Under the pieces are notes generated by a model. It was not told the origin of the DNA. It saw only the letters and a program-made list of their open reading frames with translations, and ran no database searches. From positions 52,514,001 through 52,578,000 of the forward strand of contig OX597821.1 in assembly GCA_951406725.2 (NCBI GenBank): a stretch of DNA of 64,000 bases. The letters are read 5' to 3'. The position numbers were made by a program, and so were the translations under genes. The first letter of the stretch is position 1. Every line of letters begins with the position of its first letter. Below, piece by piece: positions 1-64,000 of the stretch. This DNA comes from Octopus vulgaris (taxonomy: Eukaryota).

Positions 1-115
1 GATATACATTAAAACATTGATATCTATATATATATGTATATATATATGTACATATATATATATATATATGTAAATTATATATAAATATATATGTACATAT
101 ATATATACATATATA

Positions 116-151
<36 letters not shown>

Positions 152-296
152 TTATAAGTTTATGTATATATATATATGTAAATATATATTTGTATATATA
201 TATATATATATATATGTAAATATATATATGTATATACATATATGTAAATATATATATATATATATATATATGTAAATATATATATATATATATACG

Positions 297-328
<32 letters not shown>

Positions 329-330
329 TA
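1..330. repeat. (TA)n-rich microsatellite (others at 10577-10752, 16740-16900, 20823-21137 and 55607-55910)
   Basis: Direct reading. Confidence 0.95.
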
Positions 331-780
331 GTACAAAGTAAGATAGGTGTTGTGGGTGTAACCCACTATGGGATATCATTTATCCAATATACTGCTGGTA
401 AATTTTTAATACATAAATATTTTTAATTGAAATGCAATTAATTCATTTATTGTATTAAACGGATGAAGGCAAAGAAACATTTTTAACGTAAATTTATAAT
501 ACAAATAAGAAAATGGAGAAACAAATTTTGTTTGTTCATCAACTTACGGATATTATAATGTTAGATTATTCATTCATTTTACAAATGAGAACATCAAAAG
601 CACACAAAATATTATATAAATCAATAGATAAGATACTAATACAAATACAGATTTTAAAAGTCATATCATAAATTTATGAAATCCTGAAATTTCTTCTTAC
701 AGCTGTTTCAGCCTATGGTCAAAAGTGAATCTAATTACTTTCACTTTATATATATATATATATATATATATACATTTTTT

Positions 781-1374
781 TTTCTAGTTTCAGCTCAGAG
801 CTACGGCCATGCTGATGCACCGCCGTCTTGTACTACACTGTTATTACGACGAACCTCGTCTAATATGTGGCACTTGGTGAAGAATGGAGTTTGATATAGC
901 TACTCTCATTTGCACCTCCTGCCGTGAGGTAGGTTCATCTGGGACTCTTGACAGGAAGATGTCCAGCTTTGATTTAAAAACTGCTACATCCACTTTGTGC
1001 AAGTTCCTCAGACTCTTTGGAAGAATATTAAAAAGCTGTGGGCCCTTGAAACCTAGGCTGTTGCAGAAGCTGGTCCTGAAGCGTGATGGCATTGCTGGGA
1101 TCTTTGGCACTATGCAGTGTCGTCCCATTCTAGCATTGGTGTAGCTTACAATGCCAAAATTTGGCACAATTCCTTCCAGGATATTCCAGACATATATTAC
1201 TGGATACCTCTCCTATCTTCTCTCCAGGGAGTAGAGTCTTAGCTGTTTCAACCCTTCCCAGTAGCTGAGCTGTTGCAAAGAGATGATCTTCTTTGTGAAT
1301 CTTCTCTGGATTGCTTCAAGGTCTGCTGTTAATTTTACACTGGTGGGTGACCATAGCTGTGAGCAGTAATCTAG

Positions 1375-1375
<1 letters not shown>
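781..1375 (-). mobile_element. CR1-group non-LTR retrotransposon, 3' end (5'-truncated)
   Basis: LDYCSQLWSP...LEAIQRRFTKKI...SYWEGLKQLRLYSLERR and GPQLFNILPKSLRNL...FKSKLDIFLSRVPDEP; 3' UTR ggcggtgcatcagcatggccgtagc...gctgaaactag followed by A-tail; TA-rich microsatellite on both sides. Confidence 0.9.
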
Positions 1376-1407
<32 letters not shown>

Positions 1408-1466
1408 AGTGTGTGTATGTGTGTGTATACACACATATGTATTGATCATAAATCTATACATACATT

Positions 1467-1515
<49 letters not shown>

Positions 1516-1524
1516 TACGTTAAA

Positions 1525-1595
1525 TTATGGGGCCGTAAACGTAACAACATCAGTTGTCAAGACCTACAAACACACACACACCCACACACACACAC

Positions 1596-1634
<39 letters not shown>

Positions 1635-1770
1635 GACGGGTTTTTTCAGTTTCCGTCTACCAAATCTACAAACAAGATTTTGGTCGAAGAGATTTGCCCA
1701 AGTTGCCATGTAGTGGGACTGAACACGGAACCATATGGTATGTAAGCAAGATACTTACCAGACAGCCACA
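1525..1770 (-). mobile_element. SINE family A copy
   Basis: Reverse complement of gtggctgtctggtaag...gttcagtcccact...gtagacggaaactgaaa. Confidence 0.72.
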
Positions 1771-2328
1771 AAATAATATATATGTATTTCCTCTGTATGT
1801 TTGTGTGTGCATGTTCATGTTGGGTGTATGAGACTCGATTGTACAGTAAACGAATACATCCACTAACGTATGCAGACTTGTGTAGAGTTAAGAAACATGT
1901 CGAACAACAATTATAAATAATCACGAAATGTTGTGCAGAAAAATAACGTCTTTTCCTATATTCATTTCGTATCCATTGCACATCTCTCTAAACATACACA
2001 TCACATTAAATCAAAGACAACGTACAATAAATCAGCAACAGAAACAAAAAAAGAAACACAAAACCGTTCCTTTAATATAGCAGTATTTTAGGTTAATGCA
2101 GTAAATGAGTGGAGTTACATGTCACGAGTCATGTCTTCTGTTATCGTTTCTTATATCAGTTGATATCATGTGACAACCTGAAAAAAAGTGTCTGCATCTT
2201 AGAAAATCAAGTTCTGTAAAACGCACTAATGTTTCTGATTTGACCTACTATTTCCTATATGTAGTGTATAACATGCCATTGTTCTTTTAAGGCTATTAAT
2301 ACTATTTTTGGTTACTACGTAACGTTAG

Positions 2329-2351
2329 TAATAATAATAATAATAATAATG

Positions 2352-2397
<46 letters not shown>

Positions 2398-2779
2398 TAA
2401 TAATAATAATAATAATAATAATGATAATAATAATAGTAATAATGATTTTTTTATTGGCCACATTGACCCAAGACATGGAGGACAATATCGAAGGACGAGT
2501 TACATCACATCAAAATAATTACAAAAACAAAACATGTGGGGTCGTCATGAATCAAGAGAAGATACTACCACATTAAAGGACGTAACAGAGGATATATAAT
2601 AGAAAGTAGAGAAATAAATAATGAATAAATAAATAGAATTCCCGGATTACTCTGCTGTCTCCAAGGTAAGGGAAAGTGTTCTTTTTCAGTTTCTTTCCTC
2701 CTGCTTAGAAAAGCATATTGAGAGTAGTTCCATTTAATATCACTAGTCTTGCCTCTGTCGACTATCTTTTGATCTACTG

Positions 2780-2827
<48 letters not shown>

Positions 2828-2901
2828 ATAATAATAATAGAAATAACAACAATAATAATAGCAATAATAATTATAATAGTAATACTAACAACAACAACAA
2901 C

Positions 2902-2953
<52 letters not shown>

Positions 2954-3147
2954 GCAATAATAATAATAATAATAATAATAATAAACGCTTTGATGCAATA
3001 CCAGGCAATGGCTCTCAGGGCTACTGAACTTTTGCTATTAGAAGTGTTATGTTATGCATTGGTATAAAAGATGGGCTGCAGCAAATATTCTCCTCAACGT
3101 CACAAATTTGCTTGTCAGATGCTTGACATTAACATTGAGAATGTCTC

Positions 3148-3234
<87 letters not shown>

Positions 3235-3257
3235 ATAATAATAATAATAATAATAAT
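2329..3257. repeat. Cluster of (TAA)n/(CTA)n/(TAG)n trinucleotide microsatellites
   Basis: Tracts at 2329-2445, 2778-2983 and 3149-3257. Confidence 0.95.
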
Positions 3258-3709
3258 ATGCCATAGTAAGACTGCAGGGTATAACGAAGAAACAATACGT
3301 AATAGAGTAGGGACATGGTAGGAGAGAACGTGAGAAAAGACCTGAGCCGAATAAAATGACTGAAATACGAACAACTAAAAAATAATGATGGTGTATAGTG
3401 CTATACAAAAATAAGTGTCAATGGTTATATGCTGTAAGAGAGAAACTGAAAGAAAGAATAATAACTAATGCAAAGAAGTTAAAGTCGTGCAATGATCATT
3501 GTAAAACATTCCATAAAATTAGACTGTTTTAAAGTAACCAAAAGAAAGGTTTCCAGCAGCTGGACAGAAGAGAAGTGACCGTAGCAATTATTTCGGACGT
3601 CAATGAGGGTAAGAAATTTAGGGAAAGAATCTAGGGTGTGAGTAAATAGGAAACCTTGGAAGCACTGTGGCTTAAAAGGGTTGAAAATCACTCTTAAGAG
3701 AATAATCAA

Positions 3710-5035
3710 CAGGAGAATGTAGTAATAACCCAGAATAAATTACAAAAACAACTATGAAGACTTCCAAACCGAACCGAATGTCCCGATAGGGAAAAGGTTA
3801 CTGGCTGCAGAACATCAAAATTTGTCAGACCAGAGCTCGCTGTATTATTAAATGGAAAGATTGAGAGAAGTAGCATGCGGAAAGGGCTGACTACAGGAAG
3901 TACAACATTGATTGTCAAAAGATTGGGCAAAAAGGAAATAACATTTCAAATTTCAGACCCATTACTTGTCTTCTGTTGATGTATAAGTTTTTAACGGAAA
4001 TGCTTTCGGGTGGGGGGGGGTCGTATGAACATCTAGGAAGCAATAACGTACTAATGGAGGAGCTGAGAGAATGCAAGAGACAGTGTCGAGTCACCAAAGA
4101 CTTGTTGCTAATTGATGAAATGATTATCAAAAATTGCAGGTGGCAAACAATATGATCTAGGAAAGGGGGAGAACAAGTGAACCATTCGTTATTCATGCAA
4201 GATCTGAAATTGTATGCCAAGAATAGCAAAAAACTTGATACTCCGGTGAATACAGTCAGCATCTTTAATAGTGACATCTGTGTGTGCTGAGTTTAGGTTG
4301 AATAAGTGCAGTATCGTGCTAATGAGAAGTGGAATGTTTGAAAATAGTAAAGCAAAAAAATTAACAACAGACGACGAAATTAGGTATACTGATACAAAGC
4401 TACAAGTATCTTGGTTATACTTGAAGCAGACGATATCAAAGACAGCCGTATGAAAGTGAATGGTGTAAATACCATCGCCGCTATTAACTCCAAGGGCTGT
4501 AAGCACAATGAGGTATAGAGGTTGTTTGGTCAAATGGACGAAGGTTTTTAGCAAAGATGCTCAGATAAAAATTAGACCCCATGAAACAAACACAAAATCT
4601 TGGACAGAAAAGTAAAAAAAATATTGGGCATTCCATTCCTAAAGAGATGTTGATTGGCTATACAAGAGGAAGATTAAAGGAGGACGAGAATTACTAAATG
4701 TTGAGAATTATTTGAATATGCAGGTTGCTTCTCTCAAAATGTACATCCATGAAAGCAATGCAAACTAAATTAAGTTGGTAATTAAAGGTAAATATACTTA
4801 ATGATGGGAAGGAGACAAAAGACAAAACATGAAAGGGAAAGGACCTATCACAACAGACATTTGCATGGCAAATTATTTGTAGCCACAGACGAGTTTCGAG
4901 TAGGGAGAACTGGAACTGATAGAAAGAAAGTGGTCTGATGAGAGAGTGAAGGAATCATTATGACTGCGCAAAAGCAATCTTTGCGAATGCGAGACATTGA
5001 CGAGGAAAATATGGGTTTCAAAGTTTGGCACATTT
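3710..5035 (+). mobile_element. Degenerate R4/Dong-clade (RLE-type) non-LTR retrotransposon RT region
   Basis: Frameshifted fragments LTTGSTTLI, NFRPITCLLLMYKFLT, TKDLLLIDEMII, NHSLFMQDLKLYAKN, EFRLNKCS, DVDWLY..GGRELL, IMTAQKQSL. Confidence 0.8.
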
Positions 5036-6374
5036 TCAGGGAAGGGAACATCAACCCCAGACATCAACTTGTACTTAACTTATTTTTTAAACTTCGAAAG
5101 GATGGAAGGCAAAGCCGACCACGGTGGAAACTGAATTCAGAATTTAAAGACAGACGAAATGCCGCTTAACATTTTTCTCCGCATAAACAAATATTTAGCT
5201 GTCATAACATTCTAATCGAAAATACAGAAGTTTTAGTGGTTCTAATTAGAAGATTTACATGATCAGAAAGATTACTATAATTGCTGTGACAATTATTACA
5301 CGCTTCATAACAAAATTGAACTGTTATAATGACCGAATATTAAAAAATATTGCAACGAATAAAAAGATAATAGAATTAACTATAATAGAACCATGAATGA
5401 TATAATAAGGTTCAGCAATTCTCTCATTTAATTGGATATTGTTTTCTATATATATTGCAAGTATTCTAAGTGAATTTCCAACATTATCCTTGTCGTTAAC
5501 TAATTAGCTAAACTACTGATTATTTCTTGATTGAATGATATAAGAGTCTTTGTCACCCGTAGGTAATTACCTGCTTGCAATTAACGAAAAAATAATTATA
5601 TATAGTATATACATACTTCTAGAACTTACTCAACTTAGAATATAATTAGATTTTTGAACTTCACGGCAGTTTCATTATCTATTCACATTTCAGAATTCGT
5701 GACATACAAATGGCCAGGGAGAAATATATAAATATATTGTATTCCTTTTTTAAAACACGGAACAAGAAATTAAAAGCAATGTAACTTTAATTCCATTAAA
5801 TTCCGATACATTGTGAGTGACTTCAACGAATAATCTACGGGTATTTTGTATTTCAATCCTATTGTGGGTGATGAAAATCATGATTGAGAACGCTCCTGAT
5901 TTAAAAAAATACATACATCCCAAGGGACGAAGTTACATGAGTAATTCCTGTTTACGGTCAGGTTAGCGCTTATTGAACAAATCGATAAACAGCTGTATAT
6001 CAAACGTGGCCAATCCATTTTCTTTTTAATCATTGTATACAGAAGACTACATCATACAATGAGGCATCTTTTTCGACAGTGAGATATCATTTTTCATTGC
6101 ACAGAGCAAGTGTCGTGGCCACGTAATTATTGTCTTATTAGTTCGAAATTGTCTTAGGTGCTTATAGGTGTATAAAATTAAATCTAAAATCGCATGTGAG
6201 CAATTTAACCCTTCCATAATATTAACGAATTTCATAAATATACTGACAGGTTGTTGGAGGTTTACTGTCTATAAGAGTCCATATTTTAACAGCTATTGGA
6301 ATAGCCAATGTTAACCTTTATATCGACATAAACTATTAGCGAAAATTATTTCCATCATTTAATATAATTATTAT

Positions 6375-6681
6375 CACCGTGATCACCGTGACCGACCAGG
6401 CTATCAGGTGTTGCTACGCATCGCCGGCCACAATGCGCTTCGCCTTGTTTTAGCCTTCAAATGACGCCAACCCGCTGGCTAAGCGAGCAGGCCAACAGAA
6501 GAAAGAGTGAGAGAAAGTTGCGGTGAAAGAGTACAGCAGGGATCGCCCCACCCTCTGCAGAGCTTCGTAGAGCTTTAGGTGTTTTCGCTCGATAAACACT
6601 CACAACGCCCGGTCTGGGAATCAAAACCGCGATCCTACAACCGCGAGTCCGCTGCCCTAACCAGTGGGCCATTGCGCCTCC
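6375..6681 (-). mobile_element. tRNA-derived SINE with the same head as 63252-63638 but a different tail
   Basis: The first ~185 nt are nearly identical to 63252-63435. The tail ends in cacggtgat repeats; approximate TSD at(a/g)attattat at 6364-6374 and 6682-6692. Confidence 0.85.
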
Positions 6682-8554
6682 ATGATTATTATACACGAAA
6701 GAAATATATATTTTTACTATACCAGTCTTATTCTTTCTATTTATTTATTTCTGATGAAACAGAGATAAAATCTGGATATTTGTTATACATTGACATGAAA
6801 TGTGATGTGGTACGATGTAGTGGATTTCCTATAAATGTGACATTACAAGCTTCTGACCAATTTACAAGACAGCCATCATTTCAAATTCTACCGTTTCCAG
6901 TATTGTCGGTTTTTACATCCATATCTGAAGAGCCGCATACATACACAAACACACACATACACACACACACTCTCTCTCTCACACACAAACACGCACACTA
7001 AATGCTTATACATCGCCGCGCATATTTTCTGTGTTGTAGTTATTACTTTTCAGATTGTTTCCAGATACTATTTTATATTGGAGTGATATTTTTTTCCTTA
7101 TGAGAAAAATACAAATATGGATACTCTTCTTTCTTTAGTCCAACATATTTATTCCCATACAATAATCATCCTTTAGAACATTACGTCTATCGTAGATGAA
7201 GACGAGTCAAGCTAGACTTGGAATGTGTACGCCTATAAACGTAAGCCCAACATTTTATATTAGCATGTAATTGAGCTAATGTTTCCCGTTGCTATCACGT
7301 ATGTATTGAGCTATAACATGCCTATATTCGCTCTCTGTCTAATCTTAAACCTACAACGGGTTAATTGATCAATTTCAGTATATTGTTCCTTTTGTTCGTG
7401 ACAATTGCATTATATCATATCATTGTTGTTACTATTATTGAGCCCCAGGTAAGCGGTAAGTGGTCAGTTCATGATGGAAGGTATTTCAACTGTCTTTACA
7501 ATGTTTATCCACAATTACGTTATTCAATATCTTCTCTGCAGAAACCTGAATATGGTGTCTTCAATTCAAGTCATTTAATGATTTGCGAACGATAACACAA
7601 GCAGTTTGAATTGCTACGTAGCAGCCCTATTGTTGATTCGATAATTTTATCGTATTATGCCAATCATTACTATTATTCAATTATTTACCATATTGAGGAA
7701 ATTTTCAGAAGTAACAGACAATAAGTTATTCCTTGAAATGTTTAGCTGTTGATGATTCTGTGGTGTCGTGTTATTCTTCTGTTTACCGTAATATTAAGTT
7801 CTGTCAATCTATTTTCGTCAATCAAGTACATGACCATTTCTTAGTTAACGGTGGCGATAGTTGATTAAATAGAACCTAGTGTATAGTAGTTATTCATTTA
7901 GGTAATCGTAAAGGGAAGAAAGGAGGCGTAAATACCAATTAACTTTGAATTCTGAAGCACAGAACAGATGAGGCGAAGTCGTTTTGGTACTCAATTAATG
8001 GGAACCACATCAACAAAACGATTAAAAATGTTCACTCTTTATATTGAACAGCGCATGTCATCAAAGTGACACTGGGGTACAAATACACGGTTCCCAATAT
8101 ACCCATCATGACTACCGATCTGATAAGCGTACACCAGGCACATGCATCAGAATCATACGTGCGAGACATAATGATCTCATATCAACACAAACAAGCATGA
8201 CATTACAGTTTGGGCTTCGTTAGAATTTTCTTCAGGTCAAGTAGCCCATCCTGAGAAAGTTATTGCCTAGATCGATTTCCGTAGCGTAAAATATGTCATG
8301 ATGCACCTAAACGATTTGAGAGGAAGAAACAGAATGATATCGTGTTCTATCATTATATCCTTGTCCAATCTCAGTCAAAATAAAACTCACCATTGTCCCG
8401 ATTTTGACTTCATAGCAAAATCCATATAAGGAGTCTAAATACCTTCACGCATCCATCGTGAATAGACGTAGCTTCTTATATTGTTAATCATTTTAAATTT
8501 GTTTTCGTTTTAATCCTTTCCTTCAAGCACATATATGTCTAATTCGACGGGAGT

Positions 8555-8605
8555 GATCATCACCAGCATCAGCACCAGCAACATCATCATCACCATCATC
8601 ATCAC

Positions 8606-8668
<63 letters not shown>

Positions 8669-8705
8669 TATCATCATCTTCATCGCCGTGATCATCATCA
8701 TCATT
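8555..8705. repeat. (CAT)n microsatellite; a (GAT/AAT)n counterpart lies at 49451-49622
   Basis: Direct reading. Confidence 0.95.
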
Positions 8706-9469
8706 GTTATTTATTGAAAATATTTATAACAGTATAACCATTAAAGCGTACATCAATAGACACTGTGTGAATCACAAATGACTGAATTCATATTCAATAA
8801 AATTGCTGATAAAATCGGATATGGTTGAGAGATAATAACAGATAATGCTTAAATAATTGTTAGCTACTTGCTATTATGTAACATAATATCGTTTGATGAT
8901 AGTAATATTTACGTTAAAGTAGTCTGGAATCAATTGTGACTAGTACACAAAGAGCAAAAACGTATTTTATTTATAACAGCGAATATAATTTTTCATTGTA
9001 TTTCTTCTAAGAATTGGCAATATTCTGTAATTATGAACCTATGACGGATCATGTTTGGAACACATAGCAAACAGTGCACAATTTTCCTGTGTTATATTGG
9101 GAAATATTTCAATTTGCTTTTTACCTTAAGAATATTGTGTTTCGATTATCTTATTTTTTGCACTTAAGCCCTGGTTTCTGGGTGAATCGGGAAAAGATTA
9201 GATACACGCACGTGTGTATTTATGTATATATGTTCGTATGTATTTATGTAAAGAACGTTTATGTGTTTTTGACTAGGTGGCTGTGTATACTTGCATTAAA
9301 ATTAAGCATCGGGCTGCATCCCTTTACGTTAAAATATAACTTCTCTAACTAGAAGTCGCTATAATAAAATACCAGTCAGAATCGGAAACCGGGGTCGATA
9401 TGATGGATTAGAACATAGTATGGTCGTAGTATGGCAGTGGTTCCCCTCATGGTTCCCAAGGAGCTAGCA

Positions 9470-10011
9470 ACAAGCTAATAATGACCAATATTTATGCTGA
9501 TGAAACGAGTTTTGGAAATAGGAGAAATGAATGCGATGTGGTTGGTCTTGTAAATGGTAACCACGTTAATAAGGCTAATAATGAGATTTGTAAGGATGAA
9601 AATACCATGGATGATAACAGCAACAGGAGGGAAGGGGTTGCAAATAATATGAATCATAAATGTGAATTAAGGTGTAAAGTTGGGCTTAGGTCTAATGAGG
9701 GTGATAATAGGAATAATAATAATAACAGTAGTAATGGAGATATGAATATTAGTAATAGATACATAAGTGCCCTTACATTTAGTACATCAAGCCAGGCAAC
9801 ATATTGTAATCCCACTATTAATAGTAAGTCTAGGATTCGTCAAGTTACTTGGTTTGCTCCTCCCTTTTCATTAAGGGTGAAAGGTTTACCAAAGCTATTT
9901 CCCAAAACACCATAGGTACTATACAATATGTAACAAGTCAACAATCAAGCTGTCCTACTCAGTCACTCCTAATGTCGGATCTATTATTGCTTCGTTGAAC
10001 AGAGGTAAAAT
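9470..10011 (+). mobile_element. Penelope-like element ORF fragment (post-RT/thumb-linker region)
   Basis: SRIRQVTWFAPPFSLRVK, then after a frameshift PKHHRYYTICNKSTIKLSYSVTPNVGSIIASLNR. This matches the PLE motif R-x-I-x-WFNPPFS...FP-x-H...IFN-x-NT-x-K-x-SYS. Preceded by an Asn-rich linker. Confidence 0.75.
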
Positions 10012-10575
10012 ATGCCCATTGACTCACAGCATATAGATCAGACTGGAGTTGAGTTCGGACTGCTTCTTCATTGATGATTTGCTGGAGCTTAGTGTCATGC
10101 GCAAATATTTTCACTTTGCAGTAATGTACGGCACTGGAAAGGTCGTTTATGTAAATTATGAAGAATAGCGGACCCAAGACAGTCCCCTGGGGGACACCGC
10201 TGGTGACTTTTGCTGGGCTTGAGTGGACTCCATCAACTACAACATGTTGTTTTCTATTCGCCAGGAAATACTTAATCCAGTGTAGAACTTTACCACGGAT
10301 TCCAACATTTGCCAATTTTGAGAGTAGGATATTATGGTCTACCCTGTCGAACGCTTTACTGAAGTCAAGATATATGATATCAGAGTTCGAACCTGTTCCC
10401 AAGGCCTTGAGTACATCTTCAATGTGGTGTAAGAGCTGTGTTAGACAGTCCCTGCCACAGCGAAAGCCATGCTGATTTGCATTTAGAAGTTTGTGGGTCT
10501 CCAGGAAGTCAGCTATCCTTGATCTAACACTCTTTCAAACACTTTAATGATGTGGGAGGTGAGTGAGATTGGGCG
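10012..10575 (-). mobile_element. CR1-group LINE reverse-transcriptase fragment
   Basis: [16 protein letters not shown]; DIIYLDFSKAFDRVDH; SGVPQGTVLGPLFFIIYINDL; IFAHDTKL. Confidence 0.92.
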
Positions 10576-10587
10576 ATATATATACAC

Positions 10588-10625
<38 letters not shown>

Positions 10626-10644
10626 CTATATACACACACCCACC

Positions 10645-11880
<1,236 letters not shown>

Positions 11881-11924
11881 TATATATATATATATATATA
11901 TCTATATACATATATATATATTTT

Positions 11925-13170
11925 AAATCCTTAAATCCTTAAAAATGTTTTAGTCCGAAGGCCGCGGCCATGCTGGGGCACCACCGCTGAATGAGCTACA
12001 CTAATATGTGAATCCACCTCTGATACGTGGCACCTGATCAACAAGGGAGTTTGATGCTGCCGCCCGCATCTGCTTCTCCTGTCGTGAGGTAGGTTCATCT
12101 GGGACTCCCGACAAGAAGAGATCCAGCTTAGTTTTAAAGAAATCCATATCCACACCATGTAAGTCTCTCAGGCATTTAGGGAGGATGTTAAAGAGCTGTG
12201 GTCCTCTGAAACCCAAGCTGTTGCATTATCTGGACCTGTATTTTGATGGTGATGTTGGAATCTTTGGCACCATGCAGTGGTGCCCCGTTTTGCGGTTGGG
12301 GTAACTTTGAATGCCAAAGTTTGGGACAAGACCCTCCAGGATTTTCCAGATGTATATCACCGCATATCTCTCCCGCCTCCGCTCTAGGGAGAAGAGGTTT
12401 AATACTTTCAGTCTCTCCCAGTAGCTGATATTTTGCATTGAGACGATCTTCTTTGTGCAGCTTCTCTGAATTGCTTCGAGTTCTGCCGTTAGTTTTATAT
12501 TGTGTGGTGACCATAGTTGGGAGCAGTAGTTCAAGCGGCTGAGCACGAATGTTTTCCAGAAAACCATCAGTGTCTCCTTCTCTCTATTTCTGAAAGTTCG
12601 GAGAATCCATCCAGCTAGCCGTCTGCATTTTATCACCAGATTAGTAATATGCAATTGGAAAGATGCATCATTGCTCATGTCAATGCCCAGGTCACGCACT
12701 GATTTTGACTCAGGGATTGCAATTCTTCCTGGGCCAGTGTATCCAGTCTGCACGTCGTTTACCTTTGTGTGCCGGTAGCGCAGGGCCTGGAACTTACCTG
12801 CATTAAAATGATGTTGTTGTCCTCCGCCTACCTGTATATTGTATCCAACTCCTGTTGCAGATGTGCAATATTTTCAGGGTTTTGTATTGTGTGGGAGACT
12901 TTTGTGACTTCTGCATAGCTAGCACTGGTGGCCATCATAGCAACTGAAGGCATGTCTGAAATAAGAACACCGCTTGTTATTTGTGTTTCCTTGGAGGTGG
13001 CTCCATTGCTCACAACTGCCTGTCTTCTGTCTTTTAGGAAGTTGTGCAGCCACTCTCCAAGTTTTCCGCCTATGCCGAGACCACGCAGATTGTGACAGAT
13101 CATAACATGGTCGACTTGCAAAGTCGAGATATATTACATCCACATTTGTGTCATTTAGTAGCTGTTTTAA
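11925..13170 (-). mobile_element. CR1-group LINE, 3' ~1.2 kb, degenerate
   Basis: [49 protein letters not shown]...VPDEP; 3' UTR gcggtggtgccccagcatggccgcggc. Confidence 0.92.
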
Positions 13171-14280
<1,110 letters not shown>

Positions 14281-15337
14281 TACTGTTCATAATGGCCCTC
14301 TCAGCCACGCAGAGAGCCACGATCACAAGTTATGCAGATGATACAAAAGTTTCACAGGCAATACAGAACCCTGAGGACACTAAACACCTGCAATGTGAGC
14401 TGGACGAAATATACAAGTGGGCTGAAAAGAATAGCATGCAGTTCAATGCTGGAAAGTTTCAAGCTTTATACTATCAGCATGCAAAACTGAATGCAATACC
14501 CAATGAATACACTGGACCCGGAGGGATTGCAATCCCAGAGGCACAATCAGTGCGTGACCTGGGTATTCACATGAGTGATGACGCGACCTTTCATGTACAT
14601 GTTGCTAAACTGACAATGAAATGTAGACGGCTGGCTGGATGGATTCTTAGAACCTTTAGAACAAGAGAACAAGAAACCATGATGGTCCTCTGGAAGACAC
14701 TTGTCCTAAGCCACTTTGACTATTGCTCTCAGCTATGGTCACCATCCAGTGTCAAGTTGATCACAGAACTGGAGGCGATCCAACGAAGCTACACAAAGAA
14801 GATAGCCTCTATGCAGAATGTAAGCTACTGGGAAAGACTCAAGAGATTAAAATTATATTCCCTGGAGCGTAGGCGGGAAAGATATGCCATAATATACATC
14901 TGGAAGATCCTGGAGGGAAGTGTCCTGAACTTTGGCATCGAGAGTTACGCAAATGCCAGAACTGGGCGCCACTGCGTGGTGCCTAGGACTCCAAACCTGC
15001 CATCAAGATGTAGGACAAGATACTGTGATAGCCTGGGCTTCCGAGGCCCACAGCTCTTCAATATCCTCCCGAAGAACCTGAGAGACCTGCATGGGGTGGA
15101 TACAGATGTCTTTAAAATGAAGCTGGATCTCTTCCTGTCAGGTGTCCCAGATGAACCAACTTCACGGCAGGAGGGGTAGATGAGGGCAGCTGCATCGAAC
15201 TCTCTCGTGCACCAAATAGCAGCTGCTAGAAAGCCTCCATGAAGTGAAACCAAGTAGCTACACAAAATGGCGGTGCCCCAGCATGGCCACAGCTCATAAG
15301 CTGAAACTAGAATCAATCAATCAATCAATCAATCAAT
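14281..15337 (+). mobile_element. CR1-group LINE, 3' ~1.05 kb, with an uninterrupted reading frame to 15179
   Basis: SYADDTKV...WAEKNSMQFNAGKFQ...SVRDLGIHMS...FDYCSQLWSP...LERRRERY...VPDEP; 3' UTR ggcggtgccccagcatggccacagc...gctgaaactag followed by an (AATC)n tail. Confidence 0.93.
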
Positions 15338-15349
15338 ATATATATATAT

Positions 15350-15775
15350 ATATATATATGAAACTGAGAATGTGTGTCTGTCTGTCTGTCTGTCCATGTG
15401 AATCCCTAAATCTTGAGAACTACACAACCAATTTCATTCGAATTTTACACATGCCTTACTTAGGGTCCATGTAGTGTTATGGGCAAAAAATTTCTAACTT
15501 CAAGCCTAGGCTGAGCCCACTGCAATATCAGATCTTCTCCACTATTTCAGTATTACGTGTTAAAATTAAAACAAACACATCTCTCTATTGTAATGTGAGA
15601 TACTTTCACTTTAATACTGAAATTATTAAAGTCAAACTATTATATAAGAGGGATGAACCATTAACAGTGGACATCTATTTTGCTTGAAAAAGATCCGCTA
15701 TGGTCTTATATGCTACACCACTGGTTTTAAATTCATATTAATCAAATTAATATTCAATTTTTCACCCTTATTATT
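15350..15775 (+). mobile_element. Helitron-like element 5' portion (a similar 5' start occurs at ~57873)
   Basis: tatatatgaaactgagaatgtgtgtctgtctgtc...aaatcttgagaactacacaaccaatttcattc; no CTAG 3' end found. Confidence 0.5.
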
Positions 15776-15914
15776 TTCAATTGAAATTTAAACCCAGGAC
15801 CATGTGTTTTGGAACGAAGTTTGTTACCACACAGCCACACCTGCACCTATGTATGTGTGTGTGTGTATATAGCTGTATATGTATACGTTTATTTCTATAC
15901 ATGTATATGTGTAG

Positions 15915-15957
<43 letters not shown>

Positions 15958-16030
15958 TGTACATGTAATATGTACACATATATATTCACATATATACATG
16001 CATACATATATACACCCATACATACATAAA

Positions 16031-16438
16031 TAGGTGCAGGTGTGGCTGTGTGGGTAACAAACTTCGTTCCAAAACACATGGTCCTGGGTTCAGTCCCACT
16101 GTGTGGTGACTTGGCATGTATCTTCTGCTGTGGACTCAGACCAACCAAAGCCTTGTCAGTGGATTTTGTAGACTGAAACTGAAAGAAATCAATCGTATAT
16201 ATAGGTATGTATATATGTAAGCCTGTGTGTGTGTCTTTGTGCTTCTCCCTCATAACTGCCACACAACTGCTGTTCGTTTATTTACATCCACATAACTTTC
16301 TGGTTTCACCAGATGAAACTGATAGAATAAGTACCAAGCTTATCAAAATAAAAAAAAACAACCACTAGGCAGTCTCATATTTTTGTTTGCACACACAATT
16401 TATCTTTGTGTGTGTGTGTGTGTGTTTGTATACATACA

Positions 16439-16474
<36 letters not shown>

Positions 16475-16720
16475 TGGATTACATAGACAGAAACTTAAAG
16501 ACATCAATCGTATACATATATATGTATTTATTTAAGTGTATGTGTGACTTTGTTTCTGTGTTTCACCCTCATCACTGCTTCACAACTGCTGTTCGTTTAT
16601 TTACATCCCCATAACTTACTGGTTTCACAAGAAGAAACTAATAGACTAAGTACCAAGCTTATCAACATAAAAAAGCACTACGCTGTGTCTCATATTTTTG
16701 TTTGCCCACTCAGTTGTATC
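16031..16720 (+). mobile_element. SINE family A copy with a tandemly duplicated 3' half
   Basis: Head at 16031; the segment 16160-16400 is repeated at 16476-16710. Confidence 0.78.
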
Positions 16721-16756
16721 TATCAATTTATCTATGTGTGTATATATATATATAAT

Positions 16757-16789
<33 letters not shown>

Positions 16790-16791
16790 CA

Positions 16792-16905
<114 letters not shown>

Positions 16906-16928
16906 TGTATGTCTATGTGTACATTCAT

Positions 16929-18455
16929 ATTTATTATATCAAAGACAGTGTCTTTATGTGTTTGTGTATTACTTATACATCCGAAAACTGCTGCACCGAT
17001 CCTAATGAAATTTGGAACACAAAATCGAAGCGGGATTCATACAATTTCATGGACCAAAATTACTGGATGGATCCTTATGATATTTGATACGTAGATTCAA
17101 TGGATAAGGGCGGGTATAATGCAATTGAATTTCAGATGGCTTAAAGGGGGCAGAACCCCCATGAAAATTCATAAATTTTCGATGTTGATGAAATTTGAAC
17201 TATGGGTAATTGACACATATCACGAAGTATTCTCATAGATTCCACTTCTCATGAGGATTCTAAGACACCCTAATGGGGGCCTTAACTCCCAAAGTTTAGT
17301 CATTTCTTTTATGATCCAAAACTAAGTCAAAAGTACTGAATGGATCTTTACGAAATTTGGAAATTATATTCTATGCTTAAGGGCCACGACCCCCATGAAA
17401 ATTCATATATTTTTGCTGTTGATGAAATTTTAACCATAGATATTAGATATAAATGAAGACGAATAGTTGTACTTTTGGAAGCTGTGGGATCGTCCGAGCA
17501 TAGAATATGAGCATTATTTGTAATTCAATGGTACAACAGTGTAAAAGTTTGCTTTGACATACACTTAGATTGTGCTGCAATGTGCTGCATAAATTATCAA
17601 GTAAACGAGAGGCATCTTTGCCTCCACTGATTCAGTTGCAAAGTGATGAGTAAAGTTATTTGATTGCAGACTTTTTTCAGTCTTTTTATTATCACTCAGT
17701 CACACATAGTCCCCACATGGTAACATTGATTTCAAGGCCTTCCCAGATGAGTGACTGGTTATTCAAAGACATTTATAGGTTGTATATGTATTCTGTCCAG
17801 TTACACATCAGTATAGTGGTCATTTGCAAGCTCCAACTTACATTTCTCCTTAGCCCTCACGTCACACAGTTGTTAATGCTTATTCCAATTGCTATAGATT
17901 CGTAATGCATCTTACGGCTATGCCTGTCATCTGCATGGTGAGGAATACTACAGTGGGGGTGGTAACGAGTAGGGCACTGTAGCTGACTGCTTATTGTGAT
18001 CATTCGTCTTTTGGTTTCCTGTAGCTTTGCTCTCTTCTACAAACCAAGTGAACATATATTTCCTATTTCAAAGAAATTTAAACAATAGATATAAGACCCA
18101 AGTTAAAAAGATTCTCAACAATTCAACTTCTCTGGTTGACATTAAGATGCCCATCTCTAATAGAGGCGTTAACTCTCACATTTTAAAGCTCCATGACCTC
18201 CATTTTTCAGGAGCAAAATCCTTTTAACAGGTTCTATAAGACTGGAATTTTGGAATATGGGCATAAAAATCAGTAGTATGCGATACATGTAGCTCGATTA
18301 CAATTTTGTTCAGGTGTGTAAAGAGGGAAATAACCCTAATCTGCAATTTTTATGAAATTCGAAACATAGGTATTCCAGTTCATTACAGAAAATATAACAG
18401 AAAAGTCTAATTATTCAGTTGTATGTAACTCGGGCAACGCCGGGTAACACTGCTA

Positions 18456-18456
<1 letters not shown>
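16929..18456 (+). mobile_element. Non-autonomous Helitron-like element (~1.5 kb)
   Basis: 3' end ctcgggcaacgccgggtaacactgCTAG|T is of the same type as 59343-59737. The 5' region has the typical '...gtgtttgtg...aaaactgctgcaccgatcctaatgaaatttgg' and internal repeats at 17060-17230 and 17340-17450. The 5' boundary is approximate. Confidence 0.68.
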
Positions 18457-18511
<55 letters not shown>

Positions 18512-19184
18512 ATATAGCTGTGTCGTTAAGATCATTAACTCGGTTTCTTCTTGCATACTCTCGTACAGAAAATAGTATTGAACATGAATGAAAATCTTTT
18601 TTTAAAGCCAAACTTAATCTCAAAATAGTTTTGGAAACTCTAACTTATCGCCAGAGTCTGTTCAGTTTAAGCTAAACATTCATCCTGTACACTTAGATTA
18701 GCACAGATGATATTCCTTCTTGCAACTGAGAACGGCGTAATCCGTTTTCCTTCCTATGTCTTATTACAAACAAACGCTTACGCAATGATTTTCAGTGGTG
18801 TTTTAGGTGTAGTCTCTAGTAGAGTCAGGACATGGAATCTAAGAAGGTTCTAGTTTTGCCTATCCCACTTTAATTCTTGTATATTTAAGCCTGTATTGTA
18901 TACTTTTATGATGACGGAATTGTGTGTTCTGACACAATTTTGTTTATTTAACTTATGAAAACATGCAATGACTCCGTTGTTATGTATATTTTGAATGCAA
19001 ATCGTATTTGTACTGCGCACTCTAATGAAACATGAAGAGACTGACTGCGCCCGGAATGGCATAGGTGGTCTGATCAATAATTATATGAACTGTAACGAGG
19101 CTAAAGCATGCAAACTGACGCCGCTTGGCACAGATTGACCTTGAATGCTGCTGTGCATTCGCCTTAAGTTTGAACGTTCTAGTA

Positions 19185-19810
19185 CACTTCCGCTGTTTAC
19201 AGCAGTGCTTGCAAGGAAGGTGTGGCCATGACAGTGAAGGCCGAGTAGAGAATCTGCATTAAATTTTTCCAAAAGCTTGTCGATACCTGCTCAGAGACCA
19301 TCGCAAAGTTTTCAAAAAGTTTTCATCGTTCTCGATACAATCAAGGAGGTCTTGTGCTACTGAAACTCTGCGTCCTTTCGGTCAGGTCAGCTGAAATCAG
19401 TTTGGGCACAAATTTTTGTAGGCACGCATCCCATACAAATCTTCAGTGATAATAGACTGAACTGAACCGTAACTAATCTGCATATCCTCTGGTAACTCAC
19501 AGATGGTGAATCGTCGATTTCCCTTCACAGCTGAACGCACATCTGCAATATTTTTCTCACTTCTTCTGGCTGCGGGTCTCCCAGAACGTTCAGCACTGTT
19601 GACATTTTCTCGGCTATCTTGGAAACGTCTGCACTACTTGTTCTCTTGTGTGCGGCTCATGCACTACTCTCCATACACTTGCTGCAACTTTGCGTAGACC
19701 TCTGAGCAGGTATAACCATGACAACGTTCACTGTCAAGGTGACTTCGACGAACACACTCTCTACACCTTCCTTCAAAGCACTGGTGTAAACAGTGGAAGT
19801 GAAGTGGAAC
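19185..19810. mobile_element. Two mariner 5'-region fragments in inverted orientation
   Basis: The plus strand 19185-19320 (MTVKAE*RICIKFFQKL...) and the minus strand 19810-19330 (FQDSRENVNSAERSGRP...NRRFTICEL..DMQISYGSVQSIITEDL..KFVPKL) share the leader cacttcc.ctgtttaca.cagtgctt..aaggaaggtgt. Confidence 0.75.
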
Positions 19811-19909
19811 GTGAATATGTATACATATATCTACATATAGAAGAATATATATGTGTCTATATGTATGTATATGCATATATATATATATGTCTGTGTGCGT
19901 ATATATATG

Positions 19910-19982
<73 letters not shown>

Positions 19983-20359
19983 TGTATGTGTGTGTATACA
20001 CACATATATACATATAAACATACATAAACACATATACATATATATACATATTGAATGTGAATATATGGCGAAAAGAAAGGGAAGCGCAAGAAAAATAAAA
20101 AAACGTGTCACGTTCACAATGCCATTAACTCTTCCCAGTAACGTAAGGTCACAGAAATGGGAAGAGCTAATGCAGAAACGTTTTGGGATATTATGCTCCG
20201 GCATAGAGGGTACATGGATGAGAAAAACCATTTGAAACCGGGAAGAGAATAGAGAAACAGCTCAGAGTATTTTGGAAGAAAACAAAAGCCACGTAGAATT
20301 GATCTACATGTTGTCTGTTGAGTGTATATATGTACCCATGCATATGGACATGAATACAG

Positions 20360-20429
<70 letters not shown>

Positions 20430-20436
<7 letters not shown>

Positions 20437-20822
20437 TTAAAATTACTAAGTCTCTCTAAAAGAGATTACGGCAGCGTTACTGGAAATTAATTGTTATCGC
20501 CATATTAATGTGGCAGTCTTATAGATATAAGACTAAAAGCTGTCGCTGATTAGCTCCATGAGGCCATCGCCTTAAGATAGCTATTTGACACACAAACTGT
20601 GTCCATTATAACCTTCGAACAAGGGAGGTCACCCGCTTCACACTGCTAGTCAGACAGCTACAGACGCGTTTCAGGGTATTTGCCCTTTGTCAATGTAGCG
20701 TAGTCAGACCCGCCAGGTGTCGCCACTGATGGTCTCTGTTCGAAGGTTTCATTTACCTAGTTTCGGTGGAATACATCCACTTGTTTTCAATAATAGAAAT
20801 ATTAAAATTACTAAGTCTCTCT
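20430..20822 (-). mobile_element. Retrozyme-like or PLE-pLTR-like non-coding element (365 bp unit plus 28 bp terminal redundancy) within (TA)n
   Basis: Exact direct repeat agaaatattaaaattactaagtctctct at 20430-20457 and 20795-20822. Contains the HHR at 20657-20699 and hairpins at 20515-20534 and 20587-20603. Both flanks are TA-rich microsatellite. Confidence 0.7.
20657..20699 (-). ncRNA. Type I minimal hammerhead ribozyme with degenerate core
   Basis: Minus strand reads GCUACA-UUGACAA-AGGG-caaaua-CCCU-GAAA-CGCG-UC|UGUAGC. Stems I and II are perfect, stem III is palindromic (ACGCGU) and the triplet is GUC. The core UUGACAA differs from CUGANGA at two positions. Confidence 0.8.
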
Positions 20823-20894
20823 TATATGTATGTATATATATATATATGTATGTATATATGTATATATATTCTTGTATATATGTATATATATTCT

Positions 20895-20940
<46 letters not shown>

Positions 20941-21059
20941 TGTATATATGTATATATGCATGTATATATGTATATATATATGCATGTATATATGTATATA
21001 TATGCATATTTATATGTATATATATGCATATATACATATATATGCATATATATGCATAT

Positions 21060-21137
<78 letters not shown>

Positions 21138-21685
21138 GTTTATTATCAGCAACAAGTCAACCATTATCTCTTAAGCTGTTTCAATTAATACTCAGTGAAT
21201 TAATTAGAGCATAATATCTTCAGTGGGAAAAATATACCGTTAGCTGTTTTATAAGTGCGGTGTGCTATACTGAATGCATAAACACACATATAAAACTTCT
21301 AAGGGCGTGTCTTTTCTCTCTGAAGTTATTAATCGCAGAGCATATGGATTTAATACTTAATTTCATTCACTGAATATAAACTGCATTGTTTTATGTATAA
21401 ATCTATTATTTCAGGTAATCAATTCTCCCAAGATATTAGGCACTGAACCAGTATTTTCTTGGATGACACCACCCTTTCATGCGGCGAACATATTACATTT
21501 ATATATACATACACACATACATATACATAGATTTATACATACAATAATGTTTTGATACTCACTTTTGATTGGATTGATTTCCACGAAGAAGTTAAATCCC
21601 ACTTCTATCCTTCTGCATATGTATCAGTATGTATGAATGTAGGTATGTATCTGTGTCTGTCTGTCTGTTTCTATCTTTATGTACG

Positions 21686-21739
<54 letters not shown>

Positions 21740-22115
21740 CATATATGTATATGTATAAAAGCACACAAACTGATGCATGCACACGTATTCTTGGTGTTTA
21801 TGTCTGTGTTTATTTGTATGTGTATATATGAGTAAGTGTGCGACCGTGTGGTGTAGAAGACAGCACTGAGATTTACAATGAAAGTGATTTACAATCAATA
21901 ATTATTGTTAATTCACCAAAATATTGAATAATGTATTGGAATATTTTTATCTGTAAGATCTCTCAATGTCCAAATTCGATTAGTTAAAATCGATGTAAAA
22001 AAACAACTCTGACATCATCCAAAAGCTCTGGAGCATTAGAAAATCACAAAAATAAAAATAGAAGAAACCCTCCCCCACCAAAAAAAAAAAAGATTTATAG
22101 AAAAGTTTTACGTAC

Positions 22116-22311
22116 CTCATCCTCACCGTATGTAAAATTCTGACTCTCATTTCTGGCTCTGCTAATAACTTCTCTTGAGAAGTTTTCGTACTCAGGGCTG
22201 GTGGGTTTTCTCAGAGAGACAGTCATCAGACTTTCGTATGCTTTTCGCGCCTTTTCGTTACTTTCGGCTGTGTCGTTAGCACGGTACCATGGGTACATAC
22301 TGGCGTTTTTA
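22116..22311 (-). CDS. Internal coding exon of a receptor (membrane) guanylyl cyclase, NPR-A/NPR-B-like, extracellular ANF-receptor ligand-binding domain
   Basis: Minus-strand acceptor 'attattgtctttgcAG|T' at 22312/22311 and donor 'GAG|GTacgt' at 22116/22115. The exon is 196 bp (1 nt + 65 codons, phase 2 to phase 0) with no stops: KNASMYPWYRANDTAESNEKARKAYESLMTVSLRKPTSPEYENFSREVISRARNESQNFTYGEDE. The PW-x-R-x-NDT-x-E-x-N-x-KARKAYE-x-L-x-TV...P...EY-x-NFS-x-EV...NFTYG pattern is recognised from invertebrate natriuretic-peptide-receptor guanylyl cyclases, where it precedes VN-x-FV-x-AFHDAV-x-LYA. No neighbouring exon was recognised in the window. Confidence 0.88.
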
Positions 22312-22718
22312 CTGCAAAGACAATAATTCAAATATAATTAGTTACTAACCGAACTATTTCCACCAGCGGAATTTGATTAGGTGGAAATGTAATTAATTCC
22401 AGGGGATCGAAGACAGGTTGGAAGATAGTATCCTAAACAGTATGACTGGTCTAATAGCTAGCCACATAATGGAATTTACATATATATGTATATATATTTA
22501 TATATATATGTGTGTGTGTGTGTGTTTTTTTTTTACGTAATACGCATATAAATGAATGTTGTAATGAAAAATATTTCCAGCGATAAAAATCAGAGTTGAC
22601 TTGTATAATAATCAATATTTACAGGGGATTGTTTAAAATATTTATGGGCATACGTAATATTGAAATATGGCTTAGGACGCGCACACACATACACACGCAC
22701 CACTGTACACACACACAG

Positions 22719-22756
<38 letters not shown>

Positions 22757-23740
22757 TCATGTAAAATGCATATATTGTCTAATGCATATTTTGTCCATAC
22801 CTAAAATACAACTATGGCATAAAATCTCTGATTTTCATGTGGATTTTTGAAAAGCAGATATTTAGGGTCTCGATTTATAAAGAAAATTTTATACTTGTTT
22901 CGCACATTAGAAATTGGTTGTGACAGAAAATTTGTAAAATTGTACAATGTTAAGGAGATTTTTATAAATTGTTTACTACATCCCTCAATATCACAACCTC
23001 TGACAAGCAAAACATCTCACTCTACACATCCTTCGCAATTAAAATTGGTATTCAATGGAATTTATTCTCTTGAAATTCATTCCTCATATAAAGATAATAA
23101 ACGTTAGAAATATATTTATATTTTATTCACAACATTTAAGGATATAGATTATACTTCTGTATATCCATTTAAGAGATTTTGTTCATGAATTGTCTATATT
23201 AATCAAAATCAACAGCTTTTACAAATGTATCACAACGAAGCTGATAACACAATTTCAAAAACATTATTTCCCTGATAGCAAATATCGAACATAATATGAT
23301 ATCAGCAAGATTGCAAACCGATATATAGATTATTTCAACAGTAGGCCTACTTCTAGCAATCATGCAAGTATATTTTTTTTAAAGGATCAGCAATAATAAA
23401 ATACGATTAACAATAACAGTTGGAACATTAAATCTATCACATGGTACGAAATGAATTTATGGTCTTTATGATTGTCCTGATTGAAAGAAAAGAGAATAAA
23501 TATATACAACTAGAATAAATAAACACACACATACATGCACTCACACACACGCACTCACACACACGCCAAGGATAAATACATATATACTGGCATGTGGCAT
23601 TCAGGAATAAAAGTGTTTCCAAGGTAATAAATGTGCCATTACTAAACTACTATTCATAACCACTATGTCAATATTGAGTAGACAGTTCACAGCAAAAAAG
23701 CAATTTATTTACTCTCGGTATCTTTATTTCTACTGACACA

Positions 23741-23791
<51 letters not shown>

Positions 23792-24769
23792 AAATACAAT
23801 TGTATGTACGCCGCATGCAAGATATTATCTCAATCATTCCATCATTTGTTCAATGGTGATAAAAACAGCGTTGGAAAATATATCACACCCAATAACAGCA
23901 TTAAATAGCATTCACGTTACCGGAGAATGCCCAGTTTCGCTTTTTCTCTGCGTCATCCATGCAGTCACTACACGAAACCAGCAGCATTTGTAATTAATAT
24001 GGGCATACATCAAATATTTTGCTTCATTACTGTCTTTAGGATTAAAAAAAATATTCTTGGTTCATGTTTCACAAGCCGCTGCCATACGAGTGATAAAACC
24101 CTTTTCTTTCTTTAGCTTCGTCGAAATCACTGCCTAATTTCAATGCCAGGCGTGGAGTGAATTAGTGATTCTGCTACACATACTCATCGCATCTCAATAG
24201 GAAATAGTGTTCAAATACTTGTTTCTCGTGTTTTAGGTCTGTACTTAATGGCCTGTACTTAATGTGTGCAAGGTACTGTTACTACAACAAAAAAGACCAC
24301 ACGAGAAGGTTGCAGGTTTGCTTCATTCTTGCGGTAAAGCTTGCAAATATGAGCTGCTATAAATCCCCGTACTCCTACCAATCAGGGACACGATGTGAGA
24401 ATCTAGGGTGTAACTTTCCACTATCGATGCTCCAGCATTGTCATTTCCTGTCCTTCGTCTTCAAAACAATAATATGTAACATCAAACTAATGCTTATTTC
24501 AACACTGTTTAGTGGATAGGCAAGGGCACTTAGGACAAGGTTAAGCTACCATTTCCTGCAAGGGATTATGTGCATATTGTAGAATATGCACCAGCTATTC
24601 ATAACATCCACACCCATGATAATCAGTAATCTTCAGCCTTTATGTCTCTAACTTGCGGGCAGAAAATACTTCATACAAGAAACTCAAGCGAAGTCGAAAC
24701 GTCGCTGGTTATATTTTCTCCAACAATTTGCACGATATTAAATACTGGGCTAAACTAAATGCAAAAGAA

Positions 24770-25540
24770 ATACAGAAAAATTCCAGCAATGGTTGAGAAT
24801 CTTAGGCCTCAAAGCAGAGACTAAAGGATTTTTAATTGCAGCACAAGACCAAAACCTCTCCACCAGAAATTATCAAAAATATATAAGGAAAAAAAAGATA
24901 AGTAACTGCAGAATATGAGGAAATGGACAAGAAACAATAAATCATATCATGTCTGGCTGCTCAGTCCTGGCTAAGAAGGAATATATTCACAGACACGACA
25001 GAGTTGGGACGTACAAACACTGGAAGCTATGCCAATAGTATTGAATAACAACAGAAAAAACATGGTATAAGCACACGCCAGTACAGGTCATAGAAAACGA
25101 GAAAACAACCATACTCTGGGATATGCCAGTACATAGATAGAGGAATTAAGGCCAATAGGCTAGATATAGTTGTCAGAGATTATGAAGAAAAAATGCTTTC
25201 TAATTGACGTATCAATAGCAGCAGATGACAACGTTTCTCTAAAAGAAATGGAGAAACTTTCAAAATATGAAGACATGGAAATAGAAGTAACTCGAATGTG
25301 GAATCTAAAAAGAGAAACAATTTCTATCATAGTGGGCACATTAGGTATGATGAAAAATATTCAAATACATAACAAAAACACCAGAATTTACGAGTATATA
25401 TAGCATACGGAAAATGTTCACTGTTAGGCGGTGCACACATCCTACGTAAAACACTTTCAACAGCAAACCACAGCACATGTCCAAGGTACACAGAGCAGCA
25501 CTCGGTAGTGAAGTGAAAGCACGTTATCAAAATAAAAGTA

Positions 25541-25543
<3 letters not shown>
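24770..25543 (+). mobile_element. R4/Dong-clade LINE 3' end (CCHC knuckle plus restriction-like endonuclease), subfamily 1
   Basis: GLKAETKGFLIAAQDQNL, ETINHIMSGCSVLAKKEYIHRHD, TILWDMPV, CFLIDVSI...EKLSKY..EVTRMW; the 3' UTR ends directly in (AAT)n. Confidence 0.9.
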
Positions 25544-25612
<69 letters not shown>

Positions 25613-25613
<1 letters not shown>

Positions 25614-26170
25614 TGAAGGAGAAAATGTAACCATTCTGTGGGACTTTCCAGTACATACAGACCGAACCATCAAGGCCAATAAACCAGATATTGTTGTGAA
25701 AGACCAAAACAATAAAGTTTGCTTATTGATCGACATGAGCATCCCCTGTGATCATAATATCTCAGCGAAAGAGTTTGACAAGCTCAGAAAATATAAAGAC
25801 CTACTCATTGAAATTGAGAAAATGTGGCATCTCAAGGCGGTTACAATACCAGTAATCGTAGGAGCACTAGGAATGATCAAGAAGGGAACCGAAAATTATA
25901 TGAGAATGATCCCTGGCTTACCATCCCTGTAAGAAGTGCAAAAAATTGTCTTAACTGGTACATCACACGTATTGAGAAGAGCATTGTCGATGTGAGAACT
26001 GTTGCTGCTCATGTATTTTAATTTAACTTAAAAAAAAAAAAAAAAAAAATGAACGAACTACTGAGTTTGGTTTAATGGCCTACCAATATACACTATGAGT
26101 TTCTTTGCCCTAGGAGTCGAGAAGACACTCGGCAAGAAATGGAAGAAAATTTGAAAGAAGAAAAAAAAAG
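25613..26170 (+). mobile_element. R4/Dong-clade LINE 3' end, subfamily 2
   Basis: ENVTILWDFPVHTDRTIKANKPDIVVKD...CLLIDMSIPCDHNISAKEFDKLRKYKDLLIEIEKMWHLKAVTIPVIVGALG; (TAA)n on both sides. Confidence 0.92.
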
Positions 26171-26729
26171 TAATAATAATGATAATAACAAAATCGTCGA
26201 ATATATCTGTCCATTTGTCCTTCTGCCCGTCCGTCACACGTTACCCACAAGTGAAGAGTCGAAATTAACTATCATTGAAGTTATTCAATTTGTTCGTTGA
26301 TGTCACATACGTAACATAAGAAAAAGGAAAGTTTGTGTTTTATTTTTGGTTACAGTTTACTTTTCCCTCTCACGCAACCGAAAAAGATGGCTCTCTAATA
26401 CTACAATCGACTGTACGAAAATTAGATAAAAAAAAGAGTAATGCAAATCGCAACAAATCTTATAAAACCATGTGTTAGTTACACAGTTAATACTACTGTA
26501 GACTTATTCAATTTATTAAATACAGTTCGTTCTACCAGTTGAAACTATTTAATTGTAAGGTGAATAATCTATTTCACAAAAGTTTTCTGTCAGCAAAACA
26601 TTTAATTCCACTGTTTGCAATTATTTTGCACGTAAGTATTGTTGATATACAAGAACTGCAAAATTGAAAAACAAGTTAGAAAACAATTCTTCCCGTGAAT
26701 AAATATTTTCGATGGAAGAAGTATTATTT

Positions 26730-27630
26730 CACAATAAGTTATCTATATGCATACCTAAAGTGTATATATTTCGAAACTGCGACTTCATCAGAAGAAAGTT
26801 TCTGTATTAGACTTATGGTGTTAAAAATACTAAATATCTGCAGCAGGTGACCTTCTACTACTCAAATTTCCCATGCTGATAAATTGTCAGATACGGATAC
26901 CTGCTTGTTCGCTTCACCAGTAGCAAATACTCCCATCACCTTATGTGATGTGAACATCGTTTGTTATTTGATATAGTTAAATAGTATTTGAATGGTGACT
27001 ACGTCGCATTTCCCGGCAGGTTGAATAAATATTCATCATCATCTACGAAAGCAGTATTAGTTCAATATTCGCGATCTGTATTCATACGCTAACTGTTGAA
27101 AGCTTTCTAAACGGCGGTATTCGTCTTCATAATGTACCTCTTATACAAATATACTGTTAAAAACACAGAGAAGTAGTAACCGCAGGCGAAAGTCACCCAA
27201 CATTTTCGGTGATATTTCTAGGTCCAGATTTCTCAAGTTGAAAATTGAAATGCGACTGTCTTTCAAGATAATTCCAGTATGTATACATATCGCGAATATT
27301 GAACAAATAATTTTCCCGTCGCTAATAATGAAATTTTCTTCAGAACACCTGCTGAATGCAGTGACCTATCAATCAGTGTTTAATTATATCAGCCGATGTT
27401 TGTTTGACATGGTGCGACGTGGATATTTGCTACTGATGAGGCCAGCAAGCAATCATTCGGATCTTGCAATTTCACCATAATGCTGATCGACATCTCCTGC
27501 TGCTGATATTTTCCCGTGTTTTTAATACTATACACCTGTAAGAAGTACTTTTCCGTGTCGAATACCGCAGCTTAGAAGAATTTCAAAATATATACACTTT
27601 ATGTTAGGATGCAGATCGTTACTTGTCAAT
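26730..27630. repeat. Long, diverged inverted repeat (arms ~26730-27105 and ~27255-27630)
   Basis: Colinear inverted matches: aaagtgtatatattt.gaaa; aaatatc.gcagcagg.ga; cttg...gc.tca.cagtagcaaata; gttcaatattcgcgat.tgta..catac. Confidence 0.75.
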
Positions 27631-28269
27631 ATTTCAAAAAACATACAATTTACTGTTAAGATTATGTATAAAGAAATATTTGTTAAGATATTTCTCTGAA
27701 ATGCTAACTTAATGTGGCTAAAATAATTTCACAAAAAAAGGATTGATTGAGTTTCATCGTCTACACTACAAATGTTCAGAATCAAAGATGTATTACAAAT
27801 ATAAGAGCTTTCATATCGTTACCCAATCTATCAAAACAGCGGCCAAGTCTCCTCCAAATCGGCCTGAAGACTCATCATACATATGAAAACAGAATATATT
27901 AATTCCTCATAGAAACATCAGCTAAATATATGTAAATATTTTACCGTATTATTTTAAGAACAGAATATTTTTTAAAGAAATGTTTTTAGATAAACAAAAT
28001 TCAAAGAGAATTTATTAAGATTTCTGAGAAAGACAACTTAAATTTCAATAATAAATCCAATGAAAAACTGTCTGGTTCAACGTATATGTTTTCTGAAAAT
28101 AATAATAGTGGCAAAATCTATAATGTTCTAATTCCTTCACAGACTGCAAACATTTTATATTGAACACAGTATAACAAATGAATAAACAGTTTAGTGTATA
28201 AAAACAAAATTTGTGATCAGCAAAAAGAGGAGTAAAAGAAAAAAGTATCTGGCTGTCCGTCAGTTAAAA

Positions 28270-28562
28270 CAATGATTTTCCCAGTTGATACGATCCTGTT
28301 GGTGAAATTAACTTGCAAGTGGCAGAGAACTCCACAGACATGAGTAACTTTAATTCAATTATCATGGAGATTCAGCGTTACACAGAATATAAAAAGGATG
28401 GCACTTTGAATTACGAGTAAAACTCAGTTTTGCCAGCTGAGTGGACTTAATCAACATGAAGTAAAATGTCTTGAAGGATACGCGAGCGATGCTGCTCAAA
28501 ACTGGACCCACGGCCTTACGATCGTTAGTCGAACACCCTAACCACTAAGCCAAGCACCTTCT
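28270..28562 (-). mobile_element. Old tRNA-derived SINE (head like 38946, tail like 63252)
   Basis: The reverse complement starts aaggtgcttggcttagtggttagggtgttcgac and later has gtctgtggagttctctgccacttgcaagttaatttcac. Confidence 0.7.
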
Positions 28563-28593
28563 CAAAGCCACATGTATCTAACTAATAACAGCA

Positions 28594-28976
28594 GGTACTG
28601 TTAATTTAGAGTGAATACTTGATAAGTCTAAGCACCTGTATATGCCAAATAGTGGCAGAGGTGGGAGAATATATAAAATATAAATTAAAAACAGAAAACA
28701 AAGGATATCGCGGTACACCCGTTTCAAGCTTTATAAACAATATGTTATTACATCTGTGTATTATTGATATAAAAGATGGTTTAAAGATAGAGGTAATATT
28801 ACGTGTACTTTTTATATTGTGATGTAATCTTTGGACTAACAATGTTTGCGGCTGAAGAGAGCTTTAAACCATCTTTTATACCAATAATACACTGATGTAA
28901 TAACAGATTGTTTATGAAGCTTGAAACACGTGTACCGCGATATCCTTTGTGTTCTGTTTCTAATTTATATTTGATA
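28594..28976. mobile_element. Fold-back retroposed element (PLE inverted-pLTR type) with a 15 bp target-site duplication
   Basis: Direct repeat taactaataacagca at 28579-28593 and 28977-28991. Inverted arms of ~117 bp at 28670-28786 and 28862-28978. Contains the HHR at 28846-28940. Confidence 0.7.
28846..28940 (+). ncRNA. Type I hammerhead ribozyme with long stem/loop II, inside a fold-back element
   Basis: UUGCGG-CUGAAGA-GAGCUUU-(~50 nt)-GAAGCUU-GAAAC-ACGU-GUA|CCGCGA. Canonical boxes, stem I UUGCGG/CCGCGA, stem II GAGCUUU/GAAGCUU (with G-U pairs), palindromic stem III ACACGUGU, GUA triplet (cut after 28934). Confidence 0.8.
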
Positions 28977-29404
28977 TAACTAATAACAGCAATAGTCGTT
29001 TCTGACGTAGACGTACAACCTGAAATATTATACGGAGGGAACTCCAGTACTTGAATGATACTTTATTTTATGGACTTCAATTCATGAACAGCAATGAACA
29101 ATTGATAGCGATAGGGTTTGAACTCGAAATGTAAGGAGGAAGAACAAACAGGTATTTTTCCAATATTAATAGTTATTTTAAAATTTGGCATACGGCAAGC
29201 AGTCGGATAGAGAATAGGTACTCGAATATACTAACTGCAATTCATGGCTATTGCTTTATATTATTGACAACAGAAAGATGAAAAGCAAAGTTGATCACGG
29301 TGGTAGTCGAACTCAGAACGTAAAGAATGTGACCTAACGCTTAAAGAAGGTGACCCGAAGCGGATATTAATTCGCTACCTTGATAACTTATGAAAATAAT
29401 AATA

Positions 29405-29615
29405 CTTTCTACTATAGGCACAATGCCTGAAGTTTTGCAAGAAGAGATTAGTCGATTACATCAAACCCCAGTGCTCAACTAATACTTATTTTATTGGCCC
29501 GAAAGGTTAGAATGCAATGTCGACCTCAGAAGAATTTAAATGATAACATAAAGATAGGCGACACACCGCTAAGCATTTTGCCTGACAGACTAACGATTCT
29601 GTCAGCTCACCGATT
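29405..29615 (-). mobile_element. SINE family B copy (more degenerate copies at ~5050-5180, 29190-29380, 43560-43720, 46275-46490, 48525-48690 and 49275-49447)
   Basis: ctttctactataggcacaatgcctgaa...gtcgattacatc...gtcgacctc...ctaacgattctgtcagctcacc. Confidence 0.75.
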
Positions 29616-29645
29616 TTGTTAATAGTAATAATAATAATAATAATG

Positions 29646-29693
<48 letters not shown>

Positions 29694-29719
29694 TTAATAA
29701 TAATAATAATAATAATAAT

Positions 29720-29857
29720 AAGGCACTGCACACATCCTACGCAGAACACTTTCCATACAATAACCATCAGAGCATCACAACAAATCACAGCACATACCCA
29801 AGGCACACAGAGCTGCGCTCGGTAGTGAAGTGAAAGCACGCTATAAAAATAAAACTA

Positions 29858-29918
<61 letters not shown>

Positions 29919-30180
29919 TGCTAATGGAGAAAAAACAATAAATCATATTGTCTCTGGCTGCCCAGTCCTAGCTAAGATGGTATACATTCACAGACACGAC
30001 AGGGTTGGAACCTAGACACAATGGAAGCTATACCAACACTATGGAATATCAAAAACAAGAAAAAAAGACTATATAGGCTCACCCCAGAAAAGGTCTCAGA
30101 AAGTGAGAAGCAACCATACATACTGATAGATAAATTAAGGCTAACATGTCGGATATAGTTGTCACAGATCACCAAGAAAA
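29720..30180 (+). mobile_element. Two short R4/Dong subfamily 1 fragments separated by (TAA)n
   Basis: 29720-29860 matches the 3' terminus of 25425-25543. 29918-30180 matches the INHIVSGCPVLAK...HRHD region. Confidence 0.8.
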
Positions 30181-30184
30181 AATA

Positions 30185-31285
30185 ATAATAAAAATTGTTC
30201 AGCCTGAATCCAGTTATAAAAACATGAGAATACTTGAAGGAGGTGGAATTAAGTACAACAATATGAAAGAATAGAAATATTACTGCAACGAGTGAGATAA
30301 ATAATGGCTTCAAAGTTCAATACCAGTAGCATAATTTCGGCAATAGGCTCGCTCGCAGTTGTAGTAATCCCGTATGGTACTGAAGTCCTGAAGTGTACAG
30401 GGAAAGAAATTGGCCTGGAAGACAAGAAAGCTCCTGACGATGCATGGGTGCGGACAGTGATTGCCAATACATGAAGAAAGCAAATGGCGGAAGGGAACTG
30501 ATAAGATCGAACTCGAGAGCTTAATGAGAATAGCGAAAGAAAAAAGACAGGGCACTATACCAGCAGCACAAGACCAAGCTTTGGCCACGAATTGGCGCTT
30601 AACCTTAAGAATGAACATGTGTCTCCGCTGTGCCGCTTCTGTTCGCAGTGAATAAAACCATTGCCCATATCACGAACGAATGACCTATAATTGACCCAAA
30701 CCACAGCAAGTTGTGCCACAATGAGGTAGCGGAAGTGCTACATTGGAAACTGTTCGAAAAGTGAGGACTAGAGAAAGGCAAGACGTGGTATGAGCACATA
30801 CCAGAAAGCGTGGTGGAGTCGGAGACTAGCAAAACCCCCAGGAATTTCCCAATCCAAACAGATCAGGCGCTAGAGCATATCAGACCGGATTTAGTGGTGG
30901 TCAAAAATGTACACCACATATGCTTTATACCCGATGTTGCAAGCCCGTTTAACCCATTCAAGAAGGAAGGCAAAAAATAGATATATGCACTCGTCTTAAT
31001 TACAAAATAGACCGTCTATGGGAAATGAAGAAGATGAAAATTGCACCAATTAATGTTGGGTCTTTGGGGACAGTATCCGAAGGCATCAAGAGGAATATAA
31101 AGGATATTGGAATAGAGCGCCCTGTACAATTGTTACAAAAGATTTGCCTCCTTAGCATGGCCAGAATAATCAGTGAAGTATTAGAACAGAGAGCATGGTA
31201 CCGTAGGCTGCAAGCAGCAAGCCAGCAACGTGTGCAAGACTCCAGGAGATACAAAAAATCTTGAGATAAAAAGAAAATATTTAAT
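30185..31285 (+). mobile_element. R4/Dong-clade LINE 3' part, subfamily 3, degenerate
   Basis: AAQDQALATN, LHWKL, KTWYEHIPESVVESE, FPIQTD..LEH.RPDLVVV, MKIAPINVGSLGTV, QLLQKICLL. Confidence 0.85.
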
Positions 31286-31515
31286 AATGATGATGACAAT
31301 GACGATACAGATCGTGTTGATGGTGATGATATATTTGTCTATATATTTATTTATGTGTATGTGAAATTTAAAATCAAAAGCACAAAAGTTGTAGAAAAGC
31401 AGACGACTGGAAAATACTATGTACGCTGATTATGCTATTAGTTCAACTCTGATGCGAAAGAGTTTTAGATGTTCTGGAGGTTAATCTTTCTGCAGAAGAT
31501 TTTGCAAAAGAAAAA

Positions 31516-31547
<32 letters not shown>

Positions 31548-34500
31548 GGCGTAGGGATGGAGAGAGACTGACAGGCAGAGCCAAAACAGACACAGACAAG
31601 AAACAGATCGGGAGAGCAGAGGAAATTTCGAAATATAAAGACCAGGTGTTACCATCTTTTGATGGCGAAACTGATGTGTGTTTAGATATAGGTGAATACG
31701 CTGACAAGTCCACGAATAGATATTGTCATAGCGTGTGAGTGTGACCGGGTAATTGTATGAGCTTGCATGTGTGTAATTATGCAAATGAATTGATGCTATG
31801 CATAGTGAGTTTGAGGTCATGTCTGTACGTATGTGAGTATTCGGAAAGTAATGCAAAATTATGTATGTTTCTCGTTATTTATGTAGTGATTTACAAGAAC
31901 CAATATGTGTTTATGGTTAGTTGAACATGATTGATCATTTAACTAATATAGTTGGTATTTACGTTCATGACCGGTCTATGTAAACATAAATAATTGTATT
32001 AAACATTAATTCTAATTGAAAGTATTTTTTTCACCAATACAATTTGCCAGTCGTGAAAATTATTTCCTTTGAAATAATTTGGTTATTATTTTTGTGAAAT
32101 CACTCCATAGCTTCCTCAAAGCATTTTTAAAATTCAAATTGTCTTTTTGTTGTTGTGCAGTCTGTGAACAGAAAAAGATGATTATTTTTTTCTGCGAGGA
32201 AAATTCACTACTTCTTCCTAATACTTGGAATGTACGAACGACGAAACTTAGGTCTAAATTCAAATCTTTCAACTATTATACAATTTTATACGTGAATCTC
32301 AGCAAATTCTTACGAACAGTACAGGTTATTCCACGTCGTTTTCATATTCACTGGAAGAAAATTTACAACTAAAATTTTAAATGTTTTCAAATAAAATTGA
32401 GTAGTTTTGATGTAATATGTAATGTTATGGAGATCCCTACAAATCCCTAATGCTGTTACTTATTGAAAGTCCTTTTAATTCAACATTTCCGTTTGTCAAT
32501 TAATAATGTGTGTAGATATACAAATGGGAAAACCCCCGAGATAATCTAGCACAAACAATAAAATATTCAGCAGCCAAACTGCACAGTTATACCCAAGAGA
32601 ACGACTAAGCTTGCTAACAGAACAGAACTGTCAGAAATACAACTGAATTTAGTAAAGAAGTCTGAAAGCTATATAGATTCGACGCTTTTTAAATACTATT
32701 AATATTCCTTTTTTTTTTTCATACTGGGGTTTTCGAGAGGGTTAGCTAAAAGTAAATAAGAAATTTCAAACCAGAATACTTCATGAAATATTTAAACGAT
32801 AAGGAGTCTGTTGAATATGCCCAAGTATCATGAGGATGCGTAAAAAGTTATTTCGACAAACACCCAGGGATAACTACATTCCATCTGGTAGCTTCAGTAG
32901 TTTCCGTTCTAACAATTTAATTCATGATGCTCGAGACAATTTGGATTTATTGAAGATAACGCAAAGTGTCTGGGCAGTGAATAGATTCAGGTAGCACGTC
33001 ATTACAAGGCGATATCGCTAGCTAAACGTTTATTTTTATTTACTGTCCTCATATAAGGCTAATAAGGCGACACTTCACTAAATCAATACATATTAGCAAC
33101 GATACTTTTAAAGAAAAAGCGAAAAAAAAAAAAAAAACGTCTGTTGTAACTAAATCTCAATAATTCTATATAATAATAGAAATTGATCAAACGAACACCA
33201 ATAAAACTTAAAGTCATGGATGAATTTTGAAACGAGAAAGGCTGGTAAATCACACAGAATACTTTAAAACAAGAATTTATCTCTTTTAAAGAACAACAGC
33301 AAATACAGTTCTATTCCAGAAAATTATTAATGAATATATAATGTAAAATATGTCAGAATTGATAAATATTTATGCAGACGTTTGGAAAACATTAATCCAA
33401 CAGGCTAATGAAAAACTTTAAGGAAAATGACAATGACATTACAATTTGGTATTTGTATTCTGAAGAAAGATTGAATTTTGGAAAGTGGTCAGATAAAAAC
33501 AAATCCTCAGTTCATTACTTTCAACACAATTTTCCATATATTTTCTCCTTCCAGAAGTGAAAATATATTACTTGTGATAAATTATAATTTTTAAACATTG
33601 CTTCTTTATACTAGATTACAATCGCTGTTGACATTTTGACGAGAGCTAAAGTCTGTAATCAGCAGATATTTCTCTATTTCGAAATGGAGTACTTTTCAGC
33701 TTACGATAAAGTCTTGTTAAATGGCGACAGAGTTATATGTGGCCAAATAACATCATACCTGTATAGTCATGAATAGGTGCAACTATAACAGAACCAACAG
33801 AGAGGCTGGTTGTCGCGCTCTGTATTCAAGTTATAGTCACCTTAGCGTTTCGTTGGTCTTTAAGTTAGATAGAATGAAATAGTAACTCAGCTGGCCTTTG
33901 GAGACTTTATTTAAGTTCATCTCATTATAAGAATTAGACCTATGCCTGTGGCTTGGGGAGAGTCATGATTTAAAATCCCTTAGGTCAGCAATGTACTCAT
34001 TTATACATAACATAGTTCTAAACTATGACTTATATATTACGTATATGTAGTTGAGTAACAAATTGATGTGCAATTAGATTAATACTGATTCCTTGAGGTT
34101 TCCTTCAACAGGAACCTATAATATGATACAAGTAAATAGACAATAAATGGCTCAGTGATTGACAGACAAAATTGATCCCAACAGCCATTGATGAGCGTCT
34201 AAGATGTATGAATATCCAGTGGTATTAAAAACCAACACCTCTGAGTGACACATAAGGTCCCAGAGAGTGAACACTAGATATCTCTTACGAAGAGCATGGA
34301 TACAGATTGAATAGAAGTTATACCAGTATTTTATTGTAAATCGCATTGGTCGAGAGCCCAAAACCGAGAAAAGAGAAGAGAGAAAGGATCAGTAAAATCA
34401 TGTTGGTGCTCTGATGGCAGAAATGCTTAGGGAATGACTTGACTTGTCATGATTTACTAGCATATTCAAAGTTGAGAAGTACAGCATGTGAAATTATATA

Positions 34501-35618
34501 CTAATAGGAATCCAGTATAGATTGCAGATTCATATGAGGAATTAAAGTTAAGCATTGTATTACGATTATCTGATATTTTGAAATTCGTCTGAATAAAAAG
34601 ACAAACTCCAAAGCGAATTTTATGTAAACTCTGCATGACAGAGTTTGCATAAAACATCGAAACAATCCCCTCGTAAGTCCTATAGTGAATTTAAAATGTT
34701 TTGTGAAATATGATAAATATTTAGGATAAGGATAGGAGTAAAAAGCCAAATATTTGAAAACAGATAAATGAAAATATCAGAAAATTTTTAGATAGATGTC
34801 TCGTAAATGCCTCATACACACAGAATAATTTTAGGTTATTTGAAGGGCTTTGTTTTATTCTTATTTAATCTCTGTTCAATTGGCATAAAGTAGTGAAAGT
34901 CACTAAATTATTTAACGCATCTGTTGTGATAGTAAGATTTAACTTATTTCAAGCATGTATAGTGTCCACGTATGGGGCTTTCGTGTGGGCATCCCATATT
35001 GTCTAATAAATGAAAACTTAAAATATTTAAAATACTGTCATTGGCCTCTTGGTAGTTCTTGTTCTTTACACCCAGTTCAACAGACCTGTTTCCTTTCCAG
35101 TCACAATGTATCTAAAATTATAAGTCTTCAGATTATGGTAGTTTGTAAGATTCAGTTGCTATTTCTAACAGTTCACAAGGATAGATCCAATTATTAATCA
35201 CTTCAATTAACATATAATTAGCCATAATCATCAACGACGCTAAACTAAATAAGTATTGTAATTTGAGCAACAATATAATTATTGCGTATAGGTAACAGGA
35301 TGTAAATTACTGTGAATAATAATTACAGGTGGTAGTGGATTGTGAGAATAGTTAGAAGCGTGTAAACATCAGTTATCAAACATTGACTTGCTTATTTCTC
35401 TTTAATACATCCCCATGTCGAAGCACTAGTATCCCGAAATCCTGTGAAACGCCATGTAAAACCACTAGTGTCCAGAAGCCAGTAAGTCGAGTGTCTTATG
35501 AACACAGTGGAGTTGTTCTCCTATGATGCGTATAAAAACAAGTAGCATATTTTGCGTTCGAATCTGCGGGGCCCTGTTAAAAATAAATAAGCAAATCATC
35601 GAGAGTAAGTGAGTGACT

Positions 35619-35768
<150 letters not shown>

Positions 35769-36829
35769 TCTGTAGCACTTTTTACGTTTGTATATGAAAA
35801 AAATTGTAGATTCTTTTTGAAAAATATTAAATTATGTAGTTTATTTTTCAACTTCATAATTGATGTTATTAGCTGTGACAAGCTAACTGAAACATCAAAT
35901 ACGCATACACTACTCTGAGCGGGTGTGAGAGTAGAAGAGAGAGACGGAGATCGATAGACCGATAGATATATAAATAGATAAATAGATAGATAGATAGATA
36001 GATAGATTGATTGATAGATAAATAGATAGATAGATAGATAGATATGTGGAGGGAGAGAGAGAAACAGATTGACAATATAAAAATTATATTGTAATCAGAT
36101 TGTGTAAGGCAAACATCGATCAGATTCTAATTAAAGCAGTTTACGTGACATTGTCAACTTTATTCACAAACATTAGTTTTGAAGATTTATCGCATTTATC
36201 AAATAATTATTGGTCTCATTTGAGCAGACAGTAGTTCCAATTGATCTGCTAGTCATTCATCATGGTGTTAAACAACATAAGTGTGTTACAACGTTTCTCT
36301 TTAATGTTATCACCAAATATTTAAACTGACTTTATGGCTCAGACATAAAGAAATTCATTTGAACAAAATTTCTTATTATATGTACAATTTAGAAATTATC
36401 TTTTCTATGGGGACGTATAACTGATTTTAGTCGATCTAATGTACACAGTGGAGGACAAAACATATAATACGGAATAATAAAGTTAGCTCACTTATTGAAC
36501 TGTATCTATAAATCTGGCCAATTTTCTATGGCATATTTTGCAATAACAAAGCACCATCAGAACTATATTCCTTTGTATAAAAGAACGGTACTATAGCTAT
36601 AGGAACAGTGTCTCTGTTGTTATGATTTGTCTCGCGCTAAATTACAGAGAACGTCATTTCCTCTTGTGAGTGAGATTTGATTGCTACTTCTTGCAAGCTG
36701 TGCGATTGCACACCTGCTCTCTCAATTGGCTTAGAATATTGGAGAGAACGAAATATCCCAGAATGATATAAATCTAATAATGACTCATGTATTTAGTTTT
36801 TTTTTTTTATCGAAAGTGTTCCTATTCTG

Positions 36830-37340
36830 CCATTTAAATGACTGTTCTGTCAGTTAAATATCTGTTCTTTTAAATTACTATTTAACTAAATCAATGTTCT
36901 AGTAAATACGTGGTTTTCTAAATTATTTTCTTAACTAAATTTTCTTTTAAACAACATTTGTATTAAATAACTGCTGCGTTATATAATTCTCCAGTTAAAT
37001 AAATTTGAGGTAAGAAACATCTGTAAAATAACTGTTCTGATAATTGCCAGTTAAATAACTTTATATTAAATAAATTGATGAATAACAAGGGTTCTGTTAC
37101 ATGATTGCTCTGTTAATTCGAACATAAAATAGTAGTTATAATAAATAAAATTGTTAAATAAGGTATTTGTTAATTCAGTTATTTCTTAATCAATTCTGAA
37201 CATTAAATAAATGTTCTAATGCATTATAAATCTGTTACATAAGGATTTCGTTAAATATACTTTTAAATAAATGGTCTTTTAAATTAATGCTATTCTGTTA
37301 CAAGGCCAATCGTATTAAATAATTTTCTGCTAAATATCAG
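36830..37340. repeat. Degenerate AT-rich minisatellite, unit approximately ttaaataactgttctg
   Basis: Recurrent ttaaataa / ttctgtta motifs at roughly 16-20 bp spacing. Confidence 0.6.
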
Positions 37341-37494
37341 TTCTCTGGAATGATATTGGGGTTAATAATGTCTTTCTTATAGCAGCTATAGAAGCATTTT
37401 TGAACCGTTTTCATTAACGTATCAAGAAATCATAACAGAAGCATAGTTTCTGCTGCTACAAACGTCATTCTACGCTGTCTCTGATTCGGAAAAT

Positions 37495-37940
37495 ATTGCT
37501 TTCAAATTTCAGCCCAAGGCCAGCAGTTTCGCGAGAGAGAGTAAGTCGATTACATCGACCTCAGTACTTAACTACTACTTATTTTATCGTCCCCGAAAGG
37601 ATGAAAGACTAAGTCAACTTTGGTTGAATATTAACTCAACGTAAAAACGGGCAAACTGTGGCTCAGTATTTTGCGCGGCGTGCTTACGATTCTACCAGCT
37701 CCCAGCTCACCGCTATTCTTATTCAGTAAATATTGCTTTCAAAATTTGGCACAAACCAGAAAATTCTGGGGGAGGGGTAAATCGATGATATCCATCCCAG
37801 TGCTCAGCTGGTACTTATGTTATCGACCCTGAAGGGATAGTAGGTAAAGTCGACCACGGCAGAATTTGAACTCAGAAGGTAAAGATGGACGAAATGCCGC
37901 TATTCATTTTGCCAAGCCTGCTAACGATTCTGCCAGCTCG
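37495..37940 (-). mobile_element. Two tandem SINE family B copies
   Basis: 37495-37715 and 37730-37940, each starting with the same aaatattgctttcaaa flank. Confidence 0.8.
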
Positions 37941-38945
37941 ATGCATTCGGCTGACTTCTCACACCAATATTGTTTTCCCTTTTCTTAAATATCAATTCAT
38001 TGTTTATTCTTGTGAATTTTATTTATTCATTCGCATTATTTCACCTTAAAACTGAATACGAATGAAACACAGAGAGAAAATTCTGAAGTTTTGTAAATAT
38101 TCTAAGTAAAATGACGATATAATGGCAGCAAAAGTAGGGATTTAGATATACCAGCAGTTACAATATATCGAAATATCAAAAAGAAGTGAGTAAATGCATA
38201 ATTACATAGTTATGAATGACATGGGTATGTTAATAATTATATAATTTATATAAGAGATATAGTACAGAGATCATTAAAATCTAGTGAATTATAATGAAAT
38301 GAAAGCTTTAAGCAATATCACTAATTTTTTGAAACATATGTCTCCATAAATAGCAGCATCAAAGATCTGATAAATAAATGTATTAGCCTAAAATCGACAC
38401 AATGCCGAAAGCGGTCATATTTCTCATTAATTTTATGTCCTAAACCATATTAATATCCGATATTAATTGCCAGTTCGTATTTCAAGTTCCATTAATCCTT
38501 TTAAGAAAGAATACCAAAATATCATATTCCTTAGTTTTCATATTTCTATTTTCTCTTAGTCATCTCTATGAGAAAATTTTCGTTATATTGTATAGCTGTT
38601 TGCCGCTAGCTGCATTGACAAGACATTTACGGCGAATCGCGGGAAAGTTGTGAAATGATTAATTTTGAAATGAAAAAGAAAACTTTAGAAAAACTATTCT
38701 TCATAAAATTTTCTCAGAATGCCATTTGGTATTATCGCTAAAATAAAATATAAAAAAAAGATAACATTATGTTGTACGAAACACTCATAAACACACTCTT
38801 GAATCACTTCCATCCACCTTATTGCGCGTGTACTCATGTATACCTCCCTACCTACCTATATAATACATACATACAGACACACAAGCGCACAAACACTTAT
38901 ATACAAATACATATATATAAATATGTTATATTTATGTTCGTAAGT

Positions 38946-39290
38946 GAAGGCGTATGGCTCAGTGGTTAGAGCGTCGAGCTTACGATCGTGAGGTTGTGAG
39001 CTCGAATCCCGGACCGGGCTGCGTGTTGTGTTCTTGAGCAAGACACTTTATTTCATGTTGCTCCAGTTCACTCAGCTGTAGAAATGAGTTGCGACGTCAC
39101 GAGTGCCAAACTGTATCGGCCTTTGTCTTTCCCTTGGATAACACTGGTGGCGTGGAGAGGGGAGGCCGGTATGCATGGGCGACTGCTGGTCTTCCATAAA
39201 CAGCCATGCCCAGACTTGTGACTAGGAGGGTAACTTTCTAGGTGCAATCCCATGGTCAGTGTCGTGACCGAAGAGGGTCCCGGATCCCGG
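38946..39290 (+). mobile_element. tRNA-derived SINE with a 12 bp TSD
   Basis: A-box tggctcagtgg, B-box-like gagctcgaatccc, central gtgttcttgagcaagacacttta...cagttcactcagctg domain; TSD atgttcgtaagt at 38934-38945 and 39291-39302. Confidence 0.88.
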
Positions 39291-41386
39291 ATGTTCGTAA
39301 GTCTATATCAACACACCCAAAAACACCGTGACATAATTTTCACCGGCAAATAGTAGAGACTTGCAAAAGTCATTCTGGCAATAGATCGAGAATCGCAGCT
39401 GACCTACTAGATGTGCGAAGAAAGCAGTCTAGAGAAACAAAAACCACTGATAAATATAAGGTGCTCACTTTGTAGGAGCACAGCAGATTCTGAGCTTGGT
39501 AGGAAAGATGACTGTAAGGTTACACATGTAAACTATTAGAAAGTAATCTTGATAAGGAGGCTGAGGGATCACCTTTTTTATATTTTCTGTTGCACAAGAG
39601 TTCAATATTTCAAGGAAATGGAATCCCATGCCTTAGCAAGAACTATAGTAGTATTCTGAGAAACAACGTTCATATCAATTATACCAAGAACCAATTGCGC
39701 AACAGATTTAGGGCTAGTGAAAAAATCCAGTTAATTGGAAGGTTTACAGTGTGATGCTTTTATTATCAAACTTAAATCACCCTGGCAATTCATAATTTAT
39801 GACTTCGTCATGGCTGATGTCAAGGTAATTGAAAGATTGTTCAGTGAATTTGCAAGAAAGTGTCTGACATTTAATTCAACCTGTACAGCAAAAATCTAAG
39901 ATCTTCTTGCTTAATACGTCCCTAATGGAAAACTTCAAGGCCACCGAGGTAAGGTGAGCCAGCACTTTTCTCACTGAGTCATCACTTTCGTAATGAGAAC
40001 GAGAGATTACAGATGTAAACAAAGCTATAATTGTTAGCAAAATGTCGAAACATCAGGAGATTATTGGCGTATTCTGTTAAGACTGGCTAGAAATTGGCAA
40101 GGAGTAGCAAAATACTAACAGCAGCAAGAGCAAACTCATAGCGCAGATGATCCAAGATTCAACAGAGGTAATCACCATATGAGAGGGACAATGGATTAAG
40201 TGTGATAAAGCAGAGTGACGAAGTGTGCCCTGGATATAACTCTCATGAACTATTCATAACAAGCTGTCCTTCTTCATTCGCACGGTCGCTGGACAATTGC
40301 CAATTAAAAATAAACTTCAAATCTAGGACAGAAAGGAACACCCATACCGCAGGATGTGTGGAGTAATTCTTTGTCCCATGGACCACATTTGACCAAAATT
40401 TCTAGAGCACTAGGAGAAGAGTGATGTAAATCAGATGCGCTTCATGGTCTTAACAAAAATTACGAAATGGATTGACCTAAAGGAAGACGGGTAAATCCGT
40501 CAAGAGACAATCATAAGCACCGAATGTTTTCAGATTCCTAAGGGTAGATTATAAATCCTAAAGCAAATACATTTATGAAGGGTCTCTCACTTATTTTACA
40601 CCAAATCTAGGAATGGGAGTTGCAAGTGAATCTGAAGTGTAAACACAACTTTTCAGAAGTAGTGCCGGTCACATCAATCCAACCAGATATCGTTGGAACG
40701 CAAAACGAGCATTTGAACTTACAGTGCTCTGGGAAAGCACGCTTAAAATTTCCCACCGACAGATGAAAGCCAATTATAAGAATTAGGTAGATGATGCCCT
40801 TGTAAAGGAATGTAACGTAGCCTCATTTCCGCTAAGGTTATCCAGAGATATCTCAACGCAATCTGCAGCAGATTACAGGTTTGAAATCCAAACAAATACA
40901 CGAATTCACTAAGTACATAGTCTTAACACCTGACATCAGTTCAAAATTGCTCTAGTCGGCGAAAGAAAGGAGCAACATTTGATTAGCAGGAGACTAATGT
41001 TCTCATTGCTACTCAACTCTTTAGCTACCAGTAGATGAAGTTAGCTAAGCCTTTAAATGGTTTCCTATACTTTAAACATTAAATATGTACGTCAGCTATA
41101 TAAATATACAAATAACAAGAGTTTAGTCTCATCAGTGAAAATATATGTACATTTAGCACCGTATTTAAGATACGCAAGGGTTTCTAACATTGCAGTAGCT
41201 TCAGCTACCAACAAAAGTTAGCTATGCCTTTAAATAGTTTCCTATACTTTAAACATTAAATATGTATGTAATTTATATAAATAAATATATATTTGCGTAT
41301 ATATAATGCTTATAACATAACTATGTATTTGTGTTTCTATTTCTCTCTATATTGTATGTATGTACACACACACACACACACACACA

Positions 41387-41452
<66 letters not shown>

Positions 41453-42599
41453 AATACATAGACACACACACGTGTGTGTGTGTGTGCATCGAGTAGCCAC
41501 CCACGTTTTTTCACGTTTTTAAGGAATTTCGTTCTGATTTCTACGTCTTCAACTACGCAGATTACGATCTCCCCAAAATGACAGCACTTCAAAATTTCAT
41601 TGCACTTGCCAAATTTAAGTTTTTGATATTTTGATTTGGGTTTTTTTCTTGGAATTCCCAATGTAATAAGACAGAATTTAAGGAACGAGAAAAAATAAAT
41701 CTTTTCCAAATTTTGATTTTTGTAGCGTTCTACATATTAATGCCAGGTGAAAAGATCTTCTGTTCATATCATTCATCTTTCTTTTTGCCATCATTTTTGA
41801 CAACATTTAAAATGTTTAAAACCGTCTTAATCTTATTAAACATGGAAATTTATCCTTCATATTCTAAATCCTCAAAAACCAACGAAAGCTGTCGCTGTCT
41901 TCCTATAAGAAACGTTACATTAACACATTTTAAGCTTCCATTACCGTGCTACCCGTTCCGTATTTCGCTTTGCCAGCATGGACACTTTTGAAAAGATTGC
42001 CAATCAATTTCAATCAGATGGAAAGTTTTCCCAGTCTTTGTATAATACATTACGTCTTTAACTAACACATCCTAACACCCATCACTAAGGTATTAGAGAT
42101 ATTTTCCGACCCCATCCTCTTTCCTAAATGAGAATAAAAACACAATTTGCATACATTTTATTTAATACTACATTAATCACCATAATTCAAATAATTGTAA
42201 GTGCTCAAAATTACTTCAATTTTAATAAGCATTGGGACCTGTCCGCTCACTTTCCTTTCCTCACTGCCTCCGTAAGACACACAGCTATAATGTAAATAGA
42301 ATAATAATTGAAGACTAAGAAATAAGCCAAGTGGTAAGGAGCCATTTTAGTCCGTGAGTGACCTTCTGCAGGTATATGGTTATTTCAAACAACGAGAAAA
42401 TAATGAAGTTTTAAATTATGAATTACTTTTAAAGTTCCTTCTAGTCGTGAGACTTAAACGTTGTTTTCGCGTCAGCTTTTAGAGACTATGTCAGTATCTT
42501 GGCGTGAATTGGGCGGTATTCATCATTGTTTTCTTTGAAGTAAAAAAGGAAAATTGAAATTTCGTAACAACATGCATGTAGAACCTTTCTATGCTAGAA

Positions 42600-43485
42600 T
42601 ATAGAGGAATGGGGGGGGGGGGGGTAAATTGTTAAGTTATCACCATTTTATATTTTTAATTTCGTGCATGCGCATTGTTTGTTTTTAGTTTTATCGACTA
42701 CAAAGTATAGTAGGGGCAGTTGGGCACCGCCTGTGAGAAAAATAGCACCATGACGCCATTCACACTGCCAGAAATTTGGAAACGACATACTGTACTACTT
42801 GGCATTCATGCCGGAAGCTCAAATACGAACATTTCAGAGTGTTTGTGTGTCAATTTGAGGACATGTACCGAGAATGATAAAATAAAACATTCAGTTAACA
42901 TCATGGTGTTTGGAATGATCACTAGTGATGGTGATGTTATGCCTCCATTCATCTTTCCACACGGTCTCAGTCTCAATACAGGCCTACATCAAGTGCCTGG
43001 AGGGGGTAGTGCTGCCCTGGGTCAAGTAGATGGCTGCAGGAAGGCGCAATTTCCTCCTGCAGGACTCTGCACCATGCCGTACAAGTAGAACACAGTCAAG
43101 GTTGTCAGACAATTTCTGCGACCACATCACCCCTAACATCTGGCCACCTAACTCCCCAGACTGCAACCTCCTTGATTATTATGTGTGGGGCGCAGTTGAG
43201 CGAGAGACCAACAAAATACATTGTAACACCAAACATCAAATGAAGTCAAGGATTATGGCAGCATTCACTAACTTAAACAAAGAGACCGCCCAGAAGAGTT
43301 GCAGGAGATTCCGAAGTCGTCTGAAGATCATAGTTCAAGCCAATGGCGATTTTATTGAATAAATCTACGCTTTAGTATTTCAAAATATTTTTATGCAATT
43401 TTGATAAATAAATCTGTTAAAATGGGGTGTCAGTATCATTTTCCTTTCTGTGTAATTTAGACAACAATATATTCACCGCACCCTG
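42600..43485 (+). mobile_element. Internally deleted Tc1/mariner-superfamily element, DD37D (maT)-like
   Basis: Fragments MVFGMITSDGDVMPPFIFPHGL and QDSAPCRTS...WPPNSPDCNLLDYYVWGAVE; 36 residues separate the last two Asp here. The right end is ...caccctg|TA; the left end is degenerate. Confidence 0.8.
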
Positions 43486-44402
43486 TAGAAAGTTTAGACT
43501 GCTAATATATTTGTCCTCAGAGTAAGAGCAGTCCAACATTTTATATAATTCTTAGCAGTATTTCGACCGTCTTTACATTCTGAGTTCAACTTCCGTCAAG
43601 GTTGACTTTGCCTTTCACCCTTCGGGTTCGGGAAAAAAAGTAACAGTTGAAAACTAGGCTCGATGTAATCGACTAGTCTCCTTTCCCCAAATTGCTGGTG
43701 ACAAAATTTGAAAGCAATATTTCAGCAATATTTCAGCTTTGATTCACGTAGTTTTTTTGGTACACACACATCTACACATACACACATGCACACTCACACA
43801 CACACACTCACACACACACACACACACATACACACGCACACAAACGCGTGTATACTAGTAAGAGATTGAGGGCGTAGAAATGATAATATTATTAACATAT
43901 AAAATCGAAAAATGTACATGTGGAGAAATAGGAGATGAAGTAGAGATTTAAGTAAAATGATATGCCTCTTGGGAGGGTACCGGATTAAAAAAAAGGATAA
44001 ATAATTAAGATGAATGGCTTTTGCAAATCCACTTTAAATTTCTATTTTGGTTTGACCGTTTTAACAATGTTTTCGTGCTAGATTTAGAGATGATTCAAAA
44101 CATATGAGACTTTTCCAGAACTATGGCAGAGAAGAGAATTTTATGGATGCAAATAATTTTACCTTCAGCGGAGGGAATTTTTCAAATATTTTAATTAGTC
44201 GTGGGGGCGGGAATAAATATGTTATAGACTTTTCTTATTTCTGTGAGGGAGAGTGTCGATATTCAGATAGCTGGAAAAAAGTTGAAATTTTGGGCAAATG
44301 ATTTTCTAATAATAATTCATGTGGAGCGCGTAGAACAGCAAAAATATAACCAATAACGTATCTATTTTAGCTTAAATGTTCTGGAAGATTATATGTATTA
44401 TG

Positions 44403-44772
44403 AGGCGCAGGAGTGGTAAGTAGCTTCCGGGTTCAGTCCCACTGCGTGGCATCTTGGGCAAGTATCTTCTGCTATAGCCCCGGGCCGACCAATGCCTTGT
44501 GAGTGGATTTGGTAGACGGAAACTGAAAGAAGCCTGTCGTATATATGTATATATATATATGTATGTGTGTGTTTATGTGTCTGTGTTTGTCCCCCTAGCA
44601 TTGCTTGACATCCGATACTGGTGTGTTTACGTCCCCGTCACTTAGCGGTTCGGCAAAAGATACCGATAAAATAAGTACTGGGCTTACAAAGAATAAACCC
44701 GGGGTCGATTTGCTCGACTAAAGGCGGCACTCCAGCATGGCCGCAGTCAAATGACTGAAACAAATAAAAGAG
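44403..44772 (+). mobile_element. SINE family A (tRNA-like head, internal microsatellite, CR1-like tail)
   Basis: ggcgcaggagtgg...ggttcagtcccactgcgtggc...gtagacggaaactgaaagaagcc-(TA/TG)n-...ggcggcactccagcatggccgcagtcaaatgactgaaac. Several other copies occur in the window. Confidence 0.85.
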
Positions 44773-46841
44773 TATGCATCAATTAAAATAATGAATTAAA
44801 AAATAACGAAACAACAGTGATTTGCACTAAGAATGAATACGTTATTATTCTTCCGAACTTTGGCTATTAATCGATTGTCTGTTTGTTCAACAATCATGCA
44901 TGCCAGTGCAATCTATACAGGTATTCCGATGTGTGTAGAAGGGCTTTATATAAAACACGAAAAGCAAAATGGACCTTTAAAAAAACTTTTTTAGCGTTAA
45001 TTTAACTTGTTCAAGAACTGTATTAGCTAGAAGCTGTAGAGAAGTGTGCGAAAAGTAAACATTAACATTAGTGACATTATTGAGTCACTGCTGTAGGTTT
45101 ATGATTTACGTGCAAACACACACAAACGTACACACGCACATACACAGAGATGCATTTATCCTAGAAAGAAGGTAAGCCTGTGTGCCTTATGTGTGTGCGT
45201 ATGTTCGTCCGTCTTCAAGTACTTCCTTTCGGAAAAGTTAGATTTACATTGTAAGTTGATACTTCGTAATCTATTTCCTTGCTTAGCTGAGATGTTCCAC
45301 AAATCCATTTAGGTAGGCGACGCAAGGAGGAAAAAGCTCTCTATACACAAGCAAACAGTAAATAGTGTAAAATATCACATTATACTTTCTGCATTAATAT
45401 CGACACATTGCAGTCCACAAGATTATATATTCTTTTCTATTCCATCACACTGTCCATCTATATTATTAAAATCAACAAGGCATCACCAAACATTAACCCT
45501 GGCTCATACGTGAATACATATGTACTGAAATAGAATACATATCTGAATATGTTCCAATCTGTCTGATATTGAGTATTGAAATCAATATATATAATCTCAG
45601 CCTATGAAGTAATTACGTTTATGTTTTCGAAATATGAGAAATTGACAGAATATGTTTGTGACGTTACTGACGATTATGTATAAACAGATGGATGTATTGT
45701 ATACCATCTATTCAATACATTACTCCAGCAGATACAAAGATTGCTTCCCATGAAGCAAGTTAATGACATTCAACTAAAGGTATGTAGATTTAGCGTTTCA
45801 GATGACAATCCTAATTTAGGACGTATACAAAGATTGTCTCGAATTTTGCTTTTCGATATTAAATTTATATTCTCGTCAAAGACTGAATTTCATTGAGAAT
45901 GTGCTCAAAGGATATCTCACATCTGAGAAAGGTGGACGCCTATTTAGCGCCGGGCTTCATAATCGAATGAATTAAGTTATAATGTGAAGCTTGCGTGCCT
46001 TATATGAACCTGTAAGTATATATATTGAATATGTAAATTGGAACAAATTCACATACATGTTCTAATGGCAAGTACGAGGTTGTAAATCAAGAAGTACCGT
46101 AAGATTTAAGTAGTCAAAGGCTTCTGGTTACTTATAGTCACTCACATTTGATAATCATCATGCATGTTCTCTCATTCAGACTTTCACAAATATTTTATGT
46201 TTACTTTCAAAATTTTCCGCGATGATGATACTATAAATGCTGATGATATATCGTTATCTATCAACTTATGACATTCAGCAGTGAGCTGGAACATTCATTG
46301 GCGCATCAGAAAAAATACCATGCGATATTTCACCCAGCTCTTTACGTTTCTATGATATTTTCACGCCGAGACCAACTTTGCCTTTAATCTCTTTGACGTG
46401 AATAAATAAAGTGGCAATAACATTCTGGTATTAATGGGATTGACTAATCCGTTCCTTTCGAAATTGCTGGCCTTGTGACTAAATAAGAATTCACTATCTA
46501 GACTAAATCTACTTCAGTAGTATCAAATGAAAACGTTGTGAACATAAAACACGATGTAATATAGAGTAGCATAGGTGGCAGAATAAATAATCTTTATGGG
46601 AGAAAAAAACGACATTATCATATTTGCTTTTATAACATAACAAGTATTCAATCTCAATTAATTTAAAGATATTTTAATAAAATAGCGTTACAATAATTCT
46701 CTTAATCTGAATCTCGCTTTAAAAATTCTAAGATTGATTGATGTAGAAAAAGTCGAAATCACAAGGAAGCCGTCGTCATTTCAAATTAATCTGTCTGTTG
46801 CACACAGAAACACACGAACAAATACACGCATGTATACTCAC

Positions 46842-46879
<38 letters not shown>

Positions 46880-47140
46880 CAAATATAAAAATATATGTGA
46901 GTGCGTGTGTGGTAATGTTTCTATTTATGTTCAGTTATAATAAAAGTAATTTTACATTAATCTTATATGTTTCTGTATACTTTAATAGAGTTCAAACGTA
47001 TTGTTCCTCAACAAGAATACGTTATTGACTGTGACTTCGAAATTTCGGTCAGTTAGGACATCGTCCGGCTATAGCTTCAGTGGCAGAAACTTTGAACGTC
47101 ATCAATAATATTCTTATTCAATAATATATATATATATATT

Positions 47141-47435
47141 AGAAATATTGAATTTCGAAATATCTCAGAGAGACATGAGCGGTGGTGGAGCGATAGAGTT
47201 GTTGAGTACTGTCAACGTAACGTGACAGTCCCGTAAAGGGAATTACCTCACCGCTATTTAGCCCTAGCAAGCATCGACGCTTCCTGTCGGCTTTGACACA
47301 TTTCCTGTGTCCTTATATTTGCGAAGGGGAGGTAAGCCCCCCCCACACACACACACAGCTAGGGCTAGCACCTAGAGACATGCATGTTTCTGAGTCCATT
47401 GCTCATCATCAGTCTAGGGTAGCCAGTCCTGCTGG

Positions 47436-47437
<2 letters not shown>
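47141..47437 (-). mobile_element. Second, diverged member of the HHR-bearing retrozyme-like family
   Basis: Shares with 20430-20822 the 'agaaatatt..a.tt' start, the tttGACACA-N5-TGTGTCc hairpin, 'cgaa..gggaggt.a.ccc' and the HHR at an equivalent position. Bounded by (TA)n; may extend left to ~47035. Confidence 0.7.
47371..47418 (-). ncRNA. Type I hammerhead ribozyme, intact catalytic core
   Basis: Minus strand reads CCUAGA-CUGAUGA-UGAG-caaugga-CUCA-GAAA-CAUGCAUG-UC|UCUAGG. Stem I is CCUAGA/UCUAGG (extendable by GGCUA/UAGCC across a bulge), the CUGAUGA and GAAA boxes are canonical, stem II is UGAG/CUCA, stem III is palindromic (ACAUGCAUGU) and the cleavage triplet is GUC (cut between 47377 and 47376). 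Confidence 0.9.
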
Positions 47438-47476
<39 letters not shown>

Positions 47477-47594
47477 AAATAGAGGCACAACAAGGCCCCA
47501 ATATTTGCTTGAAATAGCAGTCGATAACCGTACGACGCTATGTGGTATTTCATTGAATGTCTAGAGGTAAAGATGTGGGCGGGCGGCAAATATA

Positions 47595-48009
47595 TTGGGT
47601 TGTCCGGAAAGTTCGAACTGCTTTTTAAAGGAAAGGAAAAGGTCAATAAATACTTGGCATTACATTTTTGATCAACCAAATATGAGCTATTTTGTTGCAC
47701 AATGCGTCTCCATCTTTTCTTTAACTTGAAAATATCCTATCCCCAGAATTGAGGTAGTTTCATGCCAAAGAATTCATCAAGGTATCTTTTACGTCATCCA
47801 AGGAATTGAAATGTTTATCATTAAGACTATTCTGCAGAGACCTGAATAAGTGGAAATCCAAAGGAGCAATATCTGGTGAATATGGAGGGTGGGGTAACAC
47901 ATCTCAGCCGAGCTGCAGCAATTTTTGTCTGGTTCCCAAAGCATCAAGCGCTAAAATAAGTCGGAAGGTAAGCTGCTATCAATCGGCACGAACTTTCCGG
48001 ACAACCCAA
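47595..48009 (-). mobile_element. Internally deleted mariner element (415 bp)
   Basis: TIRs ttgggttgtccggaaagttcg / cgaactttccggacaacccaa with TA on both sides. The minus strand encodes the transposase C-terminus, HPPYSPDIAPLDFHLFRSLQNSL. Confidence 0.9.
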
Positions 48010-48071
48010 TAAAAAATTTTCGTCTTACTTCGAGGAAGAACGCCGGATAAATGGACAACTTAGAATGGATA

Positions 48072-48144
48072 ACTCAGTACCCGAGTTTCAGACTTCCTGA
48101 ATACGTTTATTATCGTAAATCTGGTTAGTTTTCTTCAGCTAGGT
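48072..48144 (-). ncRNA. Type I hammerhead ribozyme motif, left arm of an inverted repeat
   Basis: Minus strand reads ACCUAG-CUGAAGA-AAAC-(loop)-GUCU-GAAAC-UCGG-GUA|CUGAGU. It is the inverted, diverged copy of 48315-48388. Confidence 0.65.
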
Positions 48145-48314
48145 ACCTTCATGGTGATCTATTTAGTTGGAAAATAATACTATTGTATTACAATAATAGT
48201 TATAACTGTTTATATAAAACTTATTTCCTGATTTTCCTTCTGTTTATGGCTAGGCGTATCAGCTGAATATACAGGCATTGATTTAGCGGATATTTCAAAT
48301 TTCGTCTTCGGTGA

Positions 48315-48388
48315 ACCTAGCTGAAGAAGACCAAGCAGATTTACCAAAACAAACGTATTGTAGAAAGTCCGAAACTTGAGTACCAGGT
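48315..48388 (+). ncRNA. Type I hammerhead ribozyme motif, right arm of an inverted repeat
   Basis: ACCUAG-CUGAAGA-AGAC-(35 nt)-GUCC-GAAAC-UUGA-GUA|CCAGGU. One mismatch each in stems I and II; the consensus with the left-arm copy restores perfect stems. Confidence 0.7.
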
Positions 48389-48689
48389 TATCCATTTATC
48401 CGGCGTTCTTCCTAGAGATAAAACGAACATTTTTATGTTCGCCGCCCACACACATCTTTGCCCCTATACATTTAGTGAAGCTTTACATAGCGTCGTACGG
48501 TTATCGACTGCTATCTCCAGCAAACAATAGGCATAAAGCCAGGAATTTTAAGGGAGTGGACTAAACGATTAAGTTAATCCTAGTGCTCAGCTACAATTTA
48601 TTTCATCGACCCACTAGAAAGATAAAAGGGTAAGTCAACATCGGTGAATTTGAACTCAGAACGTAATGAGCCGAACTTTCACTGATTCT

Positions 48690-49265
48690 GGCGACACGAT
48701 CAGGCAGCGAATATTCTACATTGGAGATTGTACACGAAATGGGGGTTACCGAGATTTAAGACATGGTATGAGCAAAAAACGCAGAGTAGCGCAGTCGGAG
48801 ACTAGCAAAATCCTCCGGAATTTCCCAATCCAAACAGATCAGGCTTTACAGCATAACAGACTGGACTTAGTCTGTTGGGCATAACAGACCTGACGTAGTA
48901 GTGGGCAAGGTGCACCACATAGGCTGTATAGTTGATGTTGCATGCCCCTTTGACCCACGGATAGTCAAGAAGGAAGGCGAAAAGATAGATAAATATAACC
49001 CTATTAAGTACGAAATGGCCGGGCTTTGGAAAATGAAGGTGAAGATAGCGCCAATTATTGTTGGATCCTTGGGAACAGTATCAGAAAGTATCAAGTGGAA
49101 TATAAAGGAAATTGGAATAGAGTGATTTCTTGGTACGGCCAGAATAATCAGAAAAGTATTAGATAGTTGAAAAGAACGGATAGCATGGGAAATGGGCTAC
49201 AGGTAGGAAGCCTGCTACGCATGCAAGACTCCATGAGCTCCAAGAAAATCTGTGATAAAGAGAAA
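48690..49265 (+). mobile_element. R4/Dong-clade LINE 3' end, subfamily 3
   Basis: KILRNFPIQTDQALQHNRLDLV; RPDVVV...IVDVACPFDPRIVKKEGEKIDKY...KIAPIIVGSLGTV. Nucleotide similarity to 30700-31270. Confidence 0.87.
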
Positions 49266-49574
49266 TAATAATTATAATCCTTTCTACTATGGGAACACGG
49301 TCCCAATATTCTAGTGGTACTTCTTTTATCGACTCCGAAAGGACGAAAGGCAACGCCGACCCCGGTAGGATTTGAAGCCAGAGCGTAAAGATGGACGAAA
49401 CACCGCGAAGCAATTTCGTTCGGCGTGCTAACGAATCTGCCAGTCTTAGCAGTAATAATGATAATAATAATAATAATAATAATGATGATGATGATAATAA
49501 TGATGATGATAATGATGATGATGATAATAATGATGATGATAATAATGATGATGATAATAATGATGATGATAGTA

Positions 49575-49621
<47 letters not shown>

Positions 49622-50145
49622 ATTTCTTGAAGATGATTATCTTTGCGCTGCTGATTTTCTTCTGTCATAGATGTTATCTCTGTAATTAGAACCCAACCAA
49701 CAAAATTCCAAAAATTTAAAAACAATTGGAATTAGGTTTCAAATTCACGTAAATCAAGAAGAAATTTTGACAATTCCCATGGATTTTCCCATGAGCTTGT
49801 GTCAATCCCAAAAGATATTGGGCTCCGCTTGAATTATTTTTCGTCCCTGAACATTAACTTGTTGCATTTCAGTGATTGCTCTATCTTGTTGTTAAGCTTG
49901 CGTCTGATGTAGGAGCCTATATTTATACATCTAGAATATGTAAACTGCTACAATTCACATATCCCGGCTCCCCCAAAAAAGCAATTACGGGGTAATAAAT
50001 CACTGAGGTATCACATGAGTTAGAGCGTCAAAGGATTACGGTTGTATATAATCATTCACGTTCGATTACAAACATACATGATTGTAATTGGAAATGATAA
50101 TTGAGTTATTATCATTCTGAATATAACCTTAATTTTTAACAACAG

Positions 50146-50610
50146 AGGCGCAGGCATGGCTGTATGGTAAGAAGCTTGCCTCGCAACCACATGGTTCCGC
50201 GTTCATTCCCACTTCGTGACACCATGGTCAAGTGTCTTCTACTATAGCCTCGGGTCGACCAAAGCTTTGGATTTTGGTTGATGGAAACGGAAAGAAGCCC
50301 GTTGTCTGTCTCTTTCTCTCTCTCACTGTCTCTGTCTGTCTGCCTCTCTATCTGTTTATCTATCTAGATATGTATATACACCTATGCGTGTATATCTTTG
50401 TTTCTGAGTTTTACTCCGATGACTGCTTGAGAACTGGTGTCGGTGTGTTCGCGTCTCCATAAGCTAGCAGTTCGGCAATAGAGACCCAGTAGAATAAGTA
50501 CCAAGCTTAGCAAAATTAGACCGATTGATTTCTTCGAGACTAAAACCCTTGAAGCCAGTTCCTCAGCATAGCCGCAGTCAAGTGACTGAAACTCGTAAAA
50601 GATAAAAAAA
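50146..50610 (+). mobile_element. SINE family A copy
   Basis: Colinear similarity to 44403-44772. Confidence 0.8.
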
Positions 50611-50919
50611 AGATCAACATAAAAGCTATCATTATTTTGCTCTCAGAATCAGTACAGCTATATTGAAGAGTTTGCCTATTGCTTTTAACAGAAGGTACCT
50701 TAATTCATATGTTACCTATAATGTAGACAAAAAGACAAACGGTAGTTTACTGAACACTGCATTACTTGGTTTCGTAAGTTTAAACATAGAACATAACATG
50801 TGGAATAGCCAATGATAACGATTCTACATGGTTCCTCTACATACAGCTACGAAATAATTTTCATATCACACGCTCCAAACTTACAAAATGTTGGCACTTT
50901 GTATAATATGCTCCCAGAT

Positions 50920-51091
50920 ACGCGCTGGCGTGGATTAGTGGTAAGAAATTTGCTTCCGACCACATGGTTCCGGGTTCAGTCCCACTGTGTAGCGCCTTCG
51001 CCAAGTGTCTTCTATTATAACTACGAGCCGACCAAAGCCTTTTGAGTGAATTTGGTAGACAGAAACTTAAAGAAGCTCAACATACATGGGC

Positions 51092-51159
<68 letters not shown>

Positions 51160-51305
51160 AAATATATTTATGCATATATCAATAACGGTTCGGCAAAAGA
51201 AACCGATGGAATAAAGAAAATAAGAAATAAGAAAATAAGCCCTGGGGTCGATTTGTCTTAGATGGTGCGACAGCATGGCCGCGGTCAAATGAAAAAGATA
51301 AACGA
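50920..51305 (+). mobile_element. SINE family A copy (internally deleted)
   Basis: ccacatggttccgggttcagtcccactg...gtagacagaaac...cagcatggccgcggtcaaatg. Confidence 0.78.
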
Positions 51306-52269
51306 AGACATTCTATATTTGGAAATTGAGGTTGTTACAATCTGAATGTCTTCGATCATGTGCCAATTCGATCTTCGTTAAACTAAGGTTAAATAACATC
51401 AGTGTGAATAACAATACACACGAGTTTAACAATAACATTGAGAGGAAAGTAATTATATAGTTCTGATTATTCTGTAAATACACATGTCTGTTGCAGTTAT
51501 GTTACTTAAATGAGATATTCCATTATAATACATAGATGGGAGGGTACATCTTGCTTTCCGAAAATTAATTGCAGATCGACTCTTCAATTAATTGTTGTTG
51601 TTAAATAAAGAATGCGAAAACGTTTATAAAGAGACGGGGTAGGCATTGTAATGTAATGAGTAATATATTGGCGGTAATAAGCTTTAAATTATCGAGATGA
51701 ATAGTTAACAAGGTGGGTGTAGATAACAGTGAGATAAAATACCGGCTTCAATGATTACTATAAGTGCGGGTATCAATAGAAATTTGTATATATTACAAGG
51801 AAGATATTATATCTAGCAGCATGCAATAATTACATACATTCAAGGCGACAAGAGTTTCAAGAATTGTATATAATTGCCATCGACATTTAGACGGCAGATA
51901 TTTAGACTGAAAATAGCATTGTTAACGAGGAATTATATATGGAAGGAGAAAGCTAGATATTCATAGATTGTAAAAGAGGGAGTAAAAAGCAGAGAAAGGG
52001 GATATAAGAAATAATATACATAGAAACATGTGTGTATTTATGTACGTATAGAAACATGCTCAGATAGACGGGAGGTGAGAGAGAGGGAGGGACACATTGG
52101 AGGAGAAATAGGGAAACTAAGTCAGGTATAGAGTTACAGGAAAAGAAGGAATATATAAAACACACACACGTACACACAAAAGACACAAAACGAACGTACT
52201 TAAGGACAGCATTATGCGCCTGTTGATAGCCTCAGCCAACTAGCATTCAATGCAATTATATGCAATACA

Positions 52270-52665
52270 AAGGCGGCGAGCTAGCAGAAACGTTAGCACG
52301 CCGGGCGAAATGCTTAGCGATATTTTGTCTGCCGCTACGTCCTGATTTCAAATTCCGCCGAGGTCGACTTTGACTTTCATCTTTACGGGGTCGATTAAAT
52401 AAATACCAGTGACGCACTGGAGTCGATATAATCAACTTAATCCGTTTGTCTGTCCTCTCTGTGCTTAGCCCCTTGTGGGTAGTAAAGACATAGGTATTTC
52501 GTCTGTCTTTACGTTCTAAGTTGAAATTCCACCGAGGTCGACTTTGCCTTTCATCCTTTCGAGGTCGATAAATTAAGTACCAGTTGCCAGTTGCGTACTT
52601 GGGTCGATCTAATCGACTGGCCCCCTCCCCCAAAATTTCAGCCCTTGTGCTTAGATTAGAAACGA
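52270..52665 (+). mobile_element. SINE family B with an internal duplication
   Basis: aaggcggcgagctagcagaaacgttagc...ttcaaattccgccgaggtcgactttg.ctttcatc...gtcgat..aataccag; the core occurs twice. Confidence 0.85.
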
Positions 52666-52674
52666 ATATATACA

Positions 52675-52711
<37 letters not shown>

Positions 52712-53382
52712 AGGGCCAGGTAGGGTATTTCCAGAAAAGCACTTACCCCGAATTCTGGGCTATTACCACTGTCAGATTCCAGACGAATGCCTAAATTCTT
52801 CAAGTGTAAAGAATCCTGGTTTCATGATGGTCACACTGTTATGTGGGTTTGGCGAGGAGTAAATTATAAGCCAAATAATAAGACTAAAAAAATTTTGAAC
52901 ACATCTCTAATGTTTCGTTACAATTGTTTCTGTACCAACTCTGCTTCCGACGCCAGTTGAGGCAACATTTCGAAGTGAAAATTTACGTTAAGTTTGTGGT
53001 TTTGGGTATTAAAGTTGCACGTCATCAAACTTGCTTCAAATGTGCGATTTTAAATTGTACCTCTTCCAGACATTGATTTTATGCATTGTTTTGTTCACAA
53101 AAAAGAAAAAGAAAAAAACAGTTCGGTAGAAGGAAGAGTTACGTCTTCATTAGATGTGTCACTACGTATAGTTGTTGTTGGTTGGTTTTATTTCGGCACT
53201 AATGGGTGATTAAACCATTTGTTTTAGTAATGTGAAGCATAAATTACAGAGCTCATCCGATATTTAATTAAGTGGAATAAAGTGTTCTTATTGAGATGTG
53301 CCAGCTTTTATGTTAAGGACTTTGCAGGAATTCATACAAGAATGTAAATAGGTAGAGTAAGTAGGTCAGCAATTTTTTTTTA

Positions 53383-54635
53383 TCAGGTCATCCCATAAGT
53401 TCAGTCTGATTTTACCTATTTTTAAAAATTGAATGAAAAATTATTTATATGTTTTTGTGTACATTTAAACTAATTAAATATTATTTTACAGAATAATAGA
53501 ATTAAAATGTCTTTCATTAAAACCCTTTCTAACATGGAAGTATCCAAAGAGCATTTAAGGCACATAATGATTTATGAGTACAAAAAAGGAAACTCTGCAC
53601 CCGAAGTGACTTGAAACATACACCCAGTTTATGGGAAAGAATGCTTCAATGAAAGGACTTGCAGAAGATGGTTTGCAAAATTCAGAAGTGGAGATTTCAG
53701 CCTTGAAGATGAAGATTGAACAGGATGTCCAGTAGAGTTTGATGATAAGCTTCTTGGGGCATTACTTGAAGAAAATCCTGCATTATCAGTTGAAGAATTT
53801 TCAATAAAAATTAGTCCAAACCATACAACTGTTCATCTTCATCTTCAACAACTTAGAAAGGTTCCTAAACTTGGAAAATGGGTGCCTCATGAATTGTCCG
53901 AAAGCAACTGCAAATCCTGAGTTGACATCTGCTCTTCTCTTCATTCTCGCGAACTCGTTTCACTCTTTTTGGATAAACTTGTGACTGGTGACAAAGAATG
54001 GGTCTTCTATCGAAATGTTAAACGTTGTAAATAGTGGCTTGGTAAAAGGGAGAAAGGTCAACTACAACCGAGAAGGGAACCTCATGGATAAAAGGTTCTT
54101 CTCTCAATATGGTGGGACTGCAAAGGAATAATTCACTTTGAATTGTTACCACCTAATGCAACAATTAATACTCCAGTCAACTGTCAGCAATTAGAGCGTT
54201 TGAGCTAAGCTTTGAAGGAAAAAGACCTGCTTTAGTGAATTGAAAAGGAGAGATGTTTCATCGGGACAATGCGCGACCTGATACTGCAAAGATCACATCA
54301 CAGAAGATCGAAGAGATTGGTTGGGGAAAAAAGTTTTCATCTACCATATTCTCCTGGTCTTACTCCTTCAGACTACAATTTAATTCGTAGTTTACAGAAT
54401 CATTTGGGGGACGTAATTTTCGCAAGCCAAGAGGAGGTCGAAACTGATATTTCAAGGTTCTTCGCTTTGAAACCAAGAATTTTACATTGATGGGATTAAA
54501 AATCTTGTAAATAGAAGGAAGGAAGTCGTAGATAATCTGGGAAAGTACATTGATGATTAAATTTCAGTTAAATATAACATTTGATCACTTGTTTTCTTTA
54601 TTCAAAATTCGGACAGAACTTATGGGATGACCTGA
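53383..54635 (+). mobile_element. Full-length (1253 bp) mariner (DD34D) transposon, inactive
   Basis: TIRs tcaggtcatcccataagttc(a/t)gtc.ga.ttt at both ends, TA target duplication at 53381-82 and 54636-37. Confidence 0.95.
53534..54560 (+). pseudogene. Mariner transposase pseudogene
   Basis: Reads MEVSKEHLRHIMIYEYKKGNSA..., WFAKFRSGDFSLEDE, GKWVPHEL, LVTGD-KEWVFY, SIWWDCKGIIHFELL, HRDNARP, YSPGLTPSDYNLIRSLQNHL, ending GKYIDD*. Several in-frame stops and a frameshift. Confidence 0.92.
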
Positions 54636-55602
54636 TACTTACTGTTGGTGCTATATAATTAAATTTTTGCTGTTTCGTTTTGGAAAGAATAAGGTTATTT
54701 GTCAAGCGTGCCATAATGTTGTCAGTATAGAAAGTTGTCTAATTTACGCTTAGGTGTAAAGTTGAGAATAAATTGTTTTAGAAGTTATATCGTTTCTACT
54801 AGGAAATTTTAACATATCTGTTTGAGGGAGGTAAAGTTTGTGGCCTATGTTTCTATAAATATTTCTACCATTCGCTTTCAAGCTTGGTACTTTATAATAC
54901 TTTATTTTTTATCTATGCATATATTCAAGTGTGAGACATTATACAATGTGGACATAAATTTTGTTTGGTCTGCTTTGAGAAAAGATATATAGTGAAATAG
55001 AGTATTTATAAATGTGTGTCTGTGAGTACATATATCCACATACGTATGATTATGTGTATATATATATATATTCGTGTGTATGTTATACAACTGCCAGAAC
55101 ACGATAAAACATCAAGTCTATTGTTCGAATGTTTTTATATCTTACACCTCTATGGAAAATTTCAGCGCCTATAAATGTGCACAGATCTATTTAGAAATAC
55201 ATGTTTATTTTCTTTTGAATTAAAACAAACTTATCTAACGGGAAGATATTTTTCAATATGCAAATAAATAATACTTAAAAATATCATTTACAGTGCTTAC
55301 GTTATATAAATAGAAAATCGTTGATTTCTAGTCACGGGATGTTCGTAAAATGTCGAAAGCACAATACCGTATTTACATGAAGTTCTTAGTGAAATTTTCC
55401 AATAACCAATATGATTTAATATATAAATTTTCAATGCAAGCGAATACAGAAACTGCACAATTGGTAGTAGTCGCTAGTCTTAATACACCTGTGTAAATAA
55501 AGATAAGAAATTTAATACTTAGACTATTATTCTTGTATCTGATAGGAAATTTTGGTTTATAAATCTATTATAATTCTCTAACAGCCTTAGATTCTTTTCT
55601 TG

Positions 55603-55668
<66 letters not shown>

Positions 55669-55698
55669 GTATATATATATATGTATATATATATATAC

Positions 55699-55744
<46 letters not shown>

Positions 55745-55785
55745 GAGTACATATGTACATATACATGCATGCATGTTTGTGTGTA

Positions 55786-55821
<36 letters not shown>

Positions 55822-55862
55822 GAGTACATATGTACATATACATGCATGCATGTTTGTGTGTA

Positions 55863-55910
<48 letters not shown>

Positions 55911-58247
55911 GTGTGTATATATGTATCTGTGTGTGTGTGTCTGTATGTATTGTGTACCACTATCTTTTAGTGGCTGAAAGCAACTCATTGATAGTATTTT
56001 CAATTTACTTTCAATTATTAACTCAGTAAATTTAAATAACATATCTGGTTCTTCAACAACTACTACCCGTTAATTCTTTGCTTCCTTATCGTGCAGTGAG
56101 ATAATTTCGTTTGATATCCATGGTTTACAGTCTAGAGTTCATTTATTTCTCCTCTATCTCTTCGGTTTCCTCATTGTGTATATATCTCAATAGTATAGAA
56201 CCCAACGTTCAAACATTACCTTAACTATTGCGTTAATCTCATATTTCTTTCGAAGAAATTCGATTACATCTGTCTGTAAGTCGTTTACGTCGGTAAACAA
56301 TCCACTACTGTGCAGTACTACTAAAGTGAAACCAACTACTGAACTTCTTTCTTTTTTACAAGATATTATGTTCGTGTTTTACGGTGTTGTATTTGTTGCA
56401 ATTGGCATATATATAGAACTACCACTTCATGTTTTGTTTTTTATTCTTGAAGTGGCGTGGCTGTAATCTGCACACCTGCAAACGTGTTTTAAATTGCGAT
56501 ATCTATTTTACACCAGAAAATACCGCCTAAGCCTGTTTATGGATGATACTTCTCAATTAGTCTAAACAAATATACAAATTTTGTTTCATGTTATATCCGA
56601 ATTACAAAGAGCGTACCCAAACTTTGCATGCTGTAGTATCTGAATATTTAAGTTCCTATTAACACTTTTTAGTGTGTAACTGAGTTTGACCATTATTCGT
56701 TGTGTTCATGTAAAATAATATCTGTGGATAGGTGACTGGATAGAAAATTATGCTGCAATGAGAACTGAATGTTCAATTGTTGAAAGTATTTCATTATAAT
56801 CTAAACAGAATATTATATCATAGCTGTTGGTAAAATGGTATAACTTCATTGTTGTCAAAATAATCTCAAAGCAAGAAACAGAAATTCACCATTCCGCAGT
56901 TTATTTTAATCATTGTATATTTTCCAGACACTACGAATGTCTAAACGCAACACTACGTTCTCTTAACAGGTGTTATTGTTTAAAACACGGTCAAAGTACT
57001 TGCTTATACCATGTGACAATTATGAGTTCGATCCCAGTAAAGAGCTAATATTGAGGCGTCACAAAACTTTGGTCCGTCAGGAAAAAGTTAAGATAGTGAC
57101 CTTACGTAAATGTTGTATTCATTGCAGCAAACAAAACTACACGACATCAACAAACTAGAAAAAAAAGATTACATTAGATATACACTGGCAAACTACTAGT
57201 TCAACATCAAGACATACATTGCCTCCATTTCAGCAAGGCTCACCGGGTGAGACATTGATTGATACATGGAATGAAGAGTTTTCTTAACTGAATGCAGATT
57301 AAAAGAAATTCAATAGCAATTTCGATATTTTATTGTAAATGGCATATTAATAAATTCCTCTGAAGATTCGGAAGCCAGCTACGTTATATACATTACCGTT
57401 TATAGGAATCTTGTCTTTCAGAATTGCTGAAGGACACAATACATTCCTCACAACTGTTAACCAAACAAAAAAAAATATGATTTAACAAAGAGCTTTTCAT
57501 TATAACTTGCATGTCATGTTTTAGGAAGGTCATCGATGTTTTACCAACATATATGCAGTTTTCTGGAAACAGTCATGAGGTCAATAGAGGGTGATGCTCA
57601 ATTATTTCCTAACTACAAGTGTTGCAAAGTAGAATCAAAAGATATATGAAGACTTTCATTATTTCAAGATCAACGGATCATCTATTTAATTGGGAACTAT
57701 AGAGTGGTGAATTTTTGTCTTGTCATTACGTTTGAACACGACCCAGTACTAACCCTTTAAGAAACATAGAATATCTTAATCACGGCTCGAACCGCCCTCA
57801 AACTATTTAAATCTATTTTTACGAGTACTTCACCTAGAATGTACAAGCTCTCAACGAATAAGGTTACGTAAAATCTCTTATTATAAAAGGCAGATTTTCT
57901 CTGCCTCCCTTTGGGAGTTATACAAATCTACAATATAGCATTTCTTCAATTACAATTTACCTAGCATTTTTAAGAGTACAATGCATCGCGTCATGCCAGG
58001 TCCAGTTTTTAAAATTTAAACTCCAATTAAGCAAAATTTACAGAAAACTCACATTCTGGTGTGTGTGTCAAATGCTTTTCTTAGTCTGGTTTACACCACA
58101 CGCAAACGCACACACACAGTGGGCAACGAATAAAATGAAAGTAATTCACTTACTGTAGTGAGTGATTCTTTCACTCTGCCTCCCACTTCCTCTTTCCACA
58201 CATAGACACGCAAATATATAAATAAAATTGTAAGCTAACGTGCGTGT

Positions 58248-58295
<48 letters not shown>

Positions 58296-58619
58296 GGGTG
58301 CGTGTGTGTGTGTGTGTGTGCGTGTGCGTGAGTGTGTGACAGGAAAGTTTTTTACGACGAATATAACACCTATATCCAAGTAGCAGAAAGATAAGACAGT
58401 AAGGTGTGATTTGAGGGAGATTTGGCTGATATTTCTACCATGTTACCAGGTCTAGCTACCATGTAGAGGTCCCCCTCATTGGCTCATATATATATACATA
58501 CATAAGACAGTAAGGTGTGATTTGAGGGAGATTTGGCTGCTGTTTCTACCAGGTCTGTTAGGGCTTCTCATGTAAACTCAAGCTTTCTCATGCCTTGAAC
58601 ATAAGACCAAAGCAGAGAA

Positions 58620-58860
58620 TGTATTCTTTTATTCTTCTGCTTTTTCCAGCCATTGGTCTGTGGCCATGCTGGGGCAATGCCTTGAAGAATTGTAGTTTAA
58701 TGAATCAACTCCAGTTTTATTTTTGTAAGCATTGTACTTATTCTATCTGTTTCCTTTGTCAAACCACTAGGTGACAGGGATGTAAACAAACCAACATTCG
58801 TTGTCAAGCAGTGGTGGAGGACAATCACAAGCACAGACAAGCACACACACACACATACAT
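58620..58860 (-). mobile_element. SINE family A, 3' half
   Basis: Reverse complement contains ttgcttgacaacgaatgttggtttgtttacatccc...ggcattgccccagcatggccacag. Confidence 0.7.
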
Positions 58861-58921
58861 GCATACACATATACACACATACATACATACATACATATAT
58901 ATATATGTGTGTATATATATA

Positions 58922-59180
58922 TTGCAGCGTGGAAGGTGTTTGTAAGCCATTTAAGAAACACACAAAAACCGTTACATTCACTTCAACATTTAAATTTAAT
59001 TTGCCAAAATATTTTCGTCGCTTTCAGACCGCGACCTGTTCACTGACAAAAATATCGTGCTAACAGGTCGCGGTCTCAAAGCGACGAAAATATTTTGACA
59101 AATTAAATTTAAATGTTGAAGTGAATCTAACGGTTTTTGTGTGTTTCTTAAATGGCTTATAAACACCTTCAACGCTGCAA
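58922..59180. repeat. Near-perfect palindrome (MITE/fold-back), arms ~119 bp, loop ~21 bp
   Basis: 58922-59040 is the reverse complement of 59062-59180 with only a handful of mismatches; embedded in (TA)n. Confidence 0.9.
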
Positions 59181-59342
59181 CTGTTTTCGTTCCAGCACAC
59201 GATCTCAGATCAAGTCACTTGCTATGCAAGTACATCTCTGTAACTATATATATATTTATATTTATATATATATGTATATTGGTAAAAACAGTAAGATAAC
59301 AAAAGAAAGAAAGAGACCTCAATATTATATAAATAGAGGAAA

Positions 59343-59737
59343 TCTTTATATATAAAAGTGAGGTTGTGTGTCTGTCTCCTACGATTTACATTCCTAACTA
59401 CTCCCACATTTTGCGGTGCAGTTTAACCAAAACCGGGTATCTTATAGTCGTGATTCATATCGAGACCGTCTGGGTATTAGCGCGCGTCTACGATGAGTCT
59501 ACGATTTAAAAAAAAATTTACCATCAATTTTTCCCATTTTTAATCCATTTTTGACATATATAAGGGAAGTAACTCTCTAAAATTTATTATTAAATCTCAG
59601 AACGTAAAAAGCTACAGTAACACCCCTCCCCCTTTGTGGTTAGCCATATTGAGATGGCTATTATACTTTACATCTCTAAAAATGCTTATATAATTATTTC
59701 CCTTACAAACCCGAGCAACACCGGGCGATACTGCTAG
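59343..59737 (+). mobile_element. Non-autonomous Helitron-like element (395 bp)
   Basis: 5' end A|TCtttatatataaaag; subterminal GC hairpin cccgagcaacaccggg; 3' end CTAG|T; no TSD. Confidence 0.8.
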
Positions 59738-61939
59738 TATCAGCTAAATTTAGATAAGCTTTGAAGGTTGCATACATCAGTAAGTGTCTGACAGCTACCC
59801 CATCTTTGACCGGGAAATTGCATACTCCATCGCTTTTAAACCCGCTATATATCATAGGTTGGGAAAATGAAACATCAGTAGCAAAATCAACTAGACCAAC
59901 GTGGTTATAGTAGGAACAATAAGATTTGAAACCAAACGGAAATATAAAAACAGAATTCTTACTGATGACATAAATTGCCGAGAAGGAATGCTTTCACTGT
60001 TACATTGGGAGAACAGGTGGATATTAGGGACGGGAAAACCTAAGTACGGGTTTGTTTTAGAGCAATCCAACGTAACCCGGAGGAACGAAGCAGCAAGTGA
60101 TACTGCGCATAATGTGGTTGCAGTGGAGGTAGTGGTAGGCAGAGTATCTGACTTCGTAAACAGAAAATTCTTCGGCTTACTACATGTAACTTTCAAATTA
60201 TTTCCATTTTCTTCCGAGCACCTTCCTCCACAAGTAAGAATTATAATATTTCCTAAGCAATAACTCAGAATTTGGTATACAGCATAGCTGTAATAAAAAA
60301 TACCAACATTAACAACTGCTAAAGCCCCAAGTGTATAATATTATAATATTCGCAACCCGAACTAAACTTAGCCACACAATACTAAGGTCCATAATAACAA
60401 TGTAAAAACTAAAAAATAAAAAAAATGCATCAACTACTGCACGAATAGTTGGTATGACTTTGCATCCTACAAGCAATAACCACCTATGTAACTACTTCAC
60501 TCATGATGGCTGCCCCCTGAACAATTGTTCGCTGAAATGTAGAAGATATTCAGTCTAAAAATTAGATAGTGTGTACCGCTATAACAGTGCCACGGTGTAT
60601 GGATTTCAGATACGATCAAGTGAATGGTTTATTTTTCACAAAGCAAAATTAACACTGTAAGAATGTAAAGCCAACCTATTATATCCCACTACAAGAAACA
60701 CAAGAAGATGAATTAAAAGTTATGAAATCCTGTTACCTTATAACTATAAGAGTATACTTTATCTATAACAGTACGCGCTATACTTTTTAAACTATGACCT
60801 TGAAAAATGTTTTCTTCTAATGTACCGAATCCCAATTAGCGCCGGTATGCAGCTGAATATTTTCAGATATTTCTTCTCCTTCACACTTTCATTTCTTCTC
60901 ATTGAATCATCTATGTCTGCTTCGGGATAAAAAAAAGCGCTATGGTTCAATATAAAAAGTCATCATTTAATTTACGAACTCCGGCATTTACAAGAAAATT
61001 ATTATTTCCTACTTGTAATATTTCCAAAGCTACACGTTTTTTTTCTCCATAACATTTACAAATTCCTTATTAAATTTATCAAAAGGTATCACCAATAATT
61101 TCATGAAAGTTATACTTCAAATCATTTTTCTCTATGGTTCCTGTAATGATTCTCTGTATTCAGCTGTTGGGCTATTTACAATGTGAAATTTATCTATACA
61201 ATTATTGATCCGATGGACTTCTATTCAGTTTTCATTTACCCAATTCTTCTCAGGAACAATAAGTCAAATATTGCTATAGAAATTTAAATTCGCCAGCAGG
61301 CCATTCAGATGAACCGAACCCGTGATATATGGTTGCAAAGGAAACTACTAATATATATATTCGAGTAGAAACGATGTAGGATGCTGCGTAAAGCTCGTCT
61401 AAAGTTTTCAGCTAGCTGATGTCTCCAACTTTAGGGATGCATATGCTACTGGATGTAGCTCAAAAGTACAATAGTGTATGTAGATTTTACATAAATAGAA
61501 CAAAGAAATAAAACGGAATTCTTGACATTCTTGAATCCCCGAAAAAATACGTAGTATAAATGCAGTCCTTGGAGAGTGTCACTTCCAAAATTTATAAAAA
61601 CAAATACAGATCGGATATGAAGTATAAAATATCTAATGTTGTAGTGCATAATCCAATCTTCGGATCACAAATATCATCTTAGATTGTTAGGGAATTCTTC
61701 GCTGCATTAGATAATTTTTTTTCCAAAATCTAATATATAACTTACATTGGCCCAGCCCATGTGTAACATAATAGGACCGTCTGGGATTACGCAATTAAGA
61801 ATTTTATCTGTCACACACTGAAATATTAGATGCTATTTTTAATAACCTTGAATACTTTATCTACGAACATTATAAAAAGAAATTAAATCAGGAATGAGTG
61901 TGAGGGCATACTCAGGAAAGATATATCTAGTAAGAAGTG

Positions 61940-62560
61940 TAATAATCCTTTTCTACCAAATGCGCAATGCCTGAAATTTGGTGGGGATTAGTCGATCACA
62001 TCGACCCCAGTGTCTAGCTGGTATTTATTTAATCGAGCCCGAAAAGATGAACGGCAAAATCGACTTCGCCGAAATTTGAACTCAGAACGTAGTGACGGGC
62101 GAAATACTGCTAAGTATTTCGTCCAGCGTGCTATCATTTCTTACTTATGAATTGCCCACAAAGGGATAAAGATACAGGGGACAAATAAGGACAGACAAAC
62201 GGATTAAGTCGATTACATCGACTGCAGTGCGTAACTGGTACTTATTTATTAGACCCCGAAAGGATTAGAGGCAAAGTCGACCTCGGTGTAATTTGAACTT
62301 AGAACGTAGCGGCAGACGAAATACCTATTTCTTTCCTACCCACAAGGGGCTAAACACAGAGAGGACAAGCAAGAGCAGACAAACGGATTAAGTCGATTAT
62401 ATCGACCCCAGTGCGTAACTGGTACTTATTTAATCGACCCTGATAGGATTAGAGGCAAAGTCGACCTTCTCGGAATTTGAACTCGGAACGTAACGGCAGA
62501 GGAAAAACGGCTACGCATTTCGCCCGGCGTGCTAACATTTCTGCCAGCTCACTGCCTTAG
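61940..62560 (-). mobile_element. SINE family B with a triplicated core
   Basis: Three tandem ~180-190 bp copies of gtcgattacatcgacccc.gtgcgtaactggtac...aaagtcgacctcgg...atttgaactcagaacgta. Confidence 0.85.
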
Positions 62561-63251
62561 TAAGAACTGTAATAATAAAGAAGGAAATAGTGAAGCATGT
62601 TCCAATAAGTTGATATTACTCCATGCTGAAAGTTGATATTACTCCATGCTGAAAGTTGATATTACTCACTGCTTGTATGATATTTTCAGTCAGAAATATT
62701 TTTACAAAACTGTGGTATGTGGGACTTACTACACTTTTGAAAAATGCTAAACCTTTGTACTACACTTTGATATTTTTCATATCTTGGCATCTCAAGCAGA
62801 TGGAGATACGATAGTTTGACCAAAGGAACCGGCTATTACAAGTAAAATTAAATATTGAGAAAAACTCATTTGACCAGATGTGGGCATACAATAGACTAAC
62901 ATAATTGCAGCTTTATATTTATATATTCGTGCGTGTCTATACATTTATTTGTATAAGCAAGGGAGTTTATATATGTCGATTATATCAGCGTGTTTGAGAG
63001 TATGCGGGTATCCATCTCAGCTTCATTGCATGTATATGTACACTTATTCTTATCAATAATAATAATATAGTTATTTGTTTGGTTTTACTCTGTTCAACTG
63101 CTATCATTCTGTGTAGTATATAATATTGTTCTGTATGTATCAGTATGTGTGTCAATGTGCCTACGTGAATCCTTATGCGTATATCCATGTGTATGTTTCA
63201 TATGTGTGTGTATGTCGGTTTGTGCCAGTGGGTCAATATGTGGGTCAGTGT

Positions 63252-63638
63252 GGAGGCGCAATGGCCCAGTAGTTAGGGCAGCGGACTCGCGGTCAGAGGA
63301 TCGCGGTTTCGATTCCCAGACCGGGCGTTGTGAGTGTTTATTGTGCGAAAACACCTAAAGCTCCACGCAGCTCCGGCAGGGGATGGTGGTGATCCCTGCT
63401 GTACTCTTTCACCACAACTTTCTCTCACTCTTACTTCCTGTTTCTGTTGTACCTGTATTTCAAAGGGCCGGTCTTGTCACTATCTGTGTCACGCTGAATA
63501 TCCCCAAGAACTACGTTAAGGGTACACGTGTCTGTGGAGTGCTCAGCCACTTGCACGTTAATTTCACGAGCAGGCTGTTCCGTTGATTCGGATCAACCGG
63601 AACCCTCGTCGTCGTAACCGACGGAGTGCTTCCATTCC
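63252..63638 (+). mobile_element. tRNA-derived SINE (octopus OR/OK-like) with a 14 bp TSD
   Basis: A-box tggcccagtagtt and B-box ggtttcgattccc; TSD atgtgggtcagtgt at 63238-63251 and 63639-63652. Confidence 0.88.
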
Positions 63639-63740
63639 ATGTGGGTCAGTGTATGCATGTGTACGGGAGCATATGTTACAATGGTCGATTCTACATGTGT
63701 GTATGCCATTATTTAGGCATTTGTGTGTGTGTTTGTGTGT

Positions 63741-63775
<35 letters not shown>

Positions 63776-64000
63776 TACGAATGTGTGGCTGTAGCTTCTT
63801 GTCATTTTACTGTAATATGTCTCTTTTCTAGTTCCTCCGTATCTTTCTTTTAGGATCTCTCTAATTTCCTCTTCCGCTACATATTCTTACTGGGTTGACA
63901 GCCAAGCTGAGATCCCTTTAATGCATTTTTTTGTATATCTAATTATGTGCTTATATCTTTGTTTTGATTGTATGTGTATTCCTATCTATATATATCCGGT

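What the first reader, a model, noticed from the sequence alone, without database searches (positions are those of the whole stretch)
20430..20822. Monomer-plus-28-bp terminal redundancy, as expected from reverse transcription around a circular RNA or tandem template
Seen: the element begins and ends with the same exact 28-mer (period 365 bp), the HHR is internal rather than terminal, and both flanks are TA microsatellite, so the repeat is part of the element and not a target-site duplication. The 47 kb relative also has 'ttcaataata(TA)n-agaaatatt' running through the same junction. Inference: a circularly permuted copy, consistent with cDNA synthesis on a ~365 nt circle or a multimer.
Basis: partly seen in the sequence, partly recalled or inferred. 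Interest (0 to 1): 0.7.

Follow-up and report, generated by a model that had tools for sequence, protein, structure and literature searches.

The report
Octopus ribozyme retroelement with overlapping ends
A 393-base insert in a TA repeat carries a predicted self-cutting hammerhead RNA and begins and ends with the same 28-30 bases, likely because a Penelope-type reverse transcriptase copied just over one round of a circular or tandem RNA from a fixed start, which makes it a likely new octopus example of a known kind of mobile element (a retrozyme).

Summary
An exact 30-nt repeat (28 nt once the bases shared with the TA run are removed) with period 365 bounds a 393-bp insert in a microsatellite. 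A type I hammerhead (U3-A8 core variant) lies inside it on the minus strand. The repeat is not a target-site duplication, because the 58%-identical relative at 47.1 kb begins with a homologous 28-mer. Random permutation is not supported. Both copies abut a TA run at the same base, 233 and 236 nt past the cut site, and that end is their best-conserved part. This fits the fixed internal start of Penelope-like (PLE) reverse transcription and (TA)n targeting. The overlap is either a short upstream truncated copy or a PLE 'tail'. The host is likely an octopod, and a PLE remnant lies 10 kb away. Verdict: likely new member of the non-LTR retrozymes. Only two copies were available, so circle versus multimer and tail versus random truncation stay open.

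The parts
20430..20822 (-). Whole insertion, 393 bp: one 365-nt unit plus 28 nt; non-coding, 42% GC
   Evidence: circular fold z -4.55 on the minus strand and -5.1 on the plus strand, 60 shuffles each; no tRNA in the window
20428..20457 (-). Terminal repeat copy at the inferred fixed 3' end of the RNA-sense strand; first 2 nt shared with the TA run
   Evidence: homologous to 47141-47168
20793..20822 (-). Second, identical terminal repeat copy at the inferred 5' end (short upstream truncated unit, or PLE tail)
   Evidence: 30 of 30 identical
20657..20699 (-). Predicted type I hammerhead: 6-bp helix I, core with U3-A8 covariation, 4-bp helix II with CAAAUA loop, short palindromic helix III, cleavage after 20663
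   Evidence: helices I and II form in the MFE; U3-A8 variant described in PMC4209133; the same loop 2 in the Schistosoma hammerhead, PMC2632901
20785..20807 (-). Predicted 8-bp hairpin spanning the internal unit junction; the element's fixed end maps to its loop
   Evidence: loop bases 0.93-0.99 unpaired in the circular ensemble; joining gain -6.1 kcal/mol, 40 of 1000 shuffles as good, rank 3 of 285 possible joins
20452..20464 (-). Predicted hairpin shared with the 47-kb copy; the other end of the 28-mer maps to the edge of its loop
20587..20603 (-). 6-bp hairpin whose stem is invariant between the two copies
20609..20748 (.). Long imperfect stem with the hammerhead at its tip
   Evidence: self inverted hit E 1.4e-4
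20362..20429 (.). Left target microsatellite (CA)n(TA)n
20823..21143 (.). Right target microsatellite, imperfect (TA)n
47141..47436 (-). Diverged relative, 163 of 279 aligned bases identical; same left end; stops 60 nt past the cleavage site; TA runs on both sides
   Evidence: nhmmer E 3.5e-10
47371..47418 (-). Predicted type I hammerhead of the relative, canonical CUGAUGA core, cleavage after 47377
   Evidence: its isolated MFE is an alternative fold
47116..47140 (-). 9-10 nt matching the unit end, plus (TA)8, left of the relative; can pair with 47146-47153
   Evidence: no folding gain over shuffles (484 of 1000)

Best explanation
This is a 393-bp insert in a TA microsatellite with an exact 28-30-nt terminal repeat and a predicted minus-strand hammerhead, likely a dispersed copy of a non-autonomous, retrozyme-type retroelement that a Penelope-like (PLE) enzyme likely inserted by reverse transcription from a fixed internal start on a more-than-unit RNA. 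Shown: the repeat, the period, the flanks, the hammerhead-shaped motif with covariation between two copies, the shared left end, and extension of both copies past the cleavage site. Inferred steps: (1) a tandem master locus elsewhere is transcribed, and the hammerhead cuts it into 365-nt units that can circularise; (2) a (TA)n-targeting PLE endonuclease nicks a TA run; (3) the PLE reverse transcriptase starts in the loop of the junction hairpin, about 235 nt downstream of the cut site; (4) it copies through the intact cut site; (5) it stops after 296 nt in the 47-kb copy and after one round plus 28 nt here. I favour a circle over an uncut multimer at about 55:45. I favour ordinary 5' truncation over a precise tail boundary at about 60:40.
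For: Exact repeat and period. Strict hammerhead hits 2 versus 0 in 30 shuffles. Read from the two hits, 5 of 11 pairs (helix I, helix II and the 3:8 core pair) change on both sides and none breaks. Both copies meet a TA run at the same base: matches of 30 and 9 nt to the unit start, next best 5, among 94 TA-run right edges. Cut-site-to-end distances are 233 and 236 nt, and read-through is 160 and 60 nt. The terminal 34 columns are 25 of 33 identical against 98 of 180 in the body. The junction folds better than 960 of 1000 shuffles. Unit size, GC content and fold match non-LTR retrozymes (170-400 nt; mussel 350-390 nt; PMC7229834). PLE RT starts internally at two adjacent sites in a stem-loop, nicks AT-rich DNA and uses uncut RNA (PMC11167929). 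Octopus Naiad and Hydra PLEs prefer (TA)n (PMC8557442 supplement). A PLE ORF remnant lies at 9823-10030, and its closest named protein is from Octopus sinensis.
Against: Only two copies were available, so 'fixed end' rests on n = 2. There is no tandem array or second intact hammerhead at either locus. The 9-nt match left of the 47-kb TA run could mean that copy runs on through the junction, which would give it a different start. No sequence link to any autonomous PLE was found: eight element-derived motifs of 10-14 nt (seven absent; one 9-mer with 5 hits, the 2 shown in unrelated context) were searched in the Craig 2021 supplement, and the Hydra-1_Obim end lies only about 35 nt past its ribozyme. 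Junction pairing is modest (p about 0.04) and absent at 47 kb (484 of 1000). Folding z-scores do not pick a strand. Rfam calls no hammerhead. Self-cleavage is untested, and only 1 of 9 predicted Xenopus retrozymes cleaved in vitro (bioRxiv 10.64898/2026.07.22.740005).
Confidence: 0.6

Rival explanations
1. Precise PLE tail (a variant of the best explanation): the 28-30 nt lie between two fixed RT start or endonuclease-resolution sites, so unit-plus-tail is a recurrent, fixed insertion form.
For: The length is close to the 30-40-bp tail (PMC8557442; 31 bp in PMC3846280). The tail is the stretch between two RT start sites (PMC11167929). Both ends of the 28-mer fall at predicted hairpin loops, which cover 42 of 365 nt, and the second hairpin is shared with the relative.
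Against: One copy only; 28-30 is at or below the published range; the loop coincidence was noticed after the fact.
Confidence: 0.25
2. One reading: copies are random circular permutations of a 365-nt circle.
For: Nine nt of the unit end lie left of the 47-kb TA run, so that copy may span the junction. Circles dominate in mussel retrozymes.
Against: The TA run sits at the same unit position in both loci. Left-flank homology and pairing with the body (65 and 77 of 300 shuffles, against 7 and 3 of 300 for the 20-kb controls) are not significant.
Confidence: 0.1
4. Assembly collapse of a longer array (n x 365 + 28 written as n = 1).
For: Retrozymes occur as arrays, and the flanks are microsatellite.
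Against: The window has no N and resolves a 1.1-kb TA array, which suggests long reads. Collapse would not change the end positions.
Confidence: 0.06
5. The mobiliser is another LINE (RTE, CR1 or R4 type) and not a PLE.
For: RTE, Dong-R4 and CR1 are recently active in Octopus vulgaris (PMC13282606). RTE partners associate with microsatellite-like ends (PMC6007223 abstract).
Against: No poly(A) or simple-repeat tail other than the target, no TSD, and an internal start on a more-than-unit template.
Confidence: 0.12
6. The 28-mer is a target-site duplication.
For: It is an exact direct repeat at both ends; retrozyme TSDs, when present, exceed 4 bp.
Against: The relative 27 kb away starts with a homologous 28-mer, the flanks beyond it are microsatellite, and the 28-mer pairs with element-internal sequence.
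Confidence: 0.02

Closest known systems
Metazoan non-LTR retrozymes (Cervera and de la Pena 2020, PMC7229834; mussel family 350-390 nt)
   Same: 365-nt non-coding unit, GC below 50%, canonical type I hammerhead with 6-bp and 4-bp helices and a short palindromic helix III, strongly self-paired, mollusc host, PLEs in the same genome.
   Different: Seen here as a dispersed 1.08-unit copy, not an array. U3-A8 core. Defined end at (TA)n. Circular RNA and cleavage untested.
Non-autonomous PLE derivatives and pLTRs (bioRxiv 10.64898/2026.07.22.740005; MRC1-type Chlamys in PMC8557442)
   Same: Partial tandem, a shared 3' end with a variable 5' end, microsatellite target, hammerhead upstream of the end.
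   Different: No similarity to an autonomous PLE end was found. The hammerhead is of the canonical retrozyme type and not the minimal PLE type.
PAc Poseidon PLE of Anolis (PMC11167929)
   Same: End lies downstream of the hammerhead in a predicted stem-loop, target is AT-rich, the cut site is read through, tail-sized terminal segment.
   Different: PAc is autonomous and starts about 85-92 nt past its cut site (111-118 minus 26) in an AC-rich loop; here about 235 nt, in a U-rich loop.
Octopus Hydra-1_Obim and Naiad PLEs (PMC8557442 supplement)
   Same: (TA)n targeting in octopus; four Hydra-1_Obim copies end at one site; Hydra elements carry hammerheads.
   Different: They are protein-coding and 2.5-4 kb long. 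Naiads lack canonical hammerheads and are inactive remnants in cephalopods. No shared motif was found.

Membership tests
non-LTR retrozyme | Canonical type I hammerhead in the unit | tested here: met
   Descriptor hit with covariation between two copies; Rfam models did not detect it
non-LTR retrozyme | Unit of about 170-400 nt, GC below 50%, non-coding, highly self-paired | tested here: met
   365 nt, 42% GC; z -4.9 linear and -4.55 circular; no ORF of 100 aa inside the unit
non-LTR retrozyme | Occurs as tandem repeats with two or more hammerheads | tested here: inconclusive
   Only 1.08 units here and 0.8 unit at 47 kb; monomers are common in such families; the rest of the genome was not available
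non-LTR retrozyme | No LTR, PBS or PPT; not tRNA-derived | tested here: inconclusive
   The only repeat is 30 nt and there is no tRNA; PBS and PPT were not searched for
non-LTR retrozyme | Self-cleavage and expression as circular RNA | not testable with these tools
   Needs in vitro transcription and RT-PCR or northern blot
non-autonomous PLE | Fixed 3' end, variable 5' truncation, partial tandem | tested here: inconclusive
   Fits 2 of 2 copies, but the 9-nt match left of the 47-kb TA run leaves another reading open
non-autonomous PLE | Insertion into (TA)n without a discernible TSD | tested here: met
   TA on both sides of both copies
non-autonomous PLE | Similarity to the pLTR or 3' end of an autonomous PLE | tested here: inconclusive
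   No informative motif match in the Craig 2021 supplement; Repbase and Dfam not available
non-autonomous PLE | Optional 30-40-bp tail | tested here: inconclusive
   28-30 nt with both ends at predicted loops; single copy
autonomous PLE | RT plus GIY-YIG ORF | tested here: not met
   The insert is 393 bp with no such ORF

The most novel reading that the evidence does not exclude
A cephalopod retrozyme family that carries the PLE integration signature in its own ends: two conserved hairpin loops 28-30 nt apart act as the two RT start sites, insertion is targeted to (TA)n, and a 365-nt circle is copied one full turn plus the tail. This would be direct genomic evidence for which enzyme (a Hydra-clade or related PLE) moves animal retrozymes, and that the circle is the template.
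Probability: 0.2. Interest if true: 0.65.

Novelty: new member of a known kind. Interest (0 to 1): 0.38.

Why it matters
The more-than-unit, circle-templated model for animal retrozymes is published but remains a hypothesis (PMC4209133, PMC7229834). A 2020 review says their repeats show no motif that points to the mobilising element (PMC7761336). A family with a fixed end in a hairpin loop, TA targeting and a tail-sized overlap would make two questions testable from one genome: whether PLEs move retrozymes, and whether the template is a circle. My searches found no paper describing an octopus retrozyme family. Repbase, Dfam, most subscription journals, the bioRxiv supplements and the O. vulgaris repeat library were not seen, so it may already be catalogued as an unnamed repeat. 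As a single locus it is an ordinary copy of a known class.

Tried and rejected
Rfam at gathering threshold and at E up to 10 gave no hammerhead or other real family. blastn did not find the 47-kb relative; nhmmer did. No third copy in the window. One scan of the bacterial and archaeal genome collection gave 0 matches. Metagenome and viral contig collections stayed unchecked, and no octopus genome was available. Homology of the 47-kb left flank to the distal unit was not significant, nor was its pairing with the body, nor its junction folding gain. Counting helix I pairs on the MAFFT alignment failed because the gap at helix III was misplaced, so pairs were read from the descriptor output. Decayed hammerhead-like motifs just past both junctions come from a descriptor written after seeing them (6 hits against a null mean of 3.15) and are not counted as evidence. 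A tRNA-derived SINE was rejected. TSD was rejected. PMC5785218 was not held. No structure or complex prediction was run, since the element has no protein.

Full report
Observation. The stretch 20428-20457 is repeated exactly at 20793-20822, period 365. Two leading bases are shared with the TA run, so the repeat is 28-30 nt. The insert 20430-20822 lies between (CA)n(TA)n and an imperfect TA array. Two identical 30-mers bound their divergence below about 9.5%. Eight other exact 28-mer repeats within 1 kb exist in the window; the three I inspected belong to longer imperfect repeats.

The ribozyme. A structural descriptor gave 5 loose hits, of which 2 pass strict criteria, against 0 strict hits in 30 of 30 shuffles. 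Both are on the minus strand, at 20699-20657 and 47418-47371. The first has the U3-A8 core variant reported in Schistosoma PLE hammerheads (PMC4209133, parts 1-2 of 4 read). It also has a CAAAUA loop 2, as in the Schistosoma hammerhead (PMC2632901, passages). The second has the canonical core. Reading pairs from the two hits, helix I differs on both sides at 2 of 6 pairs, helix II at 2 of 4, and the 3:8 core pair also switches; none of the 11 pairs breaks. Rfam finds neither. The isolated 47-kb motif prefers another fold, while the 20-kb motif forms helices I and II. The unit folds far better than shuffles (z -4.9 linear; -4.55 circular), on either strand. Cleavage is untested.

The relative. 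nhmmer aligns unit positions 2-287 to 47142-47435 (E 3.5e-10), with 163 of 279 aligned bases identical. No third copy was found in the window or in prokaryotic genomes. The relative begins with a homologue of the 28-mer (21 identities in 29 columns; 12 of 42,648 sampled 28-mers score as well, including the element's own copies), so the repeat is not a TSD. Among 94 TA-run right edges, only 20430 (30 nt) and 47140 (9 nt) match the unit start beyond 5 nt. The cut-site-to-end distances are 233 and 236 nt. The last 12 columns are 11 of 12 identical and the last 34 are 25 of 33, against 98 of 180 in the body. The other ends differ: 160 and 60 nt past the cut site. This is a fixed end with a variable opposite end, on n = 2.

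Does the relative run through the junction? Nine nt left of its TA run match the unit end, the best of 94 left edges (next 7), and an 8-bp stem can close over the run. Beyond that, sequence similarity (93 of 1000; 567 of 1000 without those bases; positive controls 4, 1 and 0 of 1000), pairing with the body (65 and 77 of 300) and folding gain (484 of 1000) are not significant. The match may reflect read-through with a TA expansion, priming on a target that resembles the RNA, or chance. It is unresolved. In every reading the TA run sits at the same unit position.

Is 365 a real unit? In the circular ensemble the junction lies in a 7-nt loop (0.93-0.99 unpaired) closed by an 8-bp stem, and the other end of the 28-mer lies at the loop of a second hairpin shared with the relative. 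Joining the 28-mer to its true neighbour gains -6.1 kcal/mol; 40 of 1000 shuffles do as well, and the join ranks 3 of 285. This is modest support for an evolved junction.

Host and candidate mobiliser. The ORF end at 9.8 kb matches an Octopus sinensis protein at 82% (1 hit among 5 candidates), so the host is likely an octopod. A 73-residue stretch of that protein has 1253 relatives. Six long ones were examined: all six have an RT-type DD motif, two have weak C-terminal GIY-YIG matches below the Pfam cut-off, and one has the Hydra RWK motif. All six align only to 9823-10030. This is likely a PLE remnant, probably Hydra-like (PMC8557442 section 11). Octopus Hydra and Naiad families prefer (TA)n (supplement rows and part 2 of 59). 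O. vulgaris has 336 recent Penelope-like insertions (PMC13282606, passages; its supplement was listed but not read). No sequence link between the element and these PLEs was found.

Mechanism. A linear unit cut by the ribozyme would give at most about 233 nt of cDNA from this start. Both copies go further, so the template was a ligated circle or an uncut multimer (inference). In vitro, a PLE enzyme nicks AT-rich DNA, starts at two adjacent internal sites in a stem-loop downstream of the hammerhead, and mainly uses uncut RNA; the stretch between the two sites is the 30-40-bp tail (PMC11167929, parts 1-2 of 4). PLE insertions are partial tandems with an optional tail (PMC8557442 passages; PMC3846280 passages). 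Mussel retrozymes of 350-390 nt accumulate mostly as circles (PMC7229834 passages and sections 14 and 17). I therefore commit to PLE-driven reverse transcription from a fixed loop on a more-than-unit template (0.6), with circle slightly ahead of multimer. The overlap is either a short upstream truncated unit or the tail.

Comparison and verdict. The element works like a non-LTR retrozyme and meets the sequence and structure criteria. The tandem arrangement, cleavage and circular RNA could not be shown. A 2026 preprint argues that such elements are non-autonomous PLE derivatives (10.64898/2026.07.22.740005, parts 1-3 of 5; supplements not seen). More-than-unit cDNA from circles is already the published model. 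Searches found no description of an octopus family. The RTE rival rests on an abstract only (PMC6007223). Verdict: real feature, likely new member of a known kind, interest 0.38.

Noticed in passing
window 9823-10030 (+): Broken PLE-like ORF end (linker between RT and GIY-YIG), probably Hydra-like, abutting a LINE RT remnant; its closest named protein is annotated as a kinase in Octopus sinensis, likely a mis-annotation.
   Followed up: yes
window 20790-20754 (-) and 47080-47033 (-): Decayed minimal-hammerhead-like motifs just past the junction at both loci, each with the same 3:8 core pair type as its neighbouring intact hammerhead; helix I is missing; post hoc descriptor, 6 hits versus a null mean of 3.15. 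The 47-kb one may be the end of a separate PLE between TA runs 46844-46896 and 47124.
   Followed up: partly
window 9959-10534 (-), 12041-12873 (-), 14100-15208 (+), 844-1524 (-): Several LINE RT remnants (RVT_1 E 2.7e-19 and 0.0015 for the two scanned), forming 72-76% inverted pairs; the CR1/L2-type label is recalled.
   Followed up: partly
window 25612-25932, 30953-31264, 48867-49196: Peptides resembling R2/R4 (Dong-like) endonuclease ends, two of them near trinucleotide repeats; label recalled; no Pfam hit for the first two, the third not scanned.
   Followed up: no
window 42714-43362 and about 47600-48000: Tc1/mariner-like transposase remnants; label recalled; no Pfam hit for the frames scanned.
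   Followed up: no
window 62155-62505: 184-bp tandem dimer of a SINE-like repeat; the SINE label is recalled.
   Followed up: no
window 11258-11556: 112-bp minisatellite, 2.8 copies, with strong C-over-G skew in the region.
   Followed up: no
window 16262/16581, 41060/41237, 58391/58502: Nearby imperfect direct repeats with exact 28-38-nt cores; apparently adjacent copies of other repeats.
   Followed up: partly
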